A stretch of 63,747 nucleotides of DNA, the filler included, from Globobulimina sp. (taxonomy: Eukaryota): assembly GCA_003354225.1 (NCBI GenBank). It is 28 parts of 28 records of this genome, joined end to end, with 100 filler letters (N's around TTAATTAATTAA, not from the genome) between each part and the next. Parts side by side here need not be neighbours in the genome. Positions count along the whole stretch, not along the records: positions 34,222 to 36,401 come from PIVH01008385.1; 27 more parts are not named here. One strand, given 5' to 3'. A program made the translations under genes and the position numbers. Below, piece after piece: positions 1-63,747 of this stretch. The first letter of the stretch is position 1. Every line of letters begins with the position of its first letter. The notes below the pieces were generated by a model. It saw nothing but the letters and a program-made list of their open reading frames with translations. It was not told the DNA's origin and ran no database searches.

Positions 1-1039
1 GAGCCCAAAAATAATCACTCCCTACAGATACTAATCCATTTACAGTCAGCAATAATAAAATCTCATTCGATGGCCATACAAACATTTCATATTTAAGCAC
101 GTCTAAAAATATCAAAAACGGCCATAACATGAAAACATTTAACAATCCTAAAAACGCAAAAAATAAAAACATATTTACTTTATTTTCATCACCGATTTTA
201 TATTTTATTAACGTCACATAACACGCATAAATAAATGCTGATAGCAACGCTAAAATGTCACCAAACACACTTCCTTTGCTATCATTGTTGTGTTTGTCAT
301 CTAAGTATCCAATAAATATGGCACCCAATAATGTTATTAGCACACCGCTGGAATTGCAAAATGATAACTTTGTATTTAACAAACATTTGCTTAACAATAA
401 ACTGAATGGACCGCTCATGGTCGACAAGATGGTGTTGCTTGCGACAGAGGTCATATTTAATGAGATATTGAATGTATAGTTCATTAAAAACCAGATGGGG
501 CAGAATATTAATGATAACTTCAGTGTCTGTGCTAATGATAATTTATTTAATTTATTCAATGATGGAATGCAGATTGAATCGTAATTACATGCACAATTCG
601 AATGTGTTTGCATTTCAGGTTCATCTGTTTGATCATCATCGGATATGTTGGTTATATTTTTATTTATATATTCGACACATTCTGTACTCGGTGATTGCAG
701 TTCAGACAGTTCTGGATTGGGTGGTGATGCATTTATAGATGAATAAGAGTTTGATGGTGATTGTTGTGTTGGTGATAACGAGGAATATAATGATTTGTCA
801 ATACTGTCACTGTTAAAGTAGGAATTGCATTGATTTACAATTAATCGGACAAAGAATGGTAAATAAATCATGAACAATGAGGTACTAAAATATGTTAAGA
901 AAAATGGATGATTGAAATCTTTATTTTCAAAGATGCTTTGGGTTAATTCTGAACTTGTTACCCATAATAAAACAACTAAAAGTACATAAAATACGCCAAT
1001 TGCGTGTCTGCCCCATTTGTTACAGTTTAATGCAGACAT
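1..1039 (-). CDS. SLC35F5: SLC35F5-like EamA/DMT-family transporter, 3' end truncated by the window edge (absent from the ORF track)
   Basis: Manual translation from the ATG at 1039 gives MSALNCNKWGRHAIGVFYVLLVVLLWVTSSELTQSIFENKDFNHPFFLTYFSTSLF...NYTFNISLNMTSVASNTILSTMSGPF...GDILALLSAFIYACY...FFAFLGLLN, which carries SLC35F5-family motifs. Confidence 0.85.
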   Translation of the reverse strand, partial: MSALNCNKWGRHAIGVFYVLLVVLLWVTSSELTQSIFENKDFNHPFFLTYFSTSLFMIYLPFFVRLIVNQCNSYFNSDSIDKSLYSSLSPTQQSPSNSYSSINASPPNPELSELQSPSTECVEYINKNITNISDDDQTDEPEMQTHSNCACNYDSICIPSLNKLNKLSLAQTLKLSLIFCPIWFLMNYTFNISLNMTSVASNTILSTMSGPFSLLLSKCLLNTKLSFCNSSGVLITLLGAIFIGYLDDKHNNDSKGSVFGDILALLSAFIYACYVTLIKYKIGDENKVNMFLFFAFLGLLNVFMLWPFLIFLDVLKYEMFVWPSNEILLLLTVNGLVSVGSDYFWA

Positions 1040-1078
1040 TATCTCTAGTGAATTAAATAAAAAAACCTACTTTGAAGC

Positions 1079-1735
1079 ATGTCAAGCAAGTCAAAGAAGA
1101 AAAACAAAGCAATGAATAGATTGACACCAGAAATATGTTTCGAGCATGTTATGTGTGGATACACTCGAAATTATTCTGAATTGGAGTATTTCCCAACTTC
1201 ATTAATATGGATAATGATAAAATATTTGCAAACTATATTTATGAATTTTGATGTTTATCATGAAGAATATGAAAGTTGCATATTTGAGAATGGGTTCACT
1301 TTTCAACGAAATCAAGAAAAAGGTGTATTTGTCATTGGTTGTTCCAAAAGAAATAAAGGAAGACATACCTTTAAAATTAAACTAATTGATGGAGTTTGGG
1401 GAAACGATGCCATTGGAATTACTAAACATATTTATGTTTGTAAGCAACGTTCAATTCATTCAATTGATATGTTAAATGGATATTTTTGGAGAGGAAATAA
1501 GTTGAGTTTAACATATGGAAATAATGAATTCAGTGTATGTGCAATGTCGAAGCGTCCATCACGAAATGATGTAGTTAGTGTTCATTTGGATTGTAAAAAA
1601 TGGAAATTAACCTTCAAATTAAACGGAGAGCCAGTACACGACACAGAGTCTATTTCTGCCGGGAAATACCATCTCGTCATTTGTTCAGCTGAGCAAAACA
1701 ATCGATATCAGTTGATTTCTAAACATGTGTTATAA
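1079..1735 (+). CDS. SPRY/B30.2-like beta-sandwich protein with an N-terminal GY(I/T)R...P..I motif
   Basis: 218-aa ORF. GRHTFKIKL...AIGI...NDVVSVHLDCKKWKLTFKLNG...YHLVI resembles the SPRY strands. It lies head-to-head with the SLC35F5-like gene, 39 bp apart. Confidence 0.6.
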   Translation: MSSKSKKKNKAMNRLTPEICFEHVMCGYTRNYSELEYFPTSLIWIMIKYLQTIFMNFDVYHEEYESCIFENGFTFQRNQEKGVFVIGCSKRNKGRHTFKIKLIDGVWGNDAIGITKHIYVCKQRSIHSIDMLNGYFWRGNKLSLTYGNNEFSVCAMSKRPSRNDVVSVHLDCKKWKLTFKLNGEPVHDTESISAGKYHLVICSAEQNNRYQLISKHVL

Positions 1736-2182
1736 CGGATTTCTATGGCTTCTACATTTCATTTATATAATTGTAAATTTTCAAAACGTGTACTTGAGTT
1801 ATCTTGTTTGCAACTTATCGACCAAATGGTGTGGTGTCTGGGAGGCTTATCTTTTGGAATAAGCTACTTCATTGCTTTAGAGAATTTTCGTTGTGTCCTT
1901 GCACTCAGAAAAAAGCATGTCACAATCAAGTGCTAATCAAGAAGCAATTGATGAAAGCCATATCATCAAACAAGGATTGCTCCAAAAAAAAAGTTAAATA
2001 TAGTAATGATATATTATCAAATTGATTCGTATTTGACATATGATCTGTAGGCAGACATATTGGTTCATGGAGATCTCTATGGACAGTTTTGACTCCACAC
2101 TGTTTATTTACATTTAAGACTCGAAATGAGAAAGAAAACGCCACCCTTCTAACACCGCTATCCAATATCCATAATCTCCGGT

Positions 2183-2282
2183 NNNNNNNNNNNNNNNNNN
2201 NNNNNNNNNNNNNNNNNNNNNNNNNNTTAATTAATTAANNNNNNNNNNNNNNNNNNNNNNNNNNNNNNNNNNNNNNNNNNNN
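2183..2282. other. Artificial contig spacer N44-TTAATTAATTAA-N44 (first of 27, recurring about every 2.28 kb)
   Basis: The same 100-nt spacer recurs through to 61470-61569. The 12-mer is a palindrome giving stops in all six frames, and the flanking contigs shrink steadily in length. Confidence 0.98.
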
Positions 2283-4464
2283 TAAATAGTTATTTTTTCT
2301 AAAACGACCGGAAGTGACCTAATTAGCATAACATCACAAATTAATGACTAATAAATAACTCAGCCAATAGTTGACCGATCATAATGAAACTTCTGAGATA
2401 GTTTGTACTAAGTACTAAACATCAGCAACATGAACAAGAAATGAGCTATTTCCGGTCACATGACCAAAAATCGATATTTTCGAGATAACCGGATAAAAGT
2501 GACAAAAATTGTTGTTGGCTGCCGAAATAGAAATTATTTAGAATATATCATGGTCAAGCAATCCAATGTAATACAGTACAGTTCAGTTTAGTTCAGTTCG
2601 GTACATGACAGGACAGTACTCAGGAGTCAATTAGCCCTAGATCGGTATACATAGGTATAAGGTGCATAATTAATTATTCGAAAATATCGAAAATTATCAA
2701 TTTTTATTCGATTTTTAGCAATAACTTAATTCATATTTTGATCGCATTTGACTCAGAACATTATCAGCTTTCGACATATATAGGTATCAACTCTGTCATT
2801 AAATATTCGAAAATATCGATAATTAATTATTAATAATTAATTATAGACACATTTTTGAACAACGAAAATGCCCTACCTTATAAACACATAACCACAACCA
2901 CAATCTATTGAATGAGTCATCGATCAGCACGATCACTCTGACAGTTTTCTCAAACATTATACCGAACAGACACACACACACACACACACACACACACCCA
3001 GACACGGACAGATGTATAAATAGATTATTGTATTACAATGTAAGACCATGGTAGTAATTTAACAGTAGAGAACGTGGTCGTATTATTAATTACGATTAAT
3101 TTATAATATTTCATAGCAATTAGGTGAATAAATAAAACAAAAAGTTAACTTTTTAATTTTTTGCCCAAGTGGTCTCGGACTTATTTTTTGTGAAAGTGTA
3201 CCTATATCTCGGTACCTATCCATCTAAGCTTAAAACGGACAAGACCAATGTTTTTCTCACCACTTATTTACCCTAGTCCGACTAATGAATATTTAAAATT
3301 CGAAGGTTGGTTTTTCAGCTAGCCCAAAAAGTCAAGTAGAGTTAGGATTTTGACGGGTCTTAAGGCTCATTTGGTGTCTCTTAAGGCTCACAGTGTCCTA
3401 ATGTATGACAAAATCTCAATTCATTCTTATATTTTGATACTTTTTGAGCAAATCGTAGAAGATTCATTTTACTAGGATACCACATTATGGTAAAGTAGCA
3501 TCCAGGATTCCGCTGAAGTGATTGATTTTACTCGTAACCCAATGGGTATTCGGGTATGGGTACATGTTTGTTATAAAAAAGTCCGAGACCAGTCAACAAA
3601 ATAAAATAGCATATCATACTTTCTTTCCATATAATACCTAACCCTATGTTTGTCCGATTCTACTGAAACTTGGCACAACTAATGACGCCTGTCATCTAAC
3701 TAAGCACAGCAAACATTGGCCCGATCAGCCGATTCCTTTCCGAGATATGGAATCGCAAAGAAGTTTAGAATCTCATCTCTTTCTTTCCTTCTTCTTGTTC
3801 CATTCGCTATGGTGAAACAAAAAAACTCCAAGGATGAATCGCACTGAAACGTTTCCTACTACTAGGTTAGGTTATCAGGGTCTGGGAGTCTAAATAAATC
3901 GTTAATTTTTTTCCAAAACGACCGGAACTGACCTAATTAGCATAACATCACTAATTAATCACTAATAACTAAGCCAATAGTTGACCGATCATAATGAAAC
4001 TTCTCTTGTACTAAGCACCAGCAATGTGCTCAAAAACTGAGCTATTTCCGGTCACGTGACCAAAGATCGATATTTTCGAGATGAGCAATTTCCGGTCACG
4101 TGACCAAAAATCGATATTTTCAAGATAGGTGAATAAAAGCGACAAAAATTGTTGTTGGCTGCTGAAATAGAAATTACCTATTTATCATGGCTAAGTAATC
4201 CAATGTAATACAGTACAGTACAATATTTGGGAGTCTGTTAGCTCTCGATCGGTAAACATAGGTATCAAGGTGCATAATTAATTATTCAAAAATATCGAAA
4301 GTGAATATAAGCAACGAAAACTGTTGTTGGTTGCTGAAATAGAAATTAGAATATATCATGGCCAAGGAATCCAATGTAATACAGTACAGTTCAGTTCAGT
4401 ACAGGACAGTACTTGGGAGTCAGTTAGCTCTCGAACGGTAAACATAGGTATCAAGGTGCATAAT
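2283..4464. repeat. Non-coding repeat contig: about 1.6-kb direct repeat with about 185-bp subrepeats and a (CA)n microsatellite
   Basis: 2283-2690 recurs at about 3895-4300 (aaaacgaccggaa.tgacctaattagcataacatcac...ccgatcataatgaaacttc). The unit gttgttgg.tgc.gaaatagaaatt...aggtgcataat occurs three times. (CA)n lies at about 2970-2997. No credible ORF. Confidence 0.85.
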
Positions 4465-4564
4465 NNNNNNNNNNNNNNNNNNNNNNNNNNNNNNNNNNNN
4501 NNNNNNNNTTAATTAATTAANNNNNNNNNNNNNNNNNNNNNNNNNNNNNNNNNNNNNNNNNNNN

Positions 4565-6316
4565 CACCACTCAACATTCCACATTCTCCAACCCCACCAC
4601 CATCAAATCCTCTATTTCCGTTACCGTTCCCTGCGCCTGTGCCTGCGCCAGTGCTTCCAGTCCCGGCACCATTACCGACCCCTCCGGTGATAGCATTCCC
4701 TATCGATGTTATGTGCAGCCATCCAGGTCCATGTTCCTGCCCTGTTGGCCATGCCGGAATGTGTAATATCCGATGTGAAGGGTCGCCTGATGCCTGTAAG
4801 GATTCCTTAATCGAATGTAACAACGATGGCTATCCATGTTTTGTACACTGTACTGAAGAAACGGCCTGCAGCGGAAGTAGCAGTATCATGGGCCCATTAA
4901 ACGCTGCTTTAACTGTGTTCTGCGACGGCGAGAAAGCTTGTGAAGGGGCCACACAGTTTAACGGCGAAGCAGGTACTGATTTGAGTGTTACTTGCGAAGG
5001 TATTACGTCCTGCAAAGGTGGTCAGTTCAATTTTGGTAAAGGAGTAGGCAGTGTGGGATGTAATGGCGACCCGGATGCATGTCTTGCAGCGGTGTTTAAT
5101 TTATTGCCTGGCGCGACCAGTATGCCTGGGGCTGCCTTCTCTTGTACCGGACAATCATGTCCGCCCGATGTACCTCCACCATTTAGGTTTGTTACATTTG
5201 TCTATATCGCAAACCATGCAAACTATAGAAATTAATTGTTTTTTAGCAACGTTTTCGTGCCGCCTGGTACAGCTATGTGTAGAGAACAAGGTGACTGTTC
5301 ATGTCAATTTGGACTAACTGAACCATGTAAAATAACGTTAAGTAATACGCTCAACCATTAAAAAGCATGATTCACTCACTAATCTAATGAATAATGATAT
5401 TGTACGCAGTTGTGATGGCTCGCCCGATGCATGTAAAGATGGTGTAATTGCTTGTAATTCGGATGGATTTGATTGTGTGGTGGATTGTATCGGAGCAAAC
5501 TCGTGTGCTGGTTCCTCGACTATAAGCGGTCCAGTTGGTGCGTCATTGACTGTGAATTGTATTGGAGAGAAATCCTGTGAAGGATCCGTAACATTTGATG
5601 CTAAGTTTGGTACAGATTTAACTGTTACTTGTGCGGGCAGTGAAGCATGCAAAGGTAGTGGTGTATCATTCGATTTTGGCTCTGGTGCTGGCACCGTTTT
5701 TTGTCGTGGAAATCCTGATTCGTGCCTAGATGCCAATTTTAATGCGCCAACTGCAGCTGGCAGTTCTTTGTCATGCACTGGTGCTAATTGCCCGGTTGGT
5801 GTTGCTCCTGCCACGACCACTACCACTACAACTACTGCGCAACCTGTACAGCCCATTGCTACCTCGCCATTTGTTCCTGCACCACCAAATCCCACATATC
5901 CAGTTGTACCTGCACCACCAGTCATTGTTGTACCACCATTAGTTACCTCGCCGCCAATTGTTACATTACCACCAATTGTTACCGCACCGCCAATTGTTAC
6001 TGCGCCACCATTAGTTACTTCACCGCCAATTGTTACCTCACCAGCAATTGTAAGCGCCTCGCCATATTGTTGTCGAACATCAATACCCAATTTTAAACCA
6101 TGGAGAGGTCGATGTTGGGATGAAACTACGCGAACAGCATGTGTAGCTGAGGCAAATAATCGATGTTTCTGGGATGCAGCCGATTGTTTACCTGATCCAC
6201 CGGTAAATACATATTTTTCAATGGCGAATGCGGGCTGTAAATTTATGGGTGATGCATGTTATGATAATAGCCAATGTTGTTCTGAAACATGTAATGCAGA
6301 TCGTTCATGTAGATAA
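4565..6316 (+). CDS. Cys-rich/Pro-Thr-rich probable extracellular protein with two tandem Cys-rich domains; 5'-truncated; introns 5187-5246 and 5337-5409
   Basis: Removing two GT-AG introns joins ORFs 4639-5235 and 5387-6316 in frame. The two copies read CNIRCEGSPDACKD...CDGEKACEG...GTDLSVTC and CKITCDGSPDACKD...CIGEKSCEG...GTDLTVTC, followed by PPIVT repeats and a C-terminal C-C-CC-C-C motif. Confidence 0.8.
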
Positions 6317-6598
6317 GCATTAAGTAAATAATAAATATCAAACTATGTTTTTCCTATCTTGTATGTTTTTTTTGCAGTAGTATTTTTTCTTTAATTTGTT
6401 TTTATTTTTATTTCTATAGTTGTTAATGTTTTTTCTTATTTTGTTTTTTCTCGTGCGGTTACAACTTATTCTGTGACCATTTATTTTATTTAGTCCTTTG
6501 TTTACAATAGAAACAGCTCTACTCAATTTTGTCCGACTGTTTTTCACAACTTCTACTATATCGGCCTTGCACTGTCTGTTAAAGATAGGACTTAAAAA

Positions 6599-6746
6599 AT
6601 GTCAAAAGAAGCGTTAGTTATTATATTAGATGTTGGTAAATCTATGGGAAATTTACGAGAAAATGGAGGAATGACAGGATTGGACAAAGCAAAGGCAGCA
6701 TTTCGATTAATGATTCAAATGTTAATGCAACAGGAGAATATATTAT
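6599..6746 (+). CDS. XRCC5: Ku80 N-terminal vWA fragment (3'-truncated)
   Basis: MSKEALVIILDVGKSM...GLDKAK resembles the Ku80 N-terminus (KEALVLLLDVGPSM). Confidence 0.65.
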
Positions 6747-7081
6747 NNNNNNNNNNNNNNNNNNNNNNNNNNNNNNNNNNNNNNNNNNNNTTAATTAATT
6801 AANNNNNNNNNNNNNNNNNNNNNNNNNNNNNNNNNNNNNNNNNNNNTCAATCTAATCTGCTCTTAATTCACAGGAATGTCAGAAAAAGAGTCCTGGGAGA
6901 TTCAATAGATATATTTCTGATTGTCAGAATTCTAAATATATTGACCTTGTTTCTAAATATATTCTGATTGTCAGAGTCCTTGTTTCATTAATAATTCAAC
7001 TTAAGTTCTCACCGCCTAAACTTCCGAACCTCTCAACCTCTCAAACCTCTGACTTTAATGCATTTCTTTCAGTAACAAAGC

Positions 7082-8113
7082 ATGGGTGCTGATGAAAGTA
7101 AACAATTATTTGACAAATTCAAAAGTGAATCAAAAGATCAATTAAAAGGGGATTTTTCTCGTTTTATTGATAAATCGGAAACAAGAAAAATCCTTTTTGA
7201 GAAGTTAATAGAAGAAAACCCAAAGAATTCCCAGTATTATCTTGAATATACCAATGCATTGATGGGTTGTGGTCAAAGACAATTAGCAATGAAACACATT
7301 AAAATATATTGGAATTTATGTGATAAGACATTTATTAATGTTATCAGTATCATTTCTGCATTACAAGACGGTGAATGTACTGATATGGCACTAAAATTCT
7401 GTAGAATAGGTCGGAAAATGATAATAAATAAAGCTCGTCGTCGTCAAACTGACGATGATATGGCTAAAATAAGATTTTATTTGCATTATGCTCATGTACG
7501 AATTGCAAAGGCATATAGTATCAAAAAAATACGCAAATTACTGTACATAGCACTATATTTATTGGATAATTACAAAATATATGGTTTTGAAGGCAGGAGA
7601 TATCAAATGAGATTACAATTGGCCACCGATTTTCTCCTCATTGGATCGTATAATATGTCATTGCAGCAAATCAAACCCATCCTGCGATACAAAAACAAGC
7701 AATATTTTGACTTTGATCGAAATGGAGATCGGATTTTAATAAATAAAAACAAAATTTGTAAGATTTACGGTGAATTAATGCTGATTAAGGGGCAGTATAC
7801 CGTTGCGAGACAATATTTGCTGCAGGTTACAAATGAAAAGGATTATAGTTTGGCGCTGAGTGATTATGCAACAAATGGATTTCTGATGAAATGTTGCATG
7901 GAAATGGACGATTATAATCAAGCAACGATATATTATCAAAAAGCAGTAACCAATAAAAAAAGTGCAAAAACATTGAATAACAAAGTATTTGATTTCCAAC
8001 ATTGTCATGGATTATTTTTGTATGGATGTATGTATCACAATCCATATGAAGCAAACCAAACATATCAACAATTAAAGGAAATGAGATATAATATTATATC
8101 TATGTACCTATGA
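7082..8113 (+). CDS. TPR-like helical repeat protein, possibly truncated by the downstream repeat array
   Basis: 343-aa ORF with TPR-like segments (EENPKNSQYYLEYTNALMGCGQRQLAMKH; YGELMLIKGQYTVARQYL; MDDYNQATIYYQKAV). Its stop codon lies inside the first 11-mer repeat. Confidence 0.6.
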   Translation: MGADESKQLFDKFKSESKDQLKGDFSRFIDKSETRKILFEKLIEENPKNSQYYLEYTNALMGCGQRQLAMKHIKIYWNLCDKTFINVISIISALQDGECTDMALKFCRIGRKMIINKARRRQTDDDMAKIRFYLHYAHVRIAKAYSIKKIRKLLYIALYLLDNYKIYGFEGRRYQMRLQLATDFLLIGSYNMSLQQIKPILRYKNKQYFDFDRNGDRILINKNKICKIYGELMLIKGQYTVARQYLLQVTNEKDYSLALSDYATNGFLMKCCMEMDDYNQATIYYQKAVTNKKSAKTLNNKVFDFQHCHGLFLYGCMYHNPYEANQTYQQLKEMRYNIISMYL

Positions 8114-8226
8114 AACTCCCATGAAACTCCCATGAAACTCCCATGAAACCCCCATGAAACTCTAGTGAAACTAATGTCAACATCTTTGAAACTCCCATGA
8201 AACTCCCATGAAACCCAAGTGAAACT
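8110..8226 (+). repeat. Tandem array of the 11-mer ATGAAACTCCC (about 9 TGAAAC cores)
   Basis: atgaaactccc atgaaactccc atgaaactccc atgaaacccccatgaaactctagtgaaact...tgaaactcccatgaaactcccatgaaacccaagtgaaact. Confidence 0.9.
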
Positions 8227-8271
8227 GTCTCATCTGTCTTTTGCTAATCCAAACATAAACAAATAAGTTTC

Positions 8272-9019
8272 ATGGGCAACACAATCTCGCAACATGATGA
8301 CATAAAATCAATTGACACTGAAACAGCTATCGAAGCAAACCAAAAATATATTAATCAATTCGCATTCGACGCAAACCAAGAATTCTTCCATGTGAATGAT
8401 CAACCATACGTTGTCGAAGAAAAAGACGAAGAATTTGCATATAATGATTCGTGCTTTGCTAAACCAAATTCTAGCCGATGTACACAACAACAAAAGATAA
8501 AAGGTATCATGTATTTACATATTTTTTATCAGGTATTACATATTTTTTACAGGACTCACACGGAAGCGAATTGAACGATATCTGCAGCATGGCGGACATC
8601 TTGTCAACACAACCAGTAGTCATAGACGTCTCGTTGACGGTAGATCAATGGAACGATCATATCATGTTTCAATGATTGACCTTAAACGCAATGCTCAAAA
8701 CTCAAGCAAAGTAAAATTGGCAGCAATAGTTAAAAGTCAAACAGAAGCAAATAGAGAGTATAAAGTATCTGTGTACTTTCAAGATTGCGTTATTAAAAAT
8801 GGTAAAATAGAAGTTGAGAGCACAGAAAACATAACATCTTCATTTTGCAATTGCAAAGATAAATATGGTGATTTTGTGGATGATAATAAGAAGAAGAAAT
8901 GTAAACATATTGTTGGGGTATTAGAAGGGGTGCGAGAAGAATACAAACGAAACAGATTTGTGAACACAGGAAAAAGTAAAGATTTTTATAAAGTTAATAT
9001 TTATTTTCCTTTTGTTTGA
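8272..9019 (+). CDS. SWIM zinc-finger protein, intron 8504-8552; probably continues past the contig end
   Basis: Splicing 8504-8552 joins MGNTIS...QQKIK to GLTRKRIERY...RSMERSYHV...YKVSVYF...SFCNCKDK...CKHIVGVL, a CxC-xn-CxH SWIM motif. Confidence 0.7.
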
Positions 9020-9400
9020 TTTAACATANNNNNNNNNNNNNNNNNNNNNNNNNNNNNNNNNNNNNNNNNNNNTTAATTAATTAANNNNNNNNNNNNNNNN
9101 NNNNNNNNNNNNNNNNNNNNNNNNNNNNAGTGGAGTGATACATTTTTGTTGTGTGTTATTCATTAATATTCAATTTTCAAATCGATAGCGTTAATATTGC
9201 AGAAGTTACCATGACTGACTTGTAGTGACTTGACCTCAGTAATTGTCCAACGTTCTCCATGGTTCTTAGTCCAACGAGCACCACATCATAGCATACGTGA
9301 TATCATATGCATAGATATATTCCTTAAATCGATTTTATAGACATATACAAAAAGAAAGTCGTATAAAACGAGACAGCTACGGTCAAATCCCAACAATGAG

Positions 9401-11065
9401 ATGAATAGCGATGGTTCCTCTGATTATAATACTGATATAAAAGAACAACAATACGTGAAACCCACACAAAGTGATGAAGAAAGCCATGATAATGACAGTG
9501 AATCATCCTATAATATGTCCGATGACATTGATGAAAACAATAATAAATTGCATCGTTCATCGATAAAAAGCGGCAAACAATATGTCGAATTTGAAGATAG
9601 TTTCCATGTCTCCATAAATTGTTACATTTGTCAGAAACATTTTGATGCTTTCATTAAATATCGAGATCATATTAAGCAGCATTTTATTAATGATCCAAAC
9701 AAAACGTGGAGAAAATGCGAGTTTGGCTGCAAAACCACCGCCAAAGGCGATGACTTTGCGTTTGTTGGTCATATTGCAACTCATTCAAATACCAAACCAT
9801 TTCATTGCGATGTATTACTTGATGGCATGCGATGTGGCGCTTCCTTGTCTCGCAAAGCCAATCTCAAAGATCATTGGCGGAGACATTTCCCAAAGGATAT
9901 ATTTGAAAATAAAAGCAGAAAACAAGTACAATTGGAACAAATGAAACGGAATGCCGCATTTGTGGCGTTTGAGGACAGTTATCATGTTTCGGTGCATTGC
10001 CATATTTGCAAAGCTCATTTTGTAGATTTTGAAAAGTATAAAACTGACATACGAAAGCATTATAATATGGACTCTACTAAAATATGGAAAAAATGTGACT
10101 TTGGATGTTCACAGCCGCATTTTCCCGACGTTGTGGCTTTTCTTTCACACATTGCTTATAACCACACCAAAGAGAAACCATTCACATGTGACATAGTTTC
10201 GGATGGAATGAAGTGTGGCACCCAACACTGTCGCAAATCGGATATGAAGAAACATTGGAAAAGACACTTTCTGAGCAAACAAATTGATGAGAAACCAGTG
10301 GACTTTGAAGATAGTTATTATGTGTCTGTTAATTGCCATCTTTGCAAGCGACATTTTACTGAATTTTGTGAATATCGGACCCATATTCGACTGCATTATC
10401 AAAACGATCCGTTGCGTTCATGGTTGCAATGTGATTTTGGATGCAATTCGGCTGGAAATAAGTCATCCTTTTCGAGTGTGCATGGTTTTTTGTATCATAT
10501 TGCATCGCATACAAAGGATTTTGCATTTAAATGTAAGTTGAAAGTCAATGGAAATAAATGTAACGCTGCTATGCCGTTGAAAAGGTGCATTAAAAAACAT
10601 TGGCAAACAAGTCATTGCCGGAAAGCAATCGCAGTGAAAAATAAAACGAATATTATAATTAGCGACGAAAGTGATTATTCAGAGTCGGGATCAGAGACAT
10701 TATCTGGTGACAATATTAATGATTTAAAGGTTTTTGAAGAGAGTTTTATTTTTTGCATACAATGTCATATTTGTAAGTTGCGGTTTGATGATTTTGTTGC
10801 GTACAAAGCGGACATTAAAAACCATTATGTTAATGATGCAAATAGGAAGTGGATGCAATGTGATTTTGGATGCAGTCAAAAAGAAGGCTCAGGAATGCCA
10901 GTGGTATCTTCAAATACTAATAATTTTGTGGCACATATTGCTATGCACACAAAACAGAAACCGTATAAATGCGTTGTTTCTGTGAATGGCATAAAATGTA
11001 CACGAACATCCACCACGAGAGGTGACATAAGAAACCATTGGAGATCAACTCATTCCAAATGTTAA
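9401..11065 (+). CDS. Multi-C2H2 zinc-finger protein made of four modules of about 110 aa, each with three fingers
   Basis: The module FE(D/E)S....NC.ICK..F...Y..(H/D)I..H...W..C(D/E)FGC...F..HIA.H...KPF.C.....C......HW..H occurs four times. Confidence 0.85.
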   Translation: MNSDGSSDYNTDIKEQQYVKPTQSDEESHDNDSESSYNMSDDIDENNNKLHRSSIKSGKQYVEFEDSFHVSINCYICQKHFDAFIKYRDHIKQHFINDPNKTWRKCEFGCKTTAKGDDFAFVGHIATHSNTKPFHCDVLLDGMRCGASLSRKANLKDHWRRHFPKDIFENKSRKQVQLEQMKRNAAFVAFEDSYHVSVHCHICKAHFVDFEKYKTDIRKHYNMDSTKIWKKCDFGCSQPHFPDVVAFLSHIAYNHTKEKPFTCDIVSDGMKCGTQHCRKSDMKKHWKRHFLSKQIDEKPVDFEDSYYVSVNCHLCKRHFTEFCEYRTHIRLHYQNDPLRSWLQCDFGCNSAGNKSSFSSVHGFLYHIASHTKDFAFKCKLKVNGNKCNAAMPLKRCIKKHWQTSHCRKAIAVKNKTNIIISDESDYSESGSETLSGDNINDLKVFEESFIFCIQCHICKLRFDDFVAYKADIKNHYVNDANRKWMQCDFGCSQKEGSGMPVVSSNTNNFVAHIAMHTKQKPYKCVVSVNGIKCTRTSTTRGDIRNHWRSTHSKC

Positions 11066-11410
11066 TATTGTTTTTAAATATTTATGAAGTAAACATTTTC
11101 TACAAATTAATGGAATTGTTTCTAAGTGCCGAGTGGAACCAAAAATTATAATTATATAAAATACACATTTGCAACCAATCACAAAAAACGCAAAACAATC
11201 ATTGCTTAATTATCAAATAATCCTCATAACCATCCTTTGATGAATTTATATTCCATTTTTTATCATTAAATCTTTGTTTTATGGACTCATTCAAAATATC
11301 ACTTAACCAGNNNNNNNNNNNNNNNNNNNNNNNNNNNNNNNNNNNNNNNNNNNNTTAATTAATTAANNNNNNNNNNNNNNNNNNNNNNNNNNNNNNNNNN
11401 NNNNNNNNNN

Positions 11411-12905
11411 ATTTTATAATAATACGCATGTTTATCCAATTTATTAACATTCCCCACGTTCAATATTATTTCTTTTGTGTCTGAGACCCCGCAAGTTGGC
11501 GAACCATCTGTGTTATGGCTTAATTTATAATTTCAAAAGGCAGGAAACAAAAACCTGTTAACAATATAATGTGATTCATAGAGAAGTTGCTATCATGGTT
11601 ATCCATCATATTGATATCATCTTTAATATATTTTACAGCCGCTAACAATGCACGATTTATATTTGTGGCACCACCAACTTGCTGATCCATCACATAATGT
11701 ATTGCCGCATCAATCTTTTCCTCCGTCGCTGTAATTAATGCTGGCAATGCTTTTTCAACATCTCCATCAAAGAAAATAATACCGGACCGATCATGATTAA
11801 TTCGCAGCTGCTTCAATGCCATAATCGTTGCTGACTTTGTTTTGGACCATTTGAGTCCAGACATACTTCCTACAGTTTTATAAAAACATTTGTTTTCCAC
11901 AGATCGACAAAATATGCATTATTATATACCTGATTTATCCACCACAAATACCACACGTCTTGGTATTAATATATGTTTTTTAAGTCCATCATCAACTCCT
12001 TCATTAATATCATCCATGTCATCAATCAATGCTTCATTAATTATATCCGATATAATATGACAAAATGTTCCCGTTTTCTGGTCATATAATACCGTACAAT
12101 CATTCTGTTCTCCTTTAACTTTATATCTCAAACTCAATTCATTCATAGTCGACGATATCGCTATTTTGCCCTTCACCAAACAATGCTTTTCGTTTTCATC
12201 CATCACATTATTTTCCACAATAAAACCATCTGTTTTTGATGGTATATTTACATCAAAAATGCCATTCCAATCTTTAATGTCCAAATCAATCGCAATATAA
12301 TCAAAGGTCTGCTGGATACCATATTTCTGAAAATTGCGTAATATTTCAATAGTAAGCTCATTAAAATCAAATTTCTTTGCTAAATATTGTTCGATTGTGA
12401 TTTGCAGCAAAACTTTGGATTTTGAGTCAATGTTTGTTTTAATCAAGAAAACGTTTGGAATGTTATCATAAGGCTGCAATATCAGGATCGCATTTTCATC
12501 CTTTGTCTTAGCTTCCATATATTCTTCATTTGCTTGTTGTTTTTCCTTTGTTTCCCCATAAAATATATCCCCATCAATGTCCGCCATAAAACCAGAGATA
12601 AACGCATTTGAATCGATAGTTATTTCAAACCTTAATTCTGTGCTTCCACTGTCGATTTCATTTATGTTTTCAAAGGAAAATGAATAAATAATGGTGGCAT
12701 AACGTTGGTTAATATGCGCGGAGATATTATGTGCATTCAATGAGATCGGATTGTGACTATTTGAAATAAGGTTGCTTTGATATTGAGGGAATGTCCATAA
12801 TAAAGCTTGTTCAAATTCTTTTGTTTTGCGTCGGTGTCTACGAATAACTGGCTTGAACTTTCTGGCGGTTTCACGATTTTCCACCGTTCGTAACTCAATT
12901 TCCAT
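11411..12905 (-). CDS. VIT + vWA domain protein (inter-alpha-trypsin inhibitor heavy chain-like), 3'-truncated; intron 11870-11929
   Basis: VIT motifs: ISAHINQRYAT...FEITIDSNAFISGF...YGETKEKQQANEEY...YLAKKFD. Splicing restores the MIDAS motif VVFVVDKSGSMSG, followed by GGATNINRALLAA and IILLTDG. Upstream exons may extend it to 13592. Confidence 0.85.
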
Positions 12906-13183
12906 GGTTTTGATTCTCGCTTTAATATGATTGATTTGATGGAAAAGTTTGGATGAATTCTATGTTACAGTTATAATATAAAAATGGTTGTTGAATGCGA
13001 ACAAGAAATGAGTGAAACTACACTTGAAGTTGAAGGTGATCCATTTTCTATTTTTTGTATTTCTGATTCAATGTCATTTAGTAAACGTCGAATCTCCCGA
13101 TCAATACTCTCAACCTCGCGAACAACCATTGACATAATTATGTTCTGAATGAAAGTTTTTGACCTAAAATGGAGCGAACAAAT

Positions 13184-13592
13184 TTACAATTTAAGATTAT
13201 CATTCACAACAAACTCATAACAATGTTGAATTAATAATCTCCATTCTTTGTTTGCAACATTTTGACAAAATGCCATCAAAACATCATCCTTTTGTCTTAC
13301 AGCTTTCTCGCAAAGATTCGTAAAGGAACGTGCTTCCCATTCCAATTCAAAATGTTGTGGGTTTTTATCATTAATCATTAACATCGACTGCAAGAAGTTT
13401 GTGATTTGTTTATGTTTTTGATATTGCGCTTTTTTTAATTTATCATTGTACACAATGTCATAGCAAAATGTGGCAATTAATGGGAATATAATTTTCTGCT
13501 GGCCAGTTTGTGAAAGCCAATAGTTTGAATTGTTCCAACCTGAGCCATATTCGCCAACATATTGTCCTTCTCTCCGATGCGTCAATGCATGC
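13184..13592 (-). CDS. Uncharacterised coding exon, possibly an N-terminal extension of the VIT-vWA gene
   Basis: The frame is open from the contig edge for more than 133 aa, on the same strand as the VIT-vWA gene, with short intron-like gaps in between. Confidence 0.4.
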
Positions 13593-13786
13593 NNNNNNNN
13601 NNNNNNNNNNNNNNNNNNNNNNNNNNNNNNNNNNNNTTAATTAATTAANNNNNNNNNNNNNNNNNNNNNNNNNNNNNNNNNNNNNNNNNNNNAAAGAAGA
13701 TTTATCATTTTTTTTTCATATCTAATTATCACACTCATTAATAAAAACTCTTATTTTTTTACATTGGGACGAAAAACTTTACTTAG

Positions 13787-14550
13787 GAATAACTACCACA
13801 TTAAATGCCAGAGCTTCGACATTAGCCGCAGCAAATCCAGCCTTTGGTAGATATGATAAGCGAAGAACACCAGAAGTTAATATAAATTTACCTGCTGCAT
13901 TACTCTCACGGTTTGATTTATTATTTGTATTGGTGGATCAAGCAAATTTAGATTCGGATATAGCACTTGCGCGCCATATTGCATTTGTACATCAACATTT
14001 AAGACACCCCGCATTAGATTTTGAGCCATATTCATCCGATTTACTACGTGCATATATCGCAGAAGCAAGAACCTATTCACCCTCAATACCTATGAATTTA
14101 ACTGAATATTTAATTGGTTGCTACGTGTCAATGAGAGCAGCCTCATTGGACGAAAATGGTCAGTATGACAGTAGGAAAATTGTTGGTACGCCGCGAACAT
14201 TATTATCGATTTTACGCTTATCTCAGGCCCTCGCTAGGATTCGATTTAGTGATGTTGTGAATCAGTCGGATGTGCAGGAAGCTATGCGATTGATGAAAGA
14301 AGCAAAGTATTCTACATTACAACAAGAAGATATTGAGAAGGAATGGCAAGATGAGATGTCTAGAGTCTATCAAATAATAACGCAATATTTTAATACCCGA
14401 CACATTGATTCCTGCAGAATCGCGGATTTAAAATCAACATTAACAACGAGAGGGTTTAATGATGATATTATTGATAAAACGTTAGATGCATATCAAGCAA
14501 ATGATATTTGGTATATCTCTGCTGATGGGGAGACATTGGAGTTAATATAA
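13787..14550 (+). CDS. MCM7: DNA replication licensing factor MCM7, last exon
   Basis: After the acceptor ttag (13786): ITTTLNARASTLAAANPAFGRY...NINLPAALLSRFDLLFVLVD...LARHIAFVH...TPRTLLSILRLSQALARIRFSDVV. Confidence 0.92.
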
Positions 14551-14814
14551 CATCTTTTTTTTTTGTTGGTGTTTGTTTTTATGTGCTTTGACATAATAAT
14601 ACAAGTTATTTAATATTATTCCATCTTTTTTTTTTGCAATTCATATTAGAAACATTAGTTTTTGTGTTGTTGGTGTTTTGACTCAAATTACTTTTGTGGT
14701 CGAGGAAGAATAAGTTATTCACAATCAAAGGATAAATGTATGCAAAAATAGCAATAAAAAAAAGGTTCTGAATACATCAACCTATACTTATCACGCTTAC
14801 AATATATATAAATA

Positions 14815-15874
14815 TTATTTTTTAAATTTTGATTGCGTTTTTTTGAGTTTTTCCGCTTTTATCCGTTCGTCCAATTTGTTCCCAGCAGATAATAATTTTT
14901 CCATTTCAATCAAACAATTTATTGCTTCAACCATATTTTTAACTTGTTCCACTTCCGATATTCCTAAAGAAGTAGTTTGATAAATTGTAATTTCTTCTTT
15001 ATAATGCAACGGATTTACAACATCTCCCAAATCTTCATCGTCATGAATTAATTCCTTTTCTTTTTCCGTTTCCGTTTCCGTTTCTTTTTCCTTTTCCTCA
15101 CTATTCATTAAAGTTTTCAACGCTACTTTTGCTTCATTAAAGTCCTTAAAATTATGTTGCAATTTTGCAGATTTATTTGAGATTTCAGGTAAATTTAAAT
15201 TAGACATAAAATCATCTTCTTTTAAGTTCAAATTTTCTTTTTTTTTCTCATCAATAATCGAGATTGTAATCGCATCATTTTCACAGATGCTCGTTTGCGA
15301 GTTTTCGATTTTCCTTATTTTGGGAAATGAATGCGATTTATATTTGGACGTAGAGTTTCTCAGTTCTCGCACTTCCTTATTGCTCGGCAGCTGACTGGCA
15401 TACGCCATAAACATTTGTTGTGCGGAATCAACGTCATGTTGATATGCAGTCAAATTGCGAATTTCTAAAATATCATTAAACTTTTCATGGCAAATTAAAT
15501 TTGGTAACTTGACGGTTACATAGACTCTCATGGAAGTGCCAAAATATTGCGGATTGGACGAAATATATCCCAGTTCATCGTCAAATACAAAGCCTATTTC
15601 ACTGTACAATTTAGAAAAATTCATTTTTTTAATTTTATATTCTTGTTTCGTTAATCGCAAGCCGCGATGTTTACTTTTTTTCTCTTTTTTTTCTTGTAAT
15701 TGTTTATTTTTCTCTTGCTGTTTTTTAACTAAGTCAGTAAAGGTAATCGTATCATCATTAGTGGGTGTTTCAGAGACTAACATTTGTTCATTGCTCTCAT
15801 TGGTAGGCGTCTCAATCGCTATATAAGTTTGCCAAAAATTCAAACATTTTTAAAGTAACTACACTCAAAAACTT
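14815..15874 (-). CDS. Divergent ATP:guanido phosphotransferase (arginine/creatine kinase-like) C-terminal region, 5'-truncated
   Basis: GFVFDDELGYISSNPQYFGTSMRVYVTVKLPNL aligns with the family LGYxxxCPxNLGTxxRASVHxKLP motif. The C-terminal LGISEVEQVKNMVEAINCLIEMEKLLSAG matches LGxSEVExVxxxxDGVxxLIxMEKxLExG. Confidence 0.75.
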
Positions 15875-15989
15875 NNNNNNNNNNNNNNNNNNNNNNNNNN
15901 NNNNNNNNNNNNNNNNNNTTAATTAATTAANNNNNNNNNNNNNNNNNNNNNNNNNNNNNNNNNNNNNNNNNNNNTTTATAGCAAAACAA

Positions 15990-17978
15990 ATGGAGTCGAC
16001 GTCAAATAAGAATATTAATAGTAATAATAAGAAAACACTGCGTAAATTGCAAAGAAAATCAAATATGAAATTAAAAAAAGAAATTAATGAATATAGAAAG
16101 TTTGAATGTTTATTAAAAAAAGCATGCTCGGAAATGATTGAACAAGTATCAAAACAAAATAAATCAATGCTTATTATACGCAAAAGATTACAAGAAATGA
16201 TTGAAAATATTACAAACAATTTGCAATTGCAATGTAAAACAATGGAAAAACAATTTTCATCGATTATAAGAATACAAATGACAGAGTCAGAGAGAGAGAT
16301 AGAGAGTGAATTCGAAGGCAGTGAAGGGAGCGATGTCTGTATGGCCTTCGATGAGCTGCATTTAGGACTATATTTATTATATAATCAGATATCGAAGAAA
16401 GAATATGAATTTAATGTCATTCATCAACGGGAAATCCGTAAACAATGCATGATTCACAGGATGTTTTGGAAGAAATATACACAAATGATATCATTACAAA
16501 ATAAAATGAATGAAATGAAAAAAAGAGAATATGAATCAAATCAATACACAACGCAGTTAGAGAAGGATATGAATGACATAAATGAAAATGGGAAATTAGA
16601 TAAATATCAAATGCAAATAAATAATAAACAATCATTAATCAAAACAAAATACAATTCATTAAAACACAAACAAAATACATTAAAAATATTAAAAAATACG
16701 CTAAAAAAATATAAAATTAATGCAAATACGTTAACAAATCAAATAAATGAAATGGAAAAAGAAAATCACTCGAAACAAACACAAATTATCAGAGCAGAAA
16801 AGAAAAAGTTTCAAAACTTAATAAATTCGCAAAAAATCGATATTGAAATGAAACAATATTTAATTGAAAGAAAACAATCTGTAAAAACAAATCAATTGCA
16901 ATTAAACAATCTATTTAAAGATCTGAATGATAAAAGGTTTAAATTAAAATCCTTGCAATATGACACAAAACAAATTAAAAATCAATATGATTTTGATGTG
17001 ATTTCATCAGAATTTGATGACGATGCATATGGCGATGCTTCTGCTTCGAATTCAGACATTTCATCCAATGTTCCATCAGCAGATAATTCAAATAATGAAA
17101 AAGAAATGATTCAAGAGTTAAAAAAGAATCTACTAAAACAAGAATATGAAATAAGTTGTTTCGATGTGGAAATTAAAAAAGAAAAAGAGAGAATGCAAAA
17201 TGATAAGAAGTCATTGGAATTAGTATGTGACACTCATCAATCATTAGAATCAAAATATAAACAATGCAATGAGAGCATTGATAAATTAAATCAAGAACGA
17301 AATGATAAATTTAAAGAAATGGTTGATTTAATATTGGCAGATTCGAATAAAGTATTAATAATTTTGAATAATTTTAATAATTTTAATATTAATAAAGATG
17401 ATATTTATGGTGAAGATGAGCACGAACCGGGAACCACACCGACATTGACAGCGGTATGTCCCGCAGTGGCAGTGGCAGTGGATAATAATGCAATTATTTC
17501 AAAAATATACCATGATTTAAATCATGTCTATGATATTTTTGATGATTTAGATTTTGAGAATACAATATTATCGATACGATCAGTTATGGATTCAATAAGG
17601 AATGATCGAGAAAAAACAAATCAAACCTTATTGAATGAAAAAACGTTATTACAGATTAAGGAAAAAGAAATCGAAAAGCAATATAAAAAACAGCGGACTT
17701 TATTAAAAAAAACCCGTCAAATTCAAAAAAAACAATTTGAAAAAGAACGAAGAAAACAAAAACAACAAATACATAATATCCGCAATAAAAATATTAATGA
17801 GAATGATAGTTTAAGTTCTTTAAGTAATTTAGATACAGATTCAAGTTTCAATGACTCAGAAACTGACAAACAACAAAAAAGAAAAAAAAAATCACGAAAA
17901 AAAAGAAAATCGAGAAAATCCAAAAAATTGAAACAGTCAAAGCAACAAAATTCAAATAAACGAATTTCTGATTCGTAA
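15990..17978 (+). CDS. Long K/N/E-rich coiled-coil protein with a basic C-terminal tail
   Basis: 662-aa ORF with heptad-like composition and no recognisable domain. Confidence 0.7.
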   Translation: MESTSNKNINSNNKKTLRKLQRKSNMKLKKEINEYRKFECLLKKACSEMIEQVSKQNKSMLIIRKRLQEMIENITNNLQLQCKTMEKQFSSIIRIQMTESEREIESEFEGSEGSDVCMAFDELHLGLYLLYNQISKKEYEFNVIHQREIRKQCMIHRMFWKKYTQMISLQNKMNEMKKREYESNQYTTQLEKDMNDINENGKLDKYQMQINNKQSLIKTKYNSLKHKQNTLKILKNTLKKYKINANTLTNQINEMEKENHSKQTQIIRAEKKKFQNLINSQKIDIEMKQYLIERKQSVKTNQLQLNNLFKDLNDKRFKLKSLQYDTKQIKNQYDFDVISSEFDDDAYGDASASNSDISSNVPSADNSNNEKEMIQELKKNLLKQEYEISCFDVEIKKEKERMQNDKKSLELVCDTHQSLESKYKQCNESIDKLNQERNDKFKEMVDLILADSNKVLIILNNFNNFNINKDDIYGEDEHEPGTTPTLTAVCPAVAVAVDNNAIISKIYHDLNHVYDIFDDLDFENTILSIRSVMDSIRNDREKTNQTLLNEKTLLQIKEKEIEKQYKKQRTLLKKTRQIQKKQFEKERRKQKQQIHNIRNKNINENDSLSSLSNLDTDSSFNDSETDKQQKRKKKSRKKRKSRKSKKLKQSKQQNSNKRISDS

Positions 17979-18377
17979 AAACTATACACGTCACTTTTTA
18001 TTTATGTTTTGTTGAAGTAAAAAAAAAACTAACATTTCTTACATGAATAGTTTTGTCTATTAGACTATGGCTAACTAAGTTTTTTTCGAGACCGTTACAT
18101 TTCAAGTCTACTTATGTCTAAGAGGATTGCTTGCCAGCAGCGTGGATTAATAAATANNNNNNNNNNNNNNNNNNNNNNNNNNNNNNNNNNNNNNNNNNNN
18201 TTAATTAATTAANNNNNNNNNNNNNNNNNNNNNNNNNNNNNNNNNNNNNNNNNNNNTCCCATTGATATGTTCCTTGTCTTACTGACATGTTTACCTTACT
18301 CTACGCACACAATTTTTCATCTTAAAACACAGTAAAAGAAAAGCACATATTCTCATTTGATTAGCAAGATAAATTAA

Positions 18378-19292
18378 TCAGTTGTGGTGTGAATGAGTGC
18401 TGTTTGAACAACACAACCGATAAAACCCAAAACACATTAAAAAAGGAATCAACATGAAAACCCATCCAATTTTCCCTAAATCAATATTATAGACTGCTGT
18501 ATGTGCATAAAATTGCCTATTTCCACCCCTCTTTACATCATTATTATCCTCGTAATCATACGTATCACCATCACCATTTCCAATTGCATCCAAATTCTGT
18601 TTAATTCCATTAATTTTCCTTTCAATCAGCTCATCGTCGCGATAAACTTCCTCAATGTTTTTACCATTTTTATTCATTGATATTTTAGTCACTTTTTGGC
18701 CGTTGACCCACGACGTGCTTTGCGATTGACTCGTAAATACATTCTGGCCATGGCCACCAAACCCAAAACCACCAAATACATCTTCAATGTCAATACCACC
18801 ACCATCCATATCATCAAACAACTCATCAAAATGTTTAAATCTGCCACGAAACATCTCATCACCAAATGAGTCAGAAAACATATCCTGAAATATATCAAAT
18901 GGATCATTGAAAACATCACGAAAACCATTTAAATTGCCACGATCACAGCGTTTGCGTTGTCGTTCATCGCTCAGTATCTCGTACGCTTGTGCTATTTCCT
19001 TAAATTTAGCATCTGCCTCTTGCTCATTTCCTGGATTTTTCTATGTGTTTTTATAAAGTTATGTGATTTGTGTGCTTATTTTATAGTAAATATTCATTGT
19101 TCATACATCAGGATGCCACTTCATTGCTAATTTTCGGTAGGCTTTTTTTATTTGTTTTGGCGTTGCATCGTTTGATACACCCAACACACCATAATATTCG
19201 CACTGGTTTTTGCAGTGCACACGTTGGAGTTGGAGGAGTATAATAAGTGCAAATGAAATGATGTGTATCACGGAAACTGTCGTTGCCATCAT
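18378..19292 (-). CDS. DnaJ/Hsp40 with signal peptide and C-terminal TM segment; intron 19041-19106
   Basis: Hydrophobic leader, then the J-domain [55 protein letters not shown], a G/F-rich region and a C-terminal hydrophobic helix. Confidence 0.88.
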
Positions 19293-19418
19293 CAAATTTG
19301 ATGATTCTGAGTGAAAATCTTTAGTTAAATATGGTTTTATCCTTACACCAATTCTCTCGTTTCTATTCACACAATTAATAAATTCAGACAATTAAGCATC
19401 ACAATTCACAACTGTAAC

Positions 19419-20078
19419 TTAGTTGAAGTCAACATCTTGATCCATACCAAAATCATCATCCTCTTCATCAATATCATCCTTTTTAAATTGCACTAAAATT
19501 GGGTATATTTTATGAAATCCGTTATTTATTTCCGCCTTTGATTTGGCGCCAGTTATTACAATTTTGCCCGACACAAAGGCTAAAATCACAATTTTGGGTT
19601 GGTTCATTCGATAAATTAGTCCTGGAAATAGCTCTGGTTCGTACGATGAAAACTGTGCGTGTGACACTGCTAAGCCTTCCAAACGAATAGGGAATCCCAC
19701 ATCGCATGAACCCACAACATTTTGTATCTTAAAATCTCGAAATTGAGCGGGAAAGTCCAATTTTTGCAATATCCGCGCATATTTACGGCCAGCGACCCAG
19801 GCCTTGTCTTCGGATCTTGCTCCGGTGACTACGATTTTGCCACTCCCAAAGATCAATGCAGTGGATTTTGGGTCTCGTATTCGCATAACAACGGCCGCGA
19901 AACGTTTGGGATTATATTCACTGTTTCTTGACCGTGTCACAATGTCTTTCAAATCCAGGCGACATTGCACATCCATCGTTGCGACCACATTTTGAGTCTG
20001 TGGCAATTCTTTTGGTTGTGCATGATCTGAGACTGATATTGGATTTGCATTGTTAAGATCCAGTTGAAAGTGTGACAT
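19419..20078 (-). CDS. TBP: TATA-box binding protein
   Basis: QNVVAT...LDLKDI...[37 protein letters not shown]...[22 protein letters not shown]...[13 protein letters not shown]. Confidence 0.97.
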
Positions 20079-20140
20079 GATCCAAGTAGCAAAAGATTTT
20101 ATTTAATATTCAAGTAAACAGAAAATACGGCTCTCCGATC

Positions 20141-20437
20141 ATGGCACTATCAGCAAAAGATTATAATAAATACAAGCGCAAACACAAAAAAAATAAGACA
20201 GATCCACGTATCACAGGTCAATATGTATTCTTTCACCAATCATGGCCGTCACAATGGCATAAAGCACCAATGATTGTTGACAATATTAATTATAACTGTT
20301 GTGAGCAATATATGATGGCTCAGAAAGCGAAATTATTCAATGATGAAGAGATTTTGTACCAAATAATGAATACAAATAATCCAGGCACTCAGAAACAGCT
20401 TGGGAGAAAAATTAAGAATTTTAATCAAAAACAGTGG
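20141..20437 (+). CDS. NADAR (YbiA-like) family protein, 3'-truncated
   Basis: YVFF...SQWH...YNCCEQYMMAQKAKLFNDEEILYQIMNTNNPGTQKQLGRKIKNFNQKQW is the NADAR signature. Confidence 0.88.
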
Positions 20438-20537
20438 NNNNNNNNNNNNNNNNNNNNNNNNNNNNNNNNNNNNNNNNNNNNTTAATTAATTAANNNNNNN
20501 NNNNNNNNNNNNNNNNNNNNNNNNNNNNNNNNNNNNN

Positions 20538-21997
20538 TGACCAATATTACAATGGCTTTCTCATCATTCACGTCTTCATAACAAAACGCAATCTGATCCA
20601 TGTACATATTCTCCTGCGTTGTCTGCTCGTTTTCCTTCTCATTGCGCAGTACTTTCATATTCGCGCTATGCAAATCGCAATATTTCACAGACTCTTTTTT
20701 GTTGCCCATCACAGCCAGACACATTGCAACGGCGTCATTCAACTTATTCTCATTCACATATTGCTGCCGCAGCAACATCAACAAAACCAGAGCCTTGTCG
20801 TAAATGCCTTGGTTATAATATATTTTTGCTAAATAACCCACACTTTCCCCGCCTTTTCCTTCCGGTTGGTATCTTAAAGCGGATTCGTAGCTTAATTCGT
20901 AATTCGTGCGCTCTCCGCAGATGACACTAAATATTAAGCCGTCGACCCAGCGCTGCACAGTGGGGAACAATGAGAGTGCGATCACGAAATGATTGAATTC
21001 GAACAGTGGCCGCGTCAAAGCTAAGCCGGCATGGCAGATTGCTTCGTTTCTGCTGATGTCAAAGGTCGCATCTTTCAATTTGCTGTTTGTCAATCTGTGC
21101 ATATACCAATTTGACTCCTGATACTCAACGAACTCGATTTGGCCAAAAGCCTCAACGAACTGAATGCAAAATCGGTAGCCGACAGCGCTGGATTTCAGTT
21201 TGATGCTTCCCATGAAATCCCAGCCGTTTCTGATGAACATCATCGCTCTTTCGTTCATATCCAAATATAAATCCACATAATCGCCTGAATAGCAACGCAA
21301 AATATCAATATTTGATTTGACAGCAACGTACATATACACATTTTCTGTGTCATTAACCTGGTTTTACCGACGACGAAGCCAACGAAGTGGCGATTTTCAG
21401 CCGTTTTGAAAAGCACTGTGGCTCATTCTCGACGAGGCCAAATATGATACCTCCACCGTTGGGACCCATTAATTTTTGGATCTCGAATCTCCAATGAATG
21501 TTTTTATCGAATGGATTGTAATTATGTAAAGGTTCCAGATCTTCCTCTTTTATATCCTTTGCATCTTCGTCCAAACCGTCAGTAATTACAACTTTCCATC
21601 GTTTTGTTGCTGGATTAAAAGAAACAGTTTTTACGATGGAAGGACCCGAATGTTCGGAGCCTGTTATCCTGCAATGTTGGCCTGCTTCGATTGTGTTTGC
21701 TGAGTCTGCAGTGTCTGAGTCATGCGTATGTTTGGCGAATATATTGCGACCAATACTATATTCCACAGATTTCGATAATTGCAATTGTTTGAATTCGCAA
21801 ATGGTGTGGTTCAAGCCTTGGATTTGCATATTTTCTGAGTGCAAATCTTTATCAAACCCTTCCAATAAGAAACAGTATAAAATGCATGTTTGGATGATTT
21901 CTGTTGGTGCGAACAAAGGGAAATTGCTCAGGAAATAACCGCTTACCAATGATATTTCAAACAATCTCGCTTTTTTAGCAATACTCAAGTTGGACAT
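20538..21997 (-). CDS. SPRY-like + TPR protein, intron 21285-21357, 3'-truncated
   Basis: Splicing gives IHWRFEIQK...IIFGLV...VKPGDYVDLYLDMNERAMMFIRNG...YRFCIQF (SPRY), then the TPR-like YLAKIYYNQGIYDKALVLL. The N-terminus carries the LVSGYF...APTEIIQTCILY motif. Confidence 0.65.
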
Positions 21998-22827
21998 TGC
22001 CTGATTGCCGTTTGATTTGAGCTATGCGCGGTGTTTTTTTTATAGTTTTCACTGGTTACTTTGCACAAACATCAGAGACATGTTAAAAGAATGTAAATTG
22101 TCATCCATTCAAATTGCTAAAATTATGAAAGCAATTCGACAGTTTCCGCAATCTGTAATGTATAAAACATCCATCAAACGGCGCAACATTGCAAAGGCTG
22201 TCAATCAGAGCCAATTTATCGATCATCGATGTACAGCAATTAATGGTTAATAATAAATAAAATATATCCTTTGTTACATACTTAATTCTATTAAGTTTTT
22301 GTAACTTGTCTATAAAGCGTCTATTTCGCACAAAATTGCACATAAAACAAGTGATTGTGGCAATAGACAGGAAATAATGGATAAACAGAAACATAAAAAG
22401 TGACTCCCAAACTATTACAAAATCTATATAAGAAAATAAGTGCATACTACTTGTTTTGGTAAATGTTATCAGACGCGTTCATTTTTAATTGGCAGCTGAA
22501 GTGCTTATCTTTCTCTTCTCCGTCGCTCCTCGCAAATTCGAACTTTACTTCACTTCAAACCTTAAAAGTTCAATGTTCACCAAAAGTATTATCATTATAA
22601 TGATCTTAAACATTCTATCAATGAGTTCCTGCAGTAACAAGAGCCGATTAATAGGTTCAGACGATTTATTAAGTCACATCTATCAATGGCTAACATCCAC
22701 GGAATTAGTAGACAAATANNNNNNNNNNNNNNNNNNNNNNNNNNNNNNNNNNNNNNNNNNNNTTAATTAATTAANNNNNNNNNNNNNNNNNNNNNNNNNN
22801 NNNNNNNNNNNNNNNNNNGTTTCGTTT

Positions 22828-22907
22828 GGGATCGCCTCAGGATTTGAACCTGAATCTTCTGGACATATCCATCATAATTCCAGTGCTCTTCTTGAGCTAA
22901 GCGCCAC
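22828..22907 (-). pseudogene. tRNA-like sequence (pseudo-tRNA or SINE head; possibly derived from an intron-containing tRNA-Ile(TAT))
   Basis: Reverse strand: GCGCT TA GCTC AAGAA GAGC A CTGGA ATTATGATGGATATG TCCAG AAGAT TCAGG TTCAAAT CCTGA GGCGATC. The D, anticodon and T stems pair, but the acceptor stem is imperfect and the D-loop lacks GG. Confidence 0.55.
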
Positions 22908-23097
22908 TTAATTCTTTGTGTTGAGCTAAGCGCCACTTAATTAAGGTGGATTCCTTTCATTTTTAGCATGCTGCTGACTTTTCGAACTGAATGAAAAATT
23001 GAGAGCTGTTCGAAAAGATTTTCAAAAATTCAGTACTTATCGGAGAGCCCTAATGTAGATAGTGATGATAGCTCAATGAGAGCATCTTATTAAATAA

Positions 23098-24229
23098 AGT
23101 AAGTTAACCGGTCGTAACAGAAAAAAGCGGACAAAATGTGGACATATGAACATGGACAATGGGACACAAACCAGAACATGAACATTTAGCACAAAACGTG
23201 GACAAAAACAGGACAACAAATGAAACAATAAACAGAACAACAAATAGAACAATAAATGGAACATCAGGGAAAAGCTTAACAATGTGTGTATATATAAACA
23301 TATTAGGTTTGCAACCGCTTATGTCTCATGGAGGAAATATTGAAAATGTCGGTAGGCATATGACAATGTGGCACATTATCAATCGTTTGTGAGACTAGAT
23401 AGTGTATATTCAGTGGGAATTTATTGAATTGGAGATATTATTGAATGAGAAAATATATTATATTTCTTGTCACCGATGACACTGTATGCTAGTGATATTG
23501 ATGTATATGAATAGGTAGTTACCAGTATTTGGGCGAACAGCTGCTTGTTGATTGTATATTACGTGGCTGTGCGTTAACAAATTTGCTTACTATCAAAAAT
23601 TTTGTCATTATGACATTATCATGAATCTCAATGTAAGCAAATTTCTGACCTATAATGATGTGCAAGGATTAGTATAAGAAAATATTCGAATAATATATCT
23701 GCTTTGGCGCCATATCCACGCAGATTATTCTTGTGTTCAACACTTTTTATGCGAAAATGCGTATCCAATATGTGATGCATTCCGCCCTTCCTCCAAACTT
23801 TTTCCATTATTTCCCTATAATCACCACACAGCCATATTTTACTATATTCTCATAATAAAAAACAAACATAGAACATATCTCTTGTTCGCATGTTCCATTT
23901 GTTTATATACTCATTCGGGATTTCCATGGTAATTTGCAGCATGTTGCTATGTATTGTTATATGATAATATTTAATGATCAAAATGAAAACATAGAATCTG
24001 ATCATTATAGAGTGAATAGAAATACCAAATATGTCTTAGCCGGTTGCCATTGAAGTAATCAACTGCGTGTTTTTTCAAAAACAGTTTGCTTGGATTATCT
24101 GTATGTTCAACTTATTCAGTAAGTTCAACTTATTGTTCAGGTTTTTGTTCAAGATCTTGTACACAATTTTGTTCAACAAATGTCCCTCATTTGTCCACTA
24201 TTTGTCCTGTTACGACCGGTTAACTTACT
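23098..24229. mobile_element. Complete 1132-bp non-autonomous TIR element with perfect 23-bp TIRs and a 5-bp TSD (AATAA)
   Basis: agtaagttaaccggtcgtaacag (23098-23120) and ctgttacgaccggttaacttact (24207-24229). aataa lies at 23093-23097 and 24230-24234. Subterminal GGACA/GAACA repeats with roughly 12-bp periodicity are inverted at the two ends. Confidence 0.85.
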
Positions 24230-25099
24230 AATAAGATTTGGGTCCAAATCCCAATCATCACATTTTTATATATCTTTTCTTTTTGTTTTTTTGAAGTAAA
24301 TTGAGGTTTTTTCGTTTCTATTTGAGTTCGTTTATTTAAGAGTTAATGTTAATTGTTAGATCAACATCACATAATTCCTAATTTTTTAACTGAGAGAAAA
24401 AGAAAAAGATGTTTTATTTGTGCAAGGATAAGATAGATCTGACTGTCAGATCAACAACAAAACAAAACGCACAAACAAAAAAAAATTAAAAAACGTTTGT
24501 CATTTTGTGTTGTTTGTGATGGTGATGATGGATGGCCAAACAATACGGCATCATCAAAACCATCAAACATTTCATTCACATCCAATTCTATATTTTCTTT
24601 ATTAAATCTCTCCTCTCAATCTATTAAATCCAATTCAAGCTAATCCAATTAATTCAATCTAATTAATGTTTAATTTAATTTAATTTAATTTTTTATTTAG
24701 CATTATGTCCATATACAATTCCATCAGCATATTAATCCAAATCTAAATCATATTCTTTATTTGCTTATAACCAGTGATGAACACTGAATCCCTTGAATTG
24801 ACTCGGTGAATCTCAAGGTTTTTCGAATCCTCGAATCTGAATCCTTGAATCCTTGAATACTGCGAATAAGCTCGAAAACATGAATGCTCGAAAAACTTCC
24901 TTCTTCCTTCTTCATCCGTTCGTCTCAGTGCTGGATCTGATGACGATGAGGATGGTGACGATGGCAGTGGTATGCACTCGTGCGACGTCTATGTATTTTN
25001 NNNNNNNNNNNNNNNNNNNNNNNNNNNNNNNNNNNNNNNNNNNTTAATTAATTAANNNNNNNNNNNNNNNNNNNNNNNNNNNNNNNNNNNNNNNNNNNN

Positions 25100-26352
25100 T
25101 TTATAAATCTCCAAAAATTAAAATAGAAACAAGTTTGGAAAAATCCGCACCAATAAATAAATGGTTATTAACTATAAAATTAGGAAAAGGGAGGTTTGGC
25201 GAAGTACGATTAGGATTGGGATTGGATAGACATTCAAGCACTGCCTATCAAGGACACTTATTTCATTATGGATTAATACCAAAATACGCAATAAAAAGAG
25301 CAACAATTTGTAAACAAAGAAATGAATATCAAGTACCAACATCGCACGCACTGTCTATTTTGAGAGAGATTAAAATATTAAGAAAAATCAAAAATAGGCA
25401 TGCAAATATTATATCATTTTATGGAAACGGCATGGTTTACGGCAAAATTATAATGTTTCTTGAATGGGTGCCAATTGGTTCAATGTTAAAAGTATTAAAA
25501 ATATGTCATAAATTTGATATTATTATCATTCAAATATATACAAAACAATTAGTTTCTGCTTTAGATTTTTTGCATCAAAATGGCATTTCGCATCGAGATA
25601 TTAAGTCCGCCAACATTTTATTATGTCAGCAAACTGTTTGTAAGATAGCGGATTTTGGTTCGATTCAAACAATTTCAAAAGATATTGTCGCGAAACCATC
25701 ACTTTGTGGCACAAGTTAAGATTATTTTATTTTAATTTTTTTTTTTAATTAATAATTGAAATCAGAATAAATTGATTGATTGAATTGATCAGTTCATTGG
25801 CAACCACCTGAAAACTTTGTAAAAAAGGATAATTATAAAAACAAATTCATGTTAAATAATGATACATTGCATTGTCATGATATATGGAGTTTGGGTGTAA
25901 CTGTCTGTGAAATGTTGAATGGATATCCACCGCATCATACTATGGATATCTATCAATTTATAAATTTTATGAAGAAAACACCAAATAAATATAAGATACC
26001 AAACTCAGTAAATAAAGATTTCAATGATTTTATGTTAAAATGTTTTCAAAGCAAACCACAAAATCGACCAAATACATCACAAATTATCAAACATCCGTTT
26101 ATTACAAAACAAGTGGAGTCATACACTGATAGTCAAATGCAACAATTATTGAATCATAATAAATTATTGCATGCCTTAAATAGAACTGCAACACGAAATG
26201 TAAATAATATAATAAAACAAAATGAACATTTATGGACTGATACGGATTCATTTCATAAATATTATTGTGCTCAAAACACTCCTGAAGCCATTTCAACAAA
26301 GGACAATTGCAAGCAAAATAATAAAATCTATAAAAAATATCCTACACATTAA
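25100..26352 (+). CDS. Ser/Thr protein kinase (STE/MAP3K-like), intron 25715-25792, 5'-truncated
   Basis: LGKGRFG, YAIK, REIKIL, FLEWVPIGS, HRDIKSANILL, ADFG, spliced CGTIHWQPPE, DIWSLGVTVCEM, RPNTSQIIKHPFI. Confidence 0.9.
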
Positions 26353-26596
26353 TTAATTTTTAATTTCTTTAATTTATTAATTGGGGATTGCATACAATGA
26401 AAAAAAGGTTACATTAGTTATCCTATCATTGGATTAGATATTGCCTGGTTTTTCTTTTTCAATTATGCAAGTTCAAGTTGTTTAAAAAAACTTAGCTAAG
26501 TTAGCTTGCAAAATGACAATATTGGTAGAACATTGATAATTATTTGATGTTGAATGACAAGACAATGCACTTAGAGTCTTAGACAGAAATATAATA

Positions 26597-27280
26597 TTAA
26601 ATCATTTGTTGATAATAACTGATTGAGCTTTTAGGAGTTTTTAATGGTTTTCTTTTAGTACAAACATGATAACAGCACAAATGACAGGATTTACAGATAG
26701 AATAATAAAGCCAATGATTAATATTCAGATTCAAATATAATACAAAACAATTTACCAACAAATAAATGGTTCTCGTGCATAACTCCACGGAGACGATCCG
26801 ATTATACATATTATCATTTAATGTGTCGCTGTCAATCACAAAGGTATAATATAACAAACAGCAGTACCATAATTGATTAAAAAATATCGACATTATCGAC
26901 AATATTGTATGCCGCACAATAATATTTATTAAATTCATTTGATTGCCATCTGCATCTGCATCGAATGACTCCTTTGTAGTTGATTCTATATCAAAGCCGG
27001 CCAAGGTGTCATGATATGTTTTTGCATGAAAATCCAATGAATCGCCGATATGATCATAGTTTAAAGAGCCATCCTCGTTTAATAATAATCGATTAGTGTC
27101 GTCATTTAACACTGTAATAAATTGATATTTAGTTATAAATTGTGCGTGTAATGAACGCGAGATTTGTCTCAGTTTGTAGATAAATAATGTGATGCACATA
27201 ATATTTAATATCGTGTCATTGATAATAATAATTAATATAGAAAACTTGTAACCAAATAATAAATTGAGATTAGCATAGCC
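26597..27280 (-). CDS. Multi-pass membrane protein C-terminal part (7TM-like), 5'-truncated
   Basis: Three hydrophobic helices around a long loop, ending in a Cys-rich tail (YYSICKSCHLCCYHVC). Confidence 0.55.
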   Translation of the reverse strand, partial: GYANLNLLFGYKFSILIIIINDTILNIMCITLFIYKLRQISRSLHAQFITKYQFITVLNDDTNRLLLNEDGSLNYDHIGDSLDFHAKTYHDTLAGFDIESTTKESFDADADGNQMNLINIIVRHTILSIMSIFFNQLWYCCLLYYTFVIDSDTLNDNMYNRIVSVELCTRTIYLLVNCFVLYLNLNINHWLYYSICKSCHLCCYHVCTKRKPLKTPKSSISYYQQMI

Positions 27281-27380
27281 NNNNNNNNNNNNNNNNNNNN
27301 NNNNNNNNNNNNNNNNNNNNNNNNTTAATTAATTAANNNNNNNNNNNNNNNNNNNNNNNNNNNNNNNNNNNNNNNNNNNN

Positions 27381-29299
27381 ATCCTCACCAATTGTACACA
27401 AAAATATGTAAAACGTACGGAATTGCCCCAAAATGCAAAATAGCATATCCTAAAAATCAAAATAAAAATAAGAAAACTAACAATAAAAACAATAACAAAT
27501 CAGTTGGTAAACAATATTGCAGTGTTTATGAGTTTTCGTCGCCCCAATCGGACAGCGCATATTTGCCTCATTGGATAATCGAAAACATCGGAATCAACGA
27601 AGGCGATGAAATAGAATTACAGTCACAATTTAACATTGAAAAAGGCAGTTTTTGTAAGTTACAACCATTTAAGCAAGAATTTATGGATAAAGTTGGTACC
27701 ATTGGCTATAAATCCACACTCGAACACTCATTAAGACACTATTCCGTTTTATCCCTAAATCAACGCATTGTGGTCGAATTTAATCATTTTCCCTATCAAT
27801 GCATTGTAAAAGACACAAAACCACAAAATGTCATTTCCATTCTTGGCTGCACCGATCTTGAAATTGAATTTGAAGAACCATTACAAACACAAACACAAAC
27901 ACATTCAATTGATATTGATATTGATATTGACATTGATAATGATAATGATAATGATAAAATTGATAATGAGAAGGAGAATGATACGAAAATAATTGATGGT
28001 GATTTATTAAAGAAGTTAGGTGTTCCATTGGATTATAATCAACAAATAAATTTGGCGGCAATGATTCTTGAAAATAGAAAATTAGAATTTAATGATATTA
28101 GTGTTGCACAAGAAAAAGAAGAGGAAAAAGAAAAAGAAACAGAAACAGAAACAGAAACAGAAAAAGAGAGAGAGATATCCATTGAGATTGAGATTGGAGA
28201 AAATGACGTTGAATGTAGTAATTGTGGCAAATATGTCCATTCAATGTCCATCCAAATGCATGAAATGCACTGCCAGCGAGAATTTGTGATTTGCCAAATA
28301 TGCAATAAATGTATTCGTATTGGAACAAAACATTTTGATGATTTCCATAAAGAATTTAAATGCATTTGTAATGAGAATGTGATATTGTTTGGATTTAAGA
28401 GATACAATTTTCATATTTTAAATGAATGCAAATTGCGGAATTGTGAGTGTTTATATTGTAATCGAGGGGATATTGCATATAATGAGCTGGAGTCACATCA
28501 ATTGTTATGTGGCGAGAATATAATAAGTTGTTCGATTGCGACTTGTAATAAAAAATATAAATTAAAAGATAAACTGTGGCACGAATCGCATGATTGTGGC
28601 ATAGTTTGTGTATTATGTAATGAATATATATGCCATTCAAAAGATAAACTATTGCATTTATTAACCATTTGCAAACAACGAAGAGCAATTTGTAATTATT
28701 GCGGTATATTTCGAACGTGTATTGATATGGAGCAACACCGCAAATTTTGTGGTTCGCGATCTGAAAAATGTGATAAATGCAATGAATTCGTGTCATTAAT
28801 GAATATGGAGCCGCACATACAATCCAATTGTCAGTGGTTTAGTAATAATCAATTATCTGTAAAAAAAAGAAATAATAATAATAATAATAATAATGACAAT
28901 GGCAATAATGATACCGATACATCTGATTCATCCATACTTGGTTTATTAAGTCATAATTTCTCAGCGTCAGCCAATTTAATTTCGTCATCAATAACATGTA
29001 CAAATAAACAATTATGCCCATATTGCAAAACAAATGATATATTAATGGAAGAAGAAGAATTTCAAATTCATATTGCCACAAAACACCCGTCGTTGGTGAA
29101 CGAGTTGTTGACCCAAACAATTATGGCTTCGTTTCATAATCCAGATATTTTAAAAAAATGTGACAACAATAATAACAATATTAATACAAAAAAAAAGAAG
29201 AAAAAAAGATCAAACCAATGGAATTGTAATGTGTGCACTTTCAAAAACACAAAGACAAAAAGTAGGTGCATGGTCTGTCAAACTGCAAAACAAACCTAA
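27381..29299 (+). CDS. UFD1-like domain + TRAF-type zinc-finger array + C-terminal RanBP2/NZF zinc finger
   Basis: UFD1 part: CSVYEFSS...AYLPHWII...GSFCKLQP...LEHSLRHYSVLS...DLEIEFEEP. Repeated CxxC...H...C fingers follow, then WNCNVCTFKN......CMVC (NZF with the TF motif). Confidence 0.82.
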
Positions 29300-30737
29300 C
29301 ATCGACACAATTTCTCTGAATTAATTAATTGTTATTTATTCTGGCGACTTAATTTAAAAATACATGAAGTTCAACCAATGATAAATAATTTTCCAGGGCA
29401 AACAATTGACTAGTGCTAACTAACTTTTTTCTAAGTACTAATACTTAAAACTTCAAAAAGCACTTAGTCAATTGCCTGCTGGGAGCGTGGATTAATTAAA
29501 AGTACTCATTCCACTCCTCCCTTGACCTGATTATAGAATCTATAAATCATTTGAAAAATAGNNNNNNNNNNNNNNNNNNNNNNNNNNNNNNNNNNNNNNN
29601 NNNNNTTAATTAATTAANNNNNNNNNNNNNNNNNNNNNNNNNNNNNNNNNNNNNNNNNNNNCTATTTTATTAAATAAAAGTGTTTTTCGTTTCTATTTTA
29701 TTAAATAAAACAGTTCTGGCTATAGCAAAAAACAGCAAATAAAGTTACTTTTATGGCGTTGTTAGGTAATAAAAATCAATTAATAATCAATTCCTAATCA
29801 AACTCCGGAGATCTTTGTGTAAAAACTTGTCTAGAATCAAATGTCACAAAAGGATGATTAAAAATCACTTGAGTAGCATCCCAGACTGTAGTGAAAATCC
29901 CAAAAACCTTAAGCTTTAGCAAATGTCACAGCATGTCAGCTCAAATAATGTATGAATTTAATATTTGGTCATCGAGTTTATTCAACCGTATTTATACACA
30001 CATGAGACATTGTCGTTGAATTTGTAGATGAAATTGCATTTCATGCATCGCATTATGGAGCAACGACAAATTCGTCCGATGCCAGTCATACAATATACAG
30101 ATTCGCATGCTTCATTTTGGCAAATATCGCATGTATTAGTATCGAATCCAATTTCTAGCGTAAATTGACTTAATTCGTGCTGGAACCAAGGGTTATTTTA
30201 TGACATTTGAAATAAATTTCCTTTATCCTTAGATTTAATGTGGGTGTGGGTACTAATTGCAATCACAACGCAACCAGTACACAACAAGCATTTATTTAAT
30301 ACCATAATAAATACCATGTTTGTGTTGGGTGCTGAATGGCACTCAATCTCTAATAATATCATTTAAACTATTTCTAATGCATTAAAAATACCATACCCAT
30401 TCCAACTCCATTCCAACTCCATATCCATTCCAAATATTTTAGTATTTGTGTGCATGTGCTGATAAGTTTCCTTGTTCGTTCCTTTTTGTTTACAAAAGGT
30501 CACGAAATCGTACCGTTTCTGTGGAAAGAGCCATATGAAAGAAGCGACGGCATAGTAAAAAAATGTAAAGAAAAGGATGGTGCTCACAGTACGATGTGTT
30601 TTTGTGCGATATTTGTTAATGAAAGTCCGATCATTTTGTACATGCCAACTGACCGATCATTTTGTTTCATCCGTCACAAAACTGTTTTTTGAAGTACTCC
30701 AGTCATTGATGCTCATTAAGTTCCATTTTGAGGTAAC

Positions 30738-31841
30738 ATGAAGGAACCGGGAATCACTGATCCCCAACAAATCGAACGTTTGCGTTTATGGCCGGAAAAC
30801 GTTTCTGCCGCTCGATTTCTGTTAGCCGGAGCATTTCTGGAATTTATCGGGAATGGCATATTGTATCCATTGTATGTCACATAAATTATATAATTACGAT
30901 TAATATATGAGTCGATCCTATTGGACACTATACGATATATAGCTATCTTTGTAAGACCCACCTTCAAACAAACACAAGTCCCCAAACTGGGCACGGAAAT
31001 CCGTTCATTCACTTAATTAAACAATCGCAAGCCATCACCTCTCAGCAGGGCATCAGAGGTATGATAACAATAGAAATTTATCGAAATTTCAGTCATAATT
31101 ACTCAATCCACAAAAACAGGACTGTACAGAGGATATCTTTGGAGCACTCTGGGATCGTTTCCCGGACTCATTGCTCACGTTTCTGTGTATACAATAGCTA
31201 AATATCAGTTATCTTATCAGGAATTGGATGCGTCGCATAATCTATTCTCCCATGCAACAGATGATAACTCTGATAGCTCCGCCATGGCCACACAACATGG
31301 CAATGCATCTCCGTACAACGCCCTGATCCCAATGGTCAGTGGTTTGATTGCTGAGAGTGTCGCAGTGTTTGCCTATGTTCCTCAGGAAGTGGTGGCGCAA
31401 AGGTACGAATATTGTATACTCACTGTACTGTATATAACATATTGTGAACCGACAGATTGCAGTTAGCTCCGACAAATTTAAAGTTGTGGGATGTGGTCAA
31501 AGCAGTTTATCACGAAAATGGCATCAATTCTTTCTGGAGAGGCACTTTTGCGGCATACGGTTTGTTTGCTTTGTTGCATAACATTTTGGTGTCAATTAAC
31601 TATAATAAGTGCTGTATAGCGAGTTATTTGCCGTCGTCGGCGTTATGGTGGGGTTCCTACGAATTTTACAAAAATATAATTTGTAAAAGAAAAGAGCGGC
31701 AGAATTTAGTGGGATACTCCATTTCTGGGGTATTTGGAGGAGTGACCACTGCCATATTTACAAATCCGATCGATATCATTCGTACAAGGATTCAAACACA
31801 AAAAGGAACATACGGAGCAACAAAGATTTTGCCAGTTGTGT
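30738..31841 (+). CDS. Mitochondrial carrier (SLC25 family, SLC25A44-like), multi-exon, 3'-truncated
   Basis: Exons read MKEPG...GILYP|..KTHLQ...QGIR|GLYRGYLWSTLGSFP...YVPQEVVAQR...GINSFWRG...YLPSSALWWGSYE...TNPIDIIRTRIQ, with carrier PxD/ExxxxR motifs. Confidence 0.88.
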
Positions 31842-31941
31842 NNNNNNNNNNNNNNNNNNNNNNNNNNNNNNNNNNNNNNNNNNNNTTAATTAATTAANNN
31901 NNNNNNNNNNNNNNNNNNNNNNNNNNNNNNNNNNNNNNNNN

Positions 31942-32683
31942 ATGGGAAGCAAAGCATAATATTGATATGACGCAGTATATTATCCCACAGCATGGATATC
32001 AATCATTTAATGACTTTTTTGCCAGAGAAATTAAGCCAGAATGTAGACCAATCGATTCAGCACAGAATGATTCAATTATTGTGTCGCCGTGTGATGGAAG
32101 GATAGTTGACATTGAATATGATTTATCCTCGGATACTAACATTTGTGTAAAAGGCGTAAATTACAGTTTGGCCACAATGTTAATGAATGATTATTACGCA
32201 AAGCAATTTATTGGGTGTACATTAATTCACATTTACTTGAGAGATCATAATTATCATAGATTCCATTTTTCTGTGTCGGGATATACGTCGCAGATCGATG
32301 CAATCGGCGGATATCAGTTTTGGATGCCAGCTGACGTCATCTATTTCACTGAGAATTATTATAAATGGTTAACATATAATTGTAGACGCACTGTGTTATA
32401 TGTGGATACCGGCAAATTTGGAGTTGTGGCACATAATTATGTTGGAGTATGGTTAGTAAATTCCATTGATATCCATATTGATCCAGGTGACTATGTTAGC
32501 AAAGGAGATGAAACTGGTAATTTCAAATATGGCGGATCAAGCATAGTCGTATTATTTCAAAAAGATGCGTTGAAGCAAGTTCTGGTGGAAAAACCACAAA
32601 TGGTCAACGTTGGCCAAAGAATAGCAATCGCAAACATGAACTTTAAAACTCAGAGAGAAATATATAAGTCAAATAACTGTTGA
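31942..32683 (+). CDS. Phosphatidylserine decarboxylase (PSD2-like), 5'-truncated
   Basis: YQSFNDFFAREIKPECRPI, IVSPCDG, NYHRFH, KGDETGNFKYGGSSIV (self-cleavage GGS motif). Confidence 0.9.
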
Positions 32684-33188
32684 TTAATATCCATGATTTC
32701 AGATTTAATGTTTTTATTTATTTTATATTTTATTTTATATTTCAGATTTAATGTTATTCCGTTCCGTTCCAATCTGTTTTTATTTTATTTTTTAGAGTGT
32801 GGTTTTTCAGATTGTGATCTTTCAAATTTCAAATTAATTATTTAAGTATACACTTTTTGTATACATTTCAAATGTATCGAGTTTGATTATTGATAATCTA
32901 TCCAGTTTAACTATTTATAATCAAATGAGATTACTGTTATAATATGTCGATTGGAGCCGTAATCAAATTTGATTATATACTTACTTTTATTGTGGTGATC
33001 GATAAACTCCAAAAGTTGAAGTCCGATCACCACCACAATGAAAATTAGCTCAATAGTTGTGCCTGCAGTGAAATGAGTGAATAGTTGAATATGAATACTA
33101 ACAATATCCAAAAGCGGAAAAACGTTTTTGTGCAAGGATAAAGAAATAATATTTACTCTAATAATACTATAAAACAAACTATTATTAT

Positions 33189-33985
33189 TTATAAGAGTCC
33201 ACCTCTCTGCAATGCAGCGTTGACAACAATATTCTGTACATCGCTAAACACATTTTCTACATTATTCTTATCCGTCGCACAGGTCACATGACAATATATC
33301 TCCCGCCCACTGGGATTCTTATTAAGTGCAACAAACTGTGCCTTAATAAATTCAATGCCATCCTTATATGAGTTATCCCCCGCATAGGCATTAAAGCATA
33401 CTTTCAAAACTTTCTTCTTGTCTTCCAATTTATAGCGAAATAAATCGCATTTGTTCAAGAATAATATCATCGAAGTAGGTCGAAACCAGCGACTATTTAA
33501 TATCTCGTCCCACAAATTTAACGTTTCATGCATTGCATTCACATATGCCGTCTCATACAAACCCTGATCAAAACAGGACAAACCGGCAATAAATATCACT
33601 GCCGTCACATTGTCAAAGCAATGGATCCATTTTGAACGTTCACATTTCTGTCCGCCAGCGTCGTAAATATGAAATGTATTGTTATTGATCTGAAAGGTGG
33701 CCGATATAATGCCTGTGGTCGGCGTCCGTACCAATAATATGTCCCGCTCCGTCGGCTCATAATCTTGTTTACAAATTCGATCCAACGCATTAAAAAAATA
33801 TGAGGAGGAATCTACAATGGATAGATTGCTGCGGTTCTCGTAGGATAATTTTATAGACTCTGCGTCCCAAATGATTTGAATCTTGCGTGCGACCTCTTTA
33901 TTGATCTCACAGTCTGAGGGCAGATTTTGTAAATCTGAGATGGCGGCTTCCTGTGTTTCACTTAATTTATATTCAAAACTGCGAC
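33189..33985 (-). CDS. Heterotrimeric G-protein alpha subunit; N-terminus lost at a chimeric junction
   Basis: DSSSYFF...DILLVRTPTTGI...DAGGQKCERSKWIHCFDNVTAVIF...ILFLNKCDLF...HVTCATD. Confidence 0.95.
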
Positions 33986-34121
33986 ATTGGACGATTACGG
34001 CGCGGATATGATATGCCTGCAACTGGCCAGCATCGATCCCAACGGGCAGGACCGGCCTGCGGCGGAGGCCTCGGCGGTGGTAAAGCAGGTGGCCGATGCC
34101 GTGGACGTGCCGATGATCGTG
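33986..34121 (+). CDS. acsD: Bacterial acetyl-CoA synthase complex corrinoid Fe-S protein small (delta) subunit fragment
   Basis: Abrupt GC-rich segment translating DDYGADMICLQLASIDPNGQDRPAAEASAVVKQVADAVDVPMIV, which matches the AcsD/CdhD pattern (GADxIxLxLxSxDP...VxxAVDVPL). Confidence 0.75.
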
Positions 34122-34221
34122 NNNNNNNNNNNNNNNNNNNNNNNNNNNNNNNNNNNNNNNNNNNNTTAATTAATTAANNNNNNNNNNNNNNNNNNNNNNN
34201 NNNNNNNNNNNNNNNNNNNNN

Positions 34222-35028
34222 GCTGATATTAACGAAGTGCTCACATTTGACAGAGTACATAAATCTCGTCTTCATACAATCATTGGCCGAACCAGACATA
34301 GTGCCCAGTTTTCACGACCACTTGCTGTATTAGCCCGTAACTTAGATGCATTCGTATATGCAACACCTGCCTTGCAACAGTATATTAATGTGAACAAGGA
34401 CCTACGTGCAGACTTATGTTTCATAATTTGGGGTATAAATTTCGCGGCAGATACAGGCTCTTCATTTGAGTATGTAGTAAAACCAGCAAACTCCGCTGAC
34501 GTGATTGGATATACGGATGCAGCTAAAGTGCACGGTGGAGTAGGAGGATATTTACATACACCAAAAGGAAGTTGGTTTCAATGTCATTGGAATCAAATTA
34601 AGATGTCTGATCCCACCAAGCGAGACATACAATGGAGGGAGTTAGTGGCTGTCTATATTTTATTGAAAGTTAACAAAAAACGACTACGACATAAAGCCAT
34701 AACAGTTTACTGTGACAATGAACCCGTATGTTGGATGATAAGCAAATTTAGAGCCACTTTGACTAGACCCGACTTACAATGCGTGTTGAGAGAAATCGGA
34801 AAACTCTTAATTGAGAATGAAATCCATCTATGGATGGAACATATCGAGGGTGAAAAGAATATCACCGCGGATAATTTGTCCAGATTTTATAACGAACCTC
34901 TACGTGAGTGTCTGGTACCACTTAAAAATAAACCTACTCGTTGTCAGAAAGCCTTACAAGAGATTACGACATTATGTGAACAGTTCGAAATTGAGCGTCA
35001 ATATTTGGTAAAAGATAAAAAAGACTAG
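34222..35028 (+). CDS. RT connection + DIRS1-type RNase H domain (5'-truncated pol)
   Basis: Catalytic D-E-D-D residues: IGYTDAA...GGVGG, IQWRELVAV, TVYCDNEPV, EHIEGEKNITADNLSR. Confidence 0.9.
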   Translation, partial: ADINEVLTFDRVHKSRLHTIIGRTRHSAQFSRPLAVLARNLDAFVYATPALQQYINVNKDLRADLCFIIWGINFAADTGSSFEYVVKPANSADVIGYTDAAKVHGGVGGYLHTPKGSWFQCHWNQIKMSDPTKRDIQWRELVAVYILLKVNKKRLRHKAITVYCDNEPVCWMISKFRATLTRPDLQCVLREIGKLLIENEIHLWMEHIEGEKNITADNLSRFYNEPLRECLVPLKNKPTRCQKALQEITTLCEQFEIERQYLVKDKKD

Positions 35029-36168
35029 CTTGACCATAGTATCCCCCATTGTTTATTTTATTTCATTTTTTTCTTTCATTCTCACCAAAAATTTTTTCAC
35101 CTCAAACACTCACTTACAACTAAGTTCGCGCTCGAAGATAAGACTGCATATGATTTGGGATTAGCAGCTGACGCAGCACGAACTAGAAAGAAAGATAAAT
35201 CATACATCCGATATTACTTCAAATTTTGCAAAATTAAACAATTGCACTCCCTCAATTTCGTTAGAGAAATGACACCAGAAAAAATGATGGGCAGATTTTT
35301 AGGTTGGCTATATTGGGAAAAAACCTTTAAAGGAAAAGATATCCCACATGGTGTCGCAACAGCTTGTTTAACAGCGTTAGGAAAATACTGGAATGATAAT
35401 GGCTTAACATTCGTCAGAAAAAACCATCCAGCTATATCACGCAAGTTGATTGGGTACAAGAAATGGAGGCCTAGCCTCAAACGAGCGAGAAAACCATGGT
35501 GTTTGACTCATATGAAGCTGGCGATGAAAATACTGTTAAGCTCCAAAACAGAATTATCTCTCACAATAGCAGCTTGCCTAGCCGTTGGTTATTGGTGGGG
35601 TTGTCGGGTCGGTGAGTATACCTCCAGCCCTAGCACCATCGAATTAGGTGATGTTCCATTACGGTTTAAACATTTCACTTGGTTTTTTAATAAAAACGGC
35701 AAACTACTTTCCGTCGCGATAAAAATCGAAAAATCTAAATGTAACCAATACGGAGAGAAAAATGAAACCTTACCAGTCGATTGCACATGCAAAGCGCACG
35801 GTAAAGCAACATGTGGACCACATTTATTGCAAGCATTGTGCAAAGCCAAAGTTAGGTCACGAGGACGTGAATTAAGACGCAATGATTTAATTTTCGAAAA
35901 GTCCTACAGAAAGGCTATGACGGCAGATTGCATCAATAATTCATTGGAGGTGTTGGCCAACCGCATAGGTCTGAAAGGCACCGAGTATCGTAGCCATTCT
36001 TTAAGAATTGGAAGAGCTACCGACTTAGCTCGATCTAATATGCGCGATTATTTAATTGCGCGATGGGGACGTTGGTCCACAGACTGTTGGCAGAAAATTT
36101 ATATCCGGTTAGACTTTACAGATTTAGCAAAGATGTCCAACACGACCATTAGTGCAATAAGACGTTAA
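35029..36168 (+). CDS. Tyrosine recombinase (YR) of the retrotransposon; start codon uncertain
   Basis: GCRVGEY (R), KSKCNQ (K), HSLRIG (HxxR), GRWS (W), QKIYIR (Y). The frame is open from just after the RNase H TAG, and the first ATG is at 35269. Confidence 0.9.
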   Translation, partial: LDHSIPHCLFYFIFFFHSHQKFFHLKHSLTTKFALEDKTAYDLGLAADAARTRKKDKSYIRYYFKFCKIKQLHSLNFVREMTPEKMMGRFLGWLYWEKTFKGKDIPHGVATACLTALGKYWNDNGLTFVRKNHPAISRKLIGYKKWRPSLKRARKPWCLTHMKLAMKILLSSKTELSLTIAACLAVGYWWGCRVGEYTSSPSTIELGDVPLRFKHFTWFFNKNGKLLSVAIKIEKSKCNQYGEKNETLPVDCTCKAHGKATCGPHLLQALCKAKVRSRGRELRRNDLIFEKSYRKAMTADCINNSLEVLANRIGLKGTEYRSHSLRIGRATDLARSNMRDYLIARWGRWSTDCWQKIYIRLDFTDLAKMSNTTISAIRR

Positions 36169-36808
36169 AAGACACTGCCTAAATTAAAAATAAAACAGAC
36201 TTAAAAAGAAAACTTTATTTTGTAACCTTCTAAAGACACGTTGGGGTAACTGTCAAATCCCGTTAGGATCCAACATTTTCGGTGGTCGAAGACTTTGATA
36301 TTGTTTATCCTAAGTTTAGTTGAATTAATAATCGGTAATTATAAACTTTTGATAATATATATCTTAGTCTTTGGTTTGGATCCTACCGACATTACCCGCA
36401 ANNNNNNNNNNNNNNNNNNNNNNNNNNNNNNNNNNNNNNNNNNNNTTAATTAATTAANNNNNNNNNNNNNNNNNNNNNNNNNNNNNNNNNNNNNNNNNNN
36501 NTGGTGACAACAGTGTATACAAAATAGTTAACAAACACTCGTTATCACGATGCGTGATCACTGCAAGGTGTTTTTGATTTGGTTATAACACATATGTGTC
36601 AAATGAGCGTTGTTACCACCTATCAACACTACGCAGGGCGATAAAATAGAACCACAACCATTGTCATTTGAAGTTGCGGTGATTTGATCTCAGATATATC
36701 CCCGGGACAGTTTTTTTGTGTTTTCTATAAAAAGCTTTAATTTCGGAGGCAAACCTAAGGAAGGTCACTATTTAATATTTATATAATAGAATATGAAGAG
36801 AGTTATAA

Positions 36809-37895
36809 TTACGGCATATTGACAGCATAGTCATTTATTGTCCATTGAGCGTGATATGGAATGGATGGGAAAGATTCAGCCGCATTGTTTTTGAATTGAA
36901 TCGGTAGCCAAATATAAGTGGCATCGCCAACATGCGGATTATTCCAGATATCAAACATCGCCATGAACACATATTTCTTATTTGCGGCGTCCTCCAATCT
37001 GACAACATACGTACTCTGCGAACCATATGTCGTCGACGAAGTTGTCGGATTTGGGCATTGGTCGCCATTGTTATTGTCCCACGTCGCATGATCCAAACCT
37101 TGTGCTGCTGTGCTTTTTGTTGTACACAATTCCGCCGGATTCGGATCCCATCCTTGACAAATTACAAAAATATATAAGAAATATATACTGTAATATATAA
37201 TACAAACAAATTAAACCAGTTAAATGGCTGCCAAACAGATAATACGTATCCAACTCAAATATGGTGACGCCTTCCATGCGCGGTCCCCGTGAGGTGATGC
37301 CGGCGGAGGAGGTGGTGAGATAATCATCGCTTAATCGAGATATTCCTGCATACGAATTGGAGACAGATCTTACTAAATATCCTTTGCTGCCGTCTTGAAA
37401 GAGGCCCATATCGTAACTTGATTGGCCATCGGGTTTGAAGGCCGCCACAAATTTGTAATTTCCACAGATTGTGGCACTCGATGCGACGCCGACTGATTGC
37501 AACGAGAATGAGGAGGTATCCAAATGGAACCACATGACAAAGTTATTATTCTTTGCATTCTGTAATACTTTGGGTCTCTCAATTCGCCAAGGCGGGTTTC
37601 CGACTTTTGCCACCACCGAGCTGTTATGGAAAATATCATTCACAAATCTCCAGTTCACCAAATCTGACGAAGAATAACAATTAATTCCTTCCGACAGCCA
37701 GCCCGGCTGCACTTTCTGTGTCGTGCCAATCAAATAAAAGACATTGTTATATTCATAGATCTGGCCGCCGTGCGCATGCATAAATTTGCCAGTTGTATCC
37801 ACCCATTTCGTATTGTCAATTACTGCATTTCCCGGATACGTGGCTGCACTCAATTGCAATGATAGAAAATATATTAAACACAACAAAACAGGCAT
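36809..37895 (-). CDS. Secreted glycoside hydrolase family 43 (GH43_24-like, exo-beta-1,3-galactanase type); intron 37153-37216
   Basis: Signal peptide, then WVDTTGKFMHAHGG, CYSSSDLVNW, IERPKVL, FVMWFHLD, SYDMGLFQD, spliced SHLTGWDPN, TYGSQSTYV, YIWLPI. Confidence 0.88.
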
Positions 37896-38001
37896 GATAT
37901 ATATGTCCTAGTTTTTCTCTCGAGTTTTAACAGATAATCCTTGCTCTCTGAACAGTGAACAAAACAGATAATCCTTGCTCTCAATTGTACTTTTTTTAAT
38001 C

Positions 38002-38681
38002 ATGCAAAGCAAGATAAGAAACAAAGAGTACTCAAAATCAAAGGAAGACGTACCTGTCTGTGTTTGCGGTAAACCTTTTATTACCAAATTAGTCTCCGAA
38101 TGCTACGATGGATCAGGTGTAGGCTGTGATGAATGTGGTAAAAACATACCTATAATAGATCGCGTGTATCATTGTCCAGCCGACAAAGACAACATACTAC
38201 ACACCAATGGCTATGATCTTTGTCTTCCATGTTATGCAAAGAAATCCGATGAAGTGAATACTGATAATATCTTGTTCCAAATATGGTTTATTATCAATTG
38301 TTTAAACAAAGATTTATATGAGACGTTGTCAGCAAAATATCAAATTAATTCGCGAAAATCATTGATCTCCAAATCAACATTTGAAATATTTCAATGTTTA
38401 ATGTCTGTAAATTGGAATGCATTCAATGATGGTACTTCAATGAAAGTATTCTGTGATAAATATGACAAATTAAAAGAAAAACGTTTAGCATTAAAAAATA
38501 CGTCATACAAATTTCAAAGTAATCCACATCAATCTCAATCTGCGAGTCCCTCCGGGCGGTATGTTCGATATAACAACAATGTGTTAGGCAGAGGTGGTGG
38601 TGGTGGTGGATTTGAATTTGATTCTTTTTTCGGTGGTGGCGGTGGTTCGAGTTTTGGCGGTGCCGCAGTGCCAACTTCTTC
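38002..38681 (+). CDS. ZZ-like zinc-finger protein, 3'-truncated
   Basis: CVCG...CY....VGCDECG.....VYHC......H..GYDLCLPC. Confidence 0.65.
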
Positions 38682-38802
38682 NNNNNNNNNNNNNNNNNNN
38701 NNNNNNNNNNNNNNNNNNNNNNNNNTTAATTAATTAANNNNNNNNNNNNNNNNNNNNNNNNNNNNNNNNNNNNNNNNNNNNAACTAAACAACTATTAAAA
38801 GA

Positions 38803-40896
38803 ATGTACCGTCAAAACAGGAAATCCTGTCATCGTTACCACCGACAAGCACTTACGCAAACCAGCAAAGCCAAAAAAAGAAATGACAAAACTGCGCCAAA
38901 CGACAAATTGAAACACCTAAAAGCCAAACAACAGAAACCACAAGTTGTAGATGGAGCAAACAACATTAATGCCACATTATCCATCAAAGACATGGATAAG
39001 TTAAATGATTACATTCATGAATATTTGATATTTCACGGTTATGATCAAACAATTTATGAGTTTGAGAAAGAAAGAATATCCAACAGCTACACACAAATCA
39101 ATTGCAAGCTGGAACACAATTTAATAAATACCAATATTGTAAACAACGATGAAATGCGGAACGAAATATTACAGAAAATCACCGCAATGTTCGATAACAA
39201 TGATATCAGCGGAATCCTCAAATTATGGAATAGGTTCATACCAAAACCAGTATTAAACACCGATGCCTATGCCATAAAAATTGAATGTCATCTGCAGATT
39301 TATAAATTTATAACAAAAACCAACAAAAACTGTATACAGAATCTGAAAGTGATCCGATCGGAATTACAGTCATATTTTAATGATAACGGTGCCCGTTTAG
39401 CACTGTGTCAAGCCGTATTGCCGTATTTAGGCCTACCTTTCGTCGACAATGCACAAAGTCATCCCATATTCTCTCGGTTTTATGGACCCAAATTCGCCCA
39501 CAATCTCCGGTCGCAATTCACTGGATTTGTGCTCAAATCCATCGACAAGATAAATGTTCCCAAATTGCACTCAGTCTTTGCCGTGTCACAGCACATAGAC
39601 ATTGATTATTGTTTAACGAAAATGCTGCGAATTACATCGGATTTTGTAGCTTCAATGCAATATTGTTTGGATAATAAGTTGCCTCCAACAGCAGCAATGA
39701 TTGGTGCTTGCAAACAGAAAATGGCCATACTTGCCGGGGATATCTTGCATGAAAGGAACCGTAAACAGAGCTACAAAGTAAAAGTCACAGACTCAACTGG
39801 CGACATTCCCTGCGTTCAATATGACGACAGCGATAAACCAAAGGCTAATGTTATTTGTTTGAATATCGATTATGATAAAATACAAAAAGATTTAAGTGCA
39901 CACAACTGCGACCAAACGAAATTATTGCTGTTGTTGCAATCATTGAGATGGAGAATAAGCAAACTAATCAAGCATAAGGACAGAAGACGCATTGTTGTTG
40001 AATATATTTGTAATGATATCTTTGAATGCAATAATATGAAAATAATAGCTCACTTATTACAGCATTCAAATGTACAGATTATTGAGACAAGTTTACGTTT
40101 ATTGAATGTCGTCTCGTCATTTGCCATCGGACGGACATATTTATTAAAAATTGATGGACTGATAAATATTTTATGCGATACGTTAACAGCAACAGACAAT
40201 GATGATTGTGTACGGATGAATTGTTTGGGCGTACTGCAGAAATTGTCGTTGCGCAAAGAATTGCAGGATAAGATGATTGCGAATGGATTGATTGGATTTA
40301 TAATAGAAATGTTGCAAAGTGAAGAATTGAATGAGTTATCTCAATATACAGTGGAATACAGCACTGCTTTGCTGATGAACTTAACTCTGCGGAGTAAAGG
40401 AAAAAAGCAATGCCAGTTAAATGAACAGCATATAAATAAGATATTGAACACCTTATTAAATTTATTAAATTCAGCATTTGTTGGCCAAATCCATACGTAT
40501 GTTAACGGTGTTTTATATTCGCTGATTTCTGAAAAATGTGTGCGGGAAACGGCGGTAAAATTTGATTTGGAAAATAAATTAAATGATTGCAGTTACGATG
40601 AGGCATCATTTAAACAACAAATCGATTATATTGTGTCTGCGTTGCATGCTCAAAATGTGATGAGTTTGGAAAAGGATTCAGATGAATCGTCAAATGGGGA
40701 TTGCTCTGAAAATGAAGATTACGAAGAACGTGAGCTTGATGTTAATGAATTGGCGGAATATTTAGGTGAAGCAAATAATTATGTTCAAGGTGATCAGTTT
40801 TTATTTGATGAATACCAACAAAAAGTACTAAGCAAACCGAATAACGAGAACAAAATACTAAGAAATAAAAACCGGCCAATAAGTTATCTTTGTTGA
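38803..40896 (+). CDS. ARMC9: LisH + armadillo-repeat ciliary protein ARMC9
   Basis: LisH LNDYIHEYLIFHGYDQTIYEFEKE; LPYLGLPFV...HPIF; LLQSLRWRI; LGVLQKLSLR; YTVEYSTALLMNLTLRSKGK; YVNGVLYSL. Confidence 0.85.
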   Translation: MYRQNRKSCHRYHRQALTQTSKAKKRNDKTAPNDKLKHLKAKQQKPQVVDGANNINATLSIKDMDKLNDYIHEYLIFHGYDQTIYEFEKERISNSYTQINCKLEHNLINTNIVNNDEMRNEILQKITAMFDNNDISGILKLWNRFIPKPVLNTDAYAIKIECHLQIYKFITKTNKNCIQNLKVIRSELQSYFNDNGARLALCQAVLPYLGLPFVDNAQSHPIFSRFYGPKFAHNLRSQFTGFVLKSIDKINVPKLHSVFAVSQHIDIDYCLTKMLRITSDFVASMQYCLDNKLPPTAAMIGACKQKMAILAGDILHERNRKQSYKVKVTDSTGDIPCVQYDDSDKPKANVICLNIDYDKIQKDLSAHNCDQTKLLLLLQSLRWRISKLIKHKDRRRIVVEYICNDIFECNNMKIIAHLLQHSNVQIIETSLRLLNVVSSFAIGRTYLLKIDGLINILCDTLTATDNDDCVRMNCLGVLQKLSLRKELQDKMIANGLIGFIIEMLQSEELNELSQYTVEYSTALLMNLTLRSKGKKQCQLNEQHINKILNTLLNLLNSAFVGQIHTYVNGVLYSLISEKCVRETAVKFDLENKLNDCSYDEASFKQQIDYIVSALHAQNVMSLEKDSDESSNGDCSENEDYEERELDVNELAEYLGEANNYVQGDQFLFDEYQQKVLSKPNNENKILRNKNRPISYLC

Positions 40897-41347
40897 ATAA
40901 GGAAACCGGCTAAGTTCTGAAGCACATATAATCGCATAATTTGTATGATATTGTATATTTANNNNNNNNNNNNNNNNNNNNNNNNNNNNNNNNNNNNNNN
41001 NNNNNTTAATTAATTAANNNNNNNNNNNNNNNNNNNNNNNNNNNNNNNNNNNNNNNNNNNNTTAATTGTTGAATAATTTTGAAATACGGTTATGTTTTTT
41101 TTTGCTCTTTCTGTCCATTTAACAATTATCTAAAACATGTTTTTAGTTTCATCTGAAATATATTTTGTGCTGGTAATTTAAAATAACGCATAATTACAAC
41201 AACGCACAAGTCAAGCAAAATGACGAAAGAGTTAGTCTCATACCCCCTATCTTGAAAGGTTTTCACAGAAATCAAGTATCAAAAAAAAAACCTTTTCTAC
41301 TAAAAAAAACACTCTTTTGTTGCGTTAATTTGTATGAGTTTGTAAGA

Positions 41348-43240
41348 ATGTGTCTTAGTTTTGTAGCTGTTGTATTAATTTGCGTACATTTAGTTGACAG
41401 TATATCGGTGTGTGATGAGAAAGATTTATTAATATTCATCGATTCGACAACAATCCAAGCCAACAATGAAGATGTATTAGCTATTATCGATAGTATCATT
41501 AAAGAGGGTGCCAATGAACATGATGGATTCAGTATTATTGTTTATGGCGATTTGCCAGAAGATGAGTTTGGTAGAGACAAAGATATTGTTTTAGTAAATA
41601 GCGCACAGAGTAAACGTATCCATAAAAAGCGAAAACAAACAAAATTTATAAATGATAAATTGGAATTAATATTCGCTTCGTTTGGAGCAGGCAGTGCGAC
41701 CAAAAGGGTGTCATTATCCGACGCTATATCCATCGCAGAAAATAATAACCAGATTGGCAACAATAAGGAAGAAGAACGATTCATTGTATTCCAACATGAC
41801 GAGTCGATGGCGAATGGTGACGAAAATTGTAATTTAGTGAATGAATTTGGAAATGATATTTATTTCATTTTAGACGACAAAGGAGACTTCGTTTGCGATG
41901 ATGGCGATGCTGAGAGAACATTTGATTTTGCTGAGATAGTAAATGAGGTTTCATTATTGTTTGACTTTACGTGTCCGACTGAAAGGTCTGGCGACCCCGC
42001 AATCGGCAAATTCAAATTGAGCAAAAAAGGTAATTTTATAGAATTAGATACTATCATTACATGCGAGTTGCATTTTGATGAAGAACTGGCGTTAACTGAC
42101 GAATCATTCATAATCGTGAATGATGAAATTAATGATGATGCCAATTTTGATATTGGTGCTTTTCTTTTCGTCTCTGGGGAGGAGGAAATGGCTCAGTTAC
42201 CGGAGGAATGTCAATATCCTATTTTTAAAATTAATAATATCGAAAATGGCGCAAACGCAAATGAATTAAAATTATATGTAACTATCCCCGTATTATTGGA
42301 GTATATGCAGAATGCGAAAATCAAGACACATGATATCCCGTTGAAAACGGCCAAAGCCGCACATTATCAGAAAGCTAACAGAGAGAAGAGACGATTGGGC
42401 GTTTATACTGTTGGCAGTTCAGTGTCGGGCACGTTCGGTGCCAGCGGTTCCGGCGTAGACATGGGAATTACAGCAAGTGCGGGGGTCTCAGTGTCATTAG
42501 ATTTCGACTGGTGCCTAGTTTGGCCGTGCGATGAGTATGGCGTCACCGTGTTATCTCTAACAATGACCGGCTATGCAAGTTTTACACCGTATTTCAATAT
42601 CGATAAAGGATATACAGTCTCGAAATCAGCATCAAAGAAATTCTCCAAAGATCTCTATTTCACTGTTTATGCAGTCCCTGTGTTGGTGACACCGCATATT
42701 GAATTTACAATATCTGTGTCTGGAGAAGCGAAATTTACCATGAATTTGGAGTTTCCGATATCGAGCTCATATACGTTGGGTGTTGCGTATGGTTCGGGAT
42801 TCACCAAATCCTTTTCTGGCCCAAGTGCGCCTGATATTGATTTGTTTGATTCGATATGTCAGGCCGGCTCAGTCACTGTCAGTGCTTCGCTGACTGTCGA
42901 ACTCGGCGTGACTTTGTATCATCTGTTGACTGGTTACATTCAGGGCATATTAGAATCGACCAACACATTAAAGCCATGTCCCGGATGCGTATCGACGGAT
43001 AATACGTTTAAAATGCTTATTGGTGGTTCGATTGATGTCAATATTCTTGGTCTTTCGTTGACTGTCGATTTTGGTACGGCTACAATTCTTAGTCCGTATA
43101 CTTTGTATAGCAACGAATTCTGTGTTGGTTCAGCCAAAGTTGACAATTCACCGCAAATGATTTCTTATCCAGAACCACAACGTATGTTTGCTGACAATAT
43201 TAATAAGAATGCATATGATGGTTATGATTATAGTTCGGTC
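41348..43240 (+). CDS. Secreted precursor: signal peptide, degenerate vWA-like region, KRRL site and beta-rich C-terminal domain; 3'-truncated
   Basis: MCLSFVAVVLICVHLVDS leader; C...DLLIFIDS...FSIIVYG; acidic segment ending REKRRL; then a G/S/T/V-rich region with alternating hydrophobic residues. Confidence 0.6.
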
Positions 43241-43676
43241 NNNNNNNNNNNNNNNNNNNNNNNNNNNNNNNNNNNNNNNNNNNNTTAATTAATTAANNNN
43301 NNNNNNNNNNNNNNNNNNNNNNNNNNNNNNNNNNNNNNNNTAATACTGCTATTTACGTTTTTATTAATATTTATTGTATCTGTTTTTAATTCGAGCATTG
43401 TATACCTGTTTGATTTCGATGCTTCATTGTTGACAAATCCCGCGAAAATCATTAGAATAAGTTCAAAGCAATAAGGAGACTGGTTTATGATGTTGGTTTG
43501 AGATCTGTCGTACGACATCTCGATAAATTTGAAGTTCCGAACATTTCCAAAACTTCACAACTGTGAAGTAAGGCCAGTGCTCTGTTGAAATAACTAAAAA
43601 ACTGTCAAGTAGCTACGCTTCACATCAAAATGTAAACAACTTAGTTTTATTTTAAGACATTTTAATCAATTTAATG

Positions 43677-45191
43677 TTAGCAATACTGAGAATACAGCCA
43701 GCCATACTCAATTACATTTGTAATATGTTTCAACAACAAACAAATCTGAATATCCAAAGTTAACAACGCGTCAATATATTTTGTATTGTTTCTTCCTTTG
43801 TGGACATGATCAGAACGCATACTTATTTTCTTTGGCCTCAATTTTCGCCTCATTCCAGCTCTATGTATTATCATTTTATGATGATTCAAAACTCTTTCTT
43901 TCATTTTAAACCTTCTATCTCCGCTATCTCTATCTCCATATCGATTTCTTTTATTGCTCTGTGTGTCGGCGCCATTGTCTCTTGTTATAAAAAAAGATGT
44001 GTCATGCCGCTTCAACTCTTTTTTTAATTTTCCTCTTTCTTTACCAATATCAATCGATGACAAACCATTTCTTTTCAGTTTTTCATTATTTGTTTGAGTA
44101 TCAATTAAATTTAGTTTGTCCAATAAAACATTTGCATTTTTATCAAAATCATCATTCCATACTTCCATTTTTAACTCAATATCACTCGCACTAACAATAC
44201 CAAAATGATAATGATATATTTCTGGATAAACAGCAAATAAATAATGAATCATTTCAAAATATAATCCATATTTTATTGTATCATTAGAAACAAACATTTG
44301 TGAATACCATCCTTGCATTGAATAATATCTCTCAAAATTATCACTTTTCTTATTATCATTGCCTCGAAAGATATTATATTTTTCATGGATTAAAGTATCA
44401 TCAAAATCTAATTCAAATCCATAAAAGTCGCCATAATTTGTTAAATTTATTTGATATATGATATGATTTAAAAAATATAAATAAGCGTGGCGTATTGCAG
44501 CCCATTTATGATGTTTTGGATTAAATAATTTGATGGCTGACATTTGTCTTTTACTAAGAGTGCTTCTCCAAACTGGTGCTTCAAAATCTAAATCAAAAGT
44601 CCATGTTGCATTTAAATAATATTCATACAGTATGTTTATATCAGTATTATAATTAAAAAAAGCAGCCATAACTGATAGTTTAGTAATTGATAATCTTTGT
44701 ACAACCCACTCTTCTTTGCATGCAATGTGATATACAAAGCCAGAAACAATGGTCAACACTGGATCTCTCCAAAAATGAACTTTTATATTTTCTTTTAATT
44801 CTTTATTAGGATTAAAGGTTAACCATCCTATAAACCCATCATATTGCATATGATAAGATTCTTCATAGTGAATGTCACAAAAATCCACCAAAACATTGCG
44901 TATTGTACGTGATAGAACTGTCCCTGTTTTGTGATGATGAAGCAGCATAATTGATGACGGAAATAATATTTTACAAATTGGATTACGCACAATGTACTTA
45001 TCTGTGTACAAATATGTATCAGAAGGATCATCTGCGTTTACATGGGTATGTAAATCCAATGACGTATTAAGCAGATTGTTCTCCGATGGATATGTTATAT
45101 AGATGTATATATGGATGCATAAACCAATGGTAAATAGTACAAGCATAATCTTGAAAATATTCCATATTTTGAACAGTTTGAGAGTGAACAT
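43677..45191 (-). CDS. Type II membrane sulfotransferase-like protein
   Basis: N-terminal TM anchor, 5'-PSB-like LLHHHKTGT and 3'-PB-like HFWRDPVLTIVSGFVYH. Confidence 0.72.
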   Translation of the reverse strand: MFTLKLFKIWNIFKIMLVLFTIGLCIHIYIYITYPSENNLLNTSLDLHTHVNADDPSDTYLYTDKYIVRNPICKILFPSSIMLLHHHKTGTVLSRTIRNVLVDFCDIHYEESYHMQYDGFIGWLTFNPNKELKENIKVHFWRDPVLTIVSGFVYHIACKEEWVVQRLSITKLSVMAAFFNYNTDINILYEYYLNATWTFDLDFEAPVWRSTLSKRQMSAIKLFNPKHHKWAAIRHAYLYFLNHIIYQINLTNYGDFYGFELDFDDTLIHEKYNIFRGNDNKKSDNFERYYSMQGWYSQMFVSNDTIKYGLYFEMIHYLFAVYPEIYHYHFGIVSASDIELKMEVWNDDFDKNANVLLDKLNLIDTQTNNEKLKRNGLSSIDIGKERGKLKKELKRHDTSFFITRDNGADTQSNKRNRYGDRDSGDRRFKMKERVLNHHKMIIHRAGMRRKLRPKKISMRSDHVHKGRNNTKYIDALLTLDIQICLLLKHITNVIEYGWLYSQYC

Positions 45192-45237
45192 GATTGAAAG
45201 AAATGTTTTTTTTTATTTACACGAAGTCAGTCTGAAC

Positions 45238-45519
45238 ATGTCATCTTTCAACCACAAATATCATCATGTTGTGTTTGGATACATTAGAGATATTCAAGAG
45301 TCATTACCTTACAAAACAAATACATTTTTTACAATACCACCAACAATGTCGATTATTGTTCTGTCATATTTTCGTATGTTTTAATTGTTTTATGTGTTAA
45401 ATATATGTATATTATGAATAATTATTAATTAAAGAGGTTATGGAAGAATGGAGTAAAGAATTAAAAAGTGAGAAAATAATTATTGATTATCAGAATCGAA
45501 ATAAAATTTGTCGATCATC
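45238..45519 (+). CDS. 5' part of a gene beginning with the VFGYIR...IP...IVLSYF motif
   Basis: MSSFNHKYHHVVFGYIRDIQESLPYKTNTFFTIPPTMSIIVLSYF, followed by a donor gtatgt. Divergent from the sulfotransferase gene, 46 bp apart. Confidence 0.55.
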
Positions 45520-45619
45520 NNNNNNNNNNNNNNNNNNNNNNNNNNNNNNNNNNNNNNNNNNNNTTAATTAATTAANNNNNNNNNNNNNNNNNNNNNNNNN
45601 NNNNNNNNNNNNNNNNNNN

Positions 45620-47798
45620 TATTTGCCCGCAATTCGTTGATATCGTCTCTTAATAATTGCTGCGTTAACACATTAACTGCCATTTTCACAGTGGACAAAT
45701 AACCGCATATTTCCTGACGATTTCGATTGAAAAACATGGCGGATTTCTGCTGCTTGATGTTGGGTGTCATAATATTGCCATATAACGAGGTCATAACTGC
45801 AATGGACGGACGGTCTGTCGACTTAATACGAGTTGGATGACATATATCTAATCCTAATACCATGGTTTTGTTGATATCTCCGATTTTATCAAACAACATA
45901 TCGCCAATTTTATAGGTCGTCGCACCTAATTTGTATACGATATCACTCATCATTCCCCACACAATATTCCTCTGTTTGGTATGCGATGTGTCACAAAATA
46001 CTTCATCCGAAATACATTGCGATTTTATGCCTAATTCTATGCACATTCGATGTACTTTGCGTTTTAATGTCGACCCTTCGGAAATATTCGGCAATATTAA
46101 TATCAATAATTGATAATTTATGTTATTTTGCGCATCCAATAATTTATTTTTTAGCTCACTCAAACAATGTAAAATGTCACCGTTCGGTATAAAATCATGC
46201 ATTTCGTCAATTATATTACAGCCAAACCTTCTGCGCTGCAAATATTTGGTGATATGATTCCTTATTTTTTTAATCATTGAGGCCGTCGCACCAACCAACA
46301 AAGTCTTAATCAGCCCAGAATTCGGTGCGATGATTACAGAGCCAATGTTTTTCCATTCGGAGGCGATCGAGGATTCAGTACAGTTTTTAAAATTGTTTTT
46401 ATCCGCTTTGAAGGAAATGGATAATTTCGGTATTTCATACCCAACGGTTCTCATTGCTTTGTTTGATATCGATATCAATGATAATATCATCTCCTTTTCT
46501 TGACTGTGTCTTTGTGACTGCACAGAAATAATATGCTGCACGAAATTATTGACAGAGCTCAGTTCATAATCAATATTTTTACCTAAATATTCCAAAGCGT
46601 CTTTACATTGTTTCTTACTCAAATCTTGATCGAATAATAAATGACAAAATTGCGGCAAAAAGGAGAAGTTTTGTTTATTTCCAACCAAACCATATTTCTC
46701 CGGGAACACATTATTGACCACACCACGTTGTAATAAATTGTCTTTGTGCGATATGCCAATATCGACGCCATTTCTCTTTGTGGCAAATGTGGACTCTTCA
46801 GTTTCTGAGATTTTTATGCAAGTGATATCAATCACATTTTGTGTCGGTAAGTATAACGCTTTGCGGCCTACAAAGCGTCCGACATTGTGCGCATATCGAT
46901 GCCTATCTGACCGATATAACTCTTCTAATTCCAACGCCAATGTGTCGGAATGGACTATTTTATTCGTATTGGATACTTTTAATGCGACACCATTCGGAGA
47001 ATTACAAATTGAAGCCTTAAAACCTCGAATCACACCGATTTTCCTCAATTGTGCGGATTTGGGACTATTATAAACACATTCCACTTTATTTAAAACTTTA
47101 TTTTTATTCGCTGGGAACCAGCCTTTGGACGGTCCAAATCGAATGAATCTAAATTCGGTTTTTAGCAAAATCGATGATACAATACATTGGAATATTTGCC
47201 TCCGTCTTTCCGGGGATACTTCTTCATCGTCGTCGTCCTCGTCTTTTCGCTCATTATTTTCTGTGGGAATTCCAGCATAAAAATGCAAAGTGCGAACACT
47301 GCGCAATGTGAAGGAATAAATATTTTTATCATCAAAATCTTCTGGGAAAGTGATCAAATTCTCATATTTTGCATCATTGTCTTTCTGCGCAAAAGTAAAT
47401 AATGCGGCGGAATTATTGTCGATAACATAGGGATCAAATACGTTTTTAACCACTTTCTTTTTCTCAAATCTGAGCGTTGAAAAAAATACAAAAAAACAAA
47501 TTAATCAAAATACAAACAAGCGGTCCGAGACTGGATACAAATTTTCTTAACTTTTTGAACAATTTATCCAAACCAATCTTATTATTGTTATATTTCCATT
47601 GTTGTTTCTCGTCTTTCTCAGTTGAAGAGGAATATGGTTGAATATGGATTTCGTATTCCAACACATTTATATTTGGATTCAATTGGATAGGAAAGGTATT
47701 CGTGGTCAACGTGAATGGTGGAATGGATATGTTTGGTTTTGGAGCATTCGGTTTTAAAAAATGTACTTGCTTTTTCCATGCATAATCTTTGAAGGTCT
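45620..47798 (-). CDS. Divergent Argonaute/PIWI protein (N, PAZ, MID and start of PIWI), truncated at both ends; intron 47470-47551
   Basis: N-domain TTNTFPI...LEYEIHIQP; GFKASI; PAZ-like ETEESTF...FSFLPQFCHL; MID LLILILPN...LGIKSQCI...IVYKLG; PIWI TMVLGLDICHP...PSIA. Confidence 0.85.
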
Positions 47799-48259
47799 NN
47801 NNNNNNNNNNNNNNNNNNNNNNNNNNNNNNNNNNNNNNNNNNTTAATTAATTAANNNNNNNNNNNNNNNNNNNNNNNNNNNNNNNNNNNNNNNNNNNNAA
47901 AATATTTTAGCAATCAGGTCTTAGAAAGTTTGACAAATAAATTCAAAATGAGATTTAAAACTTATTTACCGACACTGCAACAAATTGCAAACAGAAAAAC
48001 AAATGTTCTCGGTATCTCATAAAATAAATATTTAAAATGTGTCATCAAACATTTGTGTGATCGTTGGAATAATTTTATGCGTTCGGACTTCGAGTCCTCG
48101 ATTCCAGTATGGATCACCACACTGACTCTTTCGTGAGTTGTTGTATTGGGTGTTTTTATAATTTTTTTTGATAGAAAAACCGAAAGACTTTCAAAAACCA
48201 TAAACCAATCCACATCATCTCTTCGTTCAACTGCCGCAATCACTACAATTGCATCCAAC

Positions 48260-50077
48260 ATGTCGTCATTAGCGTTAATCGATGCAATGCTAAACGAATT
48301 AGGAGCGACTCAAGGTCAAACTGATGAAAATGACGAAACTATGAACGAAACTACGCAGTCCACCCTTTGTGGCGACAATGAACCTGAAACCAAATTACCC
48401 GACGGATATGACAATTTTGCTGATTTAACCTTAACATTACGCGGTATCCCAGAATACGAAAATTATCCATACACACAGCCAGCAGATAAATTTTTATTTA
48501 TGGCCGACATCAAAGCGCCATTATTCAAGAAAACAATGGAGAGAGCCGCCATTGACTTAGTTTGCGTCATCGATGAGTCCGGCTCCATGCAGGGCGACAG
48601 AATCATTTTAGTCAAACAAACCGTGGAATTTATCATCAAAAATTTAGAATCCAACGACAGATTCGGCATTGTTGGATTTGCCAACGAGTCGCGAGACATA
48701 TTGCCATTAACAAAAATGGACGACGTCGGCAGGAAAATTGCGTTAAACGAATGCAATAAAATTAAAGCGAGCGGAGGTACCGCATTATGCAACGGCTTGA
48801 TTGACGGCATTGAGATGTTGAAGAAAAGAAATAAATTAAATCGAAATAAGATTGCCTCGGCCATGCTGTTTACCGACGGTAAGGCCAATAAAGGCATTAC
48901 AAATAAGATGAAGATCCTCGTCGAAATGGACAAATATTTGATTGCCAACGAAAACGACAAAGAAAAAGAAAAAGATAACAATACCATTGGCACCGACGAC
49001 GATGAAAAACAAAAAGCAAAGGATGTGGTTGAAGGTAAACCGGATGACGAGGCCAAAGAAGATGACATATTTTCATGCTCCATCAACACGTTCGGTGCGT
49101 ATTAAATGCCTATGCCTCTCCAAATACATTCGGTCTGCAATGCATACGGTACACAAACAGGTTTTGGTAAAGATCACAATGCGGCATTGTTGCAAGAGAT
49201 TGCTGAGCGAGGCAACGGAATGTATTCCTTCATCGAGACTCAAGACCTGATCGCCGAGACATTTGCGGAGGCCCTCGGCGGCTTAGTCTCAGTTTGCGGG
49301 CAGAATTTATATGTCACCATCAGCGCATTGAACAATGTGGCCATTCACAAATGTTTGAGCAAAAGATTCAAGAAAAAGGAAATTAAAAAACACAAAGTGA
49401 TGCAGATTATTATTCCAGACATACAATCCGAAGAAAAAAGAAGTTTATTGTTCGAGTTGAACGTGGCCGCCATGGACGAGGAAGAGAAGGATTTTGGGAT
49501 AATTGAGTTCAGCGTGGAATACAACAATACCATTATTAACAAGAAAGAGAGATTGAGCACGATCTGTAGCATAAATCGCGTGAGCGGCGATTTGAAAGAC
49601 ATTGGTGAAGCCAATATGGAGTTGGATATCCAGCATAATCGCATCATTGCTGCCGACGCCATGCAGCAAGCAAACGATGCGGCGGAGAATCGCAAATTAA
49701 ACGAAGCCAGGAAGATTATTAAAAATGCGCAAACTGTGATATCTGGCTCGCGCTCCAAAGAGGAGACTTTTTGTGCGACGTTGGTGCATGATTTGGAGCA
49801 GTGTTTAACGAAATTAGTGTCGGAGTATGAGTACAGTTCGAGCGGTCGGCAGTATATGATGATGAACAGTATGTCGCACGGATACCAGCGAAGTACGCAG
49901 TCCTCCAATATCATGAATTCGTCGCAAATGCGGTATAGAACGTCGCATCGAGCGTGTATGATGACCAATTTTAATCGGTCGCCAAATCCAAATCCAAATC
50001 CACAACTTGCAACTTTCCCAGCGAGAGATGATCAGAAAAGTAATATCAAGAATAATAATAATAATAAGCAAAAGAAT
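48260..50077 (+). CDS. vWA domain protein with a C-terminal helical extension; intron 49095-49160
   Basis: RAAIDLVCVIDESGSMQG...DRFGIVGF...ASGGTAL...MLFTDGKAN...SINTFG|FGKDHNAALLQEIAERGNGMYSFIE...FAEALGGLVSV. Confidence 0.9.
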
Positions 50078-50646
50078 NNNNNNNNNNNNNNNNNNNNNNN
50101 NNNNNNNNNNNNNNNNNNNNNTTAATTAATTAANNNNNNNNNNNNNNNNNNNNNNNNNNNNNNNNNNNNNNNNNNNNGTGACAGCTTCACAGAACTTGCC
50201 GTCCCGTTCGGTACAGGGAGTGTATGGCAGCCAGTCGATGATGTGTCGCTAAATAAGTCATACGAAGACAGTGAGGACTGATTGGACCGTGTCCGCTTAT
50301 TTCGTTTTATTCCATTATATGTACTCTACAACAAAGCACACAACACATAAATGTATAATATGTATAGTAACATAAAACGTAGAGTTGTTTGATCAAATTT
50401 GGTTCTGTTTAATTTTGAAATGTTAATTGTAGATAAAATCAACATACCTCCATCTTTTTATACATTTTTCGTCAATGACACAGAGCTACAACGCAACGTA
50501 CATACATTGCAAATGTATAACAGAACCAAATTAAAGTCAAACAGCAGTGTAATACAATAATATATAGCAAATAACTGGAAATCCGTGAGAATTTGCAGAG
50601 GATAAATATCTGGCTCGTGATCTAGGCCCCGGGGTCTGAGCGTGCG

Positions 50647-52204
50647 TCAGCTTGCTTTTAGGGTTGCTGCCCCACATCGATACGACGCCATTCTTGATGA
50701 AGCCCAATGCGCTGTCTGTGAAATAAGTTCGTTCACTGCGTTGTAGCTTTTATCATTCACATTCTTGCTTTTATTGGACAGCGATTGACGAAAAACATAA
50801 AAAGATGGCGTTTGCGGTTGCCGTGACAATGATGATGATCCCATTGGTAATGAACTCGCTGATTTGGATGCTTTTATATGGGGATGGCTCAAACGTGGGT
50901 GTTTCCGACGTGATACATAGCCGTTATTCACCGATAATTTTGACAATGTATCGCTAATTTCGGTGTTAAATGCAGCGGTTTTAGGCGACACATTATTAGT
51001 ATTGATAGGTGGTGGTATAACACCATCAGATTTAGATTCTTTCGAGTCATCATCACCGGACTCATCATCATCGTCATTGGAATCCATCGATGGCATACTT
51101 CCTTGTGATAGAAAAGTTTGGTGATGCGGCGCATTGGGATTTGAATGATCTGCAGACCAAAACCCCGGATTCGATTGAACATTTTTTATGGTTAATTGAT
51201 AAGACTGCGCGTCATTGTCATTACTGACTGTGGGTGACAGTGGAGATAATAATGTCAACTGACCATTGTGGCTCTGTGTGGATGACGCATTGGAGGAGCG
51301 ACGTGAATGTTTATTGCTATCCACAACGATTAATGGCTTTGGCGGCGCCGGTTTCTTTGGTGGCCGTTTGTTGCGCATATAATCATCATCCACTTCGATG
51401 TGCAGTACAATTTCCACATCGCCGTGTTCGTAGCGTTGCAACTGACTGTATGGTGACAGGAGAGACTCAGTTGTGACTGTTTGCGAATTTGCGTATATGG
51501 CTTAACTGAGTGAGTTTTTGAATCTCATTGGAGGCGTATTTCTTGTAATTAGTGCTTAATTGATGCAATTCGGCGATCAATTGCTGTTTTTCTGTCTGTC
51601 TTTTGTGCATTTGGTCCTTGAGATCCTCGATTTGTGTGTTAAGGTCAGCTTCGATGCGTTCATGGGATTCTTTCAATTCTTTTAAGGAGTTTTGAATGCT
51701 TTGCGTTTCTGCGTTGTTTGATAGATAGGATTTGTCCTTTAATTCGGTTAATTTTTGGAGCTCATTTTGGTGTATTTTTTGCAGATTATTTATTTTATTC
51801 TTATACACTGCGTCCATTTGATTGAGTGTCTGTTGGTGTACTTGTTGCTGTTGTTTGTATTTGAAAGATAAAGATTCGAATTGTGTTTTTATGCCTTGAT
51901 AGGATCGTTGCAGTTCATTATAATCATTGGTTATTTGTAGTTTTCTGGATTCTTTTGAATTTATCTCATTTTTATACTCTTCGATTTGTAAATACATTTC
52001 GTCGGTACGATTATCTGCGGATAATTTGGAGGATATTTTCAATTCGTCGATTACTTTATTTTTATTTAATATTTCTATTCGCATTGATGATGCAATATTT
52101 TCCATTTGTGCTAATTTCTTTGTTTTTGATGACAATTCTTTTTGATGTGCACTTAAATCTTGCTGCAGTTCCATTATCATAGCGATGTGTGAATTGTTTG
52201 CCAT
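50647..52204 (-). CDS. Coiled-coil + Ser/Pro-rich low-complexity protein; intron 51446-51506 (further 3' exons possible)
   Basis: A GTTAAG...ACAG intron joins the 245-aa coiled-coil ORF to the 264-aa S/P-rich ORF in frame (KLT-HQLQRYEHG). Confidence 0.6.
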
Positions 52205-54871
52205 GATATACTTAGTCAGTTAAGTGAAATTAAAACGCATTTAAAAAATATATTATCTGTGCTTTCCAAATCCGATTTCATCACAATATATTTATCAAAT
52301 GTTATTTGCACATATTTACGCATGATGAATTTCTGTGTATCTTCAGCAAGAATGCCNNNNNNNNNNNNNNNNNNNNNNNNNNNNNNNNNNNNNNNNNNNN
52401 TTAATTAATTAANNNNNNNNNNNNNNNNNNNNNNNNNNNNNNNNNNNNNNNNNNNNAAAACCACAGGTTTCATTTTATTATTATTATTATTATTTTTATA
52501 TTTTATTTTTGTTTGAGCTGCAAATTGTATACAAAATTCGTTTAGAATTCCAAAAATAACGGATTTGCATGGATTATATGGCCAGGTCCAGAGACAAATG
52601 TTTAACAACATGCAACGTGAAAGTCGGACTTACAAATTTAAATGAGATATGCGAGTAAACAGAAATTATGTCATGTTTATCAGTTAGTATTTGTATATGA
52701 TGATTTCCAATTGTAGACAAGGCAAATGTATTGGGGAATGCTATAGAAAAGAGAATAAAGCCAAATGTGGTGACACAAAGCTCGCAGATCTAAATGTTGA
52801 ATGGTTAGTGAATGTTGGCTTAAAGAGCCTCAAGGAATCAATGAGTGACAGGTTCCCACCAAAATGTGATGACCTGATCACACTTCACAATCATTCCATT
52901 AAATTCCATATTGCTAATATTTTTTATTACTTAAGTATTGGTAATCTTGAGAGATATTTGGCCCTAGCTTGTGTACTGAGTCAATTAAATGAGTTGCTAG
53001 AAATATATGTTTATAATTACATAATTTACAACATGATAAAACGTTCAATTACTACAAATTGCATAGAGTCAAATGGGTTACTGAAGGTTACATATGATTA
53101 CAATAAGTATTTACATATTACATAATGTGTAAATACAATAAACAGACTATTTGTTCATCAGATAACTTCTGTCGGAGTGAATTGTCGACTTTTTCCTGTC
53201 TTTTCCAAACAGCAATTGTTGTGCTGACCATCAGCTCAGGATGAAATTTGTGAAACAACAATTTTCTTTGCTCATTTAACTCGAGTAGAATCAATTACTG
53301 TCACTTTTACCTAAATAATAAAAATATAAAGGTTAAAAAAAAGAATAAAATTTTTTTCCCCAGCTGGGGATTGAACCATCCATGTACATCATGTGCAGTT
53401 TTCAAATTTCTCGACGAAACGTGATTTCGGGTTGTTGTAGATGGCTTACTGACGATTTAAACGCCGTGGACTTCAAATAGGCTAGAAAACGCGAAAAAAA
53501 ACACTAAAATACCAACTTTTTGTCAAACTTTTGATTGTGGACAATATAAAAATTAACGCTTTGGGGACATGCGATACTTCAAAAGAATCGCCTTTTCAAG
53601 GGCTTTCGAGTGACCGGTTGGGATTTTTGATTAGAAGCTTGGTTGGTTCGCTGTCGTCGTTTGAAGTTGACCAGGTACGGTATGACAGCTTGACCCGGTT
53701 GATAAAAAACTATTTTTCACTATCAGTATGCAAGTTACGGGTAAGTTTTGATATGTCAACGTAAAGAGCGAAGTATAAGGAATCGTTTGGTGATATTGTG
53801 AACAACTTTTGACCTCTGGTTCGTCTGCTACATGGGGTTTTACGAAAATTTGATGTTTGCCAAAAAGGTCGATTTTGAGCCACGTATACTTTCGGGTGTT
53901 GCGATTCCAAAATTCATCGTAGGTGGGTCAATTTTTTTTAAACGAAAGCTGAGGTCACGAGAAAGCCAATGAAGCCAGTGCCGTGTCTCTAGCGTGCTCC
54001 AGTGAAAAATGGCACACGTTTGAAAAAGGTGCCAAAAATGGACCCGGGATTTTTTTGTATTTTGGCTCATTGCCAATTTCCAGGGGGAGACTGTTGAACC
54101 TAGTTGGTGGCCGTGTGTGACCAATAGTTACCCCTACCCACCCACCAAGTTTCATTAGTATAGCTTTATTCACTGGAGAATGGTACAAAATGTGCTAGGT
54201 GTGCCACATCATATTTCACGAAATGGCCCAGTGAGCCCCTCCCCCTGGTAACCAGGAAAGAATACTGTAGTCGCAATGTACTGTAATAGTGTAAACGGAT
54301 GATTCTCCCTCGCAGTTTCGGCACATCACCGATCTTTTGGTTCAATCGCAAACTGTTCGGACCTGTGCTAAAACTGGAACCGGGAAGGCAAATATCTACT
54401 TGACTAGCGTACCTGAATTGCTCGATCGATTATTCTCAAAGCCACATTGGGTGTCACAACCTTGATCATAGCTATTTCATTGGCCGCTTTCTGTAGACAC
54501 AAACTAATGAGTAAACGGGCCGAGTAATCAATCCCCATAGACATATCGAGCCATTCTTTTGCTTTGTCAGATAGTGATGACTTTTTAATTAGGGATTCTG
54601 CTTCGGATATGTGAAAAAATGCTTTATTTTGTGCANNNNNNNNNNNNNNNNNNNNNNNNNNNNNNNNNNNNNNNNNNNNTTAATTAATTAANNNNNNNNN
54701 NNNNNNNNNNNNNNNNNNNNNNNNNNNNNNNNNNNTTCGCTTTAGTTCTCAAAAAAAAATCAGATCGCCACAATCGCGTAGTTTTTATGGTTGCCGCGTG
54801 AGTTAAATTAGTATCATTTAAATGTAGCATATCGTTGTTCAGGTTTTTTTTTTGGACTACCTGTGTAAAAC

Positions 54872-55960
54872 ATGTCTGAATATACAAGATCAAATGCAGC
54901 AACTGGGAACCTACCGTGTTTCCTTTCACCTCATTACCTCACAGATCCAGAAGACAGTCACTTGAATACAAACGCGAGGATCCCAACCTCACCATATCAA
55001 TATCACAGCAAATTTGATGATATCCAATCAGTGCCACCTCCACCACCACCTTTGAAACAATTACAGCAATATTCAACAAATACAAATTACAACAACACTC
55101 CCAAAACACTGTTAAAATCAGGCAACAACACACCAAATATATCACCAATCCCTGAAACGCCAAAACAACGCAATTATAACCGGCAACAAACCAGAAACAT
55201 TAACAGAAATCCACAACAAAGACACACACAAACAAAGTATCAAACTCATAAAACCCATAAACAAAAACGCCGTGCCTCCCAACCGCAAATACCTATATAT
55301 CCAACCATGAGCTACGAACCATTTGCTATCTCGCCCTCTGAGTCGGTCTCCAATTCACCTTACAACTCACCCATTAATTTGCCGTACACAAAGCGAGAAA
55401 TAAATGAAATCAGAATGAAACATTACAATCAAATCTATCAAACTAAAAAAGCACAAAAACATAGCTACAGAACACGGCGACATTCAGTGGGCAATAAAAA
55501 TATGTTAATACCGGCGAAAAAACCAGCGATCATAAAGCGTAGTTACACCTGTCACAACACACCAAAATCTACGCATATTACACACAAAAAATGCATACAA
55601 ACGCATACAAAAAATAGCAACAAATACAAATTATCGCCCTCTAACAGTTCGGATCCGATATCAACATCAAAATCACCCTCAAATACGTATACGTTGACAT
55701 CCAATGGCAAACAAAGCAGGAAAACATCCACCACCACAATCTCAAGAAGGAAGTCCCAGTCACAGACAAATAAAATCGCTGTCAAAAAGCATAGAATCCA
55801 AAGGCGCAAAAGTTATGACACAAGTTATGACGATGCGACTGTTGGTATTTACACTGAAGATCAAGAGATAAAACACTGCGAAAACCACACTATAACTCCG
55901 ACAGAAAATGAGTCACCCAATTTGACCCTATTTATGTATCCTTCTCTATCTCATATTTAA
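54872..55960 (+). CDS. Disordered S/T/P/K/N-rich protein
   Basis: 362-aa ORF of low complexity with RRxS motifs and no recognisable domain. Confidence 0.5.
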   Translation: MSEYTRSNAATGNLPCFLSPHYLTDPEDSHLNTNARIPTSPYQYHSKFDDIQSVPPPPPPLKQLQQYSTNTNYNNTPKTLLKSGNNTPNISPIPETPKQRNYNRQQTRNINRNPQQRHTQTKYQTHKTHKQKRRASQPQIPIYPTMSYEPFAISPSESVSNSPYNSPINLPYTKREINEIRMKHYNQIYQTKKAQKHSYRTRRHSVGNKNMLIPAKKPAIIKRSYTCHNTPKSTHITHKKCIQTHTKNSNKYKLSPSNSSDPISTSKSPSNTYTLTSNGKQSRKTSTTTISRRKSQSQTNKIAVKKHRIQRRKSYDTSYDDATVGIYTEDQEIKHCENHTITPTENESPNLTLFMYPSLSHI

Positions 55961-56036
55961 TGGCAATTTTTAGTGTATGGCTAAGTGTAACACCGTACAA
56001 CACCATGATTATCGCAATTTACTTTTCCTGTACATT

Positions 56037-56913
56037 TTACATCATAGAAACGTGTTTTTGCAACAAACCTTGGCTAAATAGCTGTCCTGTATTTATCGAG
56101 CCTGTGGTTGAAATGGGCTGATTGAAATATGCCGTGAATTTGGGGAAATGCATTACTTTACTTAATCCATGATAGACTTTTAATGTTTCATTCATTTCTT
56201 GACCATAGAACTCGATGGCTTCGAATAAAAATCTAGCGTAATAATAGAGCTCTCTGTGCCGTTCTGTCACAAATTCATCTTTAAACTCTCCACCAATCCG
56301 TCTATAGGTTTTCCTAAACTCTGTGCAGAATGCTGTCATATCACAATGGGTTCGTTCCGTAACATGGTATATTCCCATTTGAATTGTTTACAGATCAATA
56401 TTTGTTTAAAATCTTCTGTTAAGGCGATTTGGTGTTTGTTAATTGCTTTGGTCAATAACATTTCAAATTGACTCACACTTAACGGACATAATTCATTTAA
56501 TAATAATTCATGTCGCAGACATTCATATTTTGGAGATAAATGTGGATGGGAATGATCTACACCAAATCCATATTTGTTTGTATTCGATTCTGTAACATAT
56601 TTGCTTATGTTTTCATTGTTTCTTGAAACTGGAAATATTGCTTTTGTTTTTGCATCGAAATGCATCGGCTTTGCCGCTAACACATTGCCGTTTTCGTTTA
56701 TATTATCATCGCACTTTTTCTTTTGGTTGTGTTCTAAGTATCTTTTTACAAAATATTTCCAATCTGAATGGACTAAATATGAATGAATGATATCCATTTG
56801 GCTTTGACTATAATATTGCTTCAATGACCATATATTTTTCTCTCCAATATTATTAATATCAATCTGTTTTTCTTCTTGCTTTGTATCAATATTTGTACCT
56901 TTCGCTTTCGATG
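56037..56913 (-). pseudogene. Frameshifted gene with a putative ADP-ribosyltransferase-like domain
   Basis: Two overlapping frames (..LRNEPI / CDMTAFCTEFRKTYR) with no room for an intron. Downstream: LFEAIEFYG...KVYHGLS...FNQPISTT...FSQG. Confidence 0.5.
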
Positions 56914-57013
56914 NNNNNNNNNNNNNNNNNNNNNNNNNNNNNNNNNNNNNNNNNNNNTTAATTAATTAANNNNNNNNNNNNNNNNNNNNNNNNNNNNNNN
57001 NNNNNNNNNNNNN

Positions 57014-58781
57014 ACCACCCATATTCATAGTATTTGGCTGTTGCTGCGGTGGCTGAGTACCGCCAGATGTAAACGGCTCAAAATCACCAAATTGCGTATT
57101 ATTATTGGTATTCTGTGCTGGCTGTTGCTATAAAAAACACACAAAAACGTTAGTTTTGACAAAATAATGATAGTTTTGACGTGTACCTGCTGTGTCTGCG
57201 TAGGCGCATTATTCCATCCTCCAAATGGATCGGCAGTGTTATTCTGCGCTTGCATCAGATTAGCAGTGGTATTCTGTGCCGGTGCTTGGGTCGGCGCATT
57301 ATTCCAATCATCGCCAAACGCAAAGTCGTTACTTGTGGTTTGTGCATTTTGTATGGGTTTTTGTTGCGGCGCACTGAAGAAATCGTCCTGGTTTGCATTC
57401 TGCGCAAAAAAGTCATCCGTTTGAGGTGGAGGCTGTTGCTGTGGTCTTTGTACTGCCTTTGGTTTGTCGCTCGGCGGTGGCTCCATTTCGAATTTCATGC
57501 CTTCTTTTTTCTTCTTTTTTTTCTTTTTCTTTTTACGGCGCTCTTCTTCCGAATCTGCAGATTCTTCACTTTCTTCCTCCTCCGATTCTTCCTCACTGAA
57601 TTCTTCTGGTTTTCTCTTCTTTTTCTTTTTTTTCTTCTTTTTCTTACTTTTATGCCTTTCCTCCGCCGATTCATCCTCTTCTGAGTCTATATATTTACAC
57701 ACAAATAATACGCAAATTCGCACAAGAAAAAATTTAACACCTCATAATGGCATATATTTCAGTTTCAAACTCAACACAAAATAACAAGTCATACGCCGCC
57801 AGTTTCAAACTGAAAATGATTTTCAATGCAAACATTCAGTTTCAAACTGAGCAAAAAAATCTGTTTTCAGACTGAAAAAAATTATAATTTTCCAGTTTGA
57901 AGTTTTATTTTCAGTTTGAAACTGCACACAAATCGCACGTCAAAGTACCTTGATCACTGTCTCTGTCCTTCTTTTTTTTCTTTTTCTTTTTCTTCTTCTT
58001 CTTCTTCTTTTTGTCATCATCGTCCCACGCGGCAGATTTCTTAGCGTACGGATCGTACGAAGCGCCATAGGACTTACTCCATTGATTGGCCTCATCCTCA
58101 TACGAACGCGACTTGTACTGATTGCCGCTATAATTGCTGTTATAGCCGCCACTGCCTCCTCCACCGTCACCTCCTCCGCCACTGCCACCGCCGCCGGTAG
58201 TGCTGCCCCAACCGCCCGAAGACATGGACGTGCCGGTAATTCCTGACAATTTTTGCTATATAGGCAGGTATTGTGTGGTTGATGTATGCGATTTTGCGAG
58301 GAATGTAATTAACTCTTTGTTTCCTAGCATCGTTGCGCATTTTGTTTAAGGCAGAGGGGTCTTTTAATAAATCGAATATCTGCTTTGTGAGTGTCCGAAT
58401 GCCTCTGCCTCGGTCGTTGCCAGTCTCTGGATCGAAATAATGGAAATCCTGCAAGGGTCGCAACACAATCTGATGGTCGCGAACGTCTTCGATAACGCGA
58501 TCATGTCCGAATTTTATAATATGCATCAACAAATCCAACGACTTGTACACTACCCTCCAATTAGTGCCTGCTTTGTCGCCCATTCGCTTCCATAATACGC
58601 CCATTATCTCACGAAATTGTTGGTAATCGTTGGTGCCATCCGCCACATTGTTTTTTAAGGTGGAGGAGACGCCCCAATTTTGGTTGGATGTGGCTTCTTT
58701 TACTTGTTTTTCCATTTCTGAGCCGTGGTAGGAATCTACTTTTAACGCTGCCGCGTTATAAGTATTCTTAATCCAATCCAT
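57014..58781 (-). CDS. Epsin-related ENTH domain protein, multi-exon (introns 58256-58313, 57687-57948 and more), 3'-truncated
   Basis: EMEKQVKEATSNQNWG...IMGVLWKRM...NWRVVYKSLDLLMHIIKFG...FHYFD...DRGRGIR; tail with DDFF/DPF/DDW adaptor-binding motifs and poly-K/E tracts. Confidence 0.9.
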
Positions 58782-58877
58782 GGTTTTGGCTATGTGAGTA
58801 GGTGTTGACTAAAAAAACTATTTACAACATGACGCAAAAAACATGCAGAAACTATTAATTTTACAACATTTCTAACA

Positions 58878-59191
58878 TTATAAGATCATACAGCTGCATT
58901 TGGACTGTATATTGTTGGCGTGATTCACTGGCGTAGTTTCAACTGAATGTAGTTCAGGTTTTTGCTGTTCAAACCTTGCATCTTTGTCTTCTGTGATTTC
59001 ATAGTCGATATTCATTTGCTTCAATGCTGTTTGTAGGACAATATGTGTTCTTAAAGTCCCATCGATTTGAGTCAACTGAGCTGCCAACTGTTTGTTTTTA
59101 AACACTGTTTTTCTATATTTTTTGTAACCGGGCCATATATTATTTTGAAAATAAATCTCCCGAACCGGTTTGGTAGACATTCTTCTATCAT
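58878..59191 (-). CDS. Nicotinamide riboside kinase-like C-terminus ending in a CaaX motif, 5'-truncated
   Basis: DRRMSTKP...YFQNNIWPGYKKY...IDGT resembles NRK1 RRRSTR...YFDGHVWPMYLKY...LDGT. The protein ends KCSCMIL*. Confidence 0.55.
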
Positions 59192-59747
59192 NNNNNNNNN
59201 NNNNNNNNNNNNNNNNNNNNNNNNNNNNNNNNNNNTTAATTAATTAANNNNNNNNNNNNNNNNNNNNNNNNNNNNNNNNNNNNNNNNNNNNGGATCAACA
59301 ACTCTTAACCGAGATACGAGAGCGCGATTCCAATTATAAAAAATTACCATTATGGCGGGAATTGCAAAAACCATTGAAATATCCCATCGAGCCGCCAACA
59401 ATCAAATTATCAAACAATGCCCAAATATTGTTGAATTTGCTGCACTCAAATCAAATTGGAAAATTTCAGTTCAATAAGAAATTCTTAAATCTTCAATTCA
59501 TAAAACAGTTTGTTTTGAAAACATTGCAAAATATGAATAAAATAAATGAGAAAGAATTTGAAATGAAATGCTTGCTGAAATTAAGAGACGTAATCAGAGA
59601 GTTAAGTCGTTTGGAAAAAATCAAATTGATTGACGTACATCAAGATATTTATATTGTTCACAACTAAAAATCAAAAACTTAAAAACATTGTAGGATCAAC
59701 TTTAGCAATTATTTATTTTTTAGAATCAACAAAACAAACAAAGAAAC

Positions 59748-61469
59748 ATGTATGACGACATAATACATTTAGCGATGGATCAACAACTCTTAACCGAGAT
59801 ACGAGAGCGCGATTCCAATTATAAAAAATTACCATTATGGCGGGAATTGCAAAAAAACGAATCAACGGCAGAACTCGAACAGCAATTGTCTGAAGACGGC
59901 TTATTGAACTTCGAGACCGTCTTCCATGAGCCGGTGGGTTACCATTTAATGCAATCTTTCTTACAAACCGAGCACTCAGTGGACAAAGCCGTATTCATTG
60001 CCGACGTCGAGATCTATAAAACCTTGCAAGATCCCCGAGCGCGCGAGAACGTATCGCGCAAAATCTATGAACGGTTCTGTGCGCCCGAAGAGAAGGCCAC
60101 TACGCGCAGCAAAGGCATGTCTGTCTTTCGCCGCAAAGAAGAAGAAGACCTCAAAGGTACCCATACCTATATACACCACGCAAATTCGCAACGCCTCAAA
60201 TATAACACGCAAAAAAGGCGCGGGCGCCTCTCACAAACCACCCGTTCCCAGCAAGGCCCGCAATAACACGGCCACCGCCACCAAAGGCGCAGAGGAAGAG
60301 CAACAGTTAAAAGACGACAGCGGCGACGACCTGGACGACCCATCCAAGTACGAACTGTCATTATTGACAGAGAACACAAACAGCATTGGCGTGTATGGCC
60401 GACCTATTCGCAAATTAAAGCAAAAGCTATCCGTAGCGGGCTCGCCGGAGAACAACATCTTTGACGAGATCGCCGCCGAGGTCTATAACGACCTCCGTTT
60501 GGACGTTTTCCCTCGTTTCTGCCGCTCCCATTTGTACGAAATGTACTTACGCTGCAAAACCATCGAGTTGGCCACCATCACCGTGCGCGACTTCCACCAA
60601 ATGCGCATGTTAGGCCGCGGCGCGTTTGGCTGCGTCAATGCGTGCAAGAAGAAGGACACCGGCAAGTTGTACGCGATGAAGCAGATCAACAAAAAGCGAG
60701 TGTCGGCCACGGAGTCGTGCGACACTATCATGTCGGAACGCAACTTCCTGGCGGATATGGACAGCGTCTTTGTGACCACGCTCAAGTATGCCTTCATGGA
60801 CGACGTGACTCTGTACTTGATCTTGGATTTGATGATCGGCGGCGATTTGAAGTTCCATTTGAATAACGATAAGACGTTCAGCGAGGATCGCAGTCGTTTT
60901 TACGCCGCCGAGGTGCTGTTGGGATTGGAACATATCCACAGCAAAGGCATTATTTAGCGCGACTTGAAGTTGGAGAATGTGTTGGTGGACGAACGCGGAC
61001 ATTGCAAGATCAGCGACTTGGGATTGGCGGTGCGAATGTCTGGCGACCCCGTCAAGGGCTATGCCGGTACGCCGGGCTACACTGCGCCGGAGGTGGTGCT
61101 GTCGCATTATTACGACCATATTGTGGACTTCTTCAGTTTGGGCGTGATGATCTATAGGTTTTTGTGCGGAAAGAAACCGTTTCAGTCCAAGCGGAGACAT
61201 GGCCGCCGCCATGGGGAGAATCGCGCGGATAATCAGCGACGGCGCACCACGGAGTTGGACCGCAATGTGGTTGAGATGGAGCCGGATTTCCCCAGTCAGT
61301 ATTTTGTGCCGCAGGCAAAGTCTATTTTGAAGGGATTGTTATGTAAGAACCCCAAGAAACGGATGGGCTTTTCCGGGATTAATGAGATTAAACAGCATCC
61401 GTGGTTTGACAGCATTGACTTTGGACTGTTGGAGGCCGGGTATTTGGACCCGCCGTTTGTGCCGAGTCT
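59748..61469 (+). CDS. GRK: G protein-coupled receptor kinase-like (RGS domain + AGC kinase), intron about 60157-60217, in-frame TAG at 60955-60957, 3'-truncated
   Basis: RGS: FETVFHEPVGYHLMQSFL...KIYERF...FPRFCRS. Kinase: DFHQMRMLGRGAFGCV...DTGKLYAMK...LDLMIGGDLKFHL...FYAAEVLLGLEHIH...II*RDLKLENVL...ISDLGLA...GTPGY.APEV. DLG is GRK-typical. Confidence 0.9.
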
Positions 61470-62969
61470 NNNNNNNNNNNNNNNNNNNNNNNNNNNNNNN
61501 NNNNNNNNNNNNNTTAATTAATTAANNNNNNNNNNNNNNNNNNNNNNNNNNNNNNNNNNNNNNNNNNNNGTGGTTACCGTCTCGGAACGTAACGCTTGAG
61601 GATTGACCGGTGGTGATTGTAGTGGCTGTTGATGTTGAGACTCCGGCGGTGTTGGAGCTCTTTGAGGTTGTCGTCTGATCTGCGGACGTAGATGTAGAGA
61701 AAGTTGTTTGTTCTTCTTTAGGCCACGATGACATTATACATTAAAATAAGGGGATTGATGATTGTTCCCTTCTAGACCGCGATAAAGGTTGGTCTTGTTA
61801 GTACACCGTTCTCAAACCATTTTTTCTTCCAACTGAATATAAAAGTGAGATACCGATTAGACAATAAAAAACTAGTTATGCCGCTACAAACTGTTAACAA
61901 AAAACAATCCGTCCTATGCAAATTTCTATATAATGGGCCACAACTAAAGTACTACATTTAGGCGACTACTAAACTGCTCACCTACTTTACAATACAATAT
62001 TATTGTCACATACATTACATGTTTGCTGATCTGTTCGATAATAGCATTCTTTTGACTCTCAGTCCATGGATTGTGCACACCTTGCAAGCGCAAACTTTCT
62101 AGAAGACGTTCAGATTGACGCCGATTCTCAACGGCTTCACGGTTGTCAATGACATTATCACTCATTTTTCGACTATTTCTATTTCACCGATCTACAATTT
62201 TAACTGCATTTACAATTTAGTATGTATTTGAAGTAAGGAATTTGGACATTAGACATTAAGGTACTGAAGTCATGGAAATACCACACAGCAGTAAACAACG
62301 CAAACAGTTCATATCAGAATTTATTATCACAACTTGCTAACTATTTAGCTTAACGTATCAAGTATCATTAACATAAATCTTTTCACTTATTCTAATCCAC
62401 AAACTATATAATCAGCGCCAGAATATTACTGTAGAGCTAGTCTCTACGCTCAGCGGGAACACAATTAATAAATCCAATCATATGTATATGTGCATTGCAA
62501 AAATGAACAAAGTAGACAGGAACAACTTTACTAATTAATTTTAGTTAGTTAGCAGATATAATTTGCATCATATGGATCATTACCAGACTGATTCAACAGA
62601 TTCTTCACCAGACGAACCGACTTCAACTTCACCGACTTCTTCAACAGATTCTTCTTCTTGTACCTATAATTAATGATATAATTATGTCATACTCATATTG
62701 TCAACGCCGAAACCAGTCTTTAGGCGAAACACTTATTCCCAGGTAAAAGCGTCATTTGGCGTTTCGGCACAATATATCCTATCCTATATTATAACAAAAG
62801 GACACTCCCAGGTAAAAGCGTCATTTAGGCTTTCAGCAGACCAGCGCAATCTACCAAACATATGGAATATAAACACATTATAACAAACAACAATAAATCA
62901 TTTATTCGTTATTTACATACTGTACATTTATATTATCATTATTTATTGTAAAAGGAGAAAAATTCTAAT

Positions 62970-63520
62970 AAAATCAATATGTGAAGGGTCATAAACTGTA
63001 TATAGGCGAAGAAGTCGGTTTCGAGTTATACTAGCTTCTCATTGCTTGTACTTACTGCATGTGGTGACACCAACGACACATTTCGCCAATCATGAACAAT
63101 TTCAACGGGCTCAAGACAGGCAAACTCATGAGGGATCTGTACATGAGGACCAAATCGTCCGAAGATCTAAAAATAATAATAATACAAATGAATTCACACA
63201 CTGAATGTTGTTAAGTACATCAGTGGTCAATGGAATTTTGTGATGGAAATGACCCAAAGCATACGATCTCTTGTACGACGGATCAGAATCTTCAGTTGGT
63301 ACCTTAAATATACTAAAATAATTTATATCAATAGCAGAGAAAGCTATAACTTACCGGATGTAATTCTGGGTCATGTTCTATGAAATATTTATGTTCCGTT
63401 CCATCCATCCAGATGTCAGCATATAGCTTTCTTTTCTTTTCAGACCATAGACCCTCACCGTCCCTTCTGGCTTCATTTAACTTTTCGTTATTATGGAAAC
63501 AGCAAGAACACTAAAAATGA
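62970..63520 (-). CDS. Possible short coding exons of an unidentified multi-exon gene
   Basis: Higher-GC blocks bounded by GT/AG (e.g. ...ELHP|gtaagt, ag|VPTEDSDPSYKRSYALGHFHHK, ag|IFGRFGPHVQIPHEF). No family recognised. Confidence 0.3.
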
Positions 63521-63747
63521 GCTTACATGTACAGTATGTACGTTATGATTACAGTATGTAATCTTATGGGGTAAGGATAATAAGGATATGGTATTGCTAT
63601 ATGTATTGTATTTCATAGTGATGATAATGTACAGTATACCATAATTATCTATGTATTTTAAGAATGTATTTCCATAACACTAGAACTGTGGATCAATTAA
63701 TAAATAGACCTCACCGGTCGCGGTGAAAGCGGATGATCAACTTGTCC

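Follow-up and report, generated by a model that had tools for sequence, protein, structure and literature searches.

The window analysed here, a stretch of 63,747 nt from Globobulimina sp. (assembly GCA_003354225.1), is composed of 28 unrelated contigs of 2178-2182 bp each, separated by spacers of the form N44-TTAATTAATTAA-N44. The element of interest occupies one contig of 2180 bp (PIVH01008385.1, positions 34222-36401). Position 34222, where the range of the initial annotation starts, is the first base of this separate contig and does not mark an end of the element. What remains of the element thus starts within pol, and the contig holds neither RT nor gag. The following features were located:

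34222..35025, + strand: 3′ part of the pol ORF, with the RT connection region and the RNase H domain, 5′ truncated by the contig end
35026..35028, + strand: pol terminator TAG, next base C, from reading of the sequence
35029..35100, + strand: G-poor, pyrimidine-rich spacer to which no homolog aligned; its frame 0 gives an F/H-rich peptide
35101..35154, + strand: probable N-terminal extension of recombinase helix 1, 5′ of any ATG, GTG or TTG
35150..35164, + strand: out-of-frame mini-ORF ATG ATT TGG GAT TAG, the end of an open frame spanning 35012..35164
35155..36168, + strand: tyrosine recombinase (YR) ORF from TTG, 337 codons to TAA, predicted to be two-domain and Cre-like
35269..35271, + strand: first in-frame ATG (M81 of the 379-residue frame), beyond model helices 8-47 and 50-69
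36169..36401, + strand: 3′ non-coding sequence to the contig end, 233 nt

The pol frame is open from 34222 to 35025 and its last codons are AAA GAC TAG. The Pfam RT_RNaseH match in this part is below the cut-off (E 0.0069), while the RNase H residues D99, E140, D165 and D217 are invariant in 20/20 aligned pol proteins. Among the 151 homologs retrieved by local phmmer, 88 match the pol part only, with RVT_1 upstream in the long ones, as in the full-length homologs P0007, P0013, P0023 and P0048, where it precedes RNase H. Projected onto the query, the C-termini of the pol homologs group between residues 251 and 295, with many at 264-271, right behind a [QK][YF]L motif, and reach at most about 25 residues beyond RNase H. 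The TAG of the window corresponds to query residue 269 and lies within this cluster. Pol on this contig therefore stops at the position typical for the family.

Behind the TAG, 379 open codons follow in the same frame as RNase H (35029-36165), up to a TAA at 36166-36168, and their translation contains RTRKKDKSYIRYYFKFC. The coordinates proposed initially, with RNase H ending at TAG 35026-35028, the frame open to 36168 and the first in-frame ATG at 35269, were confirmed by reading. The recombinase matches Pfam Phage_integrase (E 3e-4) and is the only part matched by the remaining 63 of the 151 homologs. The predicted fold of this second ORF is that of a two-domain tyrosine recombinase (Cre/Xer/Int): the AlphaFold model has a mean pLDDT of 90.3, its best Foldseek match is Cre (top PDB match, E 6e-10, TM 0.62/0.74), and it also matches XerH, IntI and lambda Int. 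Across 35 sequences, R193, K237, R326 and R348 show almost no variation, and the protein carries HSLRIGR, WGRW and the conserved Y of KIYIRLD, so that the R..K..HxxR..W..Y positions are present; we presume that these residues and motifs have catalytic roles. Both ORFs are intact across 605 codons, with all the catalytic residues in place. Two initial claims thus stand, namely the intact catalytic residues of both enzymes and the identity of a YR retrotransposon, the latter through its RT-RNase H pol homologs and Cre-like recombinase.

Gene order and domain content class the contig as the 3′ half of a putative Ngaro-type YR retrotransposon. According to passages of PMC4157794, a methyltransferase domain after RNase H marks DIRS1-like and PAT-like elements. 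No Pfam match to such a domain was obtained in the proteins of the element or in the pol homologs scanned, and its absence between RNase H and YR points to a Ngaro type; a DIRS1-like or PAT-like assignment was excluded on this ground. A Crypton, i.e. a YR DNA transposon, was also excluded, given the RT-RH-homologous RNase H ORF that precedes the recombinase by 126 nt on this strand.

No terminal repeats were found in the 2180-bp contig, which starts inside pol and ends 233 nt past the YR stop, apart from short repeats at chance level such as inverted arms of 18 nt (36256-36273 and 36376-36393). Ngaro-type elements are characterised by split direct repeats of the form A1-[ORFs]-B1A2B2, in which the internal repeats follow YR, and by a gag-like ORF1, which here would lie 5′ of the contig. 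When the contig and its two proteins were compared with all 28 contigs of the window by blastn and tblastn, only the self-match was returned. Pattern scans of the genome contigs for DNA of relatives gave 70 pattern matches with a 5-sequence alignment and 28 with a single protein, none of which was confirmed in either case. With one copy at hand, the idea of a recently active family is not supported.

The linker between the pol stop and TTG 35155 is 126 nt or 42 codons long and composed of 49 T, 35 A, 31 C and 11 G. In its spacer part (35029..35100) the pyrimidine fraction is 0.6-0.82 and that of G is 0-0.12 in 40-nt windows, and query residues 278-294 are covered by no alignment among the best 150 matches. 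Phe and His together make up 33% of the 42-codon linker peptide versus 6% in the ORFs. The codon-usage score of linker frame 0 is -0.003 per codon under the element's own model, compared to window means of 0.22-0.29 in the ORFs, and 0.073 under the host model, compared to 0.08-0.09. Two of the three linker frames carry no stop, and the chance of a linker of this kind being both in frame (1/3) and open (about 2/3) is therefore about 0.2; in shuffled linkers a given frame is open at 0.106, i.e. 0.035 for in frame and open. Since two frames are open, the continuity of the frame is weak evidence, and given the linker composition the same-frame open arrangement is not much above chance.

From the TAG until TTG 35155 there is no ATG, GTG or TTG in frame, which follows from the low G content of the linker. 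The sole ATG from the pol stop up to the recombinase domain, at 35150, is out of frame. A start at ATG 35269 would drop the two N-terminal helices, 8-47 and 50-69, of the confident Cre-like AlphaFold model, which bears out the view that this ATG is unsuitable. The recombinase itself seems to extend 5′ of TTG 35155. The BLASTP alignment with P0010 begins at query residue 294, about 18 codons upstream of it, and pLDDT goes up from 71 (residues 21-30) to 85 (residues 31-40) within the helix spanning residues 8-47. The projected N-termini of YR homologs fall at query residues 289-325 in 28 of the 63 cases and earlier in none, and the recombinase ORFs of relatives begin 20-50 residues past the pol end position.

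The column of TTG 35155 is Leu in 10 of the 13 longer homologs that extend across it. Exactly this column carries the initial M of four database proteins, and the next Leu-rich column that of three more. Of 20 fragments whose M falls within the region of homology, six face a Leu of the window (background 10%), and two M-on-Leu cases fall at the conserved LTA and LGD motifs. TTG-type starts are demonstrably printed as M in the protein database. The initial M residues that sit on a conserved Leu are thus likely TTG start calls, so that the lack of AUG is probably shared and the recombinases of the closest relatives are probably also devoid of it. A private mutation to TTG from an ATG kept in relatives was dropped as a candidate, since the database M is often on a conserved Leu. 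A copy that keeps 605 codons intact is unlikely to have privately lost a 3-nt start codon, and the missing AUG is probably not peculiar to this copy. A lesson of method is that an initial M in a large collection of predicted proteins may reflect a TTG called as a start on eukaryotic DNA and should not be taken for an AUG.

How could such a recombinase be translated? We tentatively favour low-level UAG read-through yielding an RT-RH-YR fusion, the simplest route for this copy and one that we consider quite possible, if short of probable. Pol (RT-RNase H) would terminate at the usual position of the family, TAG 35026, and past a spacer of about 70 nt the recombinase frame would resume in the pol frame. 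The leaky UAG-C would occasionally be read through, giving a little RT-RNase H-recombinase fusion beside the bulk of RT-RNase H. This fusion would stay uncleaved since such elements have no protease, as stated for YR retrotransposons in passages of PMC3783388. The arrangement by which programmed read-through is recognised, a lone in-frame stop followed by a domain without its own AUG, is found here.

The accompanying signs of programmed read-through were not observed. The stop context UAG CUU GAC contains no known stimulatory 3′ sequence and belongs to neither the CARYYA nor the CUAG class. No downstream RNA structure was predicted in the 151 nt spanning and following the stop (z = +1.5, with 193 of 200 shuffles folding at least equally well), and no Rfam family matched at E ≤ 1. 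A further point against read-through is that the first 24 linker codons would contribute an odd F/H-rich peptide, CLFYFIFFFHSH. P0018, the pol fragment of an 88%-identical relative, ends in ...VKDTRLT, which is the +1 frame of the window across the TAG; the in-frame TAG is thus not kept in this relative, itself a decayed copy as judged by the C-terminal frameshift of P0002. Fused proteins were also sought. None of the 151 phmmer homologs (88 RH-only, 63 YR-only) spans both enzymes, and with a fusion query in which TAG was replaced by Q, the best 150 of 1029 matches of a representative search each cover one half only. P0017 was rejected as a fused form, its two matching stretches being an internal RT/RH duplication. 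When the search was centred on the junction (residues 215-375; proteins of 356-1134 aa), none of 120 candidates matched, and a search for shorter forms gave no match among 244.

Alternatively, the recombinase may be a separate cistron that shares the pol frame by chance, either using a near-cognate start or having lost in this copy an ATG present in the family; we regard this as only slightly less likely than read-through. Initiation would occur at UUG 35155 or at an ATC, ATT or AAG of the linker, through internal entry or reinitiation across an AUG-free unstructured spacer, whereas in the lost-ATG variant this copy would no longer produce full recombinase. A separate cistron is consistent with the fixed places at which pol ends and YR starts in relatives, with 0/151 proteins spanning both and no YR N-terminus projected upstream of query 289, and also with the differing frames among Ngaro elements and the chance of about 0.2 for an open in-frame linker. 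The spacer is indeed unstructured and free of ATG before 35150, TTG 35155 is flanked by G at -3 and +4, and stand-alone YR-like proteins of 345-354 aa form Atlas clusters in eukaryotes. Nevertheless, UUG is a poor initiator, which counts against a start at 35155, and both homology and model confidence reach 5′ of this codon. The nearest ATG (35150) lies in another frame, where it starts an ORF of 4 codons that crosses TTG 35155, the initial M of database proteins cannot be equated with ATG, and a start-codon mutation private to a copy with 605 intact codons would be unlikely. Translation from a spliced RNA, through either a local pol-YR intron or a subgenomic splice, appears improbable. In the local version, a donor-like TTG|GTAAAA (GT 35008-09) would be joined to an AAG| acceptor ending at 35124 or 35142, all in phase 0, fusing pol to YR; in the subgenomic version, a 5′ exon would provide the AUG and the acceptor would lie behind the pyrimidine tract. 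In favour of splicing, this long tract is followed by CTCAC/CTTAC and then by the first AG (35123-24), exon 2 would open at FALEDK..., where model confidence climbs, and splicing would account for the lack of an AUG, the unusual linker peptide and the frame variation within the superfamily. The intron proposal is weakened by comparison with the three host introns of the window, of 65, 66 and 76 nt, which end in CAG, TAG and CAG and have no pyrimidine tract directly at the acceptor: the candidate intron would measure 117 or 135 nt, a difference set against just three host introns, and its acceptors are AAG, atypical of these (3/3). Moreover, the pol relatives P0007, P0030 and P0048 read KF instead of VK after the [QK][YF]L motif, which suggests, from proteins only, that the GT donor is not conserved there.

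We also considered that UAG may be an inefficient stop in the host, or be decoded as an amino acid, perhaps Tyr, so that pol, linker and YR would form one ORF; this strikes us as very improbable. The observation behind it comes from another contig, where an in-frame TAG (60955) stands in a GRK-like kinase gene exactly at the position of the Tyr of IIYRDLKPEN in GRK1, with a Pkinase match unbroken across it (profile positions 1-263). Furthermore, the 27 ORFs of at least 200 aa ending inside contigs use 18 TAA, 7 TGA and 2 TAG, and a long same-frame open stretch follows the stop in 2/2 TAG cases versus 1/25 TAA/TGA cases, that one being an intron. Passages of PMC11687900 and PMC5304391 describe UAG-only reassignment with UAA kept as stop in ciliates. 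However, the kinase is the sole cellular example, one substitution is enough to turn TAY into TAG, and the contig of the kinase, with a GC content of 46% compared to 26-43% in the other 27, may represent another organism, a pseudogene or an error. TAG is absent from about 4400 codons of seven long ORFs, in distant relatives pol stops at this position as well, and the genes present (GRK, G-alpha, ARMC9) resemble those of a standard-code eukaryote. Thirty frames with an internal TAG were listed, of which 18 overlap known ORFs in other frames or strands; in a Pfam scan of the other 12, no domain except the kinase ran across the internal TAG, and no tRNA genes were found in the window. Were this explanation true, it would also account for the TAG in the kinase gene and for the lack of TAG among the other 25 ORF ends, and it would mean a UAG-specific nuclear code change or high natural suppression in a non-ciliate-looking eukaryote, with a retrotransposon adapted to it.

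Taken together, the initial interpretation is partly supported, and UAG read-through is kept as the tentative explanation. On the way YR retrotransposons translate their recombinase, full-text literature searches retrieved no paper that deals with Ngaro/DIRS YR ORFs in terms of read-through, splicing or internal initiation, and the passages seen of a DIRS-1 mechanism paper are silent on the route. A recombinase natively without AUG, in frame behind a leaky stop, would be a simple, testable case, and the locus is mainly valuable as a lead in this respect.

Stop-codon read-through is known in retroelements and RNA viruses, such as MuLV gag-pol and the tobamovirus replicase. With these the contig shares an in-frame UAG before an enzyme domain devoid of AUG; it differs in having a pyrimidine-rich low-complexity tract downstream and no known stimulatory hexanucleotide, pseudoknot or hairpin. 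A precedent for all domains within one ORF is provided by TATE of Bodo saltans, single-ORF copies of which are described in passages of PMC6681497, and a fused enzyme is thus not absurd. TATE, likened here by description alone, belongs to a kinetoplastid lineage and has no stop between the domains. DIRS1-like and PAT-like elements, YR retrotransposons too, combine pol (RT/RNase H) with a YR ORF, and their ORFs often overlap or abut in the descriptions consulted, but they encode a methyltransferase, whereas just 126 nt separate RNase H from YR on the contig. The closest likeness in organisation is to the Ngaro superfamily (order DIRS), where RT/RNase H is followed by YR on one strand with no methyltransferase between. 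In the parts of PMC3783388 consulted, all groups of fungal Ngaro are reported to have the YR ORF either in the RT-RH frame or shifted; the same-frame state of the contig is thus already on record, which weakens the initial interpretation. Two Xenopus Ngaro-like families have overlapping ORFs, identified by an ATG-only ORF finder according to passages of PMC9210276. These arrangements differ, so the frame relation is not conserved in the superfamily. In contrast to the ATG-started Xenopus families, the YR frame of the contig has no ATG before the first helices. At present, the locus counts as a partial Ngaro-type copy of the ordinary kind, with a frame arrangement already reported for the superfamily.

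The element lies on a contig of 2180 bp (34222-36401, 38.7% G+C), one of 28 separate contigs of 2178-2182 bp arranged by length with N44-TTAATTAATTAA-N44 spacers between them (34122-34221, for example), so that features are not to be read across spacers. Contig G+C varies from 26 to 46% across the window. Elsewhere in the window there are eukaryotic genes (TBP, MCM, G-alpha, ARMC9, a Piwi-domain protein, kinases, ENTH and a mitochondrial carrier), and none of the other contigs has a second copy of the element. At 9341-11062 (+), a 574-aa ORF contains four similar Cys/His-rich repeats of ~125 residues each (pattern ...EDS.HVS..C.IC...F......), for which only a weak zf-H2C2_2 match was obtained. 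All coordinates in the initial annotation of the element were correct on re-reading the sequence, and the frame is open from 34222 as it had proposed; this position, however, is a contig end inside pol and not an element boundary.

The element is Ngaro-type, as judged by the order RT/RNase H (RH) then tyrosine recombinase (YR) without methyltransferase (MT), following the structure-based criteria set out in PMC4157794; repeats, gag and RT are not visible on this contig. Pfam matches were weak only (RT_RNaseH, E 0.0069; Phage_integrase, E 3e-4). With the TAG read through, an exhaustive profile search gave 1029 relatives. Upon local alignment of 151 proteins (150 listed of the 1029, plus the homolog P0005), 88 matched the RNase H half only and 63 the recombinase half only, with none spanning both. 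Long RNase H-side proteins (572-673 aa) have RVT_1 upstream, end just past RNase H and contain no methyltransferase. RNase H residues D99, E140, D165 and D217 were invariant in 20/20 aligned. The structure model of the 379-residue frame counted from 35029 (35 sequences) reached a mean pLDDT of 90.3, and its best PDB match was Cre recombinase (E 6e-10, TM 0.62/0.74), followed by XerH, IntI and lambda Int. The 3' non-coding tail carries, near the contig end, 18-nt inverted arms (36256-36273 / 36376-36393, 83% complementary).

The pol/RH frame is open from 34222 to 35025 and terminates AAA GAC TAG (35026-28), beyond which 379 further codons are open in the same frame, up to TAA 36166. The linker (35029-35154; T 49, A 35, C 31, G 11) is free of stops in 2/3 frames. 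A frame both shared and open is thus expected by chance at roughly 1/3 x 2/3, about 0.2, while linker shuffles were open at 0.106 per frame, i.e. 0.035 for both. Because of the linker base make-up, the shared, open frame is weak evidence. In frame 0 the linker gives an F/H-rich peptide (F+H 33% vs 6% in ORFs), and its codon usage scored -0.003 per codon on the element's own model and 0.073 on the host model, vs ORF window means of 0.22-0.29 and 0.08-0.09.

In pol homologs, projected C-termini cluster at query residues 251-295, many at 264-271, directly after a [QK][YF]L motif (...KEQYLVKGDDDL in the homolog P0023; ...EIERQYLKFN in P0007). The TAG, at residue 269, falls within this cluster and is the family's normal pol end, which contradicts a private nonsense mutation, one of the refuting cases named in the initial annotation. 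Projected N-termini fall at residues 289-325 in 28 of the 63 YR homologs and earlier in 0; the others are N-terminal truncations. A fused RH-YR protein, expected at the top of the profile search, was absent among the matches listed, and a word search centred on the junction (query residues 215-375, against proteins of 356-1134 aa) gave no match. In the close relative P0018 (98 aa, 88% identical) the C-terminus is ...QYLVKDTRLT, where the window reads ...QYLVKDKKD-TAG-LDHS; its TRLT fits the +1 frame across the TAG (ACT AGC TTG ACC), pointing to an indel, with the in-frame TAG not kept in that copy. The recombinase P0002 shows a C-terminal frameshift, its ending ...RDAGPPIAGRRFMSG matching the window's +1 frame and the catalytic Tyr region being gone. 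As read from these sequences, 86-88% identical to the window, the P0002/P0018 copy is decayed, and therefore counts only weakly against conservation of the in-frame TAG.

The first in-frame ATG is 35269 (M81). Upstream of TTG 35155, the frame that follows the TAG holds none of the codons ATG, GTG and TTG, since the linker is G-poor. From the pol stop to the recombinase domain there is just one ATG, and it opens an out-of-frame ATG ATT TGG GAT TAG (MIWD, then stop; 35150-35164) overlapping that TTG. A start at 35269 would delete model helices 8-47 and 50-69, which bears out the earlier statement that YR lacks a suitable AUG. Homology to the relative P0010 begins 18 residues upstream of TTG 35155, and model pLDDT rises from 71 (residues 21-30) to 85 (31-40) inside helix 8-47; recombinase coding sequence thus probably includes about the last 18 codons of the linker.

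The M of the database proteins P0002 (88% identical, MGLAADAERTKKK...), P0069 and P0049 falls exactly at TTG 35155, and was considered as the family start codon and rejected on the Leu-column evidence. Of 20 database fragments whose M falls within the region of homology, 6 have it where the window reads Leu, vs 10% background, two of them in conserved LTA and LGD motifs, indicating that the collection prints TTG-type starts as M. The 35155 column is Leu in 10/13 homologs running through; it is where four database proteins "start", with the next Leu-rich column accounting for another three. In large predicted-protein collections the N-terminal M often lies on the family's conserved Leu (P0031, P0040, P0063, P0100, P0002, P0069), which suggests that TTG was called as a start on eukaryotic DNA; an M of this kind is therefore no evidence for AUG. 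The simplest reading is that Leu is conserved at the 35155 column and that those relatives likewise lack any upstream ATG, GTG or TTG. The recombinase thus seems natively AUG-less.

Host features bearing on how it is made:
49095-49160, host intron in a VWA gene, 66 nt, GTGCGT...ACAG
19041-19105, minus strand, host intron in a DnaJ gene, 65 nt, GTATGA...CATAG
about 25712-25787, host intron in a kinase gene, 76 nt, GTTAAG...ATCAG
59950-61467, plus strand, GRK-like kinase gene on contig 59292-61469, with a single in-frame TAG at 60955-60957

With a length divisible by three and an in-frame TAA inside, the VWA intron mimics single-stop read-through.

Read-through to an RH-YR fusion is tentatively the likeliest single route, with the balance still somewhat against it; part of the probability is assigned to none of the routes weighed here. 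The shared frame in this copy, set against about 0.2 by chance, favours read-through with a likelihood ratio near 4-5, and the two ORFs are intact; the prior is low, since the YR frame varies in the superfamily and is thus usually irrelevant. Known read-through motifs include CARYYA and CUAG. The UAG CUU GAC context has neither, only the +4 C being favourable; folding of the 151 nt from 35020 is weaker than that of shuffles (-12.8 vs mean -17.2 kcal/mol, z = +1.5), and no Rfam family matched the contig at E <= 1. The proposed UAG-C read-through is thus without sequence signals beyond +4 C. A non-AUG start, or a defective copy, is slightly less likely than read-through: TTG 35155 is a weak initiator despite G at -3 and at +4, and the mini-ORF from the only nearby ATG runs across it. 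Splicing is improbable. The local intron suggested initially (GTAAAA...AAG, 117 or 135 nt) does not resemble the three host introns sampled, all within the window, which are of 65-76 nt and end CAG/TAG, and its GT, judged from proteins, is not conserved, pol relatives having KF, not VK, after the [QK][YF]L motif.

That the host reads UAG as sense is very improbable. In the GRK-like gene, which combines an RGS fragment with an AGC kinase domain, the TAG stands at the position of GRK1's Tyr in IIYRDLKPEN within an unbroken Pkinase match (profile positions 1-263), and could be a nonsense allele, pseudogene, error, or leaky/reassigned UAG. Of the 27 ORFs of 200 aa or more that end inside a contig (TAA 18, TGA 7, TAG 2), both TAG-ended ones (35026, 60955) have long open same-frame sequence beyond; TAG thus closes no ordinary gene in the window. 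Together with the kinase TAG, this could be a hint that UAG is leaky or reassigned, and ciliates provide described cases of UAG-only reassignment (PMC11687900). However, the kinase TAG is a single case that one base change would produce from TAY, its contig is the richest in G+C (46%), and about 4400 codons of long ORFs contain 0 TAG.

On how an AUG-less recombinase is produced, our literature search returned no report of read-through, splicing or internal initiation for these YR ORFs. PMC6681497 describes ORFs as frequently overlapped and two Bodo saltans TATE copies as having a single ORF, and in PMC9210276 all ORFs of two Xenopus Ngaro-like families, called ATG-only, overlap. According to the Ngaro characterization in PMC3783388, the YR ORF can either share the RT-RH frame or be frameshifted in all fungal Ngaro groups; the paper also describes YR retrotransposons as lacking protease. 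The element is real but ordinary, a partial Ngaro-type copy whose frame arrangement has already been described.
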